Positions 1 through 64,000 of a DNA stretch of 64,000 bases are shown in pieces; the stretch's first letter is position 1; the number at the start of each line of letters is the position of its first letter. Position numbers and translations under genes: made by a program. The stretch is from Peptococcaceae bacterium SCADC1_2_3 (lineage in GTDB: Bacteria; Bacillota; Desulfotomaculia; Desulfotomaculales; Nap2-2B). The stretch is from assembly GCA_000681355.2 (NCBI GenBank), contig JJNX02000003.1:12917-76916 (forward strand), read 5' to 3'. The notes beneath the pieces are model-generated. The model was given only the letters and a program-made list of their open reading frames with translations, had not been told where the DNA came from and did not search any database.

Positions 1-1662
1 GGGAACATTATGGGACTGCTGAGCCCGGCTGAAAAAAGCCGCTAATATTGCTGCCTCATGAAGAGTGGTGGGGGGTACAGGCTGGCCGTTGGTTTTTATA
101 ACCACGTGGGAACCGGGAATTTCCTTAGTGTGCAACCACACGTCATTTTCTTGGGCCAGACGCATAGTCAGGTAATCATTTTGCCGGTTATTTTTTCCTA
201 CCAGGATGGTTAAGTTATCGGAGGAAATAAATTTTAAAGGAGCGCTGGTTTTTTGTTTGGGTTTGGGTTTATCTTTACTTTTTTGGCCGGTGGTTGTTTT
301 AGCCAGGTAGCCGGTAGTCATAAGCTCCTGGCTTATTTCGGCCAGGTCGGATAGCGTGCTTGCCTGCTGCAAAGCGGTTTCCACGCTTAAAAGATAAAAC
401 CGCTCCTGGCGAGCATTTTCCAGCAGCGGTTGGATAGCCAGGCGGGTTTTTTTAGCCTTTTGATACTTTTTAAAAAAGGCATTAGCGTTTTCAACCGGGG
501 AAAGCTGCGGGTCCAGGGAAATTAAAACGCGGGATGAAAGATCATGGAAATTGGCTAAACTTACTTCAGTTAATCCCTTTTCTAAACAGTGGGCGTTAGC
601 CAGCAACAGTTTGCCGTATAACTTAAATTTTTCGGCTTTGTCAGCTTCCGTAAGGTTTTCTTCCCAAGTGGAAATTTTTTTGGCCTGGTAATTTATTTCT
701 TTTTGGACTAAAGAAATTAAGCGCTGTTTTTTCTGGTTAAAACAGGAACGCTCCTCTTGAAAGGTAAAAAACTGGTCAACAATGACATTCATGGTGGCCT
801 TACGAGCCGTCAGTATTCTCAAATGGGTTAAAGGAAAAGCATCAAATTCTACCGGTTCCCCAGCTTCATTAACCATAAGCGCAGGCGGAAAGTTACTCTC
901 CCTGACCGCCTGGCAAAGAAGTTTTAGTTTTTGCCCCAGGACATTTATTTCGTATTCCCCGCACTCGTTTAGGGTTAAGTCTGCCGGCAGTCCGGCGCGG
1001 TAAATTATTTCCCGGCTCATTAAGGTACTCAATCCCTCAAAGCGCCGCTGTATAATTTGCTCTAGTTTGGCTGCCAGAGGTTGTTGCCAGATGTTCTCCT
1101 GAAAAATCGCTTCGTTTAAAGTATCAAGGGCAAGCTTATCCTGTTTTGGCGGGTGAAGGTAAGTACGGCCTGGCAGGACTTCCCGGTAGCGGCTAAGATT
1201 AAATGAGTATCGTTTTATACTGTCAATAATTATTTGGGTAGCCGCGTCTACCAGGATAACGTTGCTATGTTTTCCCATTAATTCACAAACCAGGTTTTTT
1301 TGGGTTAACTGGTTTATCTCATTTCTTACTTCAATTTGAAAGACTAATATTCTTTCCAGACCTTCCTGGGTCAGGCCAACAATACGTCCTCCCTCTAAAT
1401 GTTTGCGTAAGACCATACAAAAAAGAGGCGGTGAAGCCGGATTTTCCTTTGTTTGTTCGGTCAGGTGAATTCTTGCCTCGTTGGCGTGGGCAGAAATTAA
1501 AAGCCGATTCCGTTTTCCCGGCTGGCGCAAGACAATATTTAACTCCAAAGGGGCAGGTTGATAAATCCGGTCAATCCGGCTGCCCAATAAGGGCGTTAAA
1601 TTTAACGCCCCGTCAATTAACTCTTTTTTTATCGCGGCTAAAACAAGTCCGTCAAAAGGCAC
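1..1662 (-). CDS. rqcH: RqcH/FbpA-type NFACT ribosome quality control protein (YloA homologue); C-terminal end lies outside the window
   Basis: Absent from the ORF track because its stop lies left of the window. Manual reverse translation from GTG (1662-1660) stays open to position 1. It reads VPFDGLVLAAIKKEL...LFCMVLRKHLEGGRIVG...KFISSDNLTILVGKNNRQNDYLT...EIPGSHVVIK, with NFACT-N, coiled-coil and NFACT-R/DUF814-like parts. It is divergent from yloB as in B. subtilis yloA-yloB. Confidence 0.85.
   Translation of the reverse strand, partial: MPFDGLVLAAIKKELIDGALNLTPLLGSRIDRIYQPAPLELNIVLRQPGKRNRLLISAHANEARIHLTEQTKENPASPPLFCMVLRKHLEGGRIVGLTQEGLERILVFQIEVRNEINQLTQKNLVCELMGKHSNVILVDAATQIIIDSIKRYSFNLSRYREVLPGRTYLHPPKQDKLALDTLNEAIFQENIWQQPLAAKLEQIIQRRFEGLSTLMSREIIYRAGLPADLTLNECGEYEINVLGQKLKLLCQAVRESNFPPALMVNEAGEPVEFDAFPLTHLRILTARKATMNVIVDQFFTFQEERSCFNQKKQRLISLVQKEINYQAKKISTWEENLTEADKAEKFKLYGKLLLANAHCLEKGLTEVSLANFHDLSSRVLISLDPQLSPVENANAFFKKYQKAKKTRLAIQPLLENARQERFYLLSVETALQQASTLSDLAEISQELMTTGYLAKTTTGQKSKDKPKPKQKTSAPLKFISSDNLTILVGKNNRQNDYLTMRLAQENDVWLHTKEIPGSHVVIKTNGQPVPPTTLHEAAILAAFFSRAQQSHNVP
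1591..1611. repeat. REP-A palindrome copy (gggcgttaaatttaacgcccc) inside the rqcH coding sequence
   Basis: Perfect palindrome identical to the intergenic copies at 29793, 33518 and 35143. It encodes GALNLTP in frame. Confidence 0.85.
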
Positions 1663-1685
1663 GGTTTTTTACTCCCTAACCAACT

Positions 1686-1739
1686 TGGTCGTTAGTCGTT
1701 GGTCGTTGGTAGGTGTTTTTCCTAATGACCAACGACTAA
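1686..1739. repeat. Heptamer-array hairpin (GGTCGTT-type units)
   Basis: The sequence ggtcgtt agtcgtt ggtcgtt is followed by a perfect 13-nt complement: ttagtcgttggtc (1692-1704) pairs with gaccaacgactaa (1727-1739). Confidence 0.8.
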
Positions 1740-1780
1740 TCAATAACTACCAATTGTAGTTACCCGGCTATCGGTTTATC

Positions 1781-1808
1781 GTAGGGGCGTTAAATATAAC
1801 GTCCCTAC
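1781..1808. repeat. REP-A palindrome, degenerate copy
   Basis: gtaggggcgttaaatataacgtccctac. A partial direct repeat of its left flank (ggtttatcgt.ggggtgttatat) lies at 1850-1872. Confidence 0.75.
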
Positions 1809-1931
1809 CAGGCAGCATCATATCAATTTTTTAACCTTTTCGCAAGCCGGGTTTATCGTCGGGGTGTTATATTTTTCCTTATTTTTGCATATTTATAATG
1901 GCAAATCAACTAAGGAAGGAGGGAAGGTATT

Positions 1932-4703
1932 ATGCACTGGCCTGCTTTAAACCCAAAAGAGCTGGCGGAAGCATTGCAAACTGATCTAAGTAGAGGGTTA
2001 ACGGAAAAAGAGGCCCAAAAAAGGCAAGCCCAGTTTGGTCATAATCAATTAATAACGGCCAGGCAAACCCCTTTATGGATGGTTTTTATAAATCAGTTTG
2101 GCGATTTTATGGTCTTAATTTTACTGGTGGCGACTATTATTTCTGTTTTTTTGGGTGAATTTGCCGACGCGGCCACCATAATGGTCATTGTTATTTTAAA
2201 TGCCTGTTTGGGTTGTTTTCAGGAATACCGGGCCGAACGCTCTTTAAGGGCCTTAAAAGAACTAACCGCTCCTATGGCTTACGTGAAAAGAAACAACCTG
2301 GGACAAAAAATTCCGGCTCACGACCTCGTGCCGGGTGACCTTGTTTTTTTGGAAACGGGAGACCGGGTACCGGCCGATTTACGTCTTATTCAGGCGGCTG
2401 ATTTTGAAGTTGAAGAAGCTATCTTAACCGGTGAATCAATGCCGGTAAAAAAAACCGTGCAAACCTTGCCCAAAACTCCTCTGTCCTTGCAAGACGCTTG
2501 TAATATGGTTTATGCGGGTACCGTAGTGACCCGGGGGCGGGGTCAAGGGGTAGTGGTGGCCACCGGAATGAGTACGGAAATGGGACATATCGCCACCATG
2601 TTACAGGAAATAACTATTCAACAGACACCCTTGCAACAGCAGTTAGCGCACACAGGCCGCAGCCTGGTTATTTTTTGCCTGGGCATTTGCGCGCTGCTTA
2701 TTCTGGCCGGCGTTTACCGGGGGGAGCCGGTTTACCAGATGCTTTTAGCCGGAGTAAGCCTGGCTGTAGCCGCAATTCCAGAGGGACTGCCGGCTGTTGT
2801 GACCATAGTTTTGGCTCTAGGGGTGCAGCGAATGATCCGGCGGCAGGCAGTTATCCGGAAACTGCCGGCCATTGAAACCCTGGGTTGCACCACGGTCATT
2901 TGTGCCGATAAGACAGGCACCCTTACCCAAAATGAAATGACCGTATGCCAAATAACCCTTGGGTACGAGCGGATAGATGTAACCGGGCGCGGCTTCGAAC
3001 CGAAAGGGGAGTTTATCCCGGCCACGGTAGATAAAAAAGACGAGTTTTGGCTATTTCTTAAAACTGCCGCTTTGTGCAACAACGCTGTTCTTAAGCGGGG
3101 CAAGATTAGCCTTCCCGGTTTATGGCGGGGAATAAGACAAAGTAGGCCGGAGCACCTTTGGGGAATTCACGGTGACCCGACAGAAGGAGCCTTTTTAGTA
3201 ATGGCCGCTAAAAAAGGAATTTGGCGGGAAGAATTGGAAAAAAAGGAACAAAGGGTGGCTGAAATTCCTTTTGAGGCGGAGCGAAAATTAATGACGGTAG
3301 TTTACCGCCAGTCAAATAAAAAGTTAACCGCTTATACTAAGGGAGCCCCTGAAGTTTTACTTGATGTATGCACCCATTATTACCAGAGAGGTCGCCTTAT
3401 TCCTCTTAACCGGAAGGACAAAGAAAAATTTTTTAAACTAAACAATGATTTAGCCGGTCAAGCCTTGCGTGTTTTAGCCCTGGCTTACCGTGAACTGTCT
3501 CAAGACCTGGTTGAATTTAGCGCCCCCGTCGTAGAGCAAAAACTTATTTTTCTTGGTCTTGCGGCCAGTATTGATCCACCCCGGTTAAGTGCCGTGACCG
3601 CAGTAAAAAAATGCCGGCAGGCCGGGATTAAGGTAATCATGATTACGGGTGATCATTTAATTACGGCTAAAGCAATAGCCAAAGAATTGGATTTAGATAA
3701 ACCGGAAAGTCAGGCTTTAACCGGCAGTGCCTTAGAGGCTATGTCTGATGAAGAGTTAAACCGGACAGTTAAAACAGTATCCGTATTTGCCCGCGTTTCG
3801 CCAAAACACAAACTGCGTATTGTCCAATCACTAAAGAAAGCGGGTGAGGTGGTGGCCATGACCGGTGACGGGGTAAATGACGCCCCGGCCATTAAGGAAG
3901 CAAACATTGGAATTGCCATGGGCCAAAAAGGAACTGACGTGGCCCGGGAAGCAGCCGCCATGGTGTTAACGGACGACGACTTTACTTCTATTGTGGCGGC
4001 GGTAGAAGAAGGCCGCGGGGTATACGCCAATATCCGTAAGTTTATCCGCTACCTTTTAAGCTGCAATACGGGGGAGGTGCTGGTAATGTTTCTGGCCCTG
4101 CTATCCGGTTTACCTCTTCCTTTGGTGCCTATCCAAATTTTGTGGATGAATCTGGTTACTGACGGGTTACCGGCTATGGCCTTAGGAGTTGAACCGCCCG
4201 AAAAGAATATTATGCACCGGCCTCCTCGCCAACCAGAAGAAAGTATTTTTGCGCAGGGTATGGGGGGGCAAATTCTAAGCAGCGGCTTTTTTATTGGCCT
4301 GGGGACGTTGCTGATTTTTGCTTTTTACTTAAGGGAAAGCGGTAATTTGACTTTAGCCCGGACCATAGCTTTTTGCACCCTGGTGTTTTTCCAGTTATTT
4401 TATGTATTTACCTGCCGGACGGAAGATTATACTCTTAAGTGGTCTAATCTTTTTGCCAATTCCCTGCTGGTTATGGCGGTGTTATTTTCTTTGCTGTTGC
4501 AAATAATGGTAATATACCTCCCATTTTTGCAGCGCGTTTTTCACACCACCCCCTTAAACCTGGAGCATTGGGTGGTAATTACTCTTACGGCGCTTACTTT
4601 ACCCTTGTTTAACCTGCTTATTTACCAAAAAGCAAGTCTGCGTAAAAAAAATTTAACTATGGAGATGAAAAAGAAGGAAATAATAAATTTAAAGCGAATA
4701 TAG
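1932..4703 (+). CDS. yloB: P-type (SERCA-like) calcium-transporting ATPase
   Basis: 923-aa ORF with the CADKTGTLT phosphorylation motif, ITGDHLITA, the [13 protein letters not shown] hinge and multiple TM segments. Position matches Bacillus yloB. Confidence 0.9.
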
Positions 4704-4751
4704 CCGCATATAAAGGCAAAATCTGAGGCAGGAGCAAAAATCGTAAGTAAA

Positions 4752-5618
4752 ATGAAATTTGTAAAGATGCATGGTCTGGGTAATGACTTTGTCCTTATTG
4801 ATTTTGTGGGGAGCGGGTTAGAGCAGGTTGGGCTCATTGAAACAAAGGACCTGAAAGCTATGGCGCAAAGAATATGCCTGCGCCATTTTGGAATAGGGGC
4901 TGACGGGTTGGTAATCCTTTTGCCCGGCGAAAAAGCAAGGGTACGGATGCGGATATTTAATCCTGATGGCAGCGAAGCCGAAATGTGCGGTAATGCCATC
5001 CGTTGCGTGGCGGCGTACCTTTACCGCCATGGTTTGCTAGAGCAAGACGAAACCAGGGAAATAAAGGTTGAAACCTTAGCGGGAATTATGATTCCTAAAT
5101 TAATAATTACCAAAGAAGGAGAAGTGAAAGCCGTTCAAGTGGATATGGGAGAACCCCGTCTGGAAAGAGCTGAAATTCCCATGCTTGGTCCATCAGGTCC
5201 GGTAATAAACGAACCCTTAAAAGTTGGGTCGGTTACCGTTAAAGTAACCGCTGTTTCCATGGGCAACCCTCACTGTCTGGTTTTTGTTGACTTCGAACAT
5301 CGAACCTCGAACATCGAACTTCGAATAGGGCCGCAACTGGAAAACCACCCTGTTTTTCCTCAACGGACTAACGTCGAATTTATCCAGGTCTTAAACCGGA
5401 GCAATATAAAAGTGCGGGTTTGGGAACGTGGGGCCGGAGCTACTCTGGCCTGTGGGACGGGTGCTTGCGCGGCTTTAGTGGGATGTGTTTTAAATAATTT
5501 TACTGACCGCCAGGTAATTGTACACCTGCCAGGAGGAGATTTGGACGTGTCCTGGGGGGAGGATAATCATGTATACTTAACCGGTCCGGCAGAAGAAGTC
5601 TTTACAGGAGAATTTTAA
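4752..5618 (+). CDS. dapF: Diaminopimelate epimerase
   Basis: 288 aa. Motifs: [17 protein letters not shown] and both catalytic Cys motifs ([16 protein letters not shown]). Confidence 0.9.
5293..5327. repeat. Tandem heptamer array TCGAACN x5 inside dapF
   Basis: tcgaaca tcgaacc tcgaaca tcgaact tcgaata. Encodes [12 protein letters not shown] in frame. Same unit family as the uvrC array. Confidence 0.85.
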
Positions 5619-5667
5619 AGGTTTAAAATGTTTGTTGCCATTATTTTAAGCAAGGGGGTTTTTATTT

Positions 5668-6846
5668 TTGCCCTTTATTGAAGCCCAAAGGATAAAAAAT
5701 TTGCCACCCTATTTATTTACCCGAATTGAACAATTAATTGCCCAAAAACAAAAAGAAGGGGTGGATGTTATTAATTTAGGGATTGGTGATCCGGACCAGC
5801 CTACACCAGAACATATTGTCCAAACCTTAATTAAAGAGGCTCAGAACCCGGCCAATCACCAGTACCCTACTTCAAGCGGGATGTTAGCCTACCGCCAAGC
5901 GATAGCTGACTGGTATGAAAATCGCTTTGGCGTTAAACTTAATCCCCAAACAGAAATTGTTTCTTTGATTGGCTCAAAGGAAGGAATAGCCCATATATCC
6001 TGGTGCTATCTTGACCCGGGAGATGTTGTTTTAGTGCCTGATCCGGCCTATCCTGTTTATGCCGGAGGGGCTGTTTTAGCCGGGGCAGTACCTTATTATC
6101 TTCCTTTAAAAGAGGAGCGGGGGTATCTGCCTGATTTAGCCGCCATACCTGTTGAGGTGGCTAAAAAAGCCAAGTTAATGTTTCTTAACTACCCTAATAA
6201 CCCTACCGGAGCCATAGCTCCAAAGTCTTTTTTTCAGGAAGTGGTTGCTTTTACCCGGGAGTTTAACCTTTTAGTTTGTCATGATGCTCCTTACACGGAA
6301 ATAGCTTACGATGGTTACCGGCCCTTAAGTTTTTTAGAGATTCCTTATGCTAAAGAAATAGGTATTGAATTTCATTCTTTATCAAAGACTTTTTGCATGA
6401 CCGGTTGGCGCATTGGTTGGGCGGCCGGTAACGCTGCCGTTATTGAGGCTTTAGGGAGGCTTAAAACAAATATTGACTCGGGCCAGTTTCAGGCTATCCA
6501 GTATGCGGCCATAGCCGGTCTGAAGGGGCCGGGTTACACAATCACCAGGGTAAACGAGCTCTACCAAGAGCGGCGGGATATTTTAGTAGACGGCTTTAAT
6601 TCCCTGGGCTGGTGCTTAAAAAAACCTCAGGCCGGTATTTACGTTTGGGCCCCTGTCCCGTCAGGACATACCTCCGAATCTTTTGCCGAATTGGTTTTAA
6701 ATAAAGCCGGGGTAGTGGTTACTCCCGGTACCGGCTATGGGGCTCACGGCGAGGGTTATTTCCGCATGTCTTTAACGGTTAGCACAAACCGTCTTAAAGA
6801 AGCAATAAGGCGAATTAAAGAGAGCATTGGTCCGGCAAAATTTTAA
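5668..6846 (+). CDS. dapL: LL-diaminopimelate aminotransferase (DapL, short clostridial type) or a closely related class I aminotransferase
   Basis: 392 aa with [17 protein letters not shown] and the [18 protein letters not shown]-lysine motif. Directly downstream of dapF. Confidence 0.7.
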
Positions 6847-6932
6847 GCAGAAGATTAAGAGGAAATAAAAAGGCTGATAAATGGAGTTATTTAAAGAACG
6901 GCTCCAAAAAATTGAGATAGGAGAGAAGAAAA

Positions 6933-8126
6933 ATGCGACTGGCTGCCCGGGCGCTTAATATTAGCCCTTCCCCCACTTTAACCATAGATGCCCAGGCCAA
7001 GAAAATGCAGGCGGCCGGCATACAAGTAATTAATTTTAGCGCCGGCGAACCGGATTTTGATACCCCAGAGCACATAAAACAAGCGGCTATAACTGCTTTA
7101 AATAAAGGGATGACCAAGTATACGCCGGTAGCCGGTACGCTTGAGTTAAAGAAGGCTATCCGTCAAAAATTAAAAACAGATAACCAGCTTGATTACCAAC
7201 CTGAGGAAATTGTGGTTACCGTGGGGGCAAAACACGCGTTATACAATGCCCTCCAAGTACTTTGCGGTGTACGCGACGAAGTAATTTTACCCGCTCCATA
7301 CTGGGTAAGTTATTTAGAACAAATTAAATTAGCGGAAAGCACCCCGGTAATTGTTCCCACCAAAGCAGAAAATAATTTTAAACTTACCCCCAAAGAACTG
7401 GCGGCGGCAATTAATGAGCGGACTAAATTAATTATTCTAAACAGCCCGGCTAATCCAACGGGAACAGTATATACCCCCGAAGAATTGGCGGCTTTAGGAG
7501 AAATTCTGGTTAAACATAAAATTTACCTAATTTCCGATGAAATTTACGAAAAATTAGTATATAATCAAATTAAACACGTAAGTATTGCTGCCCTGGACCA
7601 AAAATTAAAAGAGTTAACGGTGGTGGTAAACGGCGTATCTAAGGCTTATGCTATGACGGGCTGGCGAATTGGTTACGCGGCCGCCCCTTTAGATATAGCT
7701 AAGGCAATGGCGGACTTGCAAAGCCACTGCACCTCTAATCCTACCTCAATTGCGCAGGCTGCCAGCGTGGCCGCGCTATCGGGCTCTCAAGAGGACACTA
7801 AGGCAATGGCGGCCGTCTTTCAAAAGCGGCGTGATTTTATGTATCAAGAAGTGAGCGCTATCCCTGGTGTATCCTGTAACCTGCCTCAAGGAGCCTTTTA
7901 CCTTTTTCCTGACTTTAGCGCTTATTTTGGAAAACACTTTCAGGGAAAAGAAATTAAAGGAGCCAGTGATTTAGCGTCTGTTTGGTTAGAAAATATTCAG
8001 GTGGCGGTAGTCCCGGGAATTGCTTTTGGAGATGACCGGTTCATGCGTTTATCTTACGCTACTTCTCTGGAAAACATTAAGGAGGGAGTTAACCGGATAA
8101 AAACTTTTTTAGCGCGGCTTGAATAG
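6933..8126 (+). CDS. Aspartate/aromatic class I PLP-dependent aminotransferase
   Basis: 397 aa with NSPANPTG and SKAYAMTGWRIGY motifs. Confidence 0.8.
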   Translation: MRLAARALNISPSPTLTIDAQAKKMQAAGIQVINFSAGEPDFDTPEHIKQAAITALNKGMTKYTPVAGTLELKKAIRQKLKTDNQLDYQPEEIVVTVGAKHALYNALQVLCGVRDEVILPAPYWVSYLEQIKLAESTPVIVPTKAENNFKLTPKELAAAINERTKLIILNSPANPTGTVYTPEELAALGEILVKHKIYLISDEIYEKLVYNQIKHVSIAALDQKLKELTVVVNGVSKAYAMTGWRIGYAAAPLDIAKAMADLQSHCTSNPTSIAQAASVAALSGSQEDTKAMAAVFQKRRDFMYQEVSAIPGVSCNLPQGAFYLFPDFSAYFGKHFQGKEIKGASDLASVWLENIQVAVVPGIAFGDDRFMRLSYATSLENIKEGVNRIKTFLARLE

Positions 8127-8134
8127 TTATACAG

Positions 8135-9037
8135 GTGAAAGATGGTGAAAGTTTGTTAAAAAGCATGACCGGCTTTGGTCAAGGCGAAGCGTGCGCGGAA
8201 GGAAAAAAAGCTAAAGTAGAAATAAAAACCGTAAACCATCGTTTTTGTGAAATAGGGCTGCGTTTGCCTAAAAACCTGAATATTTTAGAGGAAAGAATCC
8301 GGCGAAAAATCCAGGAATATATCCACCGCGGACGGGTAGATGTTTTTATTAATGGTGAAGATTTAAAAAAGAAAAATATGACCGTAAAAGTTGACAAAGC
8401 TTTAGCGGCAACGTATTATAAGGCCGTAAAAGAATTACAGGATGAACTAGAAATACCTGGTAAAATTAAACTTGTGTCTTTGGTTAGTTTTCCGGGTGTT
8501 TTAGAAGTAGAAGTAATAGAAGAAAGCGAAGCTTACGAAGTATGGTGGTCGGTAGTAGAAAAAGCCTTAGATCAAGCTTTAATTAGCTTAAGCTTAATGC
8601 GCGAAAAAGAAGGCCAACAGTTGAAAAAGGACTTAACCGGCCACCTCCAGGGTATAGAGAAACTAAGTCAAAAAATTGAACAGCGTGCCCCTCTGGTAGT
8701 GGAAGAACACCATAAGCGTCTTAAAGGACGCTTAAAAGAGTGGTTAAACGATGGTCTTTTAGATCTAGAGAGAGTGTACGCTGAGGTAGCTATTTTTGCT
8801 GAACGCGCTAATATTTCCGAAGAGGTAACTCGCCTGTCTAGTCATTTAAAACAAACCTATTCCTGCCTGGAAGAAAATGAGCCTGTAGGTAGAAAAATTG
8901 AATTTTTGGTTCAAGAAATGAACCGGGAAATTAACACTATTACCGCCAAAGCAAATAGCTCGGAAATTAGTTGTTTGGTTATAGAGGCGAAAAGTGAATT
9001 GGAGAAGATACGTGAACAAGCCCAAAATATTGAATAA
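8135..9037 (+). CDS. yloC: YicC/YloC family endoribonuclease (exact start uncertain; possibly ATG 8166)
   Basis: MTGFGQGE N-terminus and C-terminal [14 protein letters not shown] (DUF1732-like). Synteny with remA-gmk. Confidence 0.85.
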
Positions 9038-9056
9038 TATAAAGAGGAGGGGTTCC

Positions 9057-9347
9057 GTGGAGATTAAATTAATAAATATTGGCTTTGGTAATATTGTTTC
9101 CGCAAACAGGATTGTGGCTATCGTTAGTCCGGAATCGGCCCCGATTAAAAGAGTTATTAATGAGGCGCGTGAGCGGGGGATGTTAGTTGACGCTACTTAT
9201 GGACGGCGGACGCGCGCGGTTATAGTTACGGACAGTGACCACATAATTCTATCTGCTGTGCAACCAGAAACAGTAGCTCATCGTTTAGACAGGGAAACAG
9301 CACTAGCCCAAACCACAGGGGAAGAGGAGGAAGAAACTACCAGCTAA
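9057..9347 (+). CDS. remA: RemA/DUF370 family regulator of extracellular matrix genes
   Basis: GTG start after GAGGAGG. Sequence [31 protein letters not shown] closely matches RemA. The track ORF start at 8994 overlaps yloC and is unlikely. Confidence 0.85.
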
Positions 9348-9432
9348 ATTATTTTTATAAGACAAATACATAGGTCAATCGTCCCGATTGACATTCCTTA
9401 AAAGAGAGATTAAAGGAGATTAAAAGAGACTT

Positions 9433-10029
9433 GTGAGTCAAAACCAGGGTTTGTTGATTGTTTTATCCGGTCCTTCCGGGGTGGGAAAGGGAACAGTTTG
9501 TCAGGCCCTATTAAGTAAGCTACCGGGTCTTAAATTGTCGGTTTCAGTTACCACCAGACCACCCAGAGTTGGTGAGGTAGAAGGAATTAATTATTATTTT
9601 GTAAATAAAAAAAAGTTTTTTGAAATGCTCTCCCAAGATAAGTTACTGGAATGGGCGAAAGTTTATGATTTTTTATACGGAACGCCTCGTGAAGAGACAG
9701 AAAGCATTTTAAACCAGGGTGAAGATTTAATTTTAGAAATTGACGTTCAGGGAGGCATACAGGTTAAGCAAAAGTTTTCCAGCGCCGTAATCATTTTTCT
9801 TTACCCTCCATCAATGGAAGAATTATTACACCGGTTAAAAAAACGAGCCAGTGATTCACCGGAGGATATTCAAAAACGGTTACATTGGGCCGCTAAAGAA
9901 ATCCAGGTGTACACCCAGTACGATTATGTGGTGGTTAACGATATAGTAGAAAATGCCGTGTCCAAAATCCAGGCTATTTTAACCGCGGAAAAATGTAGAC
10001 CCTGGCGAAGCTTGAGCCAAGGAAAGTAA
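9433..10029 (+). CDS. gmk: Guanylate kinase
   Basis: GPSGVGKGT P-loop and TTRPPRVGEVEGINYYFV. Confidence 0.9.
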   Translation: MSQNQGLLIVLSGPSGVGKGTVCQALLSKLPGLKLSVSVTTRPPRVGEVEGINYYFVNKKKFFEMLSQDKLLEWAKVYDFLYGTPREETESILNQGEDLILEIDVQGGIQVKQKFSSAVIIFLYPPSMEELLHRLKKRASDSPEDIQKRLHWAAKEIQVYTQYDYVVVNDIVENAVSKIQAILTAEKCRPWRSLSQGK

Positions 10030-10072
10030 AGGAAAATAGGGGATAAGTCACCGCGACTTGGGAGGTCGAGTT

Positions 10073-10297
10073 ATGAAAGAAGAGGTATCCCTTGATGAAC
10101 TATTAAAAAAAGTAGACAGCCGTTTTACTTTAGTAGCTATTATCTCTAAGAGAGCCAGGATGTTGGCCGAAAAAGAAGCTGAGCAAAGTGAAAACAACAC
10201 CGCGAACCCGGTAGAGGCAGCTTTAGAAGAGTTAGCTAAAAATAAGATTACTTATCGGTTTCTTAAATCTAAAAAAGATAAGGGTAAATTATGCTGA
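10073..10297 (+). CDS. rpoZ: DNA-directed RNA polymerase subunit omega
   Basis: ATG after GGGAGG. Small protein with the SRFTLVAIISKRARML motif. Position is between gmk and coaBC. Confidence 0.8.
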   Translation: MKEEVSLDELLKKVDSRFTLVAIISKRARMLAEKEAEQSENNTANPVEAALEELAKNKITYRFLKSKKDKGKLC

Positions 10298-11493
10298 CGG
10301 AAAAATTTATTACCTTAGGAATTACAGGTGGAATTGCGGCCTATAAAGCCGCTGAATTAGCCAGCACTTTAACTCAGGCCGGAGCCGAAGTTCACGTAAT
10401 TATGACCCGGGCGGCCCAAAAATTTATCAGGCCCATAACTTTTCAAGCCCTAACCGGTCAACCGGTCCATACCGCTATGTTTACCCGGTTGACTGGTTGG
10501 CGGGTGGCTCATGTTGATCTGGCTACGCGCTCTGATTTAATCGTTATAGTTCCGGCTACGGCTAATATTTTGGGTAAGTTGGCTCACGGTATTGCCGATG
10601 ATTTATTAAGCACTACTCTTTTAGCGGCCACTTGTCTTGTTTTGCTTTGTCCGGCCATGAATACCGGTATGTACCAAAACCCCATTGTACAGGCAAACAT
10701 AAACCGCTTAAAGGAATTGGGCTATTGTATTATAGAACCGGCTACCGGTTGGTTGGCGTGCGGGCAGGAAGGTCCCGGCAGGTTACCCGCGTTAGATTTA
10801 ATTTTTAATCAAATTAAAGATTTGTTGATAAAAATAAGCGACTGGCAAGGACTAACAGTTATGGTTACGGCCGGGGGAACAAAGGAGCCCCTTGATCCTA
10901 TCCGGCATATTTCCAATCGCAGTTCGGGGAAAATGGGCTACGCTCTAGCCCGGGCTGCTCTTAAACGGGGAGCCCAGGTGATTTTAATTTCCGCTCCTAC
11001 AGGCATGTCCCCCCCGGCAGGCGCAAAGGTAATTTGGGTCGAAAGGGCCAGGGAGATGTATGAGCAGGTTTTAACCCATGCCTCAAAGGCCGACGTAGTA
11101 TTTAAAGCAGCCGCAGTAGCCGATTATTCCCCCCGGTTTACGGCGAACCAAAAGATAAAGAAAAAGGATGAGGTATATCTGCTGGAACTAGAAAAAACCC
11201 CGGATATCCTGTTTGAATTAGGCCAACGTAAACAACCCCACCAAATTCTGGTTGGCTTTGCGGCCGAAACAGAAAATTTAGAGGAAAATGCCCGGCGTAA
11301 ACTGGCCCAAAAAAACTTAGATTTAATTGTGGCTAACGACGTTACTCAGCCCGGGTCAGAATTTGGCCAGGACACAAATATAGTTAAAATAATTTACCCT
11401 GACGGGAAGATTATCTCTTTGCCTCAAATGGAAAAAACAGTCTTAGCCCACCATATTCTTGATTTGGTGTTGCCTTTACGGCTTAAAAAGTAA
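10291..11493 (+). CDS. coaBC: Bifunctional phosphopantothenoylcysteine decarboxylase / phosphopantothenate-cysteine ligase
   Basis: 400 aa. Flavoprotein N-domain (GITGGIAAYKA, PAMN) and CoaB domain (ISNRSSGKMG). Confidence 0.9.
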   Translation: MLTEKFITLGITGGIAAYKAAELASTLTQAGAEVHVIMTRAAQKFIRPITFQALTGQPVHTAMFTRLTGWRVAHVDLATRSDLIVIVPATANILGKLAHGIADDLLSTTLLAATCLVLLCPAMNTGMYQNPIVQANINRLKELGYCIIEPATGWLACGQEGPGRLPALDLIFNQIKDLLIKISDWQGLTVMVTAGGTKEPLDPIRHISNRSSGKMGYALARAALKRGAQVILISAPTGMSPPAGAKVIWVERAREMYEQVLTHASKADVVFKAAAVADYSPRFTANQKIKKKDEVYLLELEKTPDILFELGQRKQPHQILVGFAAETENLEENARRKLAQKNLDLIVANDVTQPGSEFGQDTNIVKIIYPDGKIISLPQMEKTVLAHHILDLVLPLRLKK

Positions 11494-11615
11494 AACCCCA
11501 AAAGATTACCCGGCACCCCTTCCTTTTCAAAGCATAAGCAGGTCTTACTTTTCCCGCATATAATAAATAAATTCGAGGTTAATCTCCTACTTTAAAAACT
11601 AAAGCAGGTGAGAGC

Positions 11616-11705
11616 ATGGCCAAAAGGATGCCGGTTAGTCTTTATTTTGGTATAGCTTTATTGGGTCTAGGAGGGATTATCTTAATTTTTGCCGTATTGT
11701 TTTAA
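11616..11705 (+). CDS. Possible 29-aa hydrophobic peptide (MAKRMPVSLYFGIALLGLGGIILIFAVLF)
   Basis: ATG preceded by AGGTGA. Single TM-like segment. Below the ORF-track size cutoff. No homology evidence. Confidence 0.2.
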   Translation: MAKRMPVSLYFGIALLGLGGIILIFAVLF

Positions 11706-11791
11706 GAGCCAAAGCTTACTCCTGCCATTCCCCCGGTAATGCCGGCTACCAAAGCCAGGACAAGCTTTAATCTTCTGTTGTCCGAAGACAT
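11702..11791 (-). pseudogene. 3'-terminal remnant or paralogous stub of the TIGR04086-like membrane protein gene (DR-A copy 1)
   Basis: 11702-11770 is about 88 percent identical to 17882-17950. It encodes ...KLVLALVAGITGGMAGVSFGS* versus ...KLVLALAAGITGGMAGISLSS* in the intact gene. Confidence 0.6.
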
Positions 11792-11898
11792 TTTTTAGTC
11801 GGGTTAATTTATTGTTGTTTTTTTCATGATTATGGTGTTTAATTTTTAGGATAGGATATTTTCAGGGCGGAAATTTATTGGATTTTTGTCTTGGAATC

Positions 11899-11928
11899 TT
11901 GACATGCATTTATTATGTTCACTAAAAT
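11899..11928 (+). promoter_or_regulatory. Candidate sigma-A promoter (TTGACA-N18-TAAAAT)
   Basis: Consensus -35 at 11899-11904 and TAAAAT at 11923-11928, in a very AT-rich tract upstream of the 12010-12587 genes. Confidence 0.35.
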
Positions 11929-12009
11929 TAGGGAAAAGAAAAGGTTAAGTGGGAGTAAATTTACTAAATATTTACTAATTATAAAATAATTATAGAAAAA
12001 GAAGTTAAC

Positions 12010-12084
12010 GTGAAAAAAGTTAAAAATATACCAAAGTTTGATAGGCCCCGTGAAAGGATGGAACAAAGAGGAGGTATTGGCTAA
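12010..12084 (+). pseudogene. RadC-like N-terminal stub (24 codons)
   Basis: VKKVKNIPKFDRPRERMEQRGGIG* resembles the RadC N-terminal motif (P..(D/E)RPRERL...G). The stop overlaps the ATG of the next ORF (TAATG). Confidence 0.35.
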
Positions 12085-12512
12085 TGCTTGAAAAAGAACA
12101 AAAAGAAAGATTTTTTATTGAGGAGTTAAAAATTATTCAGGATATTATCAAACGGATGGCTTTTGATTCTTTTATGATTAAAGGATGGGCTATTACCCTG
12201 GTGATCATTACTCTTCTTTTAAAAGGTGGTAGTTTTCAGGTCTTTATTTCCTTTATTCCTCTTCTGGTTTTCTGGTACCTTGACGCTTATTTTCTCTGGC
12301 AGGAAAGAATGTATAGAGAGTTGTATAACTGGGTTGTAAAAAACAGGCTCAAAACAGAAGACTTTCTCTTTGACCTGAATGCTTACAGATTTAAAGACAA
12401 AGTGCAGGGAAAGCTAAGGATAATGTTTTCTATTACCCTGGGGTGGTTTTATGGGTCCATAGCAGTGTTAATATTGGTATATGCCTTTTTTATTTTAAAA
12501 TGGGGGATTTAG
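12084..12512 (+). CDS. Small membrane protein, about 3 TM, unknown function (SLATT-like architecture is only an impression)
   Basis: 142 aa. N-terminal amphipathic helix followed by hydrophobic segments (GWAITLVIITLLL, VFISFIPLLVFWYL, MFSITLGWFYGSIAVLILVYAFFIL). Very AT-rich compared with its neighbours. Confidence 0.55.
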   Translation: MLEKEQKERFFIEELKIIQDIIKRMAFDSFMIKGWAITLVIITLLLKGGSFQVFISFIPLLVFWYLDAYFLWQERMYRELYNWVVKNRLKTEDFLFDLNAYRFKDKVQGKLRIMFSITLGWFYGSIAVLILVYAFFILKWGI

Positions 12513-12587
12513 ATGGCAAAAAGGGTATTCTTTAGTTTTCATTATGAAAGGGACATTTGGCGTGCGCAGGAAAAAGTTCCGGAATAA
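12513..12587 (+). pseudogene. TIR-like (DUF1863/ThsB-type) N-terminal stub (24 codons)
   Basis: MAKRVFFSFHYERDIWRAQEKVPE* matches the (K/R)VF(I/F)SFHY..D..R signature of MTH538-type TIR-like proteins. The ATG directly abuts the upstream stop. Confidence 0.4.
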
Positions 12588-12609
12588 TCTAAAGTGGGCT
12601 TAAGATAAG

Positions 12610-14847
12610 ATGAAAACGGGTAAAGAAGAAAAGACAAAAGAAAAGAAAGAGGAAAATCTAAACGGGAATAAAGCGCAACCTTACGAACAGTTGGAACTCT
12701 TTGCGCCGGAGGAAAAAGCCGTCCGAAAAACTAAACCGGCAAAAGAGGACTCCGGCAAAAACCCTTCCACCGCCAAAGATGTTCAAGAAAAGACAAGGCA
12801 AAAAACAACCCTGGAAGAAAGAAAAAAGGCCCGGAAAGAAACTCTCCGCTGGATAAAAACTTTAAACGCGCAACTTGACGAAGTAATCAAGCAATCCGGA
12901 AAAAGCTCCGAAGATATTCTTTTGGAAATACTAGGAGAAGCAATTTATGACCCGGCCCAACAAAAACAGCCTTTTAAACAGGTCGGCAAGAAAAACGTAG
13001 GCCCGGCCCCGACAATAAAGAAGGAGGCAATTCTTAAAGCTCAAGAAGAACTCGTCCCTAAAATGGAAAGTCAGGGGCAAAGGGAACAAAATCCCCAGGT
13101 TAAGGTAACTTTCTTTCCTGAAGAGGATGACCTTATATTAAACCTGGTCAAAAATGGCGCTGCTTCACCGGTTGCCGACCTTTACCTTCACCGGCAGGCA
13201 CTGGGCCTGCTTCTTTCGCCGGGTTTTGAGGTGCTGCTATCGGTTAAGGCTGCCCGGAACATTCAGTTGCTGGACTACCAGTTGGCTACGGTACACCACG
13301 TTTTAAAACATTTACGGGGGCGGGCGCTTTTATGCGATGAAGTGGGCCTGGGAAAGACCATCGAAGCAGGTCTGATTATGATGGAATACCTCCTGCGGGG
13401 CCTAGTCCGGCGCGTGCTGGTCCTTACCCCACCTTCCCTGGTGGAGCAGTGGCGTTTAGAAATGCAAACCAAGTTTAATCTTGATTTTGTTCCCTATGAT
13501 GCCCCTCTTTTCAAATCAACCCCCTGTCCCTGGGTAAATTTCCCTTATATTATTGCTTCCCTGGATACGGCCAAAAGGGAACCGCATCGGAACATGGTGC
13601 TGGAGCAGGTTTATGATTTGGTAATCGTTGACGAGGCCCACCACCTGAAAAAGCAAAAAACCCAGGCTTACCAGTTGGTAAGCCAGCTCAAAAAGAAATA
13701 CATGCTTTTGCTTACCGCCACTCCCGTAGAAAACGACTTGGAAGAATTGTTTAACCTGATTACTTTGCTCCAACCCGGCCAACTGGAAACCGCTTCTTCT
13801 TTTAAGCGTAAATATATCACTAGGGGGGATACATTAAAGCCAAAAAATACCGAAGAGTTAAAAAAACTGGTTCGGGAAGTAATGGTGCGAAACAGGCGGA
13901 GCGAAACGGGCGTAATTACGGCCAAACGCCACGCCGAGGTGGTGGAGGTAGCCTTTTCCCCGGAAGAAGCTGCTTTTTACCAACGGCTAACTTCTTTTGT
14001 ACGCGGCCATTACACCCAGGAAACAAGAAAAATTTCCGGGGGGGTAAACCAGTTTGTTTTAAAAATACTGCAGCGGGAAGTGGGCAGCAGTATTGAAGCA
14101 GTTCTGCCTACCCTGGAAAAAATGGCCCTTGGCGAAAATCACCCCTTATCTTTAAGGCGCGTTTTTCATGGTCTGGCCGAGCAGGCAAAAAGGGTGCCCT
14201 GCCGGGCCAAGGCCGAAGTGCTCGTACGCCTGCTGAAAAAGATCCCTGCAAAAGTGGTGGTATTTACCTGTTTTATGGAAACCATGAATTTTTTAGCCGC
14301 CCTTTTAGAAAAAGAAGGGTTTAGGGTAGCCAGGTTGGCCGGGGGGATGCGGCGGGCCGAAAAGGAAGCGCAAGTGCTTGCCTTTGCCGGCAAAGCCCAG
14401 GTACTGGTCTCCACCGAAACGGGGAGTGAAGGGCGTAACCTGCAGTTTTGCAACGTTATCATTAACTTTGATCTGCCCTGGAATCCCATGCGCATTGAAC
14501 AGCGCATTGGCCGTCTTCACCGCCTGGGGCAAACTAGGGATGTTTACATTTACAATTTATCGGCGGCCGAGACAGTGGAAGCCCATATTTTGGAATTACT
14601 GGACGCGAAGATTAACATGTTTCAGTTGGTGGTGGGGGAATTGGACATGATTTTAGGCAACTTGCAGGAAAAAAGGGATTTTGAGGACATAATCATGGAT
14701 ATTTGGGCCAGGGCAGCCGATGAAGCAAGCTTACATGCCGGGCTGGAGGATTTAGGCGAGAGGCTATCGGCCGTCAAAAAGCAATACTTGGCGGTAAAGG
14801 AAATTGATGAGCAGCTGTTGGGAGAATTATTGCCGGTAAAAGATTAA
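12610..14847 (+). CDS. SNF2-family (RapA/HepA-like) helicase/translocase with a long K/E-rich N-terminal extension
   Basis: 745 aa. Motif I LLCDEVGLGKTIEAG, motif II DEAHHLK, motif III LLLTATPVENDLEELFNL. C-terminal lobe GSEGRNLQ...DLPWNPMRIEQRIGRLHRLGQTRDVYIYNL. The first roughly 230 aa are low complexity. Confidence 0.85.
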   Translation: MKTGKEEKTKEKKEENLNGNKAQPYEQLELFAPEEKAVRKTKPAKEDSGKNPSTAKDVQEKTRQKTTLEERKKARKETLRWIKTLNAQLDEVIKQSGKSSEDILLEILGEAIYDPAQQKQPFKQVGKKNVGPAPTIKKEAILKAQEELVPKMESQGQREQNPQVKVTFFPEEDDLILNLVKNGAASPVADLYLHRQALGLLLSPGFEVLLSVKAARNIQLLDYQLATVHHVLKHLRGRALLCDEVGLGKTIEAGLIMMEYLLRGLVRRVLVLTPPSLVEQWRLEMQTKFNLDFVPYDAPLFKSTPCPWVNFPYIIASLDTAKREPHRNMVLEQVYDLVIVDEAHHLKKQKTQAYQLVSQLKKKYMLLLTATPVENDLEELFNLITLLQPGQLETASSFKRKYITRGDTLKPKNTEELKKLVREVMVRNRRSETGVITAKRHAEVVEVAFSPEEAAFYQRLTSFVRGHYTQETRKISGGVNQFVLKILQREVGSSIEAVLPTLEKMALGENHPLSLRRVFHGLAEQAKRVPCRAKAEVLVRLLKKIPAKVVVFTCFMETMNFLAALLEKEGFRVARLAGGMRRAEKEAQVLAFAGKAQVLVSTETGSEGRNLQFCNVIINFDLPWNPMRIEQRIGRLHRLGQTRDVYIYNLSAAETVEAHILELLDAKINMFQLVVGELDMILGNLQEKRDFEDIIMDIWARAADEASLHAGLEDLGERLSAVKKQYLAVKEIDEQLLGELLPVKD

Positions 14848-14933
14848 CTTTAAACCCTCCTTTAGGGTTTAAGCGAATTGACTTGCGGTACAAAAGACTT
14901 CGGCGAAAATTATGGTTAGAGGAGGAAAAGTTT

Positions 14934-15986
14934 ATGTTGCCGATCGAAAAAGTTAACCCCCGTTCCTTTATTACTGCTTATCTTGAACGGACCGGGGCTG
15001 TTTTAGGGGAAGCCGGTTATGAACTGCTGGAAGCGCTTTTACCTGAAGGACTGCCTTCTTTTAAAGACCAGGAGGAGCTTTTGCTGGCTTTTGACTATGA
15101 GGTGGCTCAGGAAAACCCAGAGGCAATCTTTGTTACTTACGGCAGCCTTTTTTTAGATAGGCTGGCGGAGCTGGCCACGGGCTATGGACGCTACACCGTC
15201 CTTTATGGCCCGGAGGGAAGTGTTAAACAGACAGAGTGGTTAGAGCAAGAGATTTTAAAAGAAATTGAGTTCAGGCATTGCCGCCTCCCAAAGGTTATCC
15301 ACAAGTGGCTAGAGGGGCATACCTTAAGGGGCTTTTACTTCCGGGCCGTATTTTCTTCATACGAAAAAACAGAGGAATTATTGGAAATTGTGGTGGATGG
15401 GTACACCGGCCTGGTAGTTCCTGATTTTACTGTCTGGTGGGGAAAGGTGATGGCAGTAGAAGAACCTTTCTGGCAGTTGCCCCGGGCAAAAAGTATTTCC
15501 CCGGGCAAATTATACCAGGCTGCCTGCCGGGAAGCAGAAAAGCAGGCCAAAGAGCGGGCATTAGTCTTTCAGTACCAGTCAAAAGAGCGGCTAAAAAAGG
15601 AATTGGACAAAGTATCCGGGTATTATATCCAGATGAGCCGGGAAATTAAAAATAAGCTTAAAGCAACCGAAGAAAAAGACAAAAGGGATCGCCTGGCAAA
15701 AAAGCTGGCGGCCGTAGAAGAAGAACGTCAGCGCCGGGAAAAGGATGCCCTTGAGCGCTACGCCATAGAAGTTGCATTGCACCTGGACCATATTGTGGAC
15801 TACCGCCTGCCCCGCCTGCACGTTAAGCTGGAAATACAACATAAAAAGCAGCTATTAAATACAACTGTCTTATACAACCTGTTGGCCCACCGCCTGGAAG
15901 CACCTGTTTGCCCCCTTTGCGGCCACCCTTCCCAATGCTTACTTCCGGACGATCAGGAAAACCGGTTTATCTGCCCCCGCCATTGA
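14934..15986 (+). CDS. Uncharacterized partner of the SNF2 helicase: coiled coil plus C-terminal zinc-ribbon-like motif (possibly YqhG-like)
   Basis: ATG at 14934 lies 7 nt after GGAGGAGG. The protein is 350 aa with a central K/E/R-rich coiled coil and the C-terminus CPLCGHPSQCLLPDDQENRFICPRH. From memory, the segment VTYGSLFLDRLAELATGYGRYTVLY resembles B. subtilis YqhG. Confidence 0.6.
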   Translation: MLPIEKVNPRSFITAYLERTGAVLGEAGYELLEALLPEGLPSFKDQEELLLAFDYEVAQENPEAIFVTYGSLFLDRLAELATGYGRYTVLYGPEGSVKQTEWLEQEILKEIEFRHCRLPKVIHKWLEGHTLRGFYFRAVFSSYEKTEELLEIVVDGYTGLVVPDFTVWWGKVMAVEEPFWQLPRAKSISPGKLYQAACREAEKQAKERALVFQYQSKERLKKELDKVSGYYIQMSREIKNKLKATEEKDKRDRLAKKLAAVEEERQRREKDALERYAIEVALHLDHIVDYRLPRLHVKLEIQHKKQLLNTTVLYNLLAHRLEAPVCPLCGHPSQCLLPDDQENRFICPRH

Positions 15987-16004
15987 AGTAAAATCAAAGA
16001 AAAA
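15866..16004. repeat. Direct repeat DR-B copy 1 (last 121 nt of the partner CDS plus 18 nt)
   Basis: Near-identical to 17724-17862 (two differences seen, including one extra C in copy 2). Confidence 0.9.
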
Positions 16005-16049
16005 ATCACTCCGGGAGCGGTCATCTTTTGTTTTCTCGGTTCTCAATGC

Positions 16050-16286
16050 TCATAACCACGGGGATATTGCTCTTCCTGGATGCCCGGACAGCATTAATTT
16101 GTTGTTCAAGGGGAAGGCCTCAATTTTAGCTTCGTCGTCTATTAAATCTTGTCGGTTAGTCATTCTGTGGCACATTATATACCGTTTAATCCAGTCACAG
16201 TATGTTCGCTCCGTATGTATCGAATAGTGACGAAGCCGCATTACATCCTGTATTTCATCAAGCAGTTTTCTGTTCTTAGGGTGTTT
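16050..16286 (-). pseudogene. intI: Integron-integrase (IntI) N-terminal fragment
   Basis: KNRKLLDEIQDVMRLRHYSIHTERTYCDWIKRYIMCHRMTNRQDLIDDEAKIEAF aligns by eye with IntI1 [48 protein letters not shown]. There is no catalytic domain and an in-frame stop lies upstream. Confidence 0.6.
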
Positions 16287-16293
16287 TTAGGTG

Positions 16294-16323
16294 TTGACAT
16301 TTGGCGCTCCTACCTGTTAGCAT
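16294..16323 (+). promoter_or_regulatory. Candidate cassette (Pc-like) promoter TTGACA-N18-TAGCAT
   Basis: Consensus -35 at 16294-16299 at the intI-proximal end, oriented toward the cassettes. Confidence 0.3.
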
Positions 16324-16397
16324 ATTAACAAAATTGAAGATAATACGGCAAGGCAAATTTGCCTGTCAATCAATGGTTGGCTGAAGTGAGATAGAAA

Positions 16398-16655
16398 ATG
16401 AAAAAGACTAATCCACGATTAAAGCGCGCATTCTTGGACATAGTTGACAAGCAGCTTGAAGCTAATGATCCTCCGCAAACGCGGGAGACGTTCGAGCGAC
16501 TCAAGGCAGAGGGCATCTCACAATCAGATGCGAAGATTTACATCGCTCAGGCGGTGTGTCTTGAGGTGTGGGATATCCTGAGAAACAAGAGGGAATTCAA
16601 TGTGAAACGGTATCTTCGCAACCTGAAGAACCTTCCTCAGGAACCCGAAGAATAA
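16398..16655 (+). CDS. Cassette ORF 1, small hypothetical protein (DUF1841-like impression)
   Basis: 85-aa ORF with an upstream purine-rich RBS, followed at once by an attC-like site. Confidence 0.45.
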   Translation: MKKTNPRLKRAFLDIVDKQLEANDPPQTRETFERLKAEGISQSDAKIYIAQAVCLEVWDILRNKREFNVKRYLRNLKNLPQEPEE

Positions 16656-16658
16656 AGC

Positions 16659-16718
16659 AGCTAATCAAGGGTTCCAGCGTACGCCGCTATGCAGCGCCGC
16701 TGAACCCGAACGTTAGGC
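16659..16718 (+). other. attC-like recombination site 1
   Basis: Imperfect palindrome gctaatcaagggttccagcg...cgctgaacccgaacGTTAGGC, about 60 bp, ending in the GTTRRRY core. Confidence 0.45.
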
Positions 16719-16732
16719 GGAAGGAATGCTGA

Positions 16733-16975
16733 ATGAAATTCACCCAATATTTTCTTGCTATCAGAAAACGACCTGACCGTGCTAAAATAAAAGATGAATG
16801 GATCGAAGATACTATCAGAAACCCAATATATTCTGAGATTCAGACGGACGGAAGAATGAGAATATGGAAAAGAATCGAAGAAGAAGGCAAATTTTTACGA
16901 GTTATTTTGCTTCCTGACGGGGAAACCGTTCATAATGCTTTCTTCGACAGAAGCTTTAAAGGAGAAAAACGATGA
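16733..16975 (+). CDS. Putative toxin of a DUF4258/DUF2283-type pair
   Basis: 80 aa with a 4-nt ATGA overlap with the next ORF. The C-terminal LRVILLPDGETVHNAFFDR resembles DUF4258-type proteins (from memory). Confidence 0.45.
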   Translation: MKFTQYFLAIRKRPDRAKIKDEWIEDTIRNPIYSEIQTDGRMRIWKRIEEEGKFLRVILLPDGETVHNAFFDRSFKGEKR

Positions 16976-17214
16976 AAATTAGATATTTTTCCGACACAGA
17001 TACCGCACTGGTTGAATTTTCTGAGAGAGAAGTCTTTGAGACCAGAGAAATTAATGAGAATATCTATATTGACTTGGATGCCTCCGGCAATTTAGTGGCT
17101 ATGACAATTGAACATGCCCGTCAACAAGCGAGCCTTCCCTACTTATCCTACGAACAGATAGATGAAGAGTCGCCTAACAAATCGCTGCAGCGGACCGCCT
17201 CCGGCGGCTGCTGA
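16972..17214 (+). CDS. DUF2283 family protein (putative antitoxin)
   Basis: MKIRYFSDTDTALVEFSEREV...IDLDASGNLVAMTIEHA matches the DUF2283 pattern (YD.E.D.LYI......D.D..G.lvGIEI). Confidence 0.6.
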   Translation: MKIRYFSDTDTALVEFSEREVFETREINENIYIDLDASGNLVAMTIEHARQQASLPYLSYEQIDEESPNKSLQRTASGGC

Positions 17215-17229
17215 ATTCCAACGTTAGCC
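17172..17229 (+). other. attC-like recombination site 2
   Basis: GCCTAAC (17172-17178) ... GTTAGCC (17223-17229) inverse core sites flank an imperfect palindrome of about 58 bp that overlaps the cassette stop codon. Confidence 0.55.
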
Positions 17230-17242
17230 CAAAGGGGAGACA

Positions 17243-17614
17243 ATGAGCGAAACCGTTTTTAAGCAAGTCAATTACGACCTGAATGCGCTGATCAAGTATA
17301 TCGAACTGGGTGAGATCGGCCTGCCCGATATTCAGCGCCCGTTTGTCTGGAAAAACGCCAAAGTGCGGGATTTGTTCGACTCCATGTACCGGGGTTATCC
17401 GGTGGGGTACTTGCTGTTCTGGCAAAACGAGTTTTTCGATGATACTCACGTTATCGGCACGGATACTAAACAAAAAACCCCGCGCCTGTTAATCGTGGAC
17501 GGCCAGCAACGGCTAACGTCCCTCTACGCTGTTTTGAAAAAGATTGAGGTCGTCCGCGAAAACTATGGCCGCGAACTGATTAATATTGCATTTAATCCGC
17601 AGCTGATAAATTAA
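17243..17614 (+). pseudogene. DUF262 (GmrSD/ParB-like nuclease N-terminal domain) fragment
   Basis: LPDIQRPFVWKNAKVRDLFDSMYRGYPVGYLLFW and DGQQRLTSL motifs. Only 123 aa, whereas full-length family members are several hundred aa. Confidence 0.65.
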
Positions 17615-17723
17615 AAAGGCTGGCATTGATGCTCAAACAGCTTTTTTAATAGCATTAGACGCAGGAAGAAATTTAGTTGATATGGGTAAAAGATATTAAA
17701 TGATCCCCCTGTAAAAACTCCTT

Positions 17724-17862
17724 TGTCTTATACAACCTGTTGGCCCACCGCCTGGAAGCGCCTGTTTGCCCCCCTTTGCGGCCACCCTTCCAAATGCTTA
17801 CTTCCGGACGATCAGGAAAACCGGTTTATCTGCCCCCGCCATTGAAGTAAAATCAAAGAAAA
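17724..17862. repeat. Direct repeat DR-B copy 2 (frameshifted copy of the 3' end of the SNF2-partner gene)
   Basis: Near-identical to 15866-16004, with gcccccctttgcgg instead of gccccctttgcgg and caaatgc instead of ccaatgc. Confidence 0.9.
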
Positions 17863-17881
17863 GGCAACCTTTTAATAACTT

Positions 17882-18286
17882 TTAAGAGCTCAAGCTTATT
17901 CCCGCCATTCCCCCGGTAATGCCGGCTGCCAAAGCTAGGACAAGCTTTAACCCTAAGGGAGCCATGGATATGGAAAAGGAAAAAAATACGGCCGCCGTAA
18001 TTAAAGCCAGCAAAAGGAAAAGCACTGCTACCCCTAAGCCGTGGAATACTCCTTTATTTTTTGCTTGTTGAGCGGTCCACCCGGCCCCTAAAAAAACGCT
18101 AAGAAAAAATAAGCCGTTTATTAACCAGGGCAAACTGCTTTCGGTAAAATTAGCAAAATAATAAACAAGCCCAATAATAACACTCCCCAAAATAGATACA
18201 GCCAAACTTAACAAGGTCCCTTTAATTATAGCCAGCCAGTTTAGGAAAGCACTCCGTTCTTGTTTTAAAACAACCACCTTTTTCAC
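17882..18286 (-). CDS. TIGR04086/YrzE-like small integral membrane protein
   Basis: 134 aa with 4 predicted TM segments and a glycine-rich C-terminal TM (LALAAGITGGMAGISLSS). Its 3' 69 nt form DR-A copy 2. Confidence 0.6.
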   Translation of the reverse strand: MKKVVVLKQERSAFLNWLAIIKGTLLSLAVSILGSVIIGLVYYFANFTESSLPWLINGLFFLSVFLGAGWTAQQAKNKGVFHGLGVAVLFLLLALITAAVFFSFSISMAPLGLKLVLALAAGITGGMAGISLSS

Positions 18287-18356
18287 CTCTTGCCTTTAGA
18301 ATAAAATAAAAGATTTGTAACCGGAGAATATTTTAATATTTGTAACTACCCAGGTT

Positions 18357-18385
18357 CAAAGGCACAAAGGCACAAAGGCACAAAG
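18357..18385. repeat. Octamer array CAAAGGCA x3
   Basis: caaaggcacaaaggcacaaaggcacaaag, partly complementary to the ctttgctcctctgtgcct repeats nearby. Confidence 0.8.
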
Positions 18386-18386
18386 T

Positions 18387-18424
18387 GTTTTCATTCCCCT
18401 TTGCTCCTCTGTGCCTACCTGAAT
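18387..18424. repeat. Direct repeat copy 1 (leader plus first 3 codons of the four-helix-bundle gene)
   Basis: gttttcattcccctttgctcctctgtgcctacctgaat recurs at 18591-18643 with a 14-nt internal duplication. Confidence 0.85.
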
Positions 18425-18590
18425 AGAGTTTCGACCATAACCTTCCGCCATGTTGCTGGGAATTGAAATCGCGCAACGTCTCATTTGAGAAGTTAATCCG
18501 TAAACTTCATCCTTGGGAAACCCTTTAGAAATCTTATATATTTCAGTAACTAAAGTCATTGATTTTTGCCAGACTTGCAGATCTCTATAT

Positions 18591-18643
18591 GTTTTCATTC
18601 CCCTTTGCTCCTCTGTGCCTTTGCCCCTCTGTGCCTACCTGAA
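18591..18643. repeat. Direct repeat copy 2 (leader of the four-helix-bundle gene)
   Basis: gttttcattcccctttgctcctctgtgcctttgcccctctgtgcctacctgaat. Confidence 0.85.
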
Positions 18644-18810
18644 TGGTTATATTAATTCTATGTAATAAACTAAAGAAAATATAACCTTTAAACCAGAAAA
18701 TAAAGCAGTCGAAAAATTGGAAAATGTGTTGGTAAATTTTGCTTTAAATAAGCAGGAAATTAAAGGAGGTAAAGAGAAATAATGTATTGAGGAGGGATGT
18801 TGAAGTGCTT

Positions 18811-19770
18811 ATGTCAACTAGATTACAAAGAGTATTTGCCAAAGGGGCTTTAGGGCGGGTAATAGCCTTAGTATTGGAGGTTTTGGGGGCGGAAGAGCAA
18901 GCCTTACGTTGGGTTGACCGCAGCTTAAAATGGGTTTCTGAACCGGCCCAGGTACACTTACAGGCTACCAGACTTTGCTTAAAAAGAGGCCGGGTAGACC
19001 AGGCAATATGGCACTGGAGAAAAGCAGTTGGTGAAGAGCAAAGTAAGGCTAGTTTACTTTACTGGTTAAAGCGTACCAATTACCTCCCTGATTCACCGGC
19101 GTATTTAGTTTCTTTCCCAGGTAAGCTCAATTCCTATGTTCCTCACGGCAGGCTTGACTCTTGCGTTCTTCTTTTTAACTTAAGCCTGGTCTTAAGCAAG
19201 ACAGGCTGCCACCAAAAAGCGCTGGAATATTACCAGCTTTTACAGGCAGAAGGTATGAACACCGTAGAGTTATTAAACAATAAGGGCTATAATCTTTATC
19301 ATCTGGGGCGTTACGAAGAGGCTGTTTTATGTTACGAACTGGCCAGGGAAATGGTTTCAGGAAACGGATTATTACTAACCAACCTGGCTGCCTGTTACCA
19401 GCGGTTAAAAATCTACCCGCAAGCCATAAAACATTACGAAGCCGCCCTGCAAGGTGCGGCTGATGATCCTATAACCCTTAATAATTATGCTTGTTGTTTA
19501 GTGGAAATAGGCCGGTCCGAAGAAGCGCTTGAAATATATAACCGGGCCTTAGTGGTTTCTCCTGGCAATAAAACTTATTTGTTAAATAAAGCCGTTTGTT
19601 TATTTATCCTCCAGCGCAATAAAGATTCAATGATTATTTGTGATCAGGTTTTGGCCCAAGAACCTTATTGTTTTGAGGCCTGGGGGCTACGGGGTAATTT
19701 ATTAAATGTAACCGGTCAATCCAAAGAAGCTGCAGTTTGCTATAGCCGGGCTTTAGGGCTGGCCTGTTGA
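18811..19770 (+). CDS. Tetratricopeptide repeat protein
   Basis: Repeated 34-aa TPR-like units (YNLGRYEEAVLCYELA, YQRLKIYPQAIKHYEAAL, GRSEEALEIYNRAL, GQSKEAAVCYSRAL). The start may instead be 18787 or 18805. Confidence 0.7.
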   Translation: MSTRLQRVFAKGALGRVIALVLEVLGAEEQALRWVDRSLKWVSEPAQVHLQATRLCLKRGRVDQAIWHWRKAVGEEQSKASLLYWLKRTNYLPDSPAYLVSFPGKLNSYVPHGRLDSCVLLFNLSLVLSKTGCHQKALEYYQLLQAEGMNTVELLNNKGYNLYHLGRYEEAVLCYELAREMVSGNGLLLTNLAACYQRLKIYPQAIKHYEAALQGAADDPITLNNYACCLVEIGRSEEALEIYNRALVVSPGNKTYLLNKAVCLFILQRNKDSMIICDQVLAQEPYCFEAWGLRGNLLNVTGQSKEAAVCYSRALGLAC

Positions 19771-20417
19771 CGTACAACAGGGATGAATTTTTGATCTAAA
19801 CGCCGTAAAAACCTGGCCAGGAAATAAAAAAGGAATGTAATCATAATCTTTATCCCGGCAACTAAAAGATATCCTGTCCGGACGGTAAAGACGCTGTTTA
19901 TTAAAAAAACGAAAGCAGGTTTAGAAAAATCAGGCGTTACGACCACCACTGGTTTAGTTGCGGACAGACCTAAATAATGATAAATTATAGCTAGAACTAG
20001 CCCTTTAATTGACCATACCCAACCTAACGCCATAGCAGTTAAGGCTGCATCAGGCAGACCAATTTTCGTCTGCCAGTAAAGTTGTTGAGGTTTTAATTTT
20101 TTTATAAAAAATAACATAACCGGGAATAGTTTTAATAACAAGGGCCGGTAATAGACAATAAACTGATAAACATCCCCCAGGGGTAAATCGGGGCGTTTCT
20201 TTTTTCCCTCGCCTTTAAATTTATTTTTAAGAAATAATCTCCGGTAAACACGTATCCCGGGCCATAGTTTTATTTCCAGCCAAAAATAACTATTTTCCCC
20301 CTGGTAAAAATAACGCAGCTTTATTCTTAAGGGGATTAAAATAAAAACTAAACCGAAAATAAAAAGTAAGCTGATTAAAGATAAAGAAATAAATAATCCG
20401 AAAGACATAATTTTCAT
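19740..20417 (-). CDS. Hypothetical membrane protein (DUF2953-like impression)
   Basis: 225 aa with an N-terminal TM and further hydrophobic segments. Convergent 31-nt overlap with the TPR gene. Confidence 0.4.
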   Translation of the reverse strand: MKIMSFGLFISLSLISLLFIFGLVFILIPLRIKLRYFYQGENSYFWLEIKLWPGIRVYRRLFLKNKFKGEGKKKRPDLPLGDVYQFIVYYRPLLLKLFPVMLFFIKKLKPQQLYWQTKIGLPDAALTAMALGWVWSIKGLVLAIIYHYLGLSATKPVVVVTPDFSKPAFVFLINSVFTVRTGYLLVAGIKIMITFLFYFLARFLRRLDQKFIPVVRQQASPKARL

Positions 20418-20464
20418 CTCTTTTCTTCTTGCGTTTATTTTACCTTTGGAGGTATTATTTTATT

Positions 20465-20845
20465 ATGTACGAAATAACCGTTAAAAAAACTTTTGCGGCG
20501 GCGCACCGCTTGCCTGGTTACAAAGGACGGTGTGCTGCCGTGCACGGACATACCTGGACGGTAGAAGTCTCGGTGGCCGGAGTATCTTTAGATGAAAACG
20601 GTATGCTTATTGATTTTATCCAGCTTAAAGAAATAGTGACGCAAATTACCCGGGATTTTGACCACCAGTACTTAAACGATTTAAAATTAGCCGATTCAGT
20701 AGTTACCACTCACCCTACGGCAGAAAATCTAGCGCGTTATATTTTTAAGCAGTTAGGTAGATTACTGCCGCCTAACCTTAGTTTAACCAAAGTAAAGGTG
20801 TGGGAATCAGCAGAAACTGCTGCTTCTTACCAGGAGGGGGTTTAG
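20465..20845 (+). CDS. queD: 6-carboxy-5,6,7,8-tetrahydropterin synthase
   Basis: FAAAHRLPGYKGRCAAVHGHTWTVEV motif. ATG follows GGAGG. Confidence 0.85.
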   Translation: MYEITVKKTFAAAHRLPGYKGRCAAVHGHTWTVEVSVAGVSLDENGMLIDFIQLKEIVTQITRDFDHQYLNDLKLADSVVTTHPTAENLARYIFKQLGRLLPPNLSLTKVKVWESAETAASYQEGV

Positions 20846-21517
20846 TTGCTTTTGAAAAGCGTAATTTTGCTTTCTGGCGGCCTTGATTCTACCGTTTCTT
20901 TAGCCCAGGCCATGCGGGAAAGCAAAGCGGAACTTTGTTTAACCATGGATTATGGTCAACGGGCGGCCCCCCGGGAGATAAAAGCCGCTAAGGAAATTTG
21001 CCTTTATTACCATATACCCCATCAGGTGATAGAATTACCTTTTTTAAAACAAATTACGCGTACGGCTTTAGTTAACCGGGAAGTTAAAATACCAGAACCG
21101 GTAGAAGAAAGTTTAAACGACCTAACCATTACCCGGGATACAGCGACTGCGGTTTGGGTCCCCAACCGCAATGGTTTGTTTATTAACCTGGCGGCTTGTT
21201 TTGCGGAAAGCCTGGACTGCAACTTGATTGTGACCGGCTTTAACCGGGAAGAGGCCGCTACTTTTCCCGATAACAGTGAAGATTTTGTTCACGCCGTTAA
21301 CCAAGCCTTAAATTTTACGCTCACCTCCCGTAAGGTGAAGGTGGTCAGTTACACCCAAAGATTGGATAAAGTAGAAATCGTTTATTTAGGACAGCGCCTG
21401 GGAATTCCCTGGGACTTATTATGGAGTTGCTATTTTGGCGGGCAAGTGGCTTGCGGACAGTGTGAAAGCTGTCTTCGTTACAGGCGGGCTTGTAAATCAG
21501 CAAATCTTTCTTTATAA
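20846..21517 (+). CDS. queC: 7-cyano-7-deazaguanine synthase
   Basis: VILLSGGLDSTV PP-loop and C-terminal Cys cluster CGQCESCLRYRRAC. Confidence 0.9.
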   Translation: MLLKSVILLSGGLDSTVSLAQAMRESKAELCLTMDYGQRAAPREIKAAKEICLYYHIPHQVIELPFLKQITRTALVNREVKIPEPVEESLNDLTITRDTATAVWVPNRNGLFINLAACFAESLDCNLIVTGFNREEAATFPDNSEDFVHAVNQALNFTLTSRKVKVVSYTQRLDKVEIVYLGQRLGIPWDLLWSCYFGGQVACGQCESCLRYRRACKSANLSL

Positions 21518-21527
21518 TGGCTTTATA

Positions 21528-22097
21528 ATGACTATGTATACTTATTTTTTTCCGGAAAGATTATTATATGATGGTATCCAGTTAACTTCTTTATGGGCCT
21601 TGCGGAATTTTCGCCTGCAAGGGGACAGTATTGTTAGTTTTCGAGGCCCCTGCCGGGTGGATTGCCCCGCGCTGGTTGACGTAAAAGATGTTCTTGATCA
21701 AGCGCCTATTTTTAGTGAAGATATGCTGCATTTTATTGTGGAACATTTTGAGCTAGATTTAACTAAAACTATTTTACGGCAACGGATTTTAATATCCTTG
21801 ATTAAAGAAATTTTAGAAACAAAAGGAAGCCTAAACTTTAACCGCCGCGGTGATGACCTCTTTATAGGAGAAAAAAAGCTTTCGGTTTCTATTGCTACCC
21901 TTACGCCGGTATCCACTATGATTCATACCGGCTTAAATGCAACCAGTGAAAATACTCCGGTGGCAACCGTAGGACTTTTGGAAGTAGGTTGGACCGAAAA
22001 AGAGCTTCCGGTCCTGGCAGAGCTAATCTGTCAGTCATACGCCCGTGAAATGCAGGAAGTACAGCAAGCCCGCTGTAAAGTGAGGGGTGTGGGGTAA
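21528..22097 (+). CDS. Conserved hypothetical protein embedded in the preQ0 operon (resembles DUF366, from memory)
   Basis: 189 aa from ATG 21528. No recognisable catalytic motif. Tightly packed between queC and queE. Confidence 0.5.
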   Translation: MTMYTYFFPERLLYDGIQLTSLWALRNFRLQGDSIVSFRGPCRVDCPALVDVKDVLDQAPIFSEDMLHFIVEHFELDLTKTILRQRILISLIKEILETKGSLNFNRRGDDLFIGEKKLSVSIATLTPVSTMIHTGLNATSENTPVATVGLLEVGWTEKELPVLAELICQSYAREMQEVQQARCKVRGVG

Positions 22098-22151
22098 ATA
22101 AGAGGGGAGACTACCGGGGTCGCGTGTTCTTTAAGGGAAATCTTTTCTTCT

Positions 22152-22853
22152 ATGCAGGGGGAAGGTTTGGCCTTAGGGCAGCGCCATATTTTTTTACGTT
22201 TTCCTGCTTGCAACCTTAATTGTGCTTATTGCGATACTCCCCGGGACCCTTGCCCTACTTTTTGTTGCTGGGAGCGTACGCCAGGGAAACGGGATTTTGC
22301 TTTTTTGCCTAACCCGCTTACGCCAGACCAAATCATGGCGACCGTGAATAAATGGGACTTGACTTTGCACCACGCGTTTAGCTTAACCGGGGGGGAGCCC
22401 CTTTTGTACGTGGATTTTTTAACCCGGTTAATTCCCTTATTAACCGGGACCCGGGAGGGCATTTATCTGGAAACTAATGGTACTCTGCCGGAGCAGCTAA
22501 AGCGAATTATTTCATTAGTAAATATAATTGCCATGGACTTTAAGTTACCAAGTTCTTCTTGTTTACCGCCGTTTTGGGAAAAACACCAACAGTTTTTAAG
22601 TGTGGCGCAGCAAAAAGATGTTTTTGTAAAAATTGTGGTTACGGAAAATACTACTGATGCGGAAATAAAACAGGCCCTTAAAGTAATTAAAGCGGTAAAG
22701 GAAGTAGCTGTAATTATTCAGCCCGTAACCTTGCCTGCCAACAGACCAGGGGTTAGTCCGGCAAGAATACTGGCCATTCAGGAACTGGCTTTGCGTGAAC
22801 TACGGGAGGTCAGGATAATTCCCCAGGTCCACAAGTGGTTACAACAACTTTAA
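22152..22853 (+). CDS. queE: 7-carboxy-7-deazaguanine synthase (radical SAM). Annotated from the first ATG, but the conserved N-terminus extends upstream (see finding).
   Basis: QGEG...FLRFPACNLNCAYCDT radical SAM cluster motif. The conserved LREIFSS segment is encoded in frame upstream of the ATG. Confidence 0.85.
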   Translation: MQGEGLALGQRHIFLRFPACNLNCAYCDTPRDPCPTFCCWERTPGKRDFAFLPNPLTPDQIMATVNKWDLTLHHAFSLTGGEPLLYVDFLTRLIPLLTGTREGIYLETNGTLPEQLKRIISLVNIIAMDFKLPSSSCLPPFWEKHQQFLSVAQQKDVFVKIVVTENTTDAEIKQALKVIKAVKEVAVIIQPVTLPANRPGVSPARILAIQELALRELREVRIIPQVHKWLQQL

Positions 22854-22881
22854 ATAAATTGGGGGGGGAAAATTAAATTAA

Positions 22882-23445
22882 ATGATTGACCGGCCAAAGG
22901 TAGAACAAGCAGTACGCTTATTTTTAGAAGCAATTGGCGAAGACCCTGACCGGGAAGGCTTACGGGAAACACCTGCCCGGGTGGCCAGCATGTGTCAGGA
23001 AATTTTTTGCGGTCTATGGGAAGATCCCCAGGTACACTTGCAAACCATTATTTCCGAAGAACATGACGAAATGATTTTAGTTAAAGATATTCCCCTTTAC
23101 GCTATTTGTGAGCACCACTTGTTACCTTTTTTTGGCAAGGCGCACGTGGCTTATATTCCCCAACATAACAAACTGACAGGTCTTTCCAAGTTAGCCCGGG
23201 TAGTCACGGGTTTTTGTAAGCGTCCACAGATACAAGAACGACTAACCACCCAAGTAGCCGATACTATTGATACTAAACTTAGCCCCATGGGCGTACTGGT
23301 TATAATTGAAGCCGAACATATGTGCATGACTATGCGGGGGGTAAAGAAACCTGGTTCAAAAACAATTACTTCGGCCGTGCGCGGCGTTTTCCGTAAAAAT
23401 GCCGTTACCAGGGCTGAAGCTCTGGCGTTAATTAAAGACAAATAA
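22882..23445 (+). CDS. folE: GTP cyclohydrolase I
   Basis: 187 aa with [18 protein letters not shown] and HMCMTMRGV motifs. Confidence 0.9.
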
Positions 23446-23522
23446 AAAGACAAATAAAATGTACGAATCTGATTCTGGTTGCCGTACATTTATTAAATTA
23501 ATGAAGGGAGATTAGGGTTAAA

Positions 23523-23747
23523 ATGGGAGAGAAAAAAGTTACTGCTCCTTTACCGGGAACTATATTAAAAATTAAAGTGGACGTTGGTCAAAAGGTTTCA
23601 CCAAGAGATGTAATCTTAATTATTGAAGCAATGAAAATGGAAAATGAAATTGATGCTTTGGTTAGTGGTGAGGTAAAAGAAGTCTATGTTAAAGAAAGGC
23701 AGACTGTGAAGGCAGGGGCGCCATTAGTATCTATATCTATAAGTTAA
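23523..23747 (+). CDS. Biotin carboxyl carrier (biotinyl domain) subunit of a decarboxylase
   Basis: 74 aa with the EAMKMENEI biotinylation motif. Confidence 0.8.
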   Translation: MGEKKVTAPLPGTILKIKVDVGQKVSPRDVILIIEAMKMENEIDALVSGEVKEVYVKERQTVKAGAPLVSISIS

Positions 23748-23869
23748 GCTTTTTTATTAAAATTGGTGCCCCTGCAATATAGAATGTGATAGTAGATTTT
23801 TTTTTGGGCGTAATTTATTACGATAAATAAAGCTAAGCCAAAAATAATAAACCTAAGGAGGTATAAATA

Positions 23870-24019
23870 GTGGTTGACTGGTTAAATGCCTTGACAATAG
23901 CCGTGACGGGAATCGTTTCTGTATTTCTAGTATTGGGTATTTTAAGTATAGTTGTTAGCTTATCTGGCCGTTACTTTATCCGTAAAGAAAAAGAGCAACC
24001 TGAACAAAGTGAGGGATGA
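23870..24019 (+). CDS. OadG/MmdD-like small membrane subunit of a Na+-translocating decarboxylase
   Basis: 49-aa ORF below the track cutoff (VVDWLNALTIAVTGIVSVFLVLGILSIVVSLSGRYFIRKEKEQPEQSEG). GTG follows AAGGAGG. ATGA overlap with the beta subunit gene. Confidence 0.5.
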   Translation: MVDWLNALTIAVTGIVSVFLVLGILSIVVSLSGRYFIRKEKEQPEQSEG

Positions 24020-25146
24020 GGAATGAACTTATGCTAGAACAGTTTTTAGAAGCTTTTCAAGGAATAGGCATACTCAACCTTAGTTGGGGAAATATGGCAA
24101 TGTGGGTTATTGCTTTTGCTCTTCTATACTTGGCTATTAAAAAGGGAGTTGAACCATTATTATTAGTACCTATTGGGTTTGGTATATTTGCTGCTAATTT
24201 CCCCTTTACCGGGCTGATGGATGAAGGTGGGCTTTTTTATATCTTTTATCATTATGGTATTGAAAATGAACTGATTCCACCTCTTATTTTTCTTGGTTTA
24301 GGAGCAATGACTGACTTCGGACCGGTAATCGCCAACCCTAAAACATTTTTGCTGGGGGCAGCCGCCCAACTAGGGGTTTATGTGGCGTTTTTTATGGCCT
24401 TATTACTTGGTTTTAGTATTCCAGAGGCGGCTTCAATTGGTATCATTGGAGGAGCTGATGGACCCACTACTATTTATCTGACAGCTAACCTTGCCCCTCA
24501 CTTATTGGGAACAACAGCGGTAGCAGCATATTCTTACATGGCTTTGGTACCCATTATTATCCCACCTATAGCCAGGCTTTTAACTACAACAAAAGAACGG
24601 GCTATGGTAATGGAGCAAATGAGAGAAGTTAGCAAAGGAGAAAGAATTATTTTCCCCATATTAGCCAGCATTGTAATTATATTGTTGGTACCAAAGTCTG
24701 CGCCGCTCATTACCATGTTTATGTTAGGTAACCTGTTTACGGAATCAGGTGTAGTAGAACGCCTTGCTAACGTATCTCGAGAAGCATTGATAAACATTGT
24801 GACTATTATACTTGGTGTTGGAATAGGAGCTACTATGTCAGCGGAAAACTTTTTAAATCCTAAAACCATTTATATTTTTATCTTAGGTGTAATTGCCTTT
24901 GCCTTTGCTGTTGCTGGCGGGGTTCTTTTAGCTAAATTTATGAATCTATTTATAAAAAATAAGGTAAATCCTCTTATTGGTGCGGCTGGTGTTTCTGCTG
25001 TGCCTATGGCTGCCAGGGTGGTACAGAACATGGGTAGAGAAGCCAACCGGGATAATTTCTTGCTTATGCATGCCATGGGGCCCAATGTAGCTGGAGTTAT
25101 TGGTACTGCAGTAGCTGCAGGAGTATTTCTAAGTATTATTAAGTAG
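24016..25146 (+). CDS. Sodium ion-translocating decarboxylase beta subunit (OadB/GcdB/MmdB family)
   Basis: 376-aa polytopic membrane protein with the family-typical IIGGADGPT and GAAGVSAVPMAARV segments. Confidence 0.85.
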   Translation: MRNELMLEQFLEAFQGIGILNLSWGNMAMWVIAFALLYLAIKKGVEPLLLVPIGFGIFAANFPFTGLMDEGGLFYIFYHYGIENELIPPLIFLGLGAMTDFGPVIANPKTFLLGAAAQLGVYVAFFMALLLGFSIPEAASIGIIGGADGPTTIYLTANLAPHLLGTTAVAAYSYMALVPIIIPPIARLLTTTKERAMVMEQMREVSKGERIIFPILASIVIILLVPKSAPLITMFMLGNLFTESGVVERLANVSREALINIVTIILGVGIGATMSAENFLNPKTIYIFILGVIAFAFAVAGGVLLAKFMNLFIKNKVNPLIGAAGVSAVPMAARVVQNMGREANRDNFLLMHAMGPNVAGVIGTAVAAGVFLSIIK

Positions 25147-25178
25147 TTTCTTCTGGAGACTATTTTTGGAGGTTGTTT

Positions 25179-25931
25179 ATGCGCATTCTAATTAGTAATG
25201 ATGACGGTATTCAGGCTGAAGGGCTAAAGGCTCTGATTAATAGTTTGCAGGAAGTAGAAGATATTGAATTATATGTAGCTGCTCCCGACCGGGAGCGCAG
25301 CGCGGCCGGCCACGGGATTACGGTTCACCGTCCCTTGCGCGTAAAAACGGTAGATATTTCTTTTGGTCAGGAATGGGCGGTAGACGGAACGCCGGCTGAT
25401 TGTGTTAAGTTGGCCATTGAAGCTTTGCTGCCTGAACCGCCAGATTTAGTCATAACCGGAATTAATCAAGGTCCAAATTTGGGAACGGATGTTTTGTATT
25501 CAGGAACAGTTTCGGCCGCCATTGAAGGAGTAATTAATGGTTTTCAATCCCTGGCGGTATCCTTAGCCAGTTATACTTACCATGATTTTGCCCTGGCCCA
25601 AAATTTTATTAAACAAGTGCTATCCCTGATTAAGAAAAGGGGAATTCCCTCAGGCACCCTCTTAAATATAAATATTCCGGCCGGACATTGGCGCGGGGTT
25701 AAAATTACCAGACTTGGTAACCGGCGGTACATTAACGTTTTTGATAAACGCACCGATCCCCGCGGGCGGATTTACTACTGGATGGGTGGGCAACCTATGG
25801 ATATAGAGGATAATAATAACAACGATACAGACGTAGGTGCCATAAAAGCCCAGTATATTTCCATTACCCCTATCCAATTGGATTTAACAGACTACCGTAC
25901 CATTATAAAATTGCAGCATTGGCCCTGGTAG
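25179..25931 (+). CDS. surE: 5'/3'-nucleotidase SurE
   Basis: MRILISNDDGI N-terminus and GINQGPNLGTDVLYSGTVSAA. Confidence 0.9.
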   Translation: MRILISNDDGIQAEGLKALINSLQEVEDIELYVAAPDRERSAAGHGITVHRPLRVKTVDISFGQEWAVDGTPADCVKLAIEALLPEPPDLVITGINQGPNLGTDVLYSGTVSAAIEGVINGFQSLAVSLASYTYHDFALAQNFIKQVLSLIKKRGIPSGTLLNINIPAGHWRGVKITRLGNRRYINVFDKRTDPRGRIYYWMGGQPMDIEDNNNNDTDVGAIKAQYISITPIQLDLTDYRTIIKLQHWPW

Positions 25932-26002
25932 TAAGCAGGTTAATATGTTAAAATAAGGCGGAAAAAAATAAAAATAAACGGCATAAAGTAACATAATTTA
26001 CT

Positions 26003-26038
26003 AACTCTGGCATTATATAATGGGGACAGAGTTTTTTT
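26003..26038 (+). terminator. Rho-independent terminator after surE
   Basis: aactctg...cagagtt stem followed by a T run. Confidence 0.55.
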
Positions 26039-26174
26039 ATTTTCCAGGTATATTTCTTATACCCAGGCATATATTGATGAAAATAAATATTAAGACAGGC
26101 GCAATCGCAGGAATAAAATTCCTTTTTAAGGGTGATCAGTAAATTTCTCGCTTCTTTTGAAAAGGGGTTGAATA

Positions 26175-27086
26175 ATGCAAAATTATATAGTATACGTAGA
26201 CCAGGTTTTTTTATCTAATTTATTTATTAATTACTTAATTTTATGGCTTACCGGTCTATTTAGCGAAGTAAAAAGCAGTTTTTTTCGTCTTATGCTTGGG
26301 GCCGCAGCAGGTAGTTTTTATTCTTTAGCCTTATTTTTACCGGGGCCAAGCCCACTGTTCAGTATCCCTTTAAAACTTTTATTTTCTCTTTTTATGGTTT
26401 TAATTGCTTTTGCTCCCTTACCAAAGTCACGTTTTTTAAGCTGTTTAGGAATGTTTTACTTAATCTCCTTTTCCTTAGGGGGTTTTCTGCTGGGGTTTAT
26501 TTATTTCCTTAATAATACGGCCGGAATAACAGTGAGTCAGGATTTAACGGCCATTAAAGTTTATTTTTGGCCGGGCTTGCTCCTGGCTTTTTTGGCGGCC
26601 TGGTTAGCGTGCCGGGCGGGGGCACAAATTTTATTTAGAAGGTTCCAGCGGCTTCACCTTCAAGTACCCTTAAAGATTTATATGGCGGGAACTGAGGTAG
26701 AACTGACCGGTCTTATAGATACGGGCAATAGCTTAACAGACCCACTTACCGGCCGCCCCGTAATTATAGTCGAGTATAGGGCTTTAAGCAAAACATTGCC
26801 GGAAAAAGTAAAAAAGCTTCTTGAAAGCGGTTTTACGGAAAACAAATTTAACGTCAGAGAATTAGAAACAAATAGTTGGGCCACCAGGCTGCGTTTAATT
26901 CCTTACCGGTCCTTGGGACAAAATAATGGTTTTTTAATTGGTCTTAAACCAGACCGGGTGGAGGTTTACCGGGAGGAGCAAATGATAGTTATAGAAAAAG
27001 TAATAATTGGTGTTTACTTAAAAAGCTTCAATTCCAGCCATACCTACCAGGCTTTACTCCACCCTAATCTTTTAGCGGTGGCTTAA
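26175..27086 (+). CDS. spoIIGA: Sigma-E processing peptidase SpoIIGA
   Basis: N-terminal polytopic membrane domain plus a C-terminal aspartic protease region (LIDTGNSLTDPLTGRPV). Immediately upstream of sigE. Confidence 0.85.
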   Translation: MQNYIVYVDQVFLSNLFINYLILWLTGLFSEVKSSFFRLMLGAAAGSFYSLALFLPGPSPLFSIPLKLLFSLFMVLIAFAPLPKSRFLSCLGMFYLISFSLGGFLLGFIYFLNNTAGITVSQDLTAIKVYFWPGLLLAFLAAWLACRAGAQILFRRFQRLHLQVPLKIYMAGTEVELTGLIDTGNSLTDPLTGRPVIIVEYRALSKTLPEKVKKLLESGFTENKFNVRELETNSWATRLRLIPYRSLGQNNGFLIGLKPDRVEVYREEQMIVIEKVIIGVYLKSFNSSHTYQALLHPNLLAVA

Positions 27087-27119
27087 ATTTATAATTTTAA
27101 TATTAGGGGTGATTAAAAA

Positions 27120-27842
27120 ATGAAGTGGTGGCGATTAAGATTGCTTGTTCAGCTAACGATAGTCAAGGTTTTACAGTGGCTGGGGCAGCAGCGTGAAGTT
27201 TATTACGTTGGAAGCAGTGAGGCTTTGCCACCTCCCCTTACCGGCGAAGAGGAATCCTATCTAATTAACAAACTTGAAGCCGGCGAGGGAGCTGTCCGGA
27301 CTGTTTTAATTGAGCGTAACCTCAGGTTGGTGGTTTATATCGCCCGGAAATTTGAAAATACCGGGGTAGATATTGAGGATTTAATTTCTATCGGTACCAT
27401 TGGTTTAATTAAGGCGGTTAACTCCTTTGACCCCGGCAAAAAAATTAAATTGGCTACTTATGCCTCCCGCTGCATTGAAAATGAAATTTTAATGTACTTA
27501 CGCCGTAATAACAAGACCCGTCTGGAAGTTTCTTTTGACGAGCCCTTAAGTATTGATTGGGACGGAAATGAACTGCTTTTTTCTGATGTTTTAGGCACTG
27601 AAAATGACCTTACCTATAAAAGCTTAGAGGAAGAGGTAGATAAAAAACTTCTTTTTCTGGTCCTGCAAAAACTTAACAAACGTGAGCGTAAGATTATGGA
27701 GTTACGTTACGGCTTAAATAACAATACCGAAAAAACCCAAAAGGAAGTAGCTGACTTGCTGGGTATCTCGCAGTCTTATATTTCCCGGTTGGAAAAAAGG
27801 ATTATCTTCCGTTTAAGAAGAGAGATGCTTCGGATGGAATAA
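27120..27842 (+). CDS. sigE: RNA polymerase sporulation sigma factor SigE (pro-sigma-E)
   Basis: [13 protein letters not shown] pro-sequence junction, then [12 protein letters not shown] and [16 protein letters not shown]. Confidence 0.9.
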
Positions 27843-27897
27843 CATAAGCAGGTTAAGACACAAAGCTTATTGATTATCTTTTTTTTAACTGAAGTGA

Positions 27898-27947
27898 CCC
27901 TCCCCCTAACCCCCTCCCCTTGAGGGAGGGGGGTTAGGGGGAGGGGG
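27898..27947. repeat. GC-rich palindrome (CCCTCCCC..TTGAGGGAGGG type)
   Basis: ccctccccctaaccccctccccttgagggaggggggttagggggaggggg. Same family as 58126-58354. May also act as the sigE terminator. Confidence 0.8.
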
Positions 27948-27984
27948 AATTGAAAATACAATAATGTTGCTTCATTTTTTGTTT

Positions 27985-28013
27985 CTCCCTGGTTAATCAG
28001 GGGGTTTTTTTTA
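27985..28013 (+). terminator. Possible Rho-independent terminator after sigE
   Basis: Short ccctg/caggg stem followed by T8. Confidence 0.4.
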
Positions 28014-28140
28014 TTTTTAGCCTTATTAGTTGTTTTATGGTAAAAGAATAAAACTATGTTATTAAGGCAATAATGAAATTGAGGTAATGCTGAAAATAAG
28101 ATAAAAAAATTATAAAAAAATTGGGAGTGAAGGAACAACG

Positions 28141-28914
28141 ATGTTGGTGAATAAGGTAGAAATATGCGGAGTAAATACATCAAAACTCCCGGTACTTACC
28201 GAAAACCAAAAGTGTCAGTTGTTCGAAGCGATGCAGCAGGGAGATCTTTCTGCCCGCACAAGCCTTATTAATGGAAACCTTCGCCTGGTATTAAGCGTTA
28301 TTCATCGTTTTGGCAACCGGGGGGAATATGTTGATGATTTATTTCAAGTTGGTTGTATTGGTTTAATAAAAGCAATTGATAATTTTGACTTATCCCAAAA
28401 CGTAAAATTTTCTACTTATGCTGTCCCCATGATTATTGGTGAAATCCGGCGTTATTTACGGGATAACAATTCCGTTCGGGTTAGCCGTTCCTTACGGGAT
28501 ACAGCTTATAAAGCCTTACAAATTAGGGATAACCTAGTTAACCAGTATTCCCGGGAACCTTCAATTAACGAAATTGCCCGCGAATTAAAAATGCCCAGGG
28601 AAGAGATCGTTTTTGCTTTGGATGCCATCCAAGAACCTATTTCTCTTTTTGAGCCTGTTTACCATGACGACGGTGACCCTATTTACGTAATGGATCAAAT
28701 AAATGACGAAAAAAACCAAGACTTATACTGGTTGGAAAATATAGCTATTCAAGATGCCTTGCGCAAATTAAGTAACCGGGAAAAACTTATTCTTAATTTG
28801 CGCTTTTACGCAGGTAAAACGCAGATGGAAGTAGCCGAAGAGATTGGAATTTCTCAAGCCCAGGTTTCCCGCTTGGAAAAAGCCGCTTTAAATCATATCC
28901 GTAAGTACCTGTGA
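28141..28914 (+). CDS. sigG: RNA polymerase sporulation sigma factor SigG
   Basis: NKVEICGVNTSKLPVL N-terminus, then NLRLVLSVIHRF and QVGCIGLIKAIDNFD. Confidence 0.9.
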   Translation: MLVNKVEICGVNTSKLPVLTENQKCQLFEAMQQGDLSARTSLINGNLRLVLSVIHRFGNRGEYVDDLFQVGCIGLIKAIDNFDLSQNVKFSTYAVPMIIGEIRRYLRDNNSVRVSRSLRDTAYKALQIRDNLVNQYSREPSINEIARELKMPREEIVFALDAIQEPISLFEPVYHDDGDPIYVMDQINDEKNQDLYWLENIAIQDALRKLSNREKLILNLRFYAGKTQMEVAEEIGISQAQVSRLEKAALNHIRKYL

Positions 28915-29000
28915 ATACCAGGTTTGAAAAAACAAAGCTCTGGGAAAACTAACATTAAAAGTACCTTAAAAAGTATCTTAATAAGGAGTGACAGGCGCTT

Positions 29001-29777
29001 ATGATTAATAAAAACAAAAAAACGCGAAAATATCGAAAATATACGGTGATAATGCTGGTAGGCTTATTAGCCTTAGGGCTGGGACTTGGCGGTTTTTGGT
29101 TGTGTAAACAAAACGATCAAACCTGTTTTTACCCTGGTTTAATTCGCTTTCACATAATTGCCAACAGCAACAGTGTAGTTGACCAGGCTTTAAAATACCA
29201 GGTGCGTGACGCAATTGTTAAAGATATGTCCGGTAAGTTTGCCGGGGTAAAGGATATAATCACCGCAAAAAAAGTTGCTCAGGTAAATATAAAGCGTGTC
29301 CACGATTTAACGATACAACAAATAAGTAACGAAGGTAAAAATTATCCGGCAAGAGTAGAAATGGGAAGATATTTTTTCCCACCCCGGAAATACAATTATA
29401 AGGTAGCCAGTACGACCGGTGTTTCAACCCGGGAAATAACCTTACCTGCCGGCCGTTATGAAACAGTCCGGGTAGTCATTGGTCAGGGAAAAGGGGATAA
29501 TTGGTGGTGTGTTTTATTCCCTCCTTTATGTTTAACTGACCCGGTAGGGGTTGTTAAAACCACCAAATCACCGTTAAAAGCAAAGGAAACAGAACCGGCC
29601 TTTCGTTTGGATACACCACAAACAGTAACCGCCTGGGCGACAATACCGGCGGAAGCAAGGGAAAAAGCGCCGGCTGAGGCAAAAGACAAAGTATCGTTAA
29701 CCGAAAAGACTCAGGTTGAATTTCGCTTTAAGACCTTAGAATTAATACGTCAGGCCGTGGCCTGGTGGAAGAGCTAA
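29001..29777 (+). CDS. spoIIR: Stage II sporulation protein R with a C-terminal extension
   Basis: Signal/TM segment followed by IRFHIIANSNSVVDQALKYQVRDAIV and DNWWCVLFPPLC motifs. Confidence 0.8.
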   Translation: MINKNKKTRKYRKYTVIMLVGLLALGLGLGGFWLCKQNDQTCFYPGLIRFHIIANSNSVVDQALKYQVRDAIVKDMSGKFAGVKDIITAKKVAQVNIKRVHDLTIQQISNEGKNYPARVEMGRYFFPPRKYNYKVASTTGVSTREITLPAGRYETVRVVIGQGKGDNWWCVLFPPLCLTDPVGVVKTTKSPLKAKETEPAFRLDTPQTVTAWATIPAEAREKAPAEAKDKVSLTEKTQVEFRFKTLELIRQAVAWWKS

Positions 29778-29792
29778 AGTAAATAATCAATT

Positions 29793-29820
29793 GTAGGGGC
29801 GTTAAATTTAACGCCCCTAA
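29793..29820. repeat. REP-A palindrome copy
   Basis: gtaggggcgttaaatttaacgcccctaa immediately after spoIIR. Confidence 0.85.
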
Positions 29821-29876
29821 TAGTGGTCTATCCGGCCCTCCTTTTGACATAAGTATGTACAGGAGGTGCGGGTAAG

Positions 29877-30122
29877 GTGATAAAAATTTCTGATTTACGG
29901 GTGCGCGAAGTAATTAATATAGTTGATGGGCGGCGCTTAGAACCGGTTAAAGATATTGACCTTGACCTGACCAAGGGTTACCTAAGCGCTCTAGTTTTAC
30001 CCGGACAAAACCATTTTTTTAGGGGATTTTTTGGCCGGGAAGATGAAATAATTGTGCCCTGGGAAAAAATTATTAAAATTGGGGTAGACGTAATACTGGT
30101 TGAATTGGGCAACGGCGTCTAA
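29877..30122 (+). CDS. YlmC/YmxH family sporulation protein (PRC-barrel)
   Basis: 81 aa with ISDLRVREVINIVDGRRLE..DIDLD. Confidence 0.8.
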   Translation: MIKISDLRVREVINIVDGRRLEPVKDIDLDLTKGYLSALVLPGQNHFFRGFFGREDEIIVPWEKIIKIGVDVILVELGNGV

Positions 30123-30440
30123 ACTGCATTTATGTTCCGTAAAATTTAACGAAAAAATTCACAAAAAATAAATTAATAAAAAATGTTGCCAAGCTAAAGG
30201 TCTTGTGTTAAAATTTTTTCGAGGATAAAATCAAAAAGAAGTATACCTCAAAAATAACTAATTAAAAAGAATAATAATTAATGTAAGAGTTATCCGCTTG
30301 GAGCCAACCGGACCAAGACGGTTTTTTGGTCAATGAAATGCTTGCGGATAGCCGTAAGTATTTTTTATGTGATACACATTCAGAAAATTATAAATTTTAA
30401 AATATCCTAAAAAGTTTTAATTTTAAGGAAATAAAAGTAA

Positions 30441-31352
30441 ATGTCAAAACCTTCATTTGTCTTAATAGGGTGCGGTAAGGTAGGCAGTGCTTTAGCCTAT
30501 CTTTTAAAAGAAAAAAATTATCCGGTAGTTGGGGTAGCTAGTAAAAATATTGCTTCAGCTCAAAAATTAGCCGAAAAATTGAACTGTCAAGCTGTAGATA
30601 AACCGGAAAAAATAACGCGTCAGGCAGAGTTGGTTTTTATTACTACTCCTGACCGCGAGATTGCTCAGGTGGCCCAAAGTGTAGCTAGACAGGGGGGTTT
30701 TCGTCCGGGTCAAGTAGTTATTCATACCAGTGGTGTTTGTGGGGCCGGCGAATTACGCGGGGTACGGGAAGCAGGAGCCTTTGCCGTTTCCATGCACCCA
30801 ATTCAAGCGGTAGCTGATGTAGAAACAGCCCTTAAAAATTTACCTGGCTCTTATTTTGCCCTGGAAGGAGATGCCGAAGCATTACCGGTAGCAACCGCCA
30901 TAGTTTCTGATTTAGGTGGGCATTTTTTCTTTATTCAGGCTAAAGATAAGCCCCTTTACCACGCGGCGGCCTGTATAATTTCAAACTATTTAGTGGGGCT
31001 GGCGTATTTTAGCACGGGATTGTACCAAAGCTTTGGGTTATCAAGAAAAGAAGCTTTTCAAGCCTTGTTACCCCTTATTCAGGGCACGCTTAATAATATT
31101 AAACAAAATGGTCCCACGTTAGCTCTTACCGGGCCGATAGATAGAGGCGATGAAAAAACCATTAAAAATCATCTGAATGCCCTAACGCAAAAGGTAACCC
31201 AGGAGGAAGTGGATCTATACTGTGCCTTAGGTTTATATATCATTTCTATTGCCCGGGAAAAAGGAAGCCTTAACGTAGAGCAGGCAGCAAAATTGCAGAC
31301 AATTTTTGCTAAGGGTATGTCATGTCAGGGGGGGGAAAGTATTTTTGAATAA
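30441..31352 (+). CDS. Rossmann-fold oxidoreductase with a DUF2520-like C-terminal domain; candidate PanG-type ketopantoate reductase
   Basis: GCGKVGSALAYLL dinucleotide fold. Overlaps panB at its 3' end, which suggests operon membership. Confidence 0.55.
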   Translation: MSKPSFVLIGCGKVGSALAYLLKEKNYPVVGVASKNIASAQKLAEKLNCQAVDKPEKITRQAELVFITTPDREIAQVAQSVARQGGFRPGQVVIHTSGVCGAGELRGVREAGAFAVSMHPIQAVADVETALKNLPGSYFALEGDAEALPVATAIVSDLGGHFFFIQAKDKPLYHAAACIISNYLVGLAYFSTGLYQSFGLSRKEAFQALLPLIQGTLNNIKQNGPTLALTGPIDRGDEKTIKNHLNALTQKVTQEEVDLYCALGLYIISIAREKGSLNVEQAAKLQTIFAKGMSCQGGESIFE

Positions 31353-32193
31353 ACAAATAACCACGGCCTATTTTAGGCAGGCAAAAAAAGAAGGCCAACC
31401 AATTACTATGCTTACGGCCTATGATTACGCGATGGCCAGGCTTACAGACGCTGCCGGAATTGACGCTATTTTAGTTGGTGATTCCTTGGGCAATGTAATG
31501 CTGGGTTACGATTCTACTATCCCGGTAACTATGGACGATATGATTCATCACCTTAAAGCGGTATGCCGGGGGGTAAACAGGGCCATGGTGATTGGTGACT
31601 TGCCTTTTCTTTCATATCACTTATCTTTCGAGCAAAGCATTAAAAATGCCGGTCGTATTTTGCAAGAAGGCGGTGCTCAAGCTGTTAAATTAGAAGGGGG
31701 ACAAGAAGTTGTGCCTGTAGTTCAGGCGTTCACGGCGGCTGGGATTCCGGTTATGGGTCATTTGGGCCTTACCCCCCAGTCAATTTACCAGTTGGGAGGC
31801 TATAAAGTACAGGGCAAAGAAGAAGCTGCCGCCAGAAAGCTTGTTTGTGATGCCCATGCTCTTCAGAAGGCTGGGGTTTTTGCTTTGGTTTTAGAATGTA
31901 TCCCGGCTATGTTGGCCCGCTACTTGACTGAAAAATTAACTATTCCTACCATTGGGATTGGGGCGGGCGCAGACTGTGATGGGCAGATTTTGGTAATTCA
32001 TGATTTACTTGGTTTGCTTGAGGGACAAGCACCCAAGTTTGTGAAACAATACGCTAAACTAAGGGAAGAAATTATTCAGGCTATTCAAACTTACCGGGTA
32101 GAAGTACAAAATAGAATTTTTCCCGGTCCGGAACAAAGTTACCCTATGGCTAAAGAAGTGTTAGATAAGATAGGGGCGGAAGAATTTCTTTAA
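31345..32193 (+). CDS. panB: 3-methyl-2-oxobutanoate hydroxymethyltransferase
   Basis: TTG start after a G-rich RBS. Motifs ITMLTAYDY, VGDSLGNV and AVKLEGG. Confidence 0.9.
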   Translation: MNKQITTAYFRQAKKEGQPITMLTAYDYAMARLTDAAGIDAILVGDSLGNVMLGYDSTIPVTMDDMIHHLKAVCRGVNRAMVIGDLPFLSYHLSFEQSIKNAGRILQEGGAQAVKLEGGQEVVPVVQAFTAAGIPVMGHLGLTPQSIYQLGGYKVQGKEEAAARKLVCDAHALQKAGVFALVLECIPAMLARYLTEKLTIPTIGIGAGADCDGQILVIHDLLGLLEGQAPKFVKQYAKLREEIIQAIQTYRVEVQNRIFPGPEQSYPMAKEVLDKIGAEEFL

Positions 32194-32202
32194 AAGATAG
32201 TA

Positions 32203-32231
32203 GTTAGGGGCGTATTGCCATACGCCCTTAC
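32203..32231. repeat. REP-A-related variant palindrome
   Basis: gttaggggcgtattgccatacgcccttac between panB and panC. Confidence 0.6.
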
Positions 32232-32250
32232 AATAAGTGGGGCGTAAAAA

Positions 32251-33129
32251 ATGTTGATTTGCCATACAATTAACGAAATAAAATCTTTTACCCGTCAAGC
32301 CGCGTCTCAAGGAAAAACAATCGGTTTTGTTCCAACTATGGGTTATTTTCACGCCGGCCATTTAGCTTTAATGAGTGAAGCAAAAAAAACCTGTAGCGTG
32401 GTGGTAAGCAGTATTTTTGTAAACCCGGTCCAGTTTGGTCCGCAAGAAGATTTTACCTGCTACCCCCGGGATATTGACCGGGATAAAAGATTAGCTGTAG
32501 AAGTGGGTGTAGATGCTATATTTATTCCCTCGGTGGAAGAAATGTACCCCCCCCGTTTTTCTACCTTTGTGGAGACAAAAAAAATAACCGATTGTTTATG
32601 CGGGAAGTCGCGGCCCGGTCATTTTCAGGGGGTAACTACGGTGGTAACCAAGCTTTTTAACATTATCCAACCTGATATAGCTTTTTTTGGTCAAAAGGAT
32701 TTTCAGCAAGCGGCTACTATCCGGCGAATGGCAGAGGACCTTAACCTTAAGGTAAAAATAGTGCTTGTGCCTACCGTACGGGATAAAGATGGCCTAGCGT
32801 TGAGTTCACGAAATATTTACCTTGAAGGTGCTCAAAGGCAGGCCGCCTTAAGCATCCCTAAGAGCCTGGCTTTGGCGGCTCAAGCAGTAGAAAATGGCGA
32901 AAGGGACCCGATTAAAGTAAAAATGGCCGTTTGTAATATGCTAGCAGCCGAACCTTTAGTAGAAATAGATTATATAGAAATATATTCCTTGCCTCATTTA
33001 GAGGAGATAAGCCTTCTGCAAGGAGAAGTTCTTTTAGCAATAGCCGCTAAAGTTGGCAAGACCAGGCTAATTGATAACCTGGTTTTAAAAATACCAGATA
33101 ACTGGCCGATCATCCCAAATAAGAGGTGA
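32251..33129 (+). CDS. panC: Pantoate-beta-alanine ligase
   Basis: GFVPTMGYFHAGHLAL HIGH-type motif and FGQKDFQQ. Confidence 0.9.
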   Translation: MLICHTINEIKSFTRQAASQGKTIGFVPTMGYFHAGHLALMSEAKKTCSVVVSSIFVNPVQFGPQEDFTCYPRDIDRDKRLAVEVGVDAIFIPSVEEMYPPRFSTFVETKKITDCLCGKSRPGHFQGVTTVVTKLFNIIQPDIAFFGQKDFQQAATIRRMAEDLNLKVKIVLVPTVRDKDGLALSSRNIYLEGAQRQAALSIPKSLALAAQAVENGERDPIKVKMAVCNMLAAEPLVEIDYIEIYSLPHLEEISLLQGEVLLAIAAKVGKTRLIDNLVLKIPDNWPIIPNKR

Positions 33130-33134
33130 TTTAA

Positions 33135-33482
33135 TTGTTTTTAACCATGTTAAAATCTAAAATTCACCGGGCCACGGTAACAGACGCAAACTTAAATTAC
33201 ACCGGCAGTATTACTATTGATCAGACTTTGCTTGAAGCAAGCAGCATCTTGCCTCACGAGAAAGTACAGATAGTCAACATTAATAACGGCGCGCGCTTTG
33301 AGACTTATGTAATTACCGGTCCACCAGATTCAGGGGTTGTTTGTTTAAATGGTGCAGCCGCTAGACTGGTGCAGCCTGGCGACATTATAATTATTATTTC
33401 TTATGTCCTGGCAACTTTGGAAGAAGCGCAAACTATTAAGCCTATTATCGTGATGGTAAACGAACAAAATCAAATTACGTAA
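33135..33482 (+). CDS. panD: Aspartate 1-decarboxylase
   Basis: [12 protein letters not shown]...NYTGSITID (Gly-Ser self-cleavage site). Confidence 0.9.
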
Positions 33483-33486
33483 AAGA

Positions 33487-33513
33487 GAGACAAGGGGACG
33501 GTTCCTTTGTCTC
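33487..33513. repeat. Hairpin gagacaaggggacggttcctttgtctc (same core as the uvrA palindrome); possible panD terminator
   Basis: 7-bp arms. The core gacaaggggacggttc is shared with 55198-55213. Confidence 0.6.
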
Positions 33514-33517
33514 ACCC

Positions 33518-33545
33518 GTAGGGGCGTTAAATTTAACGCCCCTAC
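33518..33545. repeat. REP-A palindrome copy
   Basis: gtaggggcgttaaatttaacgcccctac. Confidence 0.85.
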
Positions 33546-33562
33546 AAAAGGAGGAAATACGT

Positions 33563-35146
33563 TTGCTCAAACCCCATTTAGTAAATTTTGATACCCGGCA
33601 GTTACCGGCTGAAACTTATGAATACGTTATTATTGGCGGAGGTATTGCCGGGTTATATACGGCTTGTAAGGTAGCCCGGGAGGGGGGGCAGGTTTTGGTC
33701 CTTACCAAGCATACCCTGGAAGATACCAGTACCGATAGGGCCCAGGGGGGAATAGCGGCTGCTTTAGGTCAATCAGATTCACCGGGATTGCACTTTAAAG
33801 ATACTATCTTTGCCGGGGCAGGATTATGCGACCCTAAAGCGGTGGAAATACTGGTTAACGAAGGCGTAAACCGCGTTAAAGAATTGATTAGCTGGGGGGC
33901 TCAGTTTGACTACTACGAAGGAGAGCTGGCGTTAACCCGGGAAGGAGCGCACAGTCAGCGCCGCATTTTACACGCTTCCGGTGACGCTACAGGAGCAGAA
34001 ATTCAACGTGCTCTTGTCTACCAGGCCAATCAAATTCCCAACCTTAAAATACACGAAAACTATTTTGTAGTAGATTTGCTGGTAGCCGACGACGTTTGTT
34101 ACGGGGTTTTAGTCTGCGATAACGTTAACCGGTGTTTTAAGGTGTTTTACGGCCGGGTGGTTGTTCTGGCTACCGGTGGTACGGGTCAGATATATGAACA
34201 TAATACTAATCCGGAAATAGCTACGGGTGATGGTATTGCCATGGCTTACCGGGCCGGGGCGGAAGTTATGGACCTGGAATTTATCCAGTTCCATCCTACC
34301 GTGCTTTGTTTACCCGGGGCACCTTCTTTTTTAATTTCTGAAGCCGTGCGCGGCGAAGGTGCTTGGCTGCGGAATTGTTACGGCGAGCAGTTTATGCCCC
34401 GTTATCACCAGTTGGCTGAGTTAGCCCCCCGCAACATAGTGGTACAGAGTATGCTTAAAGAAATGGTCCGGACAAATTCAAAAAACGTTTTTTTAGACCT
34501 TTCTCCTTTGGGGTGTGACGTGATCCAACAACGTTTTCCTAATATCACCCGTACCTGTGCTACCTATGGTTTGGATATTACGAAAGACCCCATCCCAGTT
34601 GCTCCGGCGGCTCATTACATGATGGGAGGGGTAAAAACTAACCTGCACGGCGAAACCAACATCAAGGGGCTTTATGCCTGCGGGGAGGTAGCCTGCCAAG
34701 GAGTCCACGGGGCTAATCGCCTGGCCAGCAATTCTTTACTGGATGGCCTGGTTTTTGGTTTTCGGATTGTAAAACAAAGTATGCGTTTTTTAACTAGTTA
34801 CGTTCCTTCGTCAGTTGAATTTGTTTGTAATTATTTAAAACCGCCTAAGGAAATAAAAATAAATAGTTTAAGACGAGAGTTACAAGCGGTAATGAATAAA
34901 TACGCCGGTCCTGTCCGTTCGGCTCAAGGATTAACAGGGACTTTAAACTTTTTTGAAAACCAGGCCGATTTGTCCTTGAGTGAGGCAAAAAATATCGCCG
35001 AAATGGAGTTACGTAATATGTTACTGGTTGGTCAGTTGATTTGTGAGGCAGCTTTAATGAGGACTGAAAGCCGGGGGGCGCATTACCGGGAAGATTATCC
35101 TGCCGCGAGCGAGAGGTGGGTTAAGCATATAATTTTACGTCTGTAG
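33563..35146 (+). CDS. nadB: L-aspartate oxidase
   Basis: 527 aa with VIIGGGIAGL FAD fold, RAQGGIAA and HYMMGG motifs. Confidence 0.9.
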   Translation: MLKPHLVNFDTRQLPAETYEYVIIGGGIAGLYTACKVAREGGQVLVLTKHTLEDTSTDRAQGGIAAALGQSDSPGLHFKDTIFAGAGLCDPKAVEILVNEGVNRVKELISWGAQFDYYEGELALTREGAHSQRRILHASGDATGAEIQRALVYQANQIPNLKIHENYFVVDLLVADDVCYGVLVCDNVNRCFKVFYGRVVVLATGGTGQIYEHNTNPEIATGDGIAMAYRAGAEVMDLEFIQFHPTVLCLPGAPSFLISEAVRGEGAWLRNCYGEQFMPRYHQLAELAPRNIVVQSMLKEMVRTNSKNVFLDLSPLGCDVIQQRFPNITRTCATYGLDITKDPIPVAPAAHYMMGGVKTNLHGETNIKGLYACGEVACQGVHGANRLASNSLLDGLVFGFRIVKQSMRFLTSYVPSSVEFVCNYLKPPKEIKINSLRRELQAVMNKYAGPVRSAQGLTGTLNFFENQADLSLSEAKNIAEMELRNMLLVGQLICEAALMRTESRGAHYREDYPAASERWVKHIILRL

Positions 35147-35180
35147 GGGCGTTAACCACAGGCCGGAAGCCTGTGCCACT
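35143..35180. repeat. Left half of REP-A interrupted by a mini REP-B hairpin
   Basis: gtaggggcgttaa followed by cacaggccggaagcctgtgccac. Overlaps the nadB stop codon. Confidence 0.7.
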
Positions 35181-35191
35181 CAATTGTTTTT

Positions 35192-35252
35192 GTCAACCAC
35201 AGGCTTCGGGCAGGCAGGATGCCTACCCTACGGGCCTGTGCCACTGGTTGAC
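35192..35252. repeat. REP-B hairpin copy 1
   Basis: gtcaac-cacaggcttcgggcaggcaggatgcctaccctacgggcctgtgccac-tggttgac. Confidence 0.85.
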
Positions 35253-35353
35253 CTAAATAGTTTTTAGTGGATAGTTTTGAGTTCTTAGTCTCAACGGTAC
35301 TTCCTTTTCTGTAAACTAAAAACTGTTAACTACCTACTACATTTATTAATGTT

Positions 35354-35400
35354 CACAGGCTTCGGGCAGGCAGGATGCCTACCCTACGGGCCTGTGCCAC
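35354..35400. repeat. REP-B hairpin copy 2
   Basis: Identical 47-nt core cacaggcttcgggcaggcaggatgcctaccctacgggcctgtgccac. Confidence 0.9.
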
Positions 35401-35406
35401 TTTGAG

Positions 35407-36264
35407 GTGAGTTTAAAAGTGACTTTAAGTTACCATCTTTTAACGAAAATAGTTGACCGTGCCCTGAATGAGGATATTGGCTCTGGAGATATAACTACTT
35501 TAAGCGTAATTGGTTCTGACTTAACTGGATGGGGCTATATCCGGGCTAAAGAAAAGGGCATAATTGCAGGATTGCCCGTTGCGGCTGCTGTTTTTCGTCG
35601 CCTGGACCAGGAAATATTATTTACCCCCCAGGCAGCAGAAGGAAGTTGGGCCATAGAGGCGCAAATACTGGCGGTGGTAGAAGGTAGGTTACAGTCTATC
35701 CTGACCGGGGAGCGCCTGGCCTTAAATTTTTTGCAGCGCCTGTCGGGCATTGCCACCTATACAGCCACCCTTAAAGAAATAATTAAAGATTTTCCGGTAA
35801 ATATTATTGATACCCGTAAAACAACCCCGGGATTGCGGGTTTTAGAAAAATACGCCGTGCGTGTGGGCGGGGGATATAACCACCGTTTTGGTTTATTTGA
35901 CGGAATACTGATTAAAAACAATCACCTTAAAATTGCCGGAGGCATTCGACAGGCCGTCCAAAAGGCGCGTAAAAATGTATCTCCGATGATAAAGATTGAG
36001 GTAGAAGTGGAAGATTTAGCCGGAGTGGAGGAAGCGCTGGCGGCTGGGGTAGATATTATTATGCTGGATAATATGGCCCCGGATGTTATGCGTCAGGCCG
36101 TAAAGATAATTAACGGGCGGGCCCGTACAGAAGCTTCAGGAAGAGTTAGTGAAGCAAATATTTTAGAGGTGGCAAAATCAGGGGTTGACTTTATTTCGAT
36201 AGGGGCAATTACGCACTCAGCCAGGGCCTTAGACATGGCTCTAAGCGTGGGAGTGAAAAAATAA
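35407..36264 (+). CDS. nadC: Nicotinate-nucleotide pyrophosphorylase (carboxylating)
   Basis: 285 aa with ERLALNFLQRLSGIAT, DTRKTTPGLR and IMLDNM. Confidence 0.9.
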   Translation: MSLKVTLSYHLLTKIVDRALNEDIGSGDITTLSVIGSDLTGWGYIRAKEKGIIAGLPVAAAVFRRLDQEILFTPQAAEGSWAIEAQILAVVEGRLQSILTGERLALNFLQRLSGIATYTATLKEIIKDFPVNIIDTRKTTPGLRVLEKYAVRVGGGYNHRFGLFDGILIKNNHLKIAGGIRQAVQKARKNVSPMIKIEVEVEDLAGVEEALAAGVDIIMLDNMAPDVMRQAVKIINGRARTEASGRVSEANILEVAKSGVDFISIGAITHSARALDMALSVGVKK

Positions 36265-36266
36265 AG

Positions 36267-36887
36267 GTGGAGCAGCGCTTTTTTTATTGCCCTAAGTGCG
36301 GGGGAAATTTAAAATATAAGCAATACCGGGAGCGCCCCCGTTTAGTTTGCCTTAAGTGCAGTTATGTTTTTTATGAAAACCCAGCCGTAGGGGTAGCCGC
36401 TATTGTTTTAAACAAAGATAAGCAAATATTGCTGGGAAGGCGCAGTACCAAATTAGTGGACGTTAGTCATCAGACGTCAGACGTTAGGAGAAAAAAACAA
36501 ACTAATTCTTTAACCATACCGACGACCGGCGACCGGCGACCGACGACCTTAAATAAGAGGCTTTGGTGTATTCCCTGTGGTTATGTAGAATATGATGAAG
36601 ATGTTTACCAGGCGGTAGTCCGGGAGTTTAAAGAGGAAACCAATTTGGACATTGTTTTAAAAGGGGTTTTTACGGTACAGTCTAATTTTCACAATCCTGA
36701 ACTGCATACCGTAGGAGTATGGTTTATGGCTAAGGTAATGGGGGGAGAATTACAGGCAGGAGACGATCTAGATCAACTGGCTTACTGTAATTTAGCTGAT
36801 CCGCCACCGCTTGCTTTTCCTACGGATAAAGTTGTCCTGGATATGTTGGCTAAAGTCTTTAATACACCGTTTTTAGAGGAAAAATGA
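36267..36887 (+). CDS. Nudix hydrolase with an N-terminal zinc ribbon (NudC/ADP-ribose pyrophosphatase-like) carrying an internal repeat insertion
   Basis: CPKCGG...CLKCSY zinc ribbon. Nudix box GYVEYDEDVYQAVVREFKEETNL. Confidence 0.7.
   Translation: MEQRFFYCPKCGGNLKYKQYRERPRLVCLKCSYVFYENPAVGVAAIVLNKDKQILLGRRSTKLVDVSHQTSDVRRKKQTNSLTIPTTGDRRPTTLNKRLWCIPCGYVEYDEDVYQAVVREFKEETNLDIVLKGVFTVQSNFHNPELHTVGVWFMAKVMGGELQAGDDLDQLAYCNLADPPPLAFPTDKVVLDMLAKVFNTPFLEEK
36456..36550. repeat. Heptamer-array element (GACGTNA and GGTCGNC-complement units) inside the Nudix gene
   Basis: gacgtta gtcatca gacgtca gacgtta ... ccgacgaccggcgaccggcgaccgacgacc. Same unit types as 1686-1739 and 46798-46820. Confidence 0.8.
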
Positions 36888-37909
36888 AAAAACAAATTTT
36901 ATATATATTAAAAAATGGTTATCCGCGGGCTATTTCAGGAGAAAGTATATGTAAAGCTCTGGGTGTTTCCCGAACCTCAATATGGAAACATATCCAGGCG
37001 CTGCGTAAGGATGGCTATGAAATAGTGGCCCAGCCCAACGTTGGTTACCGCCTGGTGACTGTTCCTGATTTTTTATACCCGGAAGAAGTTACCTATAACC
37101 TGACGACTGAGTTTTTGGGTCGCACGGTTTATTATTATAAAGAGGTGAATTCAACAAATCAAATAGCTAAAGACTTAGCCTTACAGGGGGCTGCCGATGG
37201 CAGCCTGGTGGTTGCCGAGACGCAAAGCGCGGGTCGCGGCCGCCTGTCGAGAGGCTGGTTTTCCCCTTACGGCAAAGGCCTATGGTGTTCGGTTATCCTT
37301 TACCCAAAAATTAATCCGGTTGAGGTACCGCCAATAACCATGTTAGCTTCAGTAGCTATAGCCCAGGCAATAAGGGAGGTAGTTGGGATCAAGGCCGGTA
37401 TTAAGTGGCCTAACGATATATGCCTTAAAGGGAAAAAGGTGTGTGGTATTCTTACGGAAATGGGGGCAGAGATGGAGCGGGTAAGGTATCTGGTCTTAGG
37501 GATAGGCCTTAATGTAAATATTGAAGCGGAAGACCTCCCTTCCCCCCTAAAAGAAGTAGCCACTTCTCTAAAAATTGAAAGTGGTCAGCCTGTAAACCGG
37601 TTGCATCTTTTGCAGGTGACTTTAAAGGAACTAGAAAAGTTATATTTTGTTTGGTTGGAAGAGGGATTTGCTCCTATCCTAATCCAATGGAAAAAATTAT
37701 GTGTTCACCTGCCTGGTTTAGTGCGTTTAAGCAACTTAAAAGAAAGCTGGGAAGGATGGACGGAAGATATTGATTTAAGTGGGGCTTTATTATTGCGCTT
37801 ATCCACCGGAGAGATACGTCGTTTTATCACGGGGGAAATTTCTTTAACCACAGGCTACGGGCAGGCAGGATGCCTACCCTACGGGCCTGTACCACGGGAG
37901 GTGACTTAA
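36884..37909 (+). CDS. birA: Bifunctional biotin-[acetyl-CoA-carboxylase] ligase / biotin operon repressor
   Basis: N-terminal w[12 protein letters not shown] biotin-binding loop, KWPNDI. The last roughly 20 codons are read through REP-B. Confidence 0.85.
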
Positions 37910-38153
37910 AATATATGCTTTTAGGCTTTGGTTCGTGGTTAAAACGGTTGCCTTGCTGGTACTGGGCTATATGCATATTATACAACAAAAGCTCTCCGTT
38001 TTCAACCCGAGCATAACTATCTTGCAAATTTGCTTTTCCGGCCCGCAAGGACTTTACCTCTGTTCCCGTTAAAACAATACCGGTTTCAAAAGTATCTACA
38101 ATATGGTATTCGTAACGGGCTTTTTTATTTACAGCCATAACCTTGGCGGGCAT
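37827..38153 (-). pseudogene. smpB: SsrA-binding protein SmpB, truncated after about 75 codons
   Basis: Residues 1-75 ([67 protein letters not shown]) are canonical SmpB. The remaining 33 codons are unrelated and run through REP-B into birA. Confidence 0.7.
37849..37895. repeat. REP-B hairpin copy 3 at the birA / smpB-stub junction
   Basis: cacaggctacgggcaggcaggatgcctaccctacgggcctgtaccac (two mismatches to the copies at 35.2-35.4 kb). Confidence 0.85.
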
Positions 38154-38184
38154 TTTAACTTAACTTCCTTATCTTCTTTTTATT

Positions 38185-38619
38185 CTAGCCTGTCCGAAGC
38201 CGTAAAAATTTCGCTTTTGCTTTTACGGCTACTTTACCATCGGGAAGAATGATTTTGGCGGCCATTTCATATAAACGTCCTCTGCCGCCAGTCCTTTCCG
38301 CTTCAATCCTTAGCGTCTGCCCTAAAGGAACCATAAAGCTGTATCGGGTGGTCATTTCAGCGGTCATAGCCGAAATACCGTTTAACCATAGCCACTGGGC
38401 CATTACCTCATCTAATAAAGCTACCACCAGCCCCCCGTGCATACACCCATCCCAACCTTGATGTTCTTCGGCCGGGATAAAAGTGGTCCAACAGGTATCA
38501 TCCTGCAGGTGAAACTGCAGTTTTAAGCCAATGTTATTATTACAACCGCAGCCAAAACACATCTGGGATAAATTATGCCATCCGGCTTCCTCGCCAAAAG
38601 GCTTTTCTTCTTCAGGCAA
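38185..38619 (-). CDS. PaaI/hotdog-fold thioesterase
   Basis: 144 aa with CFGCG N-terminal motif and HGGLVVALLDEVM. Confidence 0.7.
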   Translation of the reverse strand: MPEEEKPFGEEAGWHNLSQMCFGCGCNNNIGLKLQFHLQDDTCWTTFIPAEEHQGWDGCMHGGLVVALLDEVMAQWLWLNGISAMTAEMTTRYSFMVPLGQTLRIEAERTGGRGRLYEMAAKIILPDGKVAVKAKAKFLRLRTG

Positions 38620-38722
38620 GATAATCAGCCCTTTCGCCCTTACCTTATAATTATACCATTACCGGTTAAAATAAACAACCGCCCCTTTTTAACCGGGGGC
38701 GGTTGAATAAAATCTTAGTTAA

Positions 38723-40759
38723 TTAACGAACAATGCCGGCAATCAAAGGAATAATTAAGATGGCCACAATATTGACTACCTTAATCATGGGGTTGATGGC
38801 CGGACCTGCGGTATCTTTCAGGGGGTCGCCAACCGTATCTCCGGTAACAGCCGCCGCGTGGGCGGGAGTACCCTTGCCTCCGTACATTCCTTCTTCAATG
38901 TACTTTTTAGCGTTATCCCAGGCCCCTCCCCCGGAGGTTTGGAAAATGGCCAAATACAAGCCGGTAATAATTGTCCCCATAAGCAAACCCCCAAGGGCTT
39001 CCCGGCCCATAACAAGACCTACCACTACTGGGACCAGTACAGGAATTAAGCCCGGCACAATCATTTCCTTAATGGCCCGGCGGGTAACAATATCTACGCA
39101 ATGCCCGTATTCCGGACGGGCCGTGCCTTCCATTAAACCTTTAATTTCGCGGAACTGCCGCCGCACCTCATTAACTACTTCGTAGGCGGCCCGTCCCACC
39201 GCTCCAATAGCCAGGGAGGAAAAAATAAAAGGCAAAGCTCCGCCAATCAATAAACCGCCCAACACCCAGGGATTACTAATGCTAAAGTTAAGCAATTGCG
39301 CGGGCACAAAATCGCCTAAATGATAAGTATAATCCGTAAACAAAACAATAGCCGCAAGTCCGGCTGAACCAATGGCGTATCCTTTCGTCACGGCTTTGGT
39401 GGTATTTCCTACGGCATCCAAAGGATCGGTAATGGCCCTAACTTCCTTGGGCAATTGGGCCATTTCCGCAATGCCACCGGCGTTATCCGTAATGGGGCCA
39501 TAAGAATCAATAGCCACAATAATGCCTGTCATGGAAAGCATCGCCATAGAGGCAATACCAATGGCGTATAAGCCTCCTTCACCGCTGCCGCCAATTAAAT
39601 AAGAAACAAGAATTCCGATTACAATGACAATTGCCGGCGGCACACTGCTTTCCATCCCCACCGAAAGACCGGTAATAATGTTTGTGCCGTGACCTGACTG
39701 GGAAGCATTAGCAATGGATTTTACCGGACGAAAAGCCTTGGAAGTATAATAATCAGTTATATAAACAATACATACAGTGATAGCAATACCAATCAGGGCG
39801 GGCCAAAAATAGATGGCGTTCCCTAAAACATTAACCGAGGCAAAATAAAAACCAAAAAGCGATAAGATAGCTGTCACCCAAAGGCCTTTATACATAGCCC
39901 CCATAATGTTTTGTCCTTTGCCCATACTTACAAAAAAAACACCAATAATTGAAGCAATAATCGCTATTGCCCCAAGTAAGATCGGGAAGACGACAAATAA
40001 TGGTTGTAATGGTTGACCTTTAAAAACTAAGTGTCCTAATAACATTACCCCTACAGCGGTTACCGTATAGGTCTCAAATAAGTCTGCCGCCATCCCGGCG
40101 CAGTCACCAACGTTATCGCCCACGTTGTCGGCAATTACTGCCGGGTTGCGGGGATCATCTTCAGGAATACCGGCTTCTACTTTACCAACCAGATCAGCGC
40201 CTACATCAGCACTTTTGGTGTAAATACCGCCTCCTAAACGGGCAAACACGCTGATTAAGCTGCCGCCAAACCCCATACCGACTAAAACCACCGGGTCACG
40301 ATAGATTAAATACAAGCCAGATACTCCTAAAAGCGCTAACCCTACGCACATCATCCCGGTGACTGTGCCGCCCCGAAAGGCTAATTTCAAGGCGTTACCA
40401 ATGCCTAGCTTGGCTGCTTCGGAAACCCGGGTGTTGCCCCGCGTAGATACGTACATGCCTACAAAACCACATAATCCTGAAAAAATGGCCCCGACCAAAA
40501 AACCAATCGCGGTTTTGCTGCTTAACCCAAAAAATATAAGAAAGAAAATAACAATACCTACAATAGCAATAGTCCTATACTGCCGGCCGAGGTAAGCCAT
40601 TGCCCCTTCCTGGATGGCCGCGGAAATTTCCTGCATCTTCTGGGAGCCGGCCGGATGACGCAACACCCATGAAGCCAGGTAAAGCGCAAAGAGAATACCT
40701 ATCACCGCAATAATAATACCCCATAGGATTATTGTTTGCTCCAAAATATACACCTCCAA
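38723..40759 (-). CDS. hppA: Membrane-bound proton/sodium-translocating pyrophosphatase
   Basis: 678 aa, polytopic, with [21 protein letters not shown] and [14 protein letters not shown] motifs. Confidence 0.9.
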
Positions 40760-40775
40760 ACAGGTACTTAAATTT

Positions 40776-41000
40776 TTACCCTAAACCCAAAAAAAGCGCT
40801 GTAAGACCAAAAAGAACCGCTACCACCAAAGTTGCTTTGCCCAGCAACTCGTCTAAACCCTTCTTTTTACCAAACAAGGCTTCCGCACCGCCGCCTACAA
40901 TTCCTGATAGCCCGGCACTTTTGCCTGACTGGAGCAATACAACCGCAATAAGGGCCAGGGAAAGAATTACGTGAAAAACGGTTACCAGGCTTTTTAACAT
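40776..41000 (-). CDS. secG: Preprotein translocase subunit SecG
   Basis: 74 aa, two [14 protein letters not shown] motif. Confidence 0.8.
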
Positions 41001-41185
41001 CCCCTCACCTCCTTTGACTTAACTTGATTTTTAAATAAATTTTAAATAATTTAGTAATCGTTTACTTGCTTTTTAAAACCGTAAAGATTATATCATAGCC
41101 CAAAATAAATAACAATCAAATATTATTTTATAAAATTAAATTTTTAAACTGAAGAAGACTAAAAAATAAAGAAAAATACTTCCAA

Positions 41186-43273
<2,088 letters not shown>

Positions 43274-43327
43274 ATTTACGCCTCGAAAGGATAGATATAG
43301 GTTATTTAGATTCTTTAAATTTTGGCT

Positions 43328-44515
43328 TCACTTTGCTGCATCCGTTAAAGCGGCAAGACCTGGCAGTACTTTACCTTCCAAAAACTCCAGGGAGGCGCCG
43401 CCACCGGTTGAAAGATGAGTTATTTTTTGGGCTACGCCCGCTTTACTCACCGCAGCCAAGGTATCGCCCCCACCAACAACGCTGGTAAGGTTATCTTCAG
43501 CAATCGCTCTGGCTATGGCCAAAGTACCCTCGGCAAAAACCTTCTGTTCAAAGACCCCCAGGGGACCATTCCAAAATACTGTCTTTGCCCCTTGCAAGAC
43601 CTCCTTAAATATTTTAATGCTTTCCGGACCAAGATCAAAGATCTGGCCATCAGCCGGGATTTCGTCAACTTTTACAATTTTAATTTTATCAGCCGCTTCA
43701 CCTTCGGAAACAACCACCACGTCAACCGGCAAGATAATTTTTACCCCCCGGGACTTCGCCAGTGCAAATATTTCTCCGGCTGTTTTAATTTTATCTTCTT
43801 CTACCGGTGATTTACCCACCTCATATCCTTGCGCTTTTAAAAAGGTATTAGCCAGGCCGCCTCCCACTAGCAGTACATCTACTTTTCCCAAAAGATTTTT
43901 AACGACTCCTATTTTATCCGAAACTTTCGCCCCTCCTAAAATAGCCGCAAAGGGACGTTCAGGGACAGTTAAGATTTTCGTTAGTGCCTTAACTTCTTTT
44001 TCCATTAAAAATCCCATCACCGCCGGAAGGAAATGAGCTACTCCTTCAGTGGAAGCATGCGCCCGGTGGACGGCACCAAAAGCATCGTTTACGTATACAT
44101 CTGCCAGAAGGCTGAGTTTTTGGGCAAACGCCGGGTCATTTTTTTCCTCTTCCGGGTAAAACCTGACGTTTTCAAGCAGGATAACTTCCCCGGGCTGCAT
44201 AGCTTTAACTGCCGCGGCGGGTTTATCCCCGAGACAATCATCTATCTTTAGCACCGTAACACCTAATAACTCCTGAAGTCTTTGAGCTACCGGAGTTAAA
44301 CGGTACTTTTCATTTATTTTTCCTTTGGGGCGACCAAGGTGGGAAATTAAAATTATTTTCGCTTTGTTTTCCCTCAAGTACCGAATGGTAGGCAGGGCTT
44401 CCTTTATCCTGGTATCATCTGTTACTTTACCGTTTTCTATAGGTACATTAAAATCTACCCTTACCAACACCCGTTTGCCAGTTATCTCAATATCCCGTAC
44501 TGTTTTTTTGGCCAT
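43328..44515 (-). CDS. pgk: Phosphoglycerate kinase
   Basis: VLVRVDFNVP, SHLGRPKG and STGGGASLEFLEGK. Confidence 0.95.
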   Translation of the reverse strand: MAKKTVRDIEITGKRVLVRVDFNVPIENGKVTDDTRIKEALPTIRYLRENKAKIILISHLGRPKGKINEKYRLTPVAQRLQELLGVTVLKIDDCLGDKPAAAVKAMQPGEVILLENVRFYPEEEKNDPAFAQKLSLLADVYVNDAFGAVHRAHASTEGVAHFLPAVMGFLMEKEVKALTKILTVPERPFAAILGGAKVSDKIGVVKNLLGKVDVLLVGGGLANTFLKAQGYEVGKSPVEEDKIKTAGEIFALAKSRGVKIILPVDVVVVSEGEAADKIKIVKVDEIPADGQIFDLGPESIKIFKEVLQGAKTVFWNGPLGVFEQKVFAEGTLAIARAIAEDNLTSVVGGGDTLAAVSKAGVAQKITHLSTGGGASLEFLEGKVLPGLAALTDAAK

Positions 44516-44538
44516 TTTTATTCCTCCCTGGCCCTAAA

Positions 44539-45570
44539 CTATATTCCTTTTTCAGCCATGTACAAGATAAAGTCCAGTACCCGCAAAGAATAAGCCCATT
44601 CATTGTCGTACCAAGCCACCACTTTAACCATATCCTCAGCCACCACCATGGTAGACGGACCGTCAACAATAGCCGAATGGGGGTCGCCGTTGTAGTCGCT
44701 AGATACCATGGGTAATTCACTATAAGCTAAAATTCCTATTAGTTCCCCCTCCGCGGCATCCTTAAAAGCAGCGTTTACTTCATCTTTAGTGGCTTTGTTT
44801 TTAAGCTGCGCCACCAAGTCAACCACACTAACATTAGGGGTGGGGACGCGTAAAGCAAAACCATTTAACTTGCCTTTTAATTCAGGCAAAACCAAGCCTA
44901 CCGCCTTAGCCGCTCCGGTAGTAGTAGGTATAATGCTCGTCATGCCCGCGCGGCCGCGTCTTAAATCATGGTGGGGCATATCTAAGAGTTGCTGGTCATT
45001 GGTTAAAGCATGTACGGTAGTCATCAAACCTTTTACAATACCAAAATTTTCGTGCAAAACTTTAGCCACGGGGGCCAAACAATTAGTGGTACAGGAAGCA
45101 TTGGAAATAACCTGATGTGCGGCCGGGTCATACTGGTGGTGATTAACCCCCATTACCACGGTCAAAACCTCACCTTTAGCCGGAGCCGTAAGAACAACCC
45201 TCTTTGCTCCCCCTTGTAAATGCCGGGCGGCATCTTCCGGCCGATTAAACTTACCGGTAGCTTCAACCACCACATCCACTCCTAAATCATCCCACGGAAT
45301 TTGCGCCGGCTCTGCTTCTGAAAACACCTTTATCTTCCATCCGTTAAGTAAAAGAGCGTCTTTATTTGCTTCTATAATTTGATTTAATTTTCCGTGAACC
45401 GTATCGTATTTTAAAGCGTGAGCCAAGGTTGGAATAAAATTCTCATTTACGGGCAAACGACGGGACTTATGGTTAATGGCCATTACTTGAATATTATTAA
45501 ACTGCAAAGCAGCCCTTAACACATTCATTCCTACCCGGCCAAACCCATTAATCCCTATCTTTACGGCCAT
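44539..45570 (-). CDS. gap: Glyceraldehyde-3-phosphate dehydrogenase
   Basis: INGFGRVG and SNASCTTNCLAP. Confidence 0.95.
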   Translation of the reverse strand: MAVKIGINGFGRVGMNVLRAALQFNNIQVMAINHKSRRLPVNENFIPTLAHALKYDTVHGKLNQIIEANKDALLLNGWKIKVFSEAEPAQIPWDDLGVDVVVEATGKFNRPEDAARHLQGGAKRVVLTAPAKGEVLTVVMGVNHHQYDPAAHQVISNASCTTNCLAPVAKVLHENFGIVKGLMTTVHALTNDQQLLDMPHHDLRRGRAGMTSIIPTTTGAAKAVGLVLPELKGKLNGFALRVPTPNVSVVDLVAQLKNKATKDEVNAAFKDAAEGELIGILAYSELPMVSSDYNGDPHSAIVDGPSTMVVAEDMVKVVAWYDNEWAYSLRVLDFILYMAEKGI

Positions 45571-45893
45571 TATTATCCCCCTTCCTTAAATTAATATACT
45601 GTATTCAATTATATATGCTATTTTATTCACTGTCTAGTTAAATAATTACTATAATATATAAAAATTATTAGCAATTAATATATCCTTTTTATAATTAATA
45701 CGGTATTACTTTTTGTAGCGGTGAAGTTATGCTCTTTGGGGGTTCATTTTATGATACATTAAAATTGGAATTTTTGCGGAAGGACTCGGCGGGGCGTTAC
45801 TTGTGGGGGGTACTATTAAGACAACAAAAATTAAGCTGAGAATTACCCTATAAACTATCCTGTAAATTACTATCTTCTTGGTTGACCTCATCA

Positions 45894-46769
45894 TCATTCT
45901 GTATTATTTTTGTTTTTAATGTCGCGGTGCCAAAAAGTTACCCGGTAGTTTTTATGCTTAAGGCATTCTCCCAATTTTTCTGCCACCGCCACCGACCGGT
46001 GACGGCCGCCTGTACAGCCTATAGCGATAGTCAGGGCAGTTTTACCCTCTTTAACGTACTCGGGGAGAAGAAAATTAATTAAATCAAAAAACTTAGCCGT
46101 AAAATTGTTACTGACGGGTGAACTAAAGATATATTCTTGCACGGCCGCGTCTTCTCCCGTAAGGGGTTTTAACGCGATCTCATAATGAGGATTAGGAAGA
46201 AAACGCACGTCAAATACTAAATCACTATCCAGGGGAATGCCGAATTTATAACCAAAAGAAATAATAGTAATATGCAGACCTGGACCTTCTAAATTATCAC
46301 TAAATAATCCGGCCAGTTCTTTTTTAAGCAATTGGGTGCTGATATTTGAAGTATCAATTATTTTATGGGCCCGGCCGCGTAAGTTTTGTAAACACAGTCT
46401 TTCTTCCTGTATGCTCTTTAAAATTTCACCGTGCTTACTTAAAGGGTGGGTCCGGCGGGATTCCTTATAACGCTGGATTAAAATATTATCAGAAGCTTCC
46501 AAATAAAGTATTTCGTAGCGAAAATTTTTTTGCTCCAGTTCCCTTAAAACTTTGGATAAAGCCTCAAAAAATTCGCCTCCGCGTATATCCACCACTACCG
46601 CCATTTTTTCTATCGGCCGGAAGGATTGGGCACAAAGCTCAGTAAAAACTGGTATCAATAAGGGAGGTAAATTGTCAACGCAAAAAAAACCCAGGTCCTC
46701 TAAATAACGTAAAGCTTGAGTTTTGCCAGCCCCAGAAAGACCGGTTATAATTACAAACCTGGACAACAT
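45894..46769 (-). CDS. rapZ: RNase adapter / nucleotide-binding protein RapZ (YvcJ)
   Basis: [28 protein letters not shown] and C-terminal [10 protein letters not shown]. Confidence 0.9.
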
Positions 46770-46797
46770 TAAATAAAGAATACCTCCTCAGAAAATA

Positions 46798-46820
46798 GTC
46801 GTCAGACGTCGGTCATCAGG
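46798..46820. repeat. Short heptamer array (GTCGTCA GACGTCG GTCATCA)
   Basis: Same unit type as the left arm of the Nudix insertion. Confidence 0.55.
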
Positions 46821-46860
46821 ATAATTGTTAAATGAAAATGGTAAATTTTAAACTAAAAAA

Positions 46861-47943
46861 TTATTTTTCTTCCCGCAGCGCCTTTTTAAGCTGGTCAATT
46901 ACTTTTACCGGCCCCGGATCAACCCCATATAAAAAAGCCAGGTATACACTGGTATAATCACCTAAATAAATTAAGGAAAACAAGCGCGCTAACTCAGCAT
47001 TCCCCGAAGCGTTAATCTCGCTTACCCCTGCCACCACCCTGGACATAAGCTCTTTGGTTATGCTTATTCTTTTTTGCACCTGAGGATGGTCGTGAGGGTG
47101 GCTTAAAATAATCAGGTAGAGCCGCCGCAGAAGTTCCACCGGTCCTTCAAAACCAACTATTTCATTATGGTTTAGTTCTGGAAACACGTTCCAATAAGCC
47201 AGGGCTTTGGCGTTTTCGTTTATTTGCCCTTTCCAGCGCTGGGCCGCCACCTCAGTAGTTCCACTGCTCCCCCAAATTACCGGAAGGCGATTGTGTAGCA
47301 GACTGGCTAACTGCTTGGCGTAATTTTTGGCCAGGGGTACTTCCGGCCTGTACTGGTTGTACAAATCTTTTAAGTGGCTGGCTAAAGCGTTTATTTCTAC
47401 CTCTTGACTGATTAGCAAACCCAGGTGTTCTAAGACGACTAAAATTGGAATAAACAAGTACCCCAGCGCCGCCCGCGGGGCAAATCCAGCAGGAACGGTA
47501 ATTAACGGGATATTATCCTGAAGGGCCATTTCTTCAAGCGCTCCCCCGGTAGTTAAAGCTACTACGGCTGCTCCTTTTGCTTTTGCCTGGCGGTAGGCGC
47601 TTATGGTTTCTTCCGTATTGCCCGAATAGCTGACGGCAAAAATAAGAGTTTTGGCGCCAATAAAGCGCGCTAATTCATAATGCCGGTTAACCACTACCGG
47701 TACATTTGCTTTATCCGCTATATAAGTACGTAATAAATCACCCCCAATAGCAGACCCGCCAAGACCGGTAACCACCACCTGGGCTATTTCTTTTTCTTTC
47801 ATAAAAGGCAAAACCAAAGAAAGAGCCGCCCTTTTTCCTAACTGCTGCGCCTCCCGGCATTGTTCGGGCAGTTTAGCCAGAGCATCCAGTATTTTTTGAC
47901 TGTCTACTTCTTTTAGCCTCGGGTAATCATCTAAATTTACCAA
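46861..47943 (-). CDS. Bifunctional phosphoglucose/phosphomannose isomerase (archaeal-type SIS domain PGI/PMI)
   Basis: 360 aa with two SIS-like halves (VTGLGGSAIGGD, SYSGNTEET). Confidence 0.7.
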   Translation of the reverse strand: MVNLDDYPRLKEVDSQKILDALAKLPEQCREAQQLGKRAALSLVLPFMKEKEIAQVVVTGLGGSAIGGDLLRTYIADKANVPVVVNRHYELARFIGAKTLIFAVSYSGNTEETISAYRQAKAKGAAVVALTTGGALEEMALQDNIPLITVPAGFAPRAALGYLFIPILVVLEHLGLLISQEVEINALASHLKDLYNQYRPEVPLAKNYAKQLASLLHNRLPVIWGSSGTTEVAAQRWKGQINENAKALAYWNVFPELNHNEIVGFEGPVELLRRLYLIILSHPHDHPQVQKRISITKELMSRVVAGVSEINASGNAELARLFSLIYLGDYTSVYLAFLYGVDPGPVKVIDQLKKALREEK

Positions 47944-47964
47944 TCTCTTATTCCTTTCACTAAA

Positions 47965-48501
47965 CTAAATTTTCTTTAATACCTGCTCGTAAGCAACATA
48001 AGTTTTATGATCAAAAAGGACAAAACAGACTTCTTTAAGTGCCCCGGGATTTTCATTTAAAAAATTTACCACGGTTTCAACTGCTACCTGGGCCGCTTCC
48101 TCCAAAGGATAACCGTAGGCTCCGGTGCTGATTGAAGGAAAAGAAATTGTTTTAATGTCCTTGACTCTCGCCAGCTTTAAACTTTCCTGGTAAGCACCGG
48201 CTAAAACAACTGCTTCATTCTTATGTCCTCCCTGCCAAATAGGACCTACCGTATGAATAACATACCTGGCCTTAAGATTTCCGCCTGTGGTAACAACCGC
48301 TTGCCCAGGAGGCAAAGGTCCTCTTTGGGCCCTGATGCGCTTGCACTCCTCTAAAATTGCCGGTCCGCCGGCCCGGTGAATGGCTCCGTCTACCCCACCT
48401 CCGCCCATTAAGCTGGAGTTAGCCGCATTTACAATTGCCTCTGTTTCTTGCTGGGTAATATCTCCTTGAATTAAAGAAAGTTCTGTGTCTTGAATTTTCA
48501 T
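47965..48501 (-). CDS. Macro domain protein (O-acetyl-ADP-ribose deacetylase, YmdB-like)
   Basis: GDITQQETEAIVNAANSSLMGGGGVDGAIHRAGG and SFPSISTGAYGYP. Confidence 0.85.
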   Translation of the reverse strand: MKIQDTELSLIQGDITQQETEAIVNAANSSLMGGGGVDGAIHRAGGPAILEECKRIRAQRGPLPPGQAVVTTGGNLKARYVIHTVGPIWQGGHKNEAVVLAGAYQESLKLARVKDIKTISFPSISTGAYGYPLEEAAQVAVETVVNFLNENPGALKEVCFVLFDHKTYVAYEQVLKKI

Positions 48502-48517
48502 TTTAGCTAACGCGCCT

Positions 48518-48556
48518 CCTTTAATTCTTTAATTCTTTAATTCTTTAATTCTAATC
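48518..48556. repeat. Octamer array TTAATTCT x4
   Basis: Spans the stop codon of the debranching enzyme gene and the RBS region of the macro-domain gene. Confidence 0.75.
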
Positions 48557-50523
48557 TTTTCCGGTTTAATTTCTAACACATCTTCCACGTAAGCCCTTAA
48601 AACTTCAGCCACCCCCCAAGCCTGAGCAATGCACCCCCGGGGAATAAGGGGTTCGTTGCCGTCAAAGATTTCTGAAATATAACCTATCCCGTGCTCCCTT
48701 AAATGCTCCTTAAAGGGCTGGATAAACCTGTACGCCTGGCGCTTGCTAAGAGGTGAATAATTATTGACTTTGCGAAAAGCGGTGATAAAAGGGCCTATCA
48801 GCCAACTCCAAACCGTTCCCTGGTGGTAGGCACTGTCGCGCTGCCTTTCGCTGCCTTTATACACCCCTTGATAAGCAGGGTCGTTAAAAGAAAGGCTTCG
48901 CAGGCCGTAGGCAGTGTAAAGCTCCGGCCATACTTTTTGAATTATGGATTGCCCTCTCTTTAAACCAAGCATTGAATAAGGCAAACTCAAGGCGATTACC
49001 TGGTTAGGCCGCATACTAACCTCCTTTCCTTCCTCGTTAACCACATCGTAAAGATAACCCCCTTCGGCAAACCAAAATTCACGGTTAAAGCTTTCCTTTA
49101 CTTTCTCCGGCAAACCAGGATAAGAAAACTCTTCTTCGTAAAGTTGGGCCAACTCTTTTAAAATATTTAAGGCGTTATACCATAAAGCATTTATTTCTAC
49201 CGCTTTACCGTGGCGGGGGGTAACAACCCAATCGCCAATTTTAGCGTCCATCCAGGTAAGCTGTATTTTCGGGGAGCCGGCGGCAATTAACCCGTCGGCC
49301 GCCATCTTAATATGATAACTGGTGCCCCGAATATAGTGGGCCGTAATTTCCTTCAGGACAGGATAAATTTCCTCCCGGATAAACTGATAATCCGCCGTAT
49401 ACTGTAAATATTTATAAACCGCTTGAAAAAACCATAAAGAAGCATCTACCGTATTATACCACGGTTCTTTTCCCGCGTCAGAAAAAACATTTGGTAATAA
49501 ACCATTTTTGCAATAACGGGTAAAAGTAGTTAAAATTTCTTTGGCCTCTGCAAACCGCTTCGTCACCAGGGTAAGGCCCGGAAGGGCAATCATGGCGTCC
49601 CGTCCCCAATCATTAAACCAGGGGTAACCGGCAATAATACTTTTCCCTCCGGCAGTCTGCCGGTGAACAATAAATGCATCGGCTGCCAACACCAATGAGG
49701 CGGCAAATTTATCCGTAAAACCAGCCTGACTTATTAATTGCTGATGCCGCTTATTTTCTAGCTGAAGCAAGGCCGATCCGTTAAGAGCATAAACTTCCTC
49801 CAGGGTGGCTAAAAAGGTAACTATTTTTTCTTCCCGGGCGGCTATCTTTACCAAAAACTGGCCCGGCAGGTAATGGTCCTCAACGGCGTTAAAGCCGCGC
49901 TCCTCTTCTTCCTGATAAAACATTTTTAAAAACCAGTCTTCTTTCTCTTGATACTCCCCGTCACTGCAAACCAAATGCAAAGCCGGTTTTTCAGGTGCCG
50001 TTTTAATTATTGTCCCGTAAGGTATTTTAGTTTGCTGAAAATATACCTGCCCCCGCCGGACAATCCCGTGAAAGTCACGACAGTTTACCAGCGGAAAAAG
50101 GCGCAAAAGAGCAGGTGTCGCCCCATTTTGAATGTGGTATATAATTACCGTGGTATTTTCCCCGTAAACCATAAATACCTTTTTATGGATGGTGATATCG
50201 GAAAAGTTAATAATAAAAGTGGGTAAAAAATCAAAAACAGCCGCTTGCAGGTGAACAAAACCAAACTCTGTTACACCCCAAACAGTCTGATTAGTGGCTA
50301 AATTATATGTTTGCCCCTCTGTCTCAAAGCGTTCGTCCAGTTTGGCTAAAAATAAATTTCTCTGCCCGGGAGGCTCGAGAGCGGCCACTAATAAGCCATG
50401 ATACTTCCGGGTATTGGCTCCTATTAAGGTAGAGGAAGCATAACTTCCTTGACCGTTAGTAACCAGCCACTCTTTTTCAATTCCGCGTTCAAAGCTTCGC
50501 CAGTCCCCTTTGCCAAAACGCAA
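48529..50523 (-). CDS. Glycogen debranching enzyme (amylo-alpha-1,6-glucosidase, archaeal/bacterial GDE type)
   Basis: 664 aa. N-terminal GDE_N-like domain (WLVTNGQGSYAS) and C-terminal (alpha/alpha)6 domain (GYPWFNDWGRD, AQAWGVAE). Confidence 0.8.
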   Translation of the reverse strand: MRFGKGDWRSFERGIEKEWLVTNGQGSYASSTLIGANTRKYHGLLVAALEPPGQRNLFLAKLDERFETEGQTYNLATNQTVWGVTEFGFVHLQAAVFDFLPTFIINFSDITIHKKVFMVYGENTTVIIYHIQNGATPALLRLFPLVNCRDFHGIVRRGQVYFQQTKIPYGTIIKTAPEKPALHLVCSDGEYQEKEDWFLKMFYQEEEERGFNAVEDHYLPGQFLVKIAAREEKIVTFLATLEEVYALNGSALLQLENKRHQQLISQAGFTDKFAASLVLAADAFIVHRQTAGGKSIIAGYPWFNDWGRDAMIALPGLTLVTKRFAEAKEILTTFTRYCKNGLLPNVFSDAGKEPWYNTVDASLWFFQAVYKYLQYTADYQFIREEIYPVLKEITAHYIRGTSYHIKMAADGLIAAGSPKIQLTWMDAKIGDWVVTPRHGKAVEINALWYNALNILKELAQLYEEEFSYPGLPEKVKESFNREFWFAEGGYLYDVVNEEGKEVSMRPNQVIALSLPYSMLGLKRGQSIIQKVWPELYTAYGLRSLSFNDPAYQGVYKGSERQRDSAYHQGTVWSWLIGPFITAFRKVNNYSPLSKRQAYRFIQPFKEHLREHGIGYISEIFDGNEPLIPRGCIAQAWGVAEVLRAYVEDVLEIKPEKIRIKELKN

Positions 50524-50545
50524 AACCTTTCCCCCTCAAAATATT

Positions 50546-50580
50546 CTAACCTCCAACTTCCCACTTCTCACTTCCCATTT
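50546..50580. repeat. Degenerate heptamer array (CNCACTT-type) forming the glk 3' end
   Basis: ctaacct ccaactt cccactt ctcactt cccattt. Encodes the GSEKWEVGG* tail on the minus strand. Confidence 0.65.
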
Positions 50581-51529
50581 GGCAGGCTAAGGCAATCGCC
50601 CCATACAGGCCTGAGCGGTCACCCAATCCCGCAGGTACAATACAAACCTGCTGCCAGGCAGCCTGCATGGCGCGGCGCGAGACTTCTTTTTCCATGGCCT
50701 CCCAATAGGGCAACCCCACTTTTAGAGCTCCTCCGCCCAATATTACCAAGGAGGGATTAAGCAAATTAATTACGTTGGCCAGGCCAATTCCTAAAGCAGT
50801 TCCTGCGGCCTTAAGAATAGAAAGAGCCTCTTTATTACCGGCCGCGGCAAGCTGGGCGATTAAATAAGTATTAATCTTTTGCGGCTCTCCCTTGGCCGCA
50901 TCCAAAAGAGTTTGTCCCCGGCCATTTTTTACTAAGTCCAGGGCTTTTTGGACCATGGCGCTTCCGGAAGCAAGCGTTTCTAAACAACCTTTGTTTCCGC
51001 AGTTACACGTCCGTCCTTCTGGCTCAATGGTTATATGCCCCAGTTCACCCGCCCCAAAACCAGCCCCGTGATACAATTGCCCATTTAAGATTAGCCCCCC
51101 GCCAATTCCCGTACCCACGGCGGCGTAAATTAAATTCCTGACTCCTACCCCCGCCCCTTTAAGGTGCTCCCCTATGGCGGCTAAATTAGCGTCGTTTTCT
51201 AAATACACGGGTAACTTTAAAGATTCTTCCAGTAGTTGTCTTAACGGCACTTTCCGCCAACCCAGGTTGGGAGCCTGGTAAATTACGCCCTCTTTTACGT
51301 CCAAAGGACCGGGAACCCCTATTCCGACCGCCCGAACCTGACCCTTTAAACCAGCTTGAGCTGTAAGGTGCTCCACCGTCCGTACAATGTTTCGCCGCAC
51401 TACGGTCACACCCAGGGCTGCTTCCGTAGGAACCTTTACTTCGGTTACGATTTCTCCCTTCAGGTTCGCCAAAGCCGTATAAATCTTGGTCCCACCTAAG
51501 TCTATGCCGACTACTAAATTTTTAGTCAT
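50546..51529 (-). CDS. glk: ROK family glucokinase
   Basis: GIDLGGTKI, ENDANLAAIGE and CNCGNKGCLE zinc motif. Confidence 0.85.
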   Translation of the reverse strand: MTKNLVVGIDLGGTKIYTALANLKGEIVTEVKVPTEAALGVTVVRRNIVRTVEHLTAQAGLKGQVRAVGIGVPGPLDVKEGVIYQAPNLGWRKVPLRQLLEESLKLPVYLENDANLAAIGEHLKGAGVGVRNLIYAAVGTGIGGGLILNGQLYHGAGFGAGELGHITIEPEGRTCNCGNKGCLETLASGSAMVQKALDLVKNGRGQTLLDAAKGEPQKINTYLIAQLAAAGNKEALSILKAAGTALGIGLANVINLLNPSLVILGGGALKVGLPYWEAMEKEVSRRAMQAAWQQVCIVPAGLGDRSGLYGAIALACQMGSEKWEVGG

Positions 51530-53472
51530 TCTTTATTTCCCATTTCTCTTATTACATTTTCGGCCACCGCCCGATTCATTCCCGGCAAGGACGCCAGTTC
51601 TTCTACGTTAACGTGGCTTGAAGCGACCAAGGAAGAAAAATATTTTAACAGCACTTTTCGCCGCACCGCCCCAACCCCTTCAATTTCGTCTAAAAGGGAA
51701 CGCAGGCTGTTTTTGTTATGCAATTGCCGGTGGTAAGAAATAGCAAAACGGTGGGCCTCGTCACGCAAACGTAAAAGGAAGTAAAAAGCAGGGGAATTAC
51801 GGGGCAGTTCAAGCGGTTCCTGCCGGCCGGCCGCGTAAAGAAGCTCTTCTTTTTTGGCTAAAGCAAAAACAGGAAGATCGGCTAGACCACACTCCTGCGC
51901 CGCTTGTTTCGCGGCCGTCAACTGCCCTTTTCCTCCGTCTATAATAATTAGGTCGGGTAAACGGGCATAAGCGGCTTGTTTATTGTCATCAGGCTTTTCG
52001 AGGTTCGAGGTTCGAGGTTCGAGGTTCGAGGTTCGATTCGAACTTCTAACTTCTAATTTCGAACTTCGAGAAGCCTCCTGGGCCCTTCTTAAACGGCGTT
52101 TTACCACTTCTCGCAGGCAGGCATAATCATCCGCCCCGGTTACCGTTTTAATCCGGAAACGGCGGTATAAATCAGGCCTGGGGCGCCCTTCCTCGAAAAC
52201 TACCATTGAAGCTACCGCATCATGACCTTGAATATTAGAAACATCAAAACATTCAACCCGCACCGGCACTTTAGCCAGACCCAATAAACGGACAAGCTCA
52301 CCGCCTATCTCCAGCAACTTATCTTTTTCTAACCCGGCTTTTGCACCCGCATTTTCTTCCAGCGCTAATAGGGCATTTTCGCCGGCCAGGGCAACTAATT
52401 TTTTCTTTTCACCCCGTTTGGGCACTTGCAGGGAAACGGCCTGCCCTTTTAATTGAGAAAGCCAGGCCGTAATCCCGGGTAATTCCTCTTTTTCGGCCGC
52501 CGAAAGCAAAATTATGCCGGGAATAAAGCTGGCCTGGTGATAATACTGTTTTAATACGGCGGTAACAATTTCGGCTTCACCCGTGCCGGCCGTATTTTTA
52601 AGGAAGAAATGCTCCCGGCCTATAAGCCTTCCTGCCCGAATAAAAAACATGGTTACGCAAGCCTGCTCTCCGGCTGCGGCCAAGGCAATTATGTCCTGGT
52701 CTTTGGGAGAGAAAGAGGCAACTTTTTGTTTTGTCGTAACCCGTTGGATAGCCTGAAGCTTTTCGCGCAAAACCGCTGCTTTTTCAAATTCTAGCTTGGT
52801 GGCCGCGGTTTCCATTTGCTTTTTTAAAGCTCGCCGCAAATCTTCCTGGCGGCCCTCCAAAAATAAGCATATTTCTTTAATTAACCCCTGGTAGTCTTCC
52901 CGGCTGATTTTACCGCAGCACGGAGCAGAGCAGCGCTTAATATGATAATTTAAGCAGGGACGGATATTAATGTCTGGCCCCTTTTTTACCGCGGCGAAAG
53001 AATTAATTTTCTTTTGACAGGTACGAAAGGGAAATAAACGACGCAGCAAACTTAATGTTTCCCGAACCGCCACTACCTGGGTGTATGGACCAAAATAACG
53101 TGCGCCGTCGGCTGCCGGACGACGGGTTATAAATACCCGCGGGAAATCTTCCGGAGTGGTTATTTTTAAGTAAGGATAGCTTTTATCGTCTTTAAGGTTA
53201 ACGTTGTACCGCGGGCGGTGTTTTTTAATCAGGTTACCTTCTAAAATCAAGGCTTCAACCTCATTATCGGTAACAATATACTCCAAGTCAGCCACCCGCT
53301 CTACGAGGTACTTTGCCTTAGGTAGAGCTAGGTTATCCTTTTGAAAGTATGAGCGGACCCGTTTCTTTAAAGACACGGCCTTACCCACGTAAATAATTTC
53401 TCCTGCCGCCTCACGAAAGATATACACGCCAGGTCTATCCGGTAATAATTTTAGCTTTTCCGTTAAAGTCAT
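51526..53472 (-). CDS. uvrC: Excinuclease ABC subunit C with an internal repeat-encoded insertion
   Basis: GIY-YIG N-terminus (PGVYIFR...IYVGKA), UVR domain, endonuclease domain (DVSNIQG, PDLIIIDGGKGQL), C-terminal HhH. Confidence 0.9.
   Translation of the reverse strand: MTLTEKLKLLPDRPGVYIFREAAGEIIYVGKAVSLKKRVRSYFQKDNLALPKAKYLVERVADLEYIVTDNEVEALILEGNLIKKHRPRYNVNLKDDKSYPYLKITTPEDFPRVFITRRPAADGARYFGPYTQVVAVRETLSLLRRLFPFRTCQKKINSFAAVKKGPDINIRPCLNYHIKRCSAPCCGKISREDYQGLIKEICLFLEGRQEDLRRALKKQMETAATKLEFEKAAVLREKLQAIQRVTTKQKVASFSPKDQDIIALAAAGEQACVTMFFIRAGRLIGREHFFLKNTAGTGEAEIVTAVLKQYYHQASFIPGIILLSAAEKEELPGITAWLSQLKGQAVSLQVPKRGEKKKLVALAGENALLALEENAGAKAGLEKDKLLEIGGELVRLLGLAKVPVRVECFDVSNIQGHDAVASMVVFEEGRPRPDLYRRFRIKTVTGADDYACLREVVKRRLRRAQEASRSSKLEVRSSNRTSNLEPRTSNLEKPDDNKQAAYARLPDLIIIDGGKGQLTAAKQAAQECGLADLPVFALAKKEELLYAAGRQEPLELPRNSPAFYFLLRLRDEAHRFAISYHRQLHNKNSLRSLLDEIEGVGAVRRKVLLKYFSSLVASSHVNVEELASLPGMNRAVAENVIREMGNKE
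51997..52070. repeat. Heptamer array TTCGAGG x5 plus partially complementary arm, inside uvrC
   Basis: ttcgagg x5, then ttcgattcgaa, then cttctaa cttctaa tttcgaa cttcgag. Encodes ...SSKLEVRSSNRTSNLEPRTSNLE... Confidence 0.85.
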
Positions 53473-53491
53473 TCTCTCACCACGTTTAAAT

Positions 53492-53570
53492 AGGATTTAG
53501 GATTTAGGATTTAGCTAGCCCCTACGTTTTCGTTTCCCCTACATCCTAACCCCTACATCCTAGCCCCTAC
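53492..53570. repeat. Heptamer arrays (AGGATTT x3; CCCCTAC/ATCCTAN alternating) between uvrC and uvrA
   Basis: taggatttaggatttaggatttag...cccctacatcctaacccctacatcctagcccctac. The last units encode the uvrA C-terminal residues and stop. Confidence 0.8.
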
Positions 53571-56135
53571 TGTTTTTAGCCTGCCGTTCAATATCCGGCT
53601 CAAATACTGGCCGGTGTACGAGTTGGGCGCTTTAATCACTTCTTCCGGGGTTCCGGTCGCGATTATTTCGCCCCCGCGGTCTCCACCCTCCGGCCCAAGG
53701 TCAATTATATAATCAGCTGTTTTTATTACGTCCAGATTATGCTCAATAACGACCACGGTGTTTCCGGACGATACCAAGCGGTGAAGCACCTGAAGCAGTT
53801 GGTTGACGTCCGCGGCGTGCAGGCCGGTAGTTGGTTCATCCAAGATATAAACAGTCTGGCCGCCTGCCCTCCGCGCCAGTTCTGTAGCCAGCTTAACCCG
53901 CTGGGCTTCACCGCCTGAAAGTTCTGGGGCCGGTTGACCCAACCGGATATAACCTAAACCTACATCGTGAATTGTCTTCAGTCGCCGGTATATCTTAGGA
54001 ATGGGCTGAAAAAATTCCAGGGCCTGGTCTACCGTCAAATCCAACACCTCAGCAATATTTTTCCCTTTGTATTTTACCTCCAGCGTTTCCCGGTTATAGC
54101 GCCGCCCTTTACAAATTTCACAGGGTACGTAAACAGCCGGCAAAAAATGCATTTCAATCTTTATAATACCGTCCCCGTAACAGGCCTCACAACGGCCTCC
54201 TTTGACGTTAAAACTAAACCGTCCGGCTTTATAGCCCCGCAGCCTGGCTTCGGGAAGTTGGGCAAATAACTCCCGAATGTCATCAAATACCCCGGTATAA
54301 GTACCTGGATTAGAACGCGGGGTACGCCCAATGGGAGACTGGTCAATGTTAATTACTTTATCCACGTTTTCGACGCCCTTAACTTCCTGGCAGGCCGAAG
54401 GTGGTTCTTTTGAGTTGTATAATTCGGAAACCATACTCTTATATAAAACCTCATTTACCAGGGTGCTTTTGCCTGAACCGGAAACACCCGTAACACAAAT
54501 AAACACCCCCAAGGGAAAACTTACGTCAATATTCTTTAAATTATACACGCGGGCCCCTTTTATGGTTAAAACCTTATTTTTGTCCTGCCTATGCCGGACA
54601 GCCGGCACAGGAATATACTTTTTTCCGCTTAAGTATTGGCCGGTAAGGGAAGCAGGGGTACGGACAATATCCTGCAGCGTCCCCTGGGCCACTACTTCGC
54701 CGCCGTTTACCCCGGCACCGGGGCCAATATCAACAATATAATCAGCCGTCCGCATGGTTTCTTCATCGTGTTCCACCACTATCACCGTATTGCCAAGGTC
54801 CCGCAGGTGGCTTAGGGTAGCCAGCAAACGCTGGTTATCACGAGGGTGCAAGCCAATACTGGGTTCATCAAGGATGTAGAGCACCCCGGTTAAGCCGCTG
54901 CCAATTTGGGTGGCTAAACGAATCCGCTGGGCCTCACCCCCGGCAAGCGTACCGGCTTTGCGGTCGAGGGTAAGGTAATCAAGGCCTACGTCAACTAAAA
55001 AATTTAAGCGGGCGATAATTTCTTTTAATATTTGGCGGGCAATTAACTGTTCCCGAGGGGTTAAGGTCAAGTTTTGAAAGAAATTTAACGCCTCGCCAAT
55101 TGAAAAACGGGTTACTTCAACAATGGAAAGCTCCCCTATTTTTATGGCCAAGGCTTCAGGGCGCAAGCGCGCACCCTGGCAGGCCGGGCACAATAAGACA
55201 AGGGGACGGTTCTCTTGTCTTTCTTCATTATCTTTCTTCGGGGAAAGATAAAAGAACCGTCCCCTTGTCTTATTCACTTCTTTAATCACCCCCAAACCCG
55301 TACAGGTTGGGCAAGCCCCAAGGGGGCTGTTAAAAGAAAACAGGCGCGGGGAAATTTCCGGAAGGCTAAAGCCACACATACTGCAGGCAAAATTCTCGTT
55401 AAAAAAAATTTCCCTTTTTTCATCCAACACGGCCAGGGCAAGGCCGGCCGCATTTTTTAAGGTTGTTTCGAGTGAGTCGGCCAACCGCTGGGCTATTCCC
55501 GGCCGGATAATCAGCCGGTCCACCACAATTTCAACGGTATTTCTTTTATTTTTATCCAGTTTACCTACTTCATTAATTTCGTACATTTTTTTATTTATCC
55601 TTACCCGGGAAAAACCGCTCCGCCGGATTTCCTCCAGTACTTTTTGCTGCTCTCCCTTTTTTTCCCTTACTACGGGTGCTAAAATTTGCAGGCGGGTATC
55701 CTCCGGAAGGACCAATAACTGGTCTACCATCTGTTCTACGGTTTGACGGGCAATGGGCTGGTTGCACCGGGGGCAGTATGGCCTTCCCACGCGGGCAAAA
55801 AGCAGCCTTAAATAATCGTAAATTTCCGTTACCGTACCCACCGTTGAACGCGGGTTATGACCGGTTGTTTTCTGGTTAATGGAAATAGCCGGGGAAAGGC
55901 CTTCGATACTGTCCACATCTGGTTTATCCATTTGACCTAAAAACTGCCGCGCGTAAGCAGACAAAGACTCCACGTAACGGCGCTGCCCCTCGGCATAAAT
56001 GGTGTCAAAGGCAAGGGACGATTTGCCGGAACCGGAAAGACCGGTTAAAACTACTAATTTATTCCGGGGTATTTCGACCGTAATATTTTTTAAGTTATGC
56101 ACCCGGGCACCTTTAACGATAATCTTGTCCAGCAC
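53553..56135 (-). CDS. uvrA: Excinuclease ABC subunit A lacking the insertion domain
   Basis: 860 aa. Both ABC modules ([31 protein letters not shown] x2), the UvrB-binding region and zinc modules are present. The segment between CTGLG and CPACQGARL is only 33 aa. Confidence 0.9.
55192..55274. repeat. 83-bp palindromic element inside uvrA (perfect 22-nt arms)
   Basis: aataagacaaggggacggttct (55192-55213) is the exact reverse complement of agaaccgtccccttgtcttatt (55253-55274). An inner 8-bp palindrome tatctttc/gaaagata is also present. Confidence 0.9.
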
Positions 56136-56166
56136 CTAAAAAAACTCTCCCCCTGTACCTGTCTGA

Positions 56167-57414
56167 TTACTTTTTCGTACTTTCCTTGGTTTCAATACTT
56201 TTTACTTCCCCAGGAATCTGCACCTCCACGGTTTTTCCTTCCTGGGTGGTGATGCGTAAGGTCGTTTTTGGTTTTAAGTCTCCTTCTTCTTTATCCGGTG
56301 AAGAACTTATTTGTTCTTCACCTTCTTTAACCGGCGCTTTTTGGCTTCCTTTTTCGCTTTCCTTAGCTCCTTTCTTAAGCTCCTTACCCCAGCGTTCCTC
56401 TAACAAATAAAGGTTTTCCCGGTTAATTAAGCGCACGGGGGTAATTTGAGCCGGGATATTATAGTTTCCGTTCACCACCTGAGTGGCGTACTGCCAGTGG
56501 CCTGTTTTGGCCAAGCTCTGGGCCGCGTCAAAAACACATTGCGCCATGAGTTCGGGCATTAAATCCACTTCCGCTTCGTGTTCCCCCTTAAGTATGGCCT
56601 GGCTCGTCTTAAGACTTGCCCCTACCCCGGCCGTCAGCACCTGGCCGGCTAATCCTCTGGTTTTAACAACCGCAACGGCGGCCTCGGTCAAGCGGCTGTC
56701 CGTAGCTAAAATAACGTCAGTTTGATTTATTTTTGGTTCAAGCCTTTGCTGAACTTTTTGGCTGTCCTGACCCATGTCCGCTGCCGTAAATTCTTCATCC
56801 GCCACCAACCGTACTTTAGAATTACCCTGCAGGGAAGTATATAAAGCGCCGGCTATTTCGGCCGCAGGCCTATCCTCAGCGGGGCCTTTTAAAATTAGCA
56901 CATTAAGGGGACGCCGGGCTGGCAACTGGTCCTGGGGTAAAGTCGTTAAAGCTTCGTCAACAAACCGCCCCAGCAACTGCCCAGCCCGGGCATGATCAAA
57001 GGTAATGCAGGCATCTACCGGGGCATTAACGGGCAGGTTATTTAAAACCACCAACATTATTTTTTTTTGCTTTAATTTTTGGACCAAAGGTAAGCATTTT
57101 TCAGCCTCTACCGGCTGCCAGATTATTACCTTTACGCGCCGCTTTATTAATTCCGCAATCTGCGTTTCCTGCTGCTTAAAGTCATTTCGCGCGTCCAGCC
57201 AGATTATCTCTACCTGTTCCTTATCCTTTCTTTCATCCAGCACTTTTTTAATTACTTGATTTCCGTCCCCGCGCATATCGGCCAGACAAACGCCCATTTT
57301 AACGGCAGGGGACAACGGCTTTTGTTCCTCCTTATCCGAACAGCCAACTATAAGACAAAGACACACTACCAGACCTGACAGGAATATAACTAATCTCCGG
57401 GTCAAAATATTCAC
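56167..57414 (-). CDS. Lipoprotein with a periplasmic sugar-binding (PBP type I) domain and an acidic/lysine-rich C-terminal extension
   Basis: Lipobox LIVGC after a signal peptide. RbsB/LacI-like fold impression. No adjacent ABC permease or ATPase. Confidence 0.55.
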   Translation of the reverse strand: MNILTRRLVIFLSGLVVCLCLIVGCSDKEEQKPLSPAVKMGVCLADMRGDGNQVIKKVLDERKDKEQVEIIWLDARNDFKQQETQIAELIKRRVKVIIWQPVEAEKCLPLVQKLKQKKIMLVVLNNLPVNAPVDACITFDHARAGQLLGRFVDEALTTLPQDQLPARRPLNVLILKGPAEDRPAAEIAGALYTSLQGNSKVRLVADEEFTAADMGQDSQKVQQRLEPKINQTDVILATDSRLTEAAVAVVKTRGLAGQVLTAGVGASLKTSQAILKGEHEAEVDLMPELMAQCVFDAAQSLAKTGHWQYATQVVNGNYNIPAQITPVRLINRENLYLLEERWGKELKKGAKESEKGSQKAPVKEGEEQISSSPDKEEGDLKPKTTLRITTQEGKTVEVQIPGEVKSIETKESTKK

Positions 57415-57471
57415 CCCACGTCTTCTTTCTTGCTGCTTATTATGTGAATTTTTCCGGATAAATATAAAAAA

Positions 57472-58113
57472 TCAATCGTAGGGTGAATGATGCTGCGGGT
57501 CAATTAATTCCCGGTATTTCTTCACCACCTGCTTAAAATCCGTCCAGGTATCTTTTTTTAAAGCCGGGTTGCGAAGCAAGGCCGCCGGATGGTAGGTAGG
57601 CATTATAAAAATATTATTTCCCCCGCAGTTTTTTTCCACCCAAATTCCCCGGTCGCGCGTAATGCGCCCTTGCGGGGTAATTAAAACCTGGAGAGCAGTT
57701 GCCCCAAGCAAAATCATAATTCTTGGCTGAAGCAACCTTAACTGGGCCTCTAGAATAACCCGGCAGGCTTTTGTTTCTACTTCGGTGGGAATACGGTTAC
57801 CGGGGGGACGGCATTTAACCACATTTAAAATGTATACGTGTTGAAAACGTTCAAAGTTACAGGCCGCTAAAATCTTATCCAGCAATTGTCCTGCCCGGCC
57901 CACAAAAGGACGTCCCTGTAAGTCTTCATCGGCACCGGGTCCTTCACCGCACAATACCAACTTAGCCGCCGGATTACCTTCGCCAAAAACAACTCCCCGG
58001 CACCCTGACCGCAAGCCGCAAAGGTTACAGTTTTTTACTTTTTCCGCCAGCTTGGCTATATTGGTAGCCTGGGCTAAATCCCATTCAGGTCTAGGTTCAA
58101 ATAAGGTAGGCAT
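57472..58113 (-). CDS. Family 4 uracil-DNA glycosylase
   Basis: CNLC...GC Fe-S motif and GEGPGADEDLQGRPFVGRAGQLL. ATG 58113 is preferred, because the track start at 58137 lies inside a repeat. Confidence 0.8.
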   Translation of the reverse strand: MPTLFEPRPEWDLAQATNIAKLAEKVKNCNLCGLRSGCRGVVFGEGNPAAKLVLCGEGPGADEDLQGRPFVGRAGQLLDKILAACNFERFQHVYILNVVKCRPPGNRIPTEVETKACRVILEAQLRLLQPRIMILLGATALQVLITPQGRITRDRGIWVEKNCGGNNIFIMPTYHPAALLRNPALKKDTWTDFKQVVKKYRELIDPQHHSPYD

Positions 58114-58125
58114 TTTCTTTCCCTT

Positions 58126-58354
58126 GGCCACCCCCACCCTAACCCTCCCCCCTTGAGGGGGAGGGAAAAAGACTACTAACCCTTCCTCTCAAAAAGATAA
58201 GTTAGGAATCTTTCTAACCCTAAAGATAAGTTAGGAATCTTTTTAATCCCCTCAAAAAAGAGAGGCTGAGAGGAATCTTTCTAACCCTCCCCCTTGAGGG
58301 AGGTACACTCTTATTCCCCTCCCCCTTAAGGGGGAGGGAAGGGTGGGGGTGGCC
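58126..58354. repeat. Composite 229-bp GC-rich palindromic structure
   Basis: Outer arms ggccacccccaccct / agggtgggggtggcc enclose three CCCCTT(G/A)AGGGG mini-hairpins and a direct repeat aagataagttaggaatcttt x2. Confidence 0.85.
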
Positions 58355-58369
58355 AGCCGTTAATCAGGC

Positions 58370-58558
58370 TTACTCTTTTTCCAAGATTATTTTATGTTCA
58401 ACCAAGGCTAATTCCGCAATTCTGGCTTTAATCATTTTTCGCCGGCCAAAAATATCCTCTAAAAGCAGCCCTTCTTCATGAGGTAAGACCCGGTCTACCT
58501 TTTCCAAAAATAATTCTTCCTGCCCATCCTTACGCAAATAAGCATTAGCTTCACACAT
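58370..58558 (-). CDS. CooT family nickel-binding / predicted RNA-binding small protein
   Basis: 62 aa beginning MCEANAYL, a family-typical N-terminus. Confidence 0.55.
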   Translation of the reverse strand: MCEANAYLRKDGQEELFLEKVDRVLPHEEGLLLEDIFGRRKMIKARIAELALVEHKIILEKE

Positions 58559-58659
58559 TATTCTTCCTCCCTGGTTTTACAAATGCGGCCCCTTATTAAA
58601 TTATAGTCTTGAACTAAAAAAGACGTCAAGGTTAAATTTATCTCTTGCTGGCAAAAAAG

Positions 58660-59592
58660 CTACAACCCTCTAAGAAACTCCGGACGGAGCGTAGATACAT
58701 CCCCGTTGGCCAAAACACGGGCCAATTCGTTAACCATTTTTTCCTTGTCCTGGGGTAATCTCCCCCGGACGGATAAATAATTAGAAGCGTGCATGGAGCT
58801 GAAAAAACAATTGGTAAAGTGGGCATTTTCAACCAATATTTTTAGTTCCTCAAGAGAAGCAAAGGGAGAAATAAGTTCAAAGTCCCCCTTTTTTGTTTGT
58901 TCGTAAAGAGGGGTACCGGGCACTAAAGTTAGGGTCAGGGCTCCCGCGTAATCCGGGTCAATTTCACTTAAAATTTGGGCGGTGGCCAGGGCGTGTTTCC
59001 GGCTGTTTTTAACGCTGCCAAGCCCTAAAATAACCGTAACCGAAAGAGTAATCCCGGCCTCCTTTACCTTTTTTCCGGCGGTAACCATTTGCTGATAATT
59101 AACCCGTTTGCCAATATCCCGCAGGATTTCTTCGTCGCCACTTTCTACTCCCATATAAATTATCCCTAGTTTTAGTTCCTTTAAAATTTTAAGCTCCGCT
59201 CCGCTTCGCTGTAAAACATCCTTAGGGGTGGCGTAAGTACCAACTCTTTCTAATTGAGGCAGCTTCTCATTTAAATATTCCAGCACTCCAACCAGCTTAG
59301 GAAAGGGGTAAACCAAGGCGTCGCCATCCTGAAGAAACAGCCTGCGCTGGTCCCAATTTTGCGCAATAAGGTACATTACCGTGGGCATGTTCGGCAGGAC
59401 AAGACCTTGCTTTAAAAATAAGGCCAGGGCGTCAATCTCGGTTTTAACCTCTTCAACTTCCCTTATACCCAGCCTGCAACCATAATAATTGCAAAATGCG
59501 CAGGTATTGTTAGAACACCCGCTGGTCAGGGGAAGATAATAACTGTGCCGCTCGCTGGGAGGGCGTATAATCTCAGGTCTTTCAAAATGCAC
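58660..59592 (-). CDS. Radical SAM protein of unknown specificity
   Basis: 310 aa with a CSNNTCAFCNYY CX3CX2C-like cluster motif near the N-terminus and a TIM-barrel-like remainder. Confidence 0.75.
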   Translation of the reverse strand: MHFERPEIIRPPSERHSYYLPLTSGCSNNTCAFCNYYGCRLGIREVEEVKTEIDALALFLKQGLVLPNMPTVMYLIAQNWDQRRLFLQDGDALVYPFPKLVGVLEYLNEKLPQLERVGTYATPKDVLQRSGAELKILKELKLGIIYMGVESGDEEILRDIGKRVNYQQMVTAGKKVKEAGITLSVTVILGLGSVKNSRKHALATAQILSEIDPDYAGALTLTLVPGTPLYEQTKKGDFELISPFASLEELKILVENAHFTNCFFSSMHASNYLSVRGRLPQDKEKMVNELARVLANGDVSTLRPEFLRGL

Positions 59593-59645
59593 TTAAACTA
59601 CCTCCCGAAAATAATTGTCTCGCTAGATTTAAGTTTATTATACCA

Positions 59646-60593
59646 TTAATTTTTAAAATACTGACCGGTAATTTCCAAACCTTCTTCTAAGCCGTAACCG
59701 GGATAATAGCCAAAGGTCTGCGCTTTACTAATATCTGCTTGGCTTTGCCGGGGATCGGCCGGCCTGGGGGCAGTGTGCCGGGGACGTATACCGCTGGCCT
59801 GATTGCCGGTAAGCTTAATTAAAATTTCAACCAGCTTATTAACAGAAGTTGTTTTCCCGGCGCCAACGTTTACCGGACCGGTAGTTTCACTGACGGCAGC
59901 TAAAATGTTGGCCTGCACTACGTCCTTGACAAAAGTAAAATCCCTCACTTGCTCCCCGTCGCCGTAAATCACGGGCGGCTCCTTGTCCATAAGTTTTTTA
60001 ATAAAAATAGGGATTACCGCCGCGTACTGAGAGTCCGGATCCTGGCGCGGCCCAAAAACGTTAAAGTAGCGTAAGCAAACAGTGGACAAGTCGTAAACTG
60101 CCGTAAAGACGCTACAGTAAAGCTCGCCGGCTAGTTTAGTCACGGCGTAAGGCGATAGAGGGTTGGGGGGCAATTCTTCTTTTTGCGGAAGACTAGGGTT
60201 ACCCCCGTAAACAGAAGAAGAAGAAGCGTAAATAACTTTTTTTACCCGGTTATCACGCGCGGCCAGTAAAACATTTAAGGTTCCCTGGATATTTACCTCA
60301 TTAGTAACTAACGGGTCAGCCACACTGCGGGGTACTGAAGTTATGGCCGCCTGGTGAAAAACATAGTCTACGTCTTTAAAAACCGAAGATAAAAGGGAAA
60401 GGTCAGTAACGCTGCCATGAATAAAGCTTACCTGTTTATAGCTTAAAAACGGCTCAATATTCTCCAGCTTTCCGGAAAACAGGTTGTCCAGAATAATTAT
60501 TTCGTTCGCCGGATAAAGTTCCTCCACCAAATGAGACCCAATAAAACCGGCCCCGCCGGTTACTACGATTTTTTTGTTATTTAAGAGAGTCAT
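59646..60593 (-). CDS. NAD-dependent nucleotide-sugar epimerase/dehydratase
   Basis: VTGGAGFIGSHL and the YAVTK catalytic motif. Confidence 0.85.
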   Translation of the reverse strand: MTLLNNKKIVVTGGAGFIGSHLVEELYPANEIIILDNLFSGKLENIEPFLSYKQVSFIHGSVTDLSLLSSVFKDVDYVFHQAAITSVPRSVADPLVTNEVNIQGTLNVLLAARDNRVKKVIYASSSSVYGGNPSLPQKEELPPNPLSPYAVTKLAGELYCSVFTAVYDLSTVCLRYFNVFGPRQDPDSQYAAVIPIFIKKLMDKEPPVIYGDGEQVRDFTFVKDVVQANILAAVSETTGPVNVGAGKTTSVNKLVEILIKLTGNQASGIRPRHTAPRPADPRQSQADISKAQTFGYYPGYGLEEGLEITGQYFKN

Positions 60594-60821
60594 TTTAAAT
60601 TTCTCCTGGTTTTAGCTCTTTTAAGTTCATTCTTAATTCTTTAAGGTTAATTCGACATAAAATAAAGAAACTCCTCTAAAATTTTCCCTCTGAAAAGGAA
60701 AAATGAAATAAAAAATATTTTTAGCAGGACTTTTCTCTTTCCCCGGCGAAAGTTTATTTTATTACTTTAATTATTTATATCTTTAACTTTTTATTATTGA
60801 GGAGTTGTTTCTTCTTTAGCG

Positions 60822-61727
60822 GTGCCTTTGCGTAAAAATTTGAGCCTGCGTTATGATTTATTATATGTTCTTGGTCTTTCGGCTCTTTTAGCATTAACCA
60901 TTATATCAGGTCAAGCAACTGGCTGGTGGCACTATTTAAGAGTAATCTTAGGTATACCTTTTATCCTCTTTTTTCCCGGTTATGTCTTAATAGTAGCTCT
61001 TTTCCCTAAAAAAGACGACCTGGACGGTATAGAGCGGGCCGCTTTAAGCTTCGGGTTAAGTATTGCCGTGGTACCTTTACTCGGATTGGCCTTAAATTAT
61101 ACCCCTTGGGGCATTCGCCTTCTTCCGATCCTGGTTATCCTGATTCTTTTTACCGGCCTTATGTCAGGGTTAGCCTTCTACCGGCGAGGGAAACTGCCCC
61201 CGGCAGAAAGGTTTGTCCCTGCCTTTGAGCTAAACCTCCCTAACTTAAAGGAGCTTTCCCTCCTGGATAAGGTCCTCTCTATTCTGCTGGTACTGGCCAT
61301 CTTCTTTGCCTTGGGGAGTATTTTTTACGTTGTTACCACCCCAAAGGTTGGGGAAAAGTTTACCGAGTTTTACATCTTAGGAAAGGATGGTAAGGCTGAA
61401 GGTTACCCGCAAAACTTATCCTTCGGAGAAAAAGGTGAAGTAATTGTTGGGGTAGTAAACCATGAATACCGTCCCGTAAAGTACTACCTTATAGTTAAGA
61501 TGGGTGATTTTTATAAGTCCCGCACCGGGCCAATTCAGTTGGACTACGGAGAAAAGTGGGAGAAGCCAGTAAATTTTTCCGCTTATCAATGGCACAAAAA
61601 CCTAAAGGTAGAGTTTCTTCTTTTTCGCCAAGGAGATAAAAAACCATACCGCTCTACCCACCTGTGGGTAAACGTAACCAAGCAAATGGTTAGCGGATTA
61701 AAAACGCTGCTAAATTGCTTTACTTAA
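60822..61727 (+). CDS. Polytopic membrane protein with an extracytoplasmic C-terminal domain (DUF1616-like impression)
   Basis: 301 aa with four or five N-terminal TM segments followed by a soluble beta-rich domain. Confidence 0.45.
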   Translation: MPLRKNLSLRYDLLYVLGLSALLALTIISGQATGWWHYLRVILGIPFILFFPGYVLIVALFPKKDDLDGIERAALSFGLSIAVVPLLGLALNYTPWGIRLLPILVILILFTGLMSGLAFYRRGKLPPAERFVPAFELNLPNLKELSLLDKVLSILLVLAIFFALGSIFYVVTTPKVGEKFTEFYILGKDGKAEGYPQNLSFGEKGEVIVGVVNHEYRPVKYYLIVKMGDFYKSRTGPIQLDYGEKWEKPVNFSAYQWHKNLKVEFLLFRQGDKKPYRSTHLWVNVTKQMVSGLKTLLNCFT

Positions 61728-61803
61728 TTAAAGAATAGCTGCTTTCTCCTTACCAACATATAATTTTATTTTATTATTAAAAAACTAATTCATTTTGTTG
61801 TCC

Positions 61804-62523
61804 TTATTTTGCGCAGGCCTTTACGCAAAGGCCGCATATTTGCTGTCCTATCCCTTTTTGTTTGCTAAATTCTTTGAGCTTTTGGTAACAGGCCAGGTAA
61901 TCAAAAGCAGCCGCCTCTTCCTTAATTGCTCCGGCCGGGCAAACAGCCATACAACGCCGGCAAGTCCCGCAATCCAGGTTTAAAGGCCGGCCGGGTTTTA
62001 AAGGAAAATTAGTCAGGATACTGACTAAACGGACCTGGGCACCCCACTGGGAAGTAACCAAAAGGTTATTTCTTCCCCGCCAGCCCAATCCAGCCTTTTG
62101 GGCTAATTGCCGGTGGGAAACATGGCCCCGCTGCCGCTCCCAATCAATTATCTGAGAAGCCGCTACAGGCAAGGCCAAATATCCCGCCGCCTCAATTTTA
62201 GCCGCAATTAGTAAAGCCGCCCGGTCAAGGAGAAAATTTAACTGCCGGTAATGGTGAAAATAAAGGTGGTTAGGGCCCTCCTTTAAAGTCCCCAAAACCG
62301 TAGGCGAAACACGCGCGGCCATAACCACCGCCCAGGGTAATTTTAAGGTTAAGCCTTCCGGCAGCAGATAAAAATTCTTTCTTTCTTCGCCAACCTCAGC
62401 CACGCCAAACAAATCTATCCCGTTTTCCCGGGCTGTTTTTTGTAAAAGGTTAAAGTCTATTTCTTCAGGTGGAACTTTGTTATGGCTATTGTTGTTGAAG
62501 GTATTATCATGGTTCATTAACAT
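61804..62523 (-). CDS. QueG-like 4Fe-4S protein (short epoxyqueuosine reductase / reductive dehalogenase-related family)
   Basis: AQKAGLGWRGRNNLLVT...CGTCRRCMAVCPAGAI resembles the QueG core. It is shorter than canonical QueG. Confidence 0.55.
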   Translation of the reverse strand: MLMNHDNTFNNNSHNKVPPEEIDFNLLQKTARENGIDLFGVAEVGEERKNFYLLPEGLTLKLPWAVVMAARVSPTVLGTLKEGPNHLYFHHYRQLNFLLDRAALLIAAKIEAAGYLALPVAASQIIDWERQRGHVSHRQLAQKAGLGWRGRNNLLVTSQWGAQVRLVSILTNFPLKPGRPLNLDCGTCRRCMAVCPAGAIKEEAAAFDYLACYQKLKEFSKQKGIGQQICGLCVKACAK

Positions 62524-62612
62524 AATTTTATATTTAAGCTCTCTTTCTGGACAAACCTCATCTTGTTGGCTAAAAAAGCTAAGTGCCGACTACTGACAGC
62601 TAAGTACCTATA

Positions 62613-63338
62613 TTAAGCTAAACGGTACGTTTTTAGCACCAGCCACACAAAACGGGGTAACACCAAAGCTCTGGACAAGCGCTTTGGTTCTTGCAGCAGG
62701 CGTCCTAACCACTCTAGGTGTATTTTTTGCACCCAGGGGGGCATTCTTTTTACCCGGCCGGCAATAACGTCAAAGCTACCCCCCACCCCAATACAAACCG
62801 GTACATTTAAAGCCCGGAGATGGCGGGCAGTAAAAACTTCTTGCTTTGGCGCCCCGAGGGCAGCAAAAAGTATATCCGGCTGCGCCTGACGAATTTTAGT
62901 TATTACCCCCGATTCTTCTGTGGGCTGAAAGTAGCCGTGAAATGCACCGGCTACCTTAAGATTAGGGTAGTGCTTTTGTAGTTGCGCGGCAGCTTCTTCG
63001 GCTACCCCGGGCAAAGCCCCCAGGAAAAAAATTCGCCAGCCTTCGCCGGCCGCTTTCTGGGCCAAGCACCACACTAAGTCAATCCCGGTGATCCTTGCCG
63101 GCAGAGGAGTACCCGCCATTTTAGCGGCCCATAAAATTCCTACGCCGTCGGCCGTAACTAGATGGGCTTGGTTAATTATCTCTTTTAAGGCCGGTTTTTG
63201 CTGGGCGTAAAAAAGCATTTCCGGATTTAAAGTAACCACCTGGCGGGGCTTTTGGGCCGCAATAAAACCGGCTACTTTTTCTAACGCCCCGGCCATATCT
63301 AAACTATCTACCTGAACCCCTAAAAGGTTTATTTTCAT
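62613..63338 (-). CDS. tagA: WecB/TagA/CpsF family glycosyltransferase
   Basis: 241 aa with NPEM, ADGVGI and GAPKQE motifs. Confidence 0.8.
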   Translation of the reverse strand: MKINLLGVQVDSLDMAGALEKVAGFIAAQKPRQVVTLNPEMLFYAQQKPALKEIINQAHLVTADGVGILWAAKMAGTPLPARITGIDLVWCLAQKAAGEGWRIFFLGALPGVAEEAAAQLQKHYPNLKVAGAFHGYFQPTEESGVITKIRQAQPDILFAALGAPKQEVFTARHLRALNVPVCIGVGGSFDVIAGRVKRMPPWVQKIHLEWLGRLLQEPKRLSRALVLPRFVWLVLKTYRLA

Positions 63339-64000
63339 GAGATTAGGTTTAAATCCACCTTCATTCCGTCAGTAGCCGCAATAACTTCAACCTTATATTC
63401 GGCCGTAAGCTTGCTGGCCAGTTCCCAGGGCTTGGCTTTAAGCATGGTCGTCCCAAAATGAGTCATAATAATTTTGGCCGGTTTTATTTCCGTTAATACA
63501 TTTTTCACGTCTTCTAAGCTTAAATGCATGGCGGAACTGTGCTCTACCGGCTGGTGAAAAACTACATTCATTATTAAAAGGTCAGAATTAACGTAGCTGG
63601 TACTTAACTCGGAAAAATATTTTGTATCCGCCATAAAGGATACTTTCCGGCCGGGTAAATGAAAAATTATACCATAAGTTTCAACCGGGTGCCGGTGTTT
63701 AATTGAAGTGCTAAAGTTTATTCCGTCACCTAATTGATAAGTGGTATTTTCCTTTAAAATAACAATTTCGTCCAGGTAAGATCGCAGGTAATTTAAAACT
63801 ACCTGGTTGTTGCCGTTTAAAGCGTCCGCGGGGGCAAACAAGACCCCCCGTTTTTTAATACCACCGCTGGTCATGGCGTCAATCAAAATATTAACATCGT
63901 TGGAATGGTCAATATGCAGGTGAGAAAGAATAATAGCTTCGACCTGAGTTACATCAACCGGCGGTTTTGCTTTGGCGCACCTCACTATTGTTCCCGGGCC
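63335..64000 (-). CDS. MBL-fold metallo-hydrolase; N-terminus outside the window
   Basis: SHLHIDH motif. The frame stays open to the window edge upstream of the track's Met. Confidence 0.7.
   Translation of the reverse strand, partial: GPGTIVRCAKAKPPVDVTQVEAIILSHLHIDHSNDVNILIDAMTSGGIKKRGVLFAPADALNGNNQVVLNYLRSYLDEIVILKENTTYQLGDGINFSTSIKHRHPVETYGIIFHLPGRKVSFMADTKYFSELSTSYVNSDLLIMNVVFHQPVEHSSAMHLSLEDVKNVLTEIKPAKIIMTHFGTTMLKAKPWELASKLTAEYKVEVIAATDGMKVDLNLIS

Follow-up and report, generated by a model that had tools for sequence, protein, structure and literature searches.

Does an integron occur in the chromosome of a Firmicute, and what has become of it there? The question is raised by a locus of Peptococcaceae bacterium SCADC1_2_3, contained in the 64,000-nt stretch of DNA analysed here (JJNX02000003.1:12917-76916, hereafter the window), in which an earlier note, made from the sequence alone, had proposed a degenerate integron. 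Integrons have been reported to be almost absent from Firmicutes (PMC4889954, PMC9024848), as that note had stated: a 2016 survey of complete genomes contained zero complete Firmicutes integrons (PMC4889954) and a 2022 survey with IntegronFinder 2.0 contained one, that of Limnochorda pilosa HC45 (PMC9024848), and both called the absence unexplained. We find that a decayed integron is present in the chromosome of this spore-forming, uncultured oil-field bacterium, and the block 16005-17723 is very probably the remnant of a chromosomal (sedentary) integron. The host is a Firmicute, as first proposed: its Spo0A scored 416.6 bits against a cut-off of 200 in a profile search in which 1 of 14 control genomes exceeded the cut-off, and the locus adjoins the yicC-remA-gmk-rpoZ-coaBC gene set. 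The genome is a metagenome-assembled genome (MAG) of 259 contigs, 89.8% complete, and the remnant lies in the interior of a 90-kb contig. The features of the locus are the following.

11700-11770 and 17880-17950, unstranded: outer direct repeat, 3′ end of the DUF3792 gene, 92% identity
15866-16004, plus strand: direct repeat copy 1, last 121 nt of the SNF2-partner gene (stop codon 15984-15986) plus 18 nt
16005-16046, unstranded: terminator-like hairpin and T-run (16007-16019) after the partner gene; the intI remnant abuts it
16047-16300, minus strand: intI pseudogene stub (PF13495, TIGR02249, DNA identity to the intI gene of genome G031)
16294-16323, plus strand, into the cassettes: Pc-like putative promoter TTGACA-N18-TAGCAT (10/12 consensus matches, TG before the -10 box)
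16324-16382, plus strand: attI region (alignment A1 with genomes G006 and G031)
16340-16369, minus strand, towards intI, within the attI region: Pint-like putative promoter TTGACA-N18-TATTAT (11/12 consensus matches)
16377-16712, plus strand: cassette 1, an 85-aa DUF1841-like ORF (16398-16655) and attC1
16659-16718, plus strand: attC1 (covariance model R1, 17.4 bits), the last 6 nt formally belonging to cassette 2
16713-17223, plus strand: cassette 2, two overlapping 80-aa ORFs and attC2
17172-17229, plus strand: attC2, GCCTAAC...GTTAGCC (R1, 48.4 bits)
17224-17605, plus strand: cassette 3, truncated, ORF 17243-17614 (GmrSD_N, 82.3 bits)
17606-17723, unstranded: AT-rich filler of 118 nt (32% GC) at the right-hand junction
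17724-17862, plus strand: direct repeat copy 2 (139 bp, with an extra C after 17769)
17863-17879, unstranded: 17-nt spacer between copy 2 and the 3′ end of the DUF3792 gene

The stub opens with an ATG at 16300 on the minus strand. Positions 16300-16113 correspond to intI codons 1 to about 63, a 95-nt internal deletion relative to G031, a genome of the same order as the host, follows at 16112/16113, and a further 66-nt intI piece extends from 16112 to 16047; compared with G006, one nucleotide is missing near 16279, which shifts the frame, and the catalytic two-thirds of the gene are missing. The remnant is thus somewhat larger than the isolated N-terminal domain first placed at 16050-16286, the identity of which stands. 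The 78-aa reading of that interval matches PF13495 at 2.8e-8 and positions 1-49 of the integron-integrase model TIGR02249 at 1.5e-9 (37.6 bits, against a cut-off of 265 bits). Its only other NCBIfam match is PRK15417, likewise an integron integrase, and in this search XerC and XerD models gave no match at E≤0.1, so that the comparison between IntI and generic XerC/D recombinases proposed in the earlier note favours IntI. At the DNA level the stub is 82-88% identical to the intI of G031 (contigs C108/C142), 82% being the figure for the full intI comparison. The product of the G031 gene scores 408.5 bits on TIGR02249, carries an IntI-specific patch, and reaches 274.7 bits on the NF011946/PRK15417 equivalog, under its cut-off of 435 bits. 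The intI genes of relatives are damaged as well, by a frameshift in G031 and by an in-frame stop in G006. An intact IntI tyrosine recombinase, with its specific additional domain and catalytic residues, less than 4 kb from an attC, as in a complete integron, is absent from the locus.

Between the stub and the cassettes, the alignment delimits the attI region by comparison. The window and G031 are homologous across the promoters and a conserved GGCAAATTTGCC palindrome, up to the end of GGTT(G/A)GC, beyond which the first cassettes are unrelated; the intI-proximal conserved sequence stops at this same motif in the window, G006 and G031. The crossover motif of the window is GTTGGCT (16376-16382), and genome G009 has ...GTTAGCC ahead of its first cassette. 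The predicted promoter pointing into the array, which had been noticed from the sequence, is located as listed above; its -35 box overlaps the intI start codon of the opposite strand, and the site is conserved, as TAGTAT in G006 and as TTGACA-N17-TATAAT in G031. The TTGACA of the putative Pint is invariant in the alignment.

The attC sites were searched with the covariance model R1, built from six sites of G009, G031, G006 and two other contigs of the host genome, none of them from the window or homologous to the window sites. Both proposed sites, with their inverse core sequences, were found on the expected strand of the 64-kb window: attC2 at an E-value of 2.9e-11, with 48.4 bits on the plus strand versus 18.1 on the minus strand, and attC1 at 0.022. 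Apart from the reverse strand of attC2, the window holds no further match at E<1. By the model alone attC1 is marginal, since its genome-wide E-value is 0.88; its R′ is GTTAGGC, ending at 16718 and coinciding with the cassette boundary seen against G006, its R″ is a degenerate AGCTAAT, and its bottom-strand fold has a bulged G in the L box. The sites thus display R″ and R′ boxes (consensus RYYYAAC and GTTRRRY), an L″/L′ stem with an extrahelical base and strand asymmetry, although neither site folds distinctly better than shuffled sequence (z -1.0 to -1.8). As a positive control, R1 was applied around 80 bona fide IntI genes from other phyla and recovered 39 sites; of these, 36 are on the strand opposite intI, nearly all of them 5′ of it.

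The three units first described as cassette-like, diverging from intI on the plus strand, are bounded at G|TT and share one orientation. The ORF of cassette 1 matches DUF1841 with 22.3 bits, below the cut-off of 24, and differs from its G006 counterpart by five synonymous and two non-synonymous changes (pS 0.09, pN 0.01, pN/pS about 0.1). In cassette 2, the first ORF (16733-16975) has no Pfam match at E≤0.1 and only a weak Atlas lead to clusters with DUF4258 in 24% of their members, the second (16972-17214) is a DUF2283 protein (58.8 bits), and the start and stop codons overlap as ATGA. Going by the one Pfam match, the gene overlap and the Atlas lead, cassette 2 looks like a toxin-antitoxin pair. 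Cassette 3 consists of the first 121 codons of a DUF262 (GmrSD_N) plus PF04326 protein of about 751 aa; its product is 85-91% identical to 751-aa proteins of many phyla, the homology stops at residue 121, and the C-terminal effector domains of full DUF262/GmrSD proteins (about 750 aa) are lacking. No attC follows cassette 3, and no copy of the 118-nt filler was found in the genome or in the fetched loci, barring copies of the same array.

In its original layout, a minus-strand intI would have faced an attI and a plus-strand cassette array, with Pint and Pc back-to-back in the 90-nt gap. Decay has deleted the catalytic two-thirds of the integrase gene and left the 95-nt deletion and the 1-nt frameshift in the rest; the promoter/attI module, the DUF1841-like cassette, the DUF2283 two-gene module and the beginning of the DUF262-family nuclease-like gene have been retained. 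Such a locus should be unable to recombine on its own. Judged from sequence, cassettes 1 and 2 are apparently constrained and probably still transcribed from the predicted Pc; further cassette exchange would need an integrase in trans or homologous recombination with another array.

Exchange has occurred among relatives. G006, of the same family, shares with the window the partner gene, the stub, cassette 1 and the start of cassette 3, as well as the sequence up to 16052, terminator-like region included. In place of cassette 2, however, it carries an unrelated cassette 2′, the homology breaking exactly at GTTAGG and returning exactly at GTTAGCC. G009 has a complete integron of a different intI/attI lineage, with an IntI scoring 381.7 bits, and its cassette 2 matches cassette 2′ at 93.4% identity over 648 bp; one cassette thus occurs in two arrays with different integrase lineages. 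The array could therefore be a still-active recombination platform, served in trans by other integrases of the population despite its dead intI, a reading that we consider rather doubtful. The partner-gene terminator/truncated intI junction (16005-16052) is shared with G006, so the truncation probably predates the split of the two genomes, and cassette 2 nevertheless differs; the junction, however, contains only about 6 nt of intI-derived sequence, and homologous recombination with an array sharing cassettes 1 and 3 gives the same breakpoints. In the population, the variant L027 departs from the array within attC2 and runs on into different DNA and an IS630-type transposase; in metagenome contigs, cassette 1, or attC2 by itself, has different flanking sequence, the breaks falling at cassette boundaries; and 3 of the 162 genomes of the class have an apparently intact IntI. 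On the other hand, a profile search of the MAG, at its 89.8% completeness, returned no IntI above the cut-off. Moreover, more than 20 contigs of NCBI, JGI and ENA assemblies, and also runs of about eight studies, contain this array flanked by the same Firmicute genes, and its 99-100% identity in the contigs, which come from many samples, argues for stability.

The block is bracketed, as the earlier note stated, by near-identical 139-bp copies. They differ at two positions (A/G at 15902, C/A at 15933) and by the additional C by which copy 2 is frameshifted. Relative to G006 and G003, copy 1 has two derived substitutions, while copy 2 retains the ancestral bases at both sites; copy 1 retains the ancestral length, and therefore both descend from one sequence within the lineage. 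The outer repeats bound a 6.2-kb island made of SNF2, the partner gene and the integron remnant. Genome G002 has coaBC, a small ORF and DUF3792 without this island, and G003 has an MMPL gene at the integron position. These are the arrangements met in place of the empty site that the earlier note had proposed to look for in relatives; the exact single 139-bp copy was not found. Because no pre-insertion allele, a single 139-bp copy beside the DUF3792 gene, was found among the relatives, the origin of the repeat is inferred. Most simply, and here our confidence is evenly divided, it would be a by-product of the joining of array-bearing DNA at this place. By one plausible route, homologous crossing-over within the partner gene or to its left would have been combined with illegitimate joining of the broken right array end to the resident partner-gene sequence, 139 bp short of its end. 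Such an event would amount to homology-facilitated illegitimate recombination or, equivalently, to single-crossover entry of a circle.

Alternatively, the repeat could be the trimmed remainder of a larger duplication and not an insertion footprint: two copies of the SNF2-partner operon or island would once have flanked the array, and a later deletion would have started inside cassette 3 and stopped 139 bp short of the end of the second partner gene. The region is indeed full of truncated genes and nested repeats, and the outer 70-bp repeat could drive unequal crossing-over. Deletions here are frequent, as G006 keeps residues 1-26 and about 133-175 of cassette 3, that is, residues beyond 121, and its truncation is therefore independent of the one in the window. 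Furthermore, the CCTTTTAATAAC sequence of the 17-nt spacer is also present in the genus-mate G001, fused there to a different truncated gene, a truncated vapBC-like pair. We nonetheless regard a duplication as unlikely, given that it requires more steps, that no second SNF2 or partner copy or fragment is seen besides the 139 bp, and that the filler matches nothing in the island; entry by joining remains the preferred account of the repeat.

That the block is no integron at all, but a phage/Xer-type recombinase remnant accompanied by toxin-antitoxin genes and REP-like palindromes, is highly improbable and largely refuted. The Phage_int_SAM_4 domain does occur outside IntI, and the attC folds are no better than those of shuffles; however, only integron-integrase models match the stub, its DNA is close to a gene that scores far above the TIGR02249 cut-off, R1 recognises attC sites of other phyla on the right strand and side, and the cassette replacement took place exactly at G|TT. 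Weakest is the idea of a mis-binned or chimeric contig, in which the assembler joined the integron of a Desulfobacterota or other Gram-negative community member to this 259-contig MAG: the closest relatives of the G031-type IntI do lie in Desulfobacterota, Verrucomicrobiota and Dehalococcoidia MAGs (74-78% amino-acid identity), but the genes on either side of the remnant, coaBC-rpoZ-gmk-remA and DUF3792/queCDE, are syntenic in genus-mates, the independent NCBI, JGI and ENA assemblies have the same junctions, and the GC content is typical of the genome, which leaves this idea next to no probability.

In IntegronFinder terms, the element, a decayed sedentary integron, is a CALIN, a cluster of attC sites lacking an integron integrase (Cury et al. 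2016, PMC4889954; IntegronFinder 2.0, PMC9024848), with a recognisable intI pseudogene. CALINs are thought to arise from sedentary integrons by intI loss, and a few have already been reported in Firmicutes (PMC4889954, PMC9024848). As in a CALIN, two attC sites lie close together, 454 nt apart, the cassettes lack promoters and all point the same way, and a functional integrase is missing within 4 kb. What sets the element apart is that an intI pseudogene, attI and the Pc/Pint module can still be recognised, so that the integron-to-CALIN route is visible, that its last cassette has been truncated, and that 139 bp of host-island sequence are duplicated on either side of the block.

Sedentary chromosomal integrons with an inactivated intI exist, for instance the Xanthomonas arrays next to ilvD, in which small cassettes of unknown function and toxin-antitoxin cassettes persist beside a frameshifted or deleted integrase gene. 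The present array is likewise chromosomal, holds small and toxin-antitoxin-like cassettes, and persists after decay of its integrase by frameshift and deletion, but it belongs to an endospore-forming Firmicute, has three cassettes, and lies in a 6.2-kb island instead of a conserved housekeeping locus. The integron of L. pilosa HC45, compared by description only, is also found in a genome classed as Firmicutes; it is complete, whereas this one is decayed. With the class 1 platform (intI1, Pint, Pc, attI1) the locus shares divergent intI and cassettes, back-to-back predicted promoters around attI, the G|TT crossover, and attC sites with R″/L″/L′/R′ boxes and an extrahelical base in L″. It differs from class 1 in the position of the Pc-like site, which is not deep within intI but immediately upstream of its start, with a -35 box that overlaps the start codon, and in having neither a Tn402 or 3′-conserved segment context nor resistance genes.

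The wider genome and its class carry further traces. The MAG contains about 19 attC sites on 12 contigs and two 5′ intI stubs. IntI above the cut-off was found in 5 of 162 genomes of the class versus 2 of 401 genomes sampled evenly across the phylum; G539, a genome of the phylum sample, has two IntI matches. Complete integrons exist within the class. Tentatively, the class, with its uncultured spore-formers associated with oil and groundwater, may be one in which entry of integrons into the Firmicutes and loss of their integrase both recur, the surviving cassettes being scattered and still shuffled in trans by the few intact integrases. This would fit the IntI relatives in Desulfobacterota and similar groups, the two stubs, the frameshift in G031 and in-frame stop in G006, and cassettes over a dozen loci. 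If true, the clade would be a natural experiment on why integrons fail to establish in Gram-positive bacteria. The locus represents a known kind of element in an unusual phylum, and no new kind of system is revealed; it offers a Firmicute chromosome displaying the whole integron anatomy in mid-decay, and documents cassette traffic in anaerobic hydrocarbon-degrading communities. The IntI genes of G009, G045 and G047, together with attC and attI sites, provide material for testing integrase function and tolerance in Gram-positive hosts.

Finally, the foreign composition that the earlier note had suggested from a comparison of 53 with 27 percent GC is not borne out: the insert (16005-17723) has 44.1% GC versus a genome mean of 43.0% (sd 4.1%), and 36% of equal-sized genome windows equal or exceed it. 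The compositional outlier is the membrane gene of that comparison (34% GC), not the cassettes.

The block between the two repeat copies is a genuine decayed integron, and formally it is a CALIN in which an intI pseudogene, an attI site and a Pc-like site can still be seen. Its features and flanks in the window are:

15866-16004, repeat copy 1
16047-16300, minus strand, intI stub with its ATG at 16300 (63- to 78-aa frame), delimited by three-way alignment of the window with G006 (same family, other genus) and G031 (same order, other family)
16324-16382, attI region
16377-16712, cassette 1, 85-aa ORF
16659-16718, plus strand, attC1
16713-17223, cassette 2, two overlapping 80-aa ORFs
17172-17229, plus strand, attC2
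17224-17605, cassette 3, 123-aa ORF
17606-17723, 118-nt AT-rich filler
17724-17862, repeat copy 2

The stub frame matches the Pfam family Phage_int_SAM_4 (2.8e-8), and its NCBIfam matches are two integron-integrase models only, TIGR02249 (positions 1-49, 1.5e-9) and PRK15417. Set against Xer-type recombinases, as the earlier note had suggested, the stub has no Xer model among its matches. At the DNA level, G031 is 82% identical to window 16112-16336 and 88% identical to 16047-16113. These matches sit on two mutually overlapping contig ends, which encode an integrase with a TIGR02249 score of 408.5 bits (cut-off 265), the IntI-specific patch and the catalytic motifs. We regard this DNA search of relatives as decisive sequence evidence for the integrase identity of the stub. 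The N-terminal IntI domain claimed in the earlier note is thus borne out by profile matches and DNA identity to the G031 gene, although its span is larger than first given. Decay is visible as a 1-nt deletion near 16279 with G006 as reference, a 95-nt internal deletion at 16112/16113 with G031 as reference, and the absence of all intI sequence past about codon 115. The stub directly abuts a hairpin and T-run located 3′ of the partner gene of the SNF2 helicase.

Comparison with relatives is the strongest evidence for the cassettes and attC sites. G006 shares with the window the partner gene, the terminator, the stub, cassette 1 and the start of cassette 3. Cassette 1, whose product is a small DUF1841-like protein slightly under the Pfam cut-off, is 97% identical in nucleotides between the two genomes (83/85 aa; 5 synonymous and 2 non-synonymous changes). 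Where the window has cassette 2, G006 carries an unrelated two-gene cassette; homology with the window ends at GTTAGG of attC1 and restarts at GTTAGCC of the next attC. Over 648 bp, this replacement shares 93.4% identity with cassette 2 of G009, a genome of the same class with a complete integron (312-aa intI, 381.7 bits) whose intI/attI belong to a different lineage and have no DNA similarity to the window stub.

The two overlapping genes of cassette 2 encode an 80-aa protein without assignment and a DUF2283 protein (58.8 bits), a pair that may be toxin-antitoxin-like. Homologues of both proteins (58% and 45% identity) are paired in Salinisphaera orenii MK-B5 (L111:3508-3914), just past the 3′ end of an integron integrase gene and on the opposite strand. 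Cassette 3 corresponds to the first 121 codons of a protein of about 751 aa (DUF262 plus PF04326) that is 85-91% identical over many phyla, and its homology stops at 17605. As G006 retains different residues (1-26 and about 133-175), the two versions of cassette 3 derive from a longer ancestor via independent deletions. The filler that follows had no match anywhere.

Both proposed attC sites show the expected boxes, and in the fold of the attC1 bottom strand the L box has a bulged G; fold energies were not above those of shuffled sequence and were left out as evidence. Pattern-based (regex) attC finders failed on the sites of the window and returned many spurious pairs, so a covariance model was used instead. 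Rfam, which has no attC model, gave chance-level matches only when 14-20 kb was scanned. Our model, R1, was built from six attC sites, none of them in the window or homologous to its sites: the complete integron of G009 and other contigs of the MAG itself supplied two each, G031 and cassette 2′ of G006 one each. In the 64-kb window, R1 scored attC2 at 48.4 bits (E 2.9e-11) on the plus strand and 18.1 bits on the minus strand, and attC1 at 17.4 bits (plus strand, E 0.022); beyond these matches, none with E<1 was found in the window. Both palindromes of the earlier note are recovered by an independent model. As a positive control, R1 finds 39 sites in sequence flanking 80 IntI genes from phyla other than the host's; of these sites, 36 have the opposite strand to intI, and nearly all of the 36 lie on its 5′ side.

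In the three-way alignment, the window, G006 and G031 have in common a promoter-like site directed toward the cassettes (TTGACA...TAGCAT/TAGTAT/TATAAT), an opposite one directed toward intI (TTGACA-N18-TATTAT), and the GGCAAATTTGCC palindrome with the motif GGTT(G/A)GC. The two sites are putative promoters, recognized as consensus matches; on those terms the TTGACA...TAGCAT site proposed to point into the array is present, with counterparts in both relatives. Similarity between the window and G031 ends right after GGTT(G/A)GC because the first cassettes differ. This break is the signature of attI, with crossover at G|TT (window 16376/16377).

The 139-bp direct repeat described in the earlier note is real: two substitutions separate its copies, and copy 2 contains an additional C. 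The 367-aa partner gene of the SNF2 helicase (PF00176/PF00271) has its true 3′ end in copy 1, and copy 2 stands alone as a fragment. At the two sites of substitution, copy 2 agrees with G006 and with the relative G003, while copy 1 has the ancestral length, which indicates that the two copies split from one sequence within this lineage. No microhomology was evident at the 17723/17724 and 16004/16005 junctions. The pre-insertion allele (16004 joined to 17863, so that the partner gene, a 17-nt spacer and DUF3792 follow one another) was not found in contigs of four metagenome runs, whose patchy coverage makes this uninformative either way, and a search of genome contigs with the partner protein found no relatives. 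The reading that we favour, at roughly even odds, starts with a homologous crossover within the partner gene or to its left, which would have brought in the array-bearing DNA; an illegitimate join would then have attached the broken right end of that DNA at a point 139 bp short of where the resident homology stops. Alternatively, the repeat could be a larger duplication cut down by deletion, an origin we consider less likely.

A 6.2-kb island (11771-17879) houses the remnant and has at each of its edges a copy of a 70-bp repeat of the 3′ end of a DUF3792 gene (11700-11770 and 17880-17950, 92% identity). The whole island is absent from the genus-mate G002; G003 has it, with an MMPL transporter gene at the place of the integron remnant. 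In another genus-mate, G001 (L021:1-230), a truncated AbrB/VapB-like and PIN/VapC-like pair is fused to the CCTTTTAATAAC spacer. In the window this spacer comes right after repeat copy 2, so a single point beside the DUF3792 gene has served as the junction for different truncated genes. Directly upstream of the SNF2 gene in the same island, a short ORF starting MAKRVFFSFHYERDIWRAQ (12514-12588) breaks off after 24 codons and resembles the beginning of a TIR-like (DUF1863-type) protein.

More than 20 contigs, from metagenomes of hydrocarbon, oil-facility and groundwater origin, carry the identical array. One metagenome contig of the same population (L027:4500-6464) is 99.5% identical up to window 17214, past which the 3′ half of attC2 differs and, in place of cassette 3, about 770 nt of non-coding, AT-rich DNA are followed by an IS630-type (DDE_3) transposase. 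An 885-nt contig of metagenome run X12 carries cassette 1 (window 16383-16664) with unrelated 5′ sequence that begins no more than a few bases from the attI crossover; toward its 3′ end the contig skips from 16664 to 17870, with unknown letters between, and matches from 17870 onward. Farther along, window 18337-18700, which holds a 23S-rRNA-IVS-protein gene (18356-18598, PF05635), stands out in each of the four metagenome runs by a very high summed depth of contigs and by numerous alternative joints; it is apparently an element that is multi-copy or shared widely.

The host MAG (2.59 Mb, 259 contigs, 42.9% GC) encodes a Spo0A of 416.6 bits, a profile over its cut-off in only 1 of 14 control genomes, and the locus adjoins yicC-remA-gmk-rpoZ-coaBC; the host is therefore an endospore-forming Firmicute. 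The claim of a foreign base composition fails, as the insert, at 44.1% GC, is ordinary for this genome.

Integrons were reported as lacking in Firmicutes in 2016 (PMC4889954) and as nearly lacking in 2022, with one complete integron and a few CALINs (PMC9024848), in agreement with the rarity stated in the earlier note. IntI exceeds the TIGR02249 cut-off in 2 of 401 genomes evenly sampled from the phylum and in 5 of 162 of the class, here a single order (G009, G045, G047, G031 and G006). The block is a new member of an already known element type, in a phylum where it is rarely reported; it comes with useful comparative material and involves no new mechanism. In G031 a small integron (intI, attI and two cassettes; L018, L019:1-2000) is inserted between genes resembling modB and modC of molybdate transport. 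A 1-nt frameshift interrupts the intI of this integron near codon 40; it lies close to a contig end and may be an assembly error; a second intI of G006 has an in-frame TGA. The nearest relatives of the G031-type IntI, in a scan listing other phyla only, are in Desulfobacterota, Verrucomicrobiota and Dehalococcoidia MAGs (74-78% identity).

Across the MAG itself, 12 contigs hold a total of 19 R1 sites with E<0.01, of which two are R1 seeds. They include sites on C38, C73, C22, C43, C95, C4 and C13, and two just upstream of the window:

C3:809-876, R1 site
C3:11414-11501, R1 site

Several sites lie beside same-strand C-terminal IntI fragments (C22:24946-25182, C95, C73), which is not the canonical divergent layout. 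A second decayed integron is found on contig C2, at about 67.7-71.5 kb (L007:1-1860). Its 5′ intI stub, a 208-aa frame covering IntI positions 2-101 (79.6 bits), is cut off against hemL, with small toxin-antitoxin-like ORFs on the opposite strand and R1 matches at C2:69574-69635 and 67778-67866, both on the minus strand.

What the first reader, a model, noticed from the sequence alone, without database searches (positions are those of the whole stretch)
53553..56135. uvrA: the insertion domain is replaced in frame by an 83-bp palindromic repeat element
The translation is colinear with canonical class I UvrA through the UvrB-binding region and the first half of the zinc module ([32 protein letters not shown]). 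It resumes at [14 protein letters not shown]. In E. coli, Bacillus and Geobacillus UvrA, roughly 110-120 residues (the insertion domain of signature domain I) separate these motifs. Here there are only 33 residues ([33 protein letters not shown]). The protein is 860 aa, compared with about 940 aa for E. coli UvrA. Those 33 codons are encoded by a perfect 22-nt inverted repeat with a 39-nt spacer (55192-55274). Its core, gacaaggggacggttc, recurs in an intergenic hairpin at 33487-33513. So a dispersed repeat appears to have replaced a DNA-contacting domain of the NER damage sensor while preserving the frame. I do not know of a natural UvrA class that lacks only this domain; the known class II UvrAs lack the UvrB-binding domain instead.
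Basis: partly seen in the sequence, partly recalled or inferred. Interest (0 to 1): 0.72.

Follow-up and report, generated by a model that had tools for sequence, protein, structure and literature searches.

The report
UvrA lacking its insertion domain, with REP doublet
A small clade of uncultured oil-degrading Firmicutes carries a DNA-damage sensor (UvrA) that has lost one DNA-contacting domain yet is still under selection, and in most members a small mobile palindromic repeat, read in frame, sits in the leftover loop; each feature has a precedent elsewhere, but the combination is a useful natural experiment.

Summary
uvrA (53553-56135, minus strand, 860 aa) keeps both ATPase modules, the UvrB-binding domain and all zinc-module cysteines. 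It lacks the ~105-residue insertion domain (ID). An 83-bp palindrome (55192-55274) encodes N288-L315 in frame.

It is not an assembly artefact. The protein is identical to that of Peptococcaceae bacterium SCADC1_2_3. Four 90%-identity clusters (22 sequences, independent assemblies) lack the ID at the same boundaries. dN/dS is 0.09-0.19, like neighbouring genes.

"The repeat replaced the domain" is only partly supported. One lineage (P0003, 849 aa) lacks the ID and also has no repeat. The other lineages carry different versions of the palindrome: other outer stem, other reading frame on one arm.

The palindrome is a REP doublet (REPIN/BIME-like). Its hairpin unit (variable stem, conserved CAAGGGGACGGTTCYYTTG) occurs across Bacillota. 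In 17 fetched loci it lies beside, and in several flanks, REP-associated tyrosine transposase genes. It is also read in frame in selA, an amidase and a sigma-54 activator.

In-frame REP dimers in uvrA were already reported (Di Nocera 2013). ID-less UvrA modules exist elsewhere. uvrB has left the ancestral uvrBAC locus but is present elsewhere in the same assemblies.

The parts
53553..56135 (-). uvrA, 860 aa, class-I architecture minus the insertion domain. Identical to KFD42404.1/KFI36290.1 of Peptococcaceae bacterium SCADC1_2_3.
55434..55745 (-). UvrB-binding domain (residues 131-234). The equivalents of E. coli R216/E222 (R217, E223) are invariant.
   Evidence: Pfam PF17760, E = 1e-34; invariant columns in A2
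55302..55313 (-). First half of zinc module 2 (C275-P-T-C278), immediately upstream of where the ID normally begins.
   Evidence: coordinates computed from the ORF start
55192..55274 (.). 83-bp REP doublet (REPIN/BIME-like palindrome). In frame it encodes N288-L315 ([28 protein letters not shown]). The segment is predicted to be a disordered coil.
55195..55221 (+). REP unit 1: AAGACAAG-GGGACGGTTCT-CTTGTCTT, a small hairpin within one arm of the doublet.
55245..55271 (-). REP unit 2, in inverted orientation, with a degenerate inner stem: AAGACAAGGGGACGGTTCTTTTATCTT.
55179..55190 (-). Second half of zinc module 2 (C316-P-A-C319), directly after the doublet.
33487..33513 (+). Solitary REP of the same family (GAGACAAGGGGACGGTTCCTTTGTCTC). 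It is intergenic, just after an apparent stop codon, between the panC (32251-33129) region and nadB (33563-35146).
51526..53472 (-). uvrC, immediately downstream of uvrA. This synteny is conserved in the clade and in the outgroups.
56136..56166 (.). 31-nt junction between the periplasmic-binding-protein gene (56167-57414) and uvrA. In the full-length relatives L127 and L128, uvrB lies upstream of and next to uvrA; here it is absent from the locus.

Best explanation
This is the orthologous uvrA of a small clade of uncultured Peptococcaceae/Desulfotomaculia (the SCADC lineage). In that clade the insertion domain, which sprouts from zinc module 2, was deleted in or before the common ancestor. A short loop was left between the two Cys-X2-Cys halves. 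The gene stayed functional: it is under purifying selection, all catalytic and zinc motifs and the UvrB/Mfd-binding surface are intact, and uvrB and uvrC are present.

The loop is structurally unconstrained. In three of the four lineages it holds an in-frame REP doublet. This is two inverted copies of a hairpin repeat (variable outer stem, conserved CAAG-GGGACGGTTCY-YTTG core) plus a spacer. In other Bacillota genomes the same hairpin flanks REP-associated tyrosine (Y1/HUH) transposase genes and is spread as singles, tandems and doublets of fixed polarity.

Inferred: the doublet arrived by Y1-transposase-mediated single-strand insertion, or by recombination with another copy. It survives only because it is in frame, has no stop codon and lies in a tolerant loop. 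It adds about 27 disordered residues and a strong mRNA hairpin. The doublet is a passenger in the deletion scar rather than the thing that substitutes for the domain.

Inferred from published work on engineered mutants: the ID-less protein still dimerises, hydrolyses ATP, loads UvrB and supports incision. It should discriminate damaged from undamaged DNA less well, so global repair should suffer more than Mfd-coupled repair.
For: - **Clade-wide deletion.** Five 90%-identity clusters (the window species contributes two, P0001 and P0002) with 849-882 aa members at 89-100% identity lack PF17755. The next hits (77-78% identity, Desulfofundulus and others) are 956-968 aa and have it.
- **Orthology.** The CooT-UDG-PBP-uvrA-uvrC-ROK-GDE synteny is shared with full-length relatives.
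- **Selection.** uvrA dN/dS is 0.09-0.19, against 0.10-0.27 for neighbouring genes. The clade has 15 fixed changes at 481 conserved positions, similar to a control lineage with 14.
- **Conserved motifs.** Walker and signature motifs, Zn1-3 cysteines and R217/E223 are invariant.
- **A repeat-free ID-less lineage exists**.
- **Repeat family.** Outer stems extend with a mode of 4 further pairs. There are 31 '+-' doublets and no '-+' doublets.
- **Transposase link.** In 17 loci the hairpin lies next to a Y1 transposase gene, and in several (e.g. L018, L020, L033, L057, L083) it flanks both ends. Pfam Y1_Tnp E = 9e-14. NCBIfam REP-associated tyrosine transposase scores 81.2 bits against a cutoff of 80.
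- **The unit is mobile and readable in frame elsewhere.** It occurs in selA (84-86% identical over 80 nt, including the spacer, to the uvrA doublet of L001/L125), in an amidase and in a sigma-54 activator. The selA and sigma-54 activator copies lie between Pfam domains.
- **Loop disorder.** Residues 269-315 have pLDDT below 50 and are coil.
- **uvrB elsewhere in the same assemblies**.
- **Mutant phenotypes.** PMC3025350: E. coli UvrA delta290-400 loses damage discrimination, with global NER hit more than TCR. A Bacillus stearothermophilus UvrA lacking the ID had no apparent in-vitro defect.
Against: - The order of events is not resolved. With outgroup rooting the repeat-free lineage groups with the window lineage (71% bootstrap; P0003-basal about 2%). 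The repeat was therefore either gained twice or present ancestrally and lost once.
- No complete genome of the clade was available. A second full-length uvrA, or the cognate transposase, in the host genome could not be checked.
- The repeat is sparse here: one other copy in 64 kb, and none in about 90 kb of relatives' flanks. Recent mobility in this genome is therefore not shown.
- No biochemical data exist for this protein.
- In Ecm16, a UvrA-like protein, ID deletion abolished DNA binding. Retained function is inferred from selection, not shown.
Confidence: 0.66

Rival explanations
1. Repeat-mediated replacement. REP copies inserted at or around the ID in the ancestor. Transposase-mediated excision, or recombination between copies, then removed the domain and left one doublet as the scar. 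The P0003 lineage lost the doublet later.
For: Rooted trees place the repeat-free lineage inside the clade, not at its base (dS values), so 'ancestral presence plus one loss' is as parsimonious in steps as 'two gains'. Multiple REP insertions within one uvrA are documented: O. terrae Oter_3168 has dimers at residues 224-239 and 440-462, the second lying near the expected position of the ID. The right arm is read in the same frame (RQENRP) in all repeat-bearing lineages.
Against: - The window and P0004-group doublets differ in outer stem (AAGACAAG against GGCA[A/T]G), in the reading frame of the left arm, in core-to-core distance (52 against 54 nt) and in junctions.
- The window's stem matches its own genome's solitary copy. 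The P0004-type doublet, spacer included, recurs in selA of another genome, so spacer similarity is a family trait and not evidence of common descent at this site.
- P0003 and the P0004 group share native flanks (NY...YSSE[Q/R]V) that the window has lost.
- The P0003 linker shows no detectable similarity to the doublet (p = 0.1-0.9).
Confidence: 0.22
2. The palindrome is kept for a function of its own. It could be an mRNA hairpin that tunes UvrA translation or stability or is cut by RNase III. It could be a DNA cruciform or protein-binding site. Or the encoded peptide could partly substitute for the ID in contacting DNA.
For: The arms stay perfectly complementary in each lineage (22-24 nt), although the flanks and spacer diverge. 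Between L001 and L125 one position differs on both arms in a compensatory way (GGCATG...CATGCC against GGCAAG...CTTGCC). The hairpin is very stable. The encoded peptide is rich in K/R (KTRGRF...KK...R).
Against: The P0003 lineage does without it under the same selection regime. The left arm is read in different frames, giving unrelated peptides ([11 protein letters not shown] against GMGTVLLPAV). The left stem is eroded in P0005. The peptide is predicted to be disordered. Concerted arm changes can also come from replacement by another family member or from hairpin-templated repair.
Confidence: 0.09
3. Artefact or decay: either assembly collapse at a palindrome in an MDA-amplified single-cell genome, or a uvrA pseudogene drifting after loss of function.
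For: The source genome is a co-assembly of amplified single cells (PMC4161757), and palindromes are classic sites of chimeras.
Against: The same 860-aa protein occurs in 10 member sequences from ENA, JGI and NCBI contigs up to 92 kb. Related ID-less forms occur in independent metagenomes and MAGs. The frame is open, dN/dS is 0.09-0.19, and all motifs are invariant.
Confidence: 0.02

Closest known systems
Engineered ID deletions of class I UvrA (E. coli UvrA delta290-400, Manelyte et al. 2010, PMC3025350; B. stearothermophilus UvrA lacking the ID, Pakotiprapha et al. 2008, as cited there; Wagner, Moolenaar and Goosen 2011, cited in PMC7835731)
   Same: The same domain is removed between the two halves of zinc module 2, and everything else is kept. 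The mutants are soluble, bind UvrB and support incision.
   Different: Those are laboratory constructs. This one is a natural, vertically inherited variant under purifying selection, with a variable and partly repeat-encoded loop.
In-frame REP singles and dimers inside uvrA, uvrB and other repair genes (Di Nocera et al. 2013, PMC3733652: Thioalkalivibrio uvrA, both Opitutus terrae uvrA genes, R. conorii uvrB)
   Same: Palindromic repeat dimers are read in frame inside uvrA and add about 16-23 residues. The authors suggest such insertions sit in flexible linkers or loops.
   Different: Those are GTAG/CGTC-tagged REPs of Proteobacteria and Verrucomicrobia inserted into otherwise complete proteins. 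Here the family is a Bacillota hairpin without a GTAG foot, and it sits where a whole domain is missing.
REPIN/BIME-RAYT systems (Bertels and Rainey 2011, PMC3116915; Nunvar and Ton-Hoang, as cited in PMC6006769) and TIRYT/TIRtrons (Di Nocera 2013; subclass 2.1 of Quentin et al. 2018)
   Same: Short hairpin repeats flank a single Y1/HUH transposase gene in inverted orientation. They are dispersed as singles, clusters and inverted doublets of fixed polarity. The transposase has a C-terminal HTH, as in subclass 2.1.
   Different: There is no GTAG/GTGG guide tetranucleotide. The conserved block is the inner stem plus loop (CAAGGGGACGGTTCYYTTG) with a lineage-variable outer stem. The motif GGGGACGG matches the TIRYT consensus GGGGWSAS at 7 of 8 positions only. 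Copy number appears low in this genome.
Rickettsia palindromic elements (RPE; cited in PMC3733652)
   Same: Palindromic selfish DNA inserted in frame in many protein-coding genes and tolerated at surface or linker positions.
   Different: Unrelated sequence family and host; RPEs are longer (RPE-1).
ID-less UvrA modules elsewhere: one half of the tandem-duplicated UvrAs of Chlamydiae/Planctomycetota (P0201 Candidatus Clavichlamydia, P0160/P0289), and single-length metagenomic proteins (P0285, 849 aa, 57% identity; P0253, P0274, P0211)
   Same: The UvrB-binding domain is present, PF17755 is absent, and the Zn2 loop is 11-44 residues instead of about 105-125.
   Different: These are independent losses in distant lineages. 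In the duplicated proteins whose Zn2 loops could be located (P0201, P0148, P0160, P0141) the other half keeps a loop of ID length. The single-length examples are unnamed singletons whose genomic context is unknown.

Membership tests
Class I UvrA | Two ABC ATPase modules with Walker A/B and signature motifs | tested here: met
   Colinear with 2r6f/9gxk/3pih over both halves, E = 0. GSGKS, LSGGE and ILDEP motifs are invariant.
Class I UvrA | UvrB-binding domain | tested here: met
   PF17760, E = 1e-34, residues 131-234. Matches the isolated domain structures 3fpn and 4dfc.
Class I UvrA | Three zinc modules (Cys4) | tested here: met
   C121/C124/C251/C254, C275/C278/C316/C319 and C649/C652/C672/C675 are conserved.
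Class I UvrA | Insertion domain (PF17755) between the halves of Zn module 2 | tested here: not met
   No PF17755 hit. There are 37 residues between C278 and C316, against about 120 in relatives.
Class II UvrA (UvrA2, DrrC, Ecm16) | [quoted passage not shown] | tested here: not met
   The opposite pattern holds here. The definition is from PMC3025350 and PMC10192343.
REP / REPIN-RAYT system | Short imperfect palindrome forming a hairpin | tested here: met
   outer stem mode of 4 pairs beyond the conserved CAAG/CTTG.
REP / REPIN-RAYT system | Copies flank a RAYT (Y1/HUH) gene in inverted orientation (REPtron) | tested here: met
   17 of the 119 motif loci (L005-L123) hold a RAYT-like gene, nearly all with a repeat core within 400 bp of its end. 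In several (e.g. L018, L020, L033, L057, L083) cores flank both ends. NF047646 scores 81.2 bits against a cutoff of 80. This was shown in other genomes, not in this window.
REP / REPIN-RAYT system | Inverted doublets with fixed polarity (REPIN/BIME) | tested here: met
   31 '+-' pairs within 120 nt and no '-+' pairs. The uvrA element has the same polarity.
REP / REPIN-RAYT system | Conserved 5' GTAG/GTGG guide tetranucleotide at the hairpin foot | tested here: not met
   No GTAG or GTGG at the foot. The conserved block is internal. The definition is from PMC6006769.
REP / REPIN-RAYT system | High copy number, mostly extragenic, in the host genome | tested here: inconclusive
   There is only one further copy in the 64-kb window, and none in about 90 kb of relatives' flanks. 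The whole genome was not available. 11 of 146 motif instances in other genomes lie in long open frames.
TIRYT / TIRtron (Di Nocera 2013; TnpA-Y1 subclass 2.1) | Flanking inverted repeats carrying GGGGWSAS; transposase with a C-terminal HTH | tested here: inconclusive
   GGGGACGG matches 7 of 8 positions. HTH_23 at residues 228-255 has E = 5e-5 and 23.5 bits, below the cutoff of 24.6.

The most novel reading that the evidence does not exclude
REP/REPIN elements are agents of protein-domain loss. On this reading, REP copies landed on both sides of the UvrA insertion domain. Y1-transposase excision, or recombination between them, then removed the domain cleanly and left a doublet as the scar. Repeated targeting of NER genes by such repeats (as also seen in Thioalkalivibrio, Opitutus and Rickettsia) would then be a recurrent route by which bacteria retune damage recognition or mutation rate.
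Probability: 0.13. Interest if true: 0.72.

Novelty: new variant of a known kind. Interest (0 to 1): 0.45.

Why it matters
The role of the UvrA insertion domain is disputed. One laboratory deletion showed no apparent defect. Others lost damage discrimination, or in Ecm16 all DNA binding. Recent cryo-EM work calls the domain essential for DNA coordination (PMC11985968).

A clade that has lived without the domain under normal purifying selection is a ready-made natural test. It has uvrB and uvrC, and an intact UvrB/Mfd-binding surface. It allows a direct test of whether repair in these slow-growing anaerobes leans on transcription coupling, or whether other surfaces compensate.

The finding also extends in-frame REP insertion, known from Proteobacteria, Verrucomicrobia and Rickettsia, to a Bacillota-wide hairpin family tied to Y1 transposases. 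It adds one more case of such repeats inside a nucleotide-excision-repair gene.

Tried and rejected
- **Exact look-up of the window protein on contigs** found nothing, because the start residue is recorded differently. The identical NCBI protein was found through cluster members instead.
- **Metagenome scan** with a clade-specific junction pattern (TGTRCGGGTTTRGGGKTGATTAA) returned only the already known LDZU01000187. No further linker variants were obtained.
- **Is the P0003 linker a decayed doublet?** Local alignment against shuffles gave p = 0.11-0.95, so no support.
- **Is 'KYAYFSL' in P0003 a remnant of the ID motif 'KYGFSL'?** The test gave p = 0.5-0.9, so it is treated as chance.
- **Rfam gathering scan** of the window: nothing at either repeat site, only a pan motif at 30222-30325.
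- **Terminator scan:** the only terminator-like call is REP unit 1 on the strand antisense to uvrA. It is not interpreted.
- **Accelerated evolution after domain loss:** not seen.
- **Assembly artefact and pseudogene readings:** rejected.
- **uvrB lost from the genome:** rejected for at least the P0005 lineage. GCA_001507835.1 looks like a whole metagenome assembly, so the MAG GCA_003445555.1 is the better evidence, and it is subject to binning error.
- **Fold search of the model:** not run, because the sequence matches to solved UvrA structures are already unambiguous.
Full report
**1.

The minus-strand ORF 53553-56135 encodes an 860-aa UvrA. Pfam finds the UvrB-binding domain (PF17760, residues 131-234) and the ABC modules, but not the insertion domain PF17755. 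Against solved UvrA structures the alignment is colinear in two blocks. Query 2-288 matches Geobacillus chain residues 21-307, and query 306-850 matches 414-957. About 107 residues of the solved protein have no counterpart.

The palindrome is as described:
- The arms lie at 55192-55223 and 55243-55274.
- The outer 22 nt are perfectly complementary; 32 nt pair at 94%.
- 19 nt separate the arms.

Each arm is itself a small hairpin of the type seen in the intergenic copy at 33487-33513. The structure is far beyond chance: as single-stranded DNA it folds at -30 kcal/mol (z = -11.5), and the mRNA region folds at -58 kcal/mol (z = -6.2).

By codon arithmetic the element encodes N288-L315. V283-V287 are native residues conserved in full-length relatives.

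**2. It is not an artefact, and it is not unique to this assembly**

The protein is identical to KFD42404.1/KFI36290.1 of Peptococcaceae bacterium SCADC1_2_3. That genome is a co-assembly of amplified single cells from a methanogenic alkane-degrading culture (PMC4161757).

The five best 90%-identity clusters in a 5.8-billion-protein search lack PF17755. They are 849-882 aa long and 89-100% identical to the query. Their 22 member sequences come from NCBI, JGI, ENA and Logan assemblies. The next hits (77-78% identity, Desulfofundulus and others) are 956-968 aa and have the domain.

All ID-less genes sit in the same CooT-UDG-binding protein-uvrA-uvrC-ROK-GDE context. Full-length relatives share this context. 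This is therefore the ortholog, not a paralog.

**3. The gene is maintained**

- Pairwise dN/dS for uvrA within the clade is 0.09-0.19. This is as low as or lower than uvrC (0.22), the binding-protein gene (0.16-0.27) and UDG (0.10-0.19).
- Walker and signature motifs, all twelve zinc cysteines, and the equivalents of E. coli R216/E222 on the UvrB/Mfd-binding surface are invariant across 31 sequences.
- The clade has 15 fixed substitutions at 481 otherwise conserved positions. This is comparable to a control lineage with 14.
- An AlphaFold2 model (mean pLDDT 74) leaves residues 269-315 as low-confidence coil.

**4. The loop varies, and one lineage has no repeat**

| Lineage | Linker |
|---|---|
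| window | [28 protein letters not shown] |
| P0004 | NY-GVGM-GTVLLPAVLDDKELGRQENRPHAW-GGPYSSERV |
| P0005 | K-GTVLLPAFLDDKELGRQENRPLAW-GGPYMNERV |
| P0123 | EGK-GTVLLPAVLYDKELGRQENRPLAW-GGQYLNERV |
| P0003/P0137/P0138 | NY-DYKYAYFSLGEQ-YSSEQV |

At the DNA level the P0003 linker has no GGGGACGGTTC core and no structure. The doublets of the P0004 group differ from the window's in several ways:
- The outer stem is GGCA[A/T]G instead of AAGACAAG.
- The core-to-core distance is 54 nt instead of 52 nt.
- The left arm is read in another frame; the right arm is read in the same frame.

Between L001 and L125 one stem position differs on both arms in a compensatory way.

An outgroup-rooted NJ tree on 825 gap-free columns gives the clade 100% bootstrap support, the P0004/P0005/P0123 group 100%, and window plus P0003 71%. 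Synonymous distances agree for uvrA, but they look nearly star-like for the neighbouring genes. The repeat was therefore either gained twice or gained once and lost in P0003.

The different stems, frame and junctions favour two gains. So do the native flanks (NY...YSSE[Q/R]V) that P0003 shares with the P0004 group, and the match of the window's stem to its own solitary copy. The question remains open.

Two tests for hidden homology of the P0003 linker, one against the doublet and one against the ID, were both negative.

**5. What the palindrome is**

I estimate roughly 17 chance matches; this is my own calculation, not a tool output. The loci are spread over Clostridia, Bacilli and Negativicutes, with a few elsewhere.

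The instances share an anatomy: a variable outer stem (mode 4 further pairs) around the conserved block. They occur singly, in tandem, or as inverted doublets. Among adjacent cores within 120 nt there are 31 pairs of '+-' polarity and none of '-+' polarity.

In 17 of these loci a 218-257-aa ORF lies beside the hairpin; in several (e.g. L018, L020, L033, L057, L083) copies flank both ends. The intact examples begin MPR.AR.KS..GIYH and are:
- a Pfam Y1_Tnp protein (E = 9e-14) with a weak C-terminal HTH_23;
- just above NCBI's cutoff for REP-associated tyrosine transposase (81.2 bits against 80).

This is the REPtron arrangement of REP/RAYT systems. The doublet corresponds to a REPIN or BIME (PMC3116915, PMC6006769).

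It departs from canonical REPs in lacking a GTAG/GTGG foot. It resembles the TIRYT/TIRtron variant, whose repeats carry GGGGWSAS (here GGGGACGG, 7 of 8 positions) and whose transposases carry an HTH.

No such transposase gene lies in the window. Only one other repeat copy does.

**6. In-frame copies are a habit of this family and of REPs in general**

Among the fetched loci, three genes carry the repeat in frame:

| Locus and gene | Encoded peptide | Position |
|---|---|---|
| L072, selA | GTVLLPEALLDVKEPGRQENRPLA (doublet) | between the two Pfam domains |
| L087, amidase | [22 protein letters not shown] (doublet) | within the amidase ORF |
| L012, sigma-54 activator | [10 protein letters not shown] (single unit) | between the AAA lid and HTH_8 |

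The selA doublet is 84-86% identical over 80 nt, spacer included, to the uvrA doublet of L001/L125. The doublet therefore moves as a unit.

Di Nocera et al. (PMC3733652) had already listed in-frame REP singles and dimers in the uvrA of Thioalkalivibrio, in both uvrA genes of Opitutus terrae (for example Oter_3168 residues 224-239 and 440-462), and in R. conorii uvrB. They remarked that repair genes are hit surprisingly often.

**7. ID-less UvrA is not unique either**

An exhaustive HMMER search of 1.84 billion representatives found other UvrA-family proteins that align with this query in one stretch with no room for the domain:
- P0285: 849 aa, 57% identity, Zn2 loop of 20 residues.
- P0253, P0274 and P0211.
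- One half of tandem-duplicated UvrAs, including those of Candidatus Clavichlamydia and of a Planctomycetota MAG.

All have PF17760 and lack PF17755 in that module. I found no paper in the held library that describes a natural class I UvrA lacking only the ID. That is an absence in a partial library, not proof.

**8. Likely function**

This section is inferred from published mutants, not measured here.
- E. coli UvrA delta290-400 is active and binds UvrB, but it distinguishes damaged from undamaged DNA poorly. Global NER is hit more than Mfd-dependent repair (PMC3025350).
- A Bacillus stearothermophilus UvrA lacking the ID showed no apparent defect on a short substrate (PMC3025350).
- In the UvrA-like protein Ecm16, deletion abolished DNA binding (PMC10192343).
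- Recent cryo-EM work stresses the domain's role in DNA coordination and in hand-off to UvrB (PMC11985968).

The clade's protein most likely still initiates NER with UvrB and UvrC, with lower intrinsic discrimination.

**9. Context noticed on the way**

In full-length relatives uvrB lies next to uvrA. In the clade it is missing from that position: the binding-protein gene abuts uvrA with 31 nt between them. A UvrB (P0387, 80% identical to the Desulfofundulus protein) is encoded elsewhere, between an ABC-2 permease gene and acyl-CoA dehydrogenase/priA. It occurs in the same two assemblies that hold the ID-less uvrA of the P0005 lineage.

**10. Verdict**

The domain is truly gone and a mobile palindrome is read in frame in its place. 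However, the deletion is a clade trait that exists without the repeat, and the repeat is best seen as a tolerated passenger from a RAYT-type REP family.

Both components have precedents. Their combination, and the natural ID-less sensor under selection, is a new variant of known kinds and is of moderate interest.

Noticed in passing
window 56136-56166, compared with L127 7241-9283 and L128 7646-9679; L130 5594-7603, L131 3967-5976: uvrB, which lies directly upstream of uvrA in full-length relatives, is absent from the locus in the whole ID-less clade. A UvrB gene sits elsewhere (ABC-2 permease - uvrB - acyl-CoA dehydrogenase - priA) in the same assemblies. The uvrBAC cluster was therefore rearranged on the same branch as the domain loss.
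   Followed up: partly
window 18339-18391 and 18577-18644; L001 17640-17760; L126 4805-4904; L072 6857-7133: A second, unrelated short dispersed element. It has inverted ends (TTGTAACTACCCAGGTTCA...) containing tandem GGCACAAA octamers. These bound about 300 bp in the window and only about 120 bp in L001 (MITE-like). The element is shared with Firmicutes bacterium UBA2203.
   Followed up: no
L072 3350-4876 (selA); L087 (amidase, minus strand); L012 (sigma-54 activator, minus strand): The same hairpin family is read in frame in other proteins. The selA and sigma-54 activator copies lie between Pfam domains. The selA doublet is 84-86% identical, spacer included, to the uvrA doublet of L001/L125.
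   Followed up: partly
L001 10873-10949 compared with L125 10857-10934: One stem position of the uvrA doublet differs on both arms in a compensatory way between two lineages (GGCATG...CATGCC against GGCAAG...CTTGCC). The arms stay perfectly complementary while the flanks diverge. This points to concerted evolution or to replacement by another family member.
   Followed up: no
P0201, P0160/P0289, P0141, P0148: In the tandem-duplicated UvrAs examined (about 1,800 aa; named sources Candidatus Clavichlamydia and a Planctomycetota MAG, others unnamed), one half has a short Zn2 loop (23-42 residues) instead of the insertion domain, while the other half keeps a loop of ID length.
   Followed up: partly
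window 30222-30325 (+): Rfam pan motif (RF01749, 39.1 bits against a gathering score of 36.2) upstream of the ORFs at 30441-33129, the last of which is pantoate-beta-alanine ligase (panC).
   Followed up: no
uvrA residues Q431P, D667A, S92G, G158E, G182K and ten others: Fifteen clade-fixed substitutions at positions conserved in at least 25 of 26 full-length relatives. They include Q431P in the otherwise conserved GLHQRDN motif and D667A in the conserved FLPDVYV motif next to zinc module 3. Whether any of them compensates for the missing domain is unknown.
   Followed up: no
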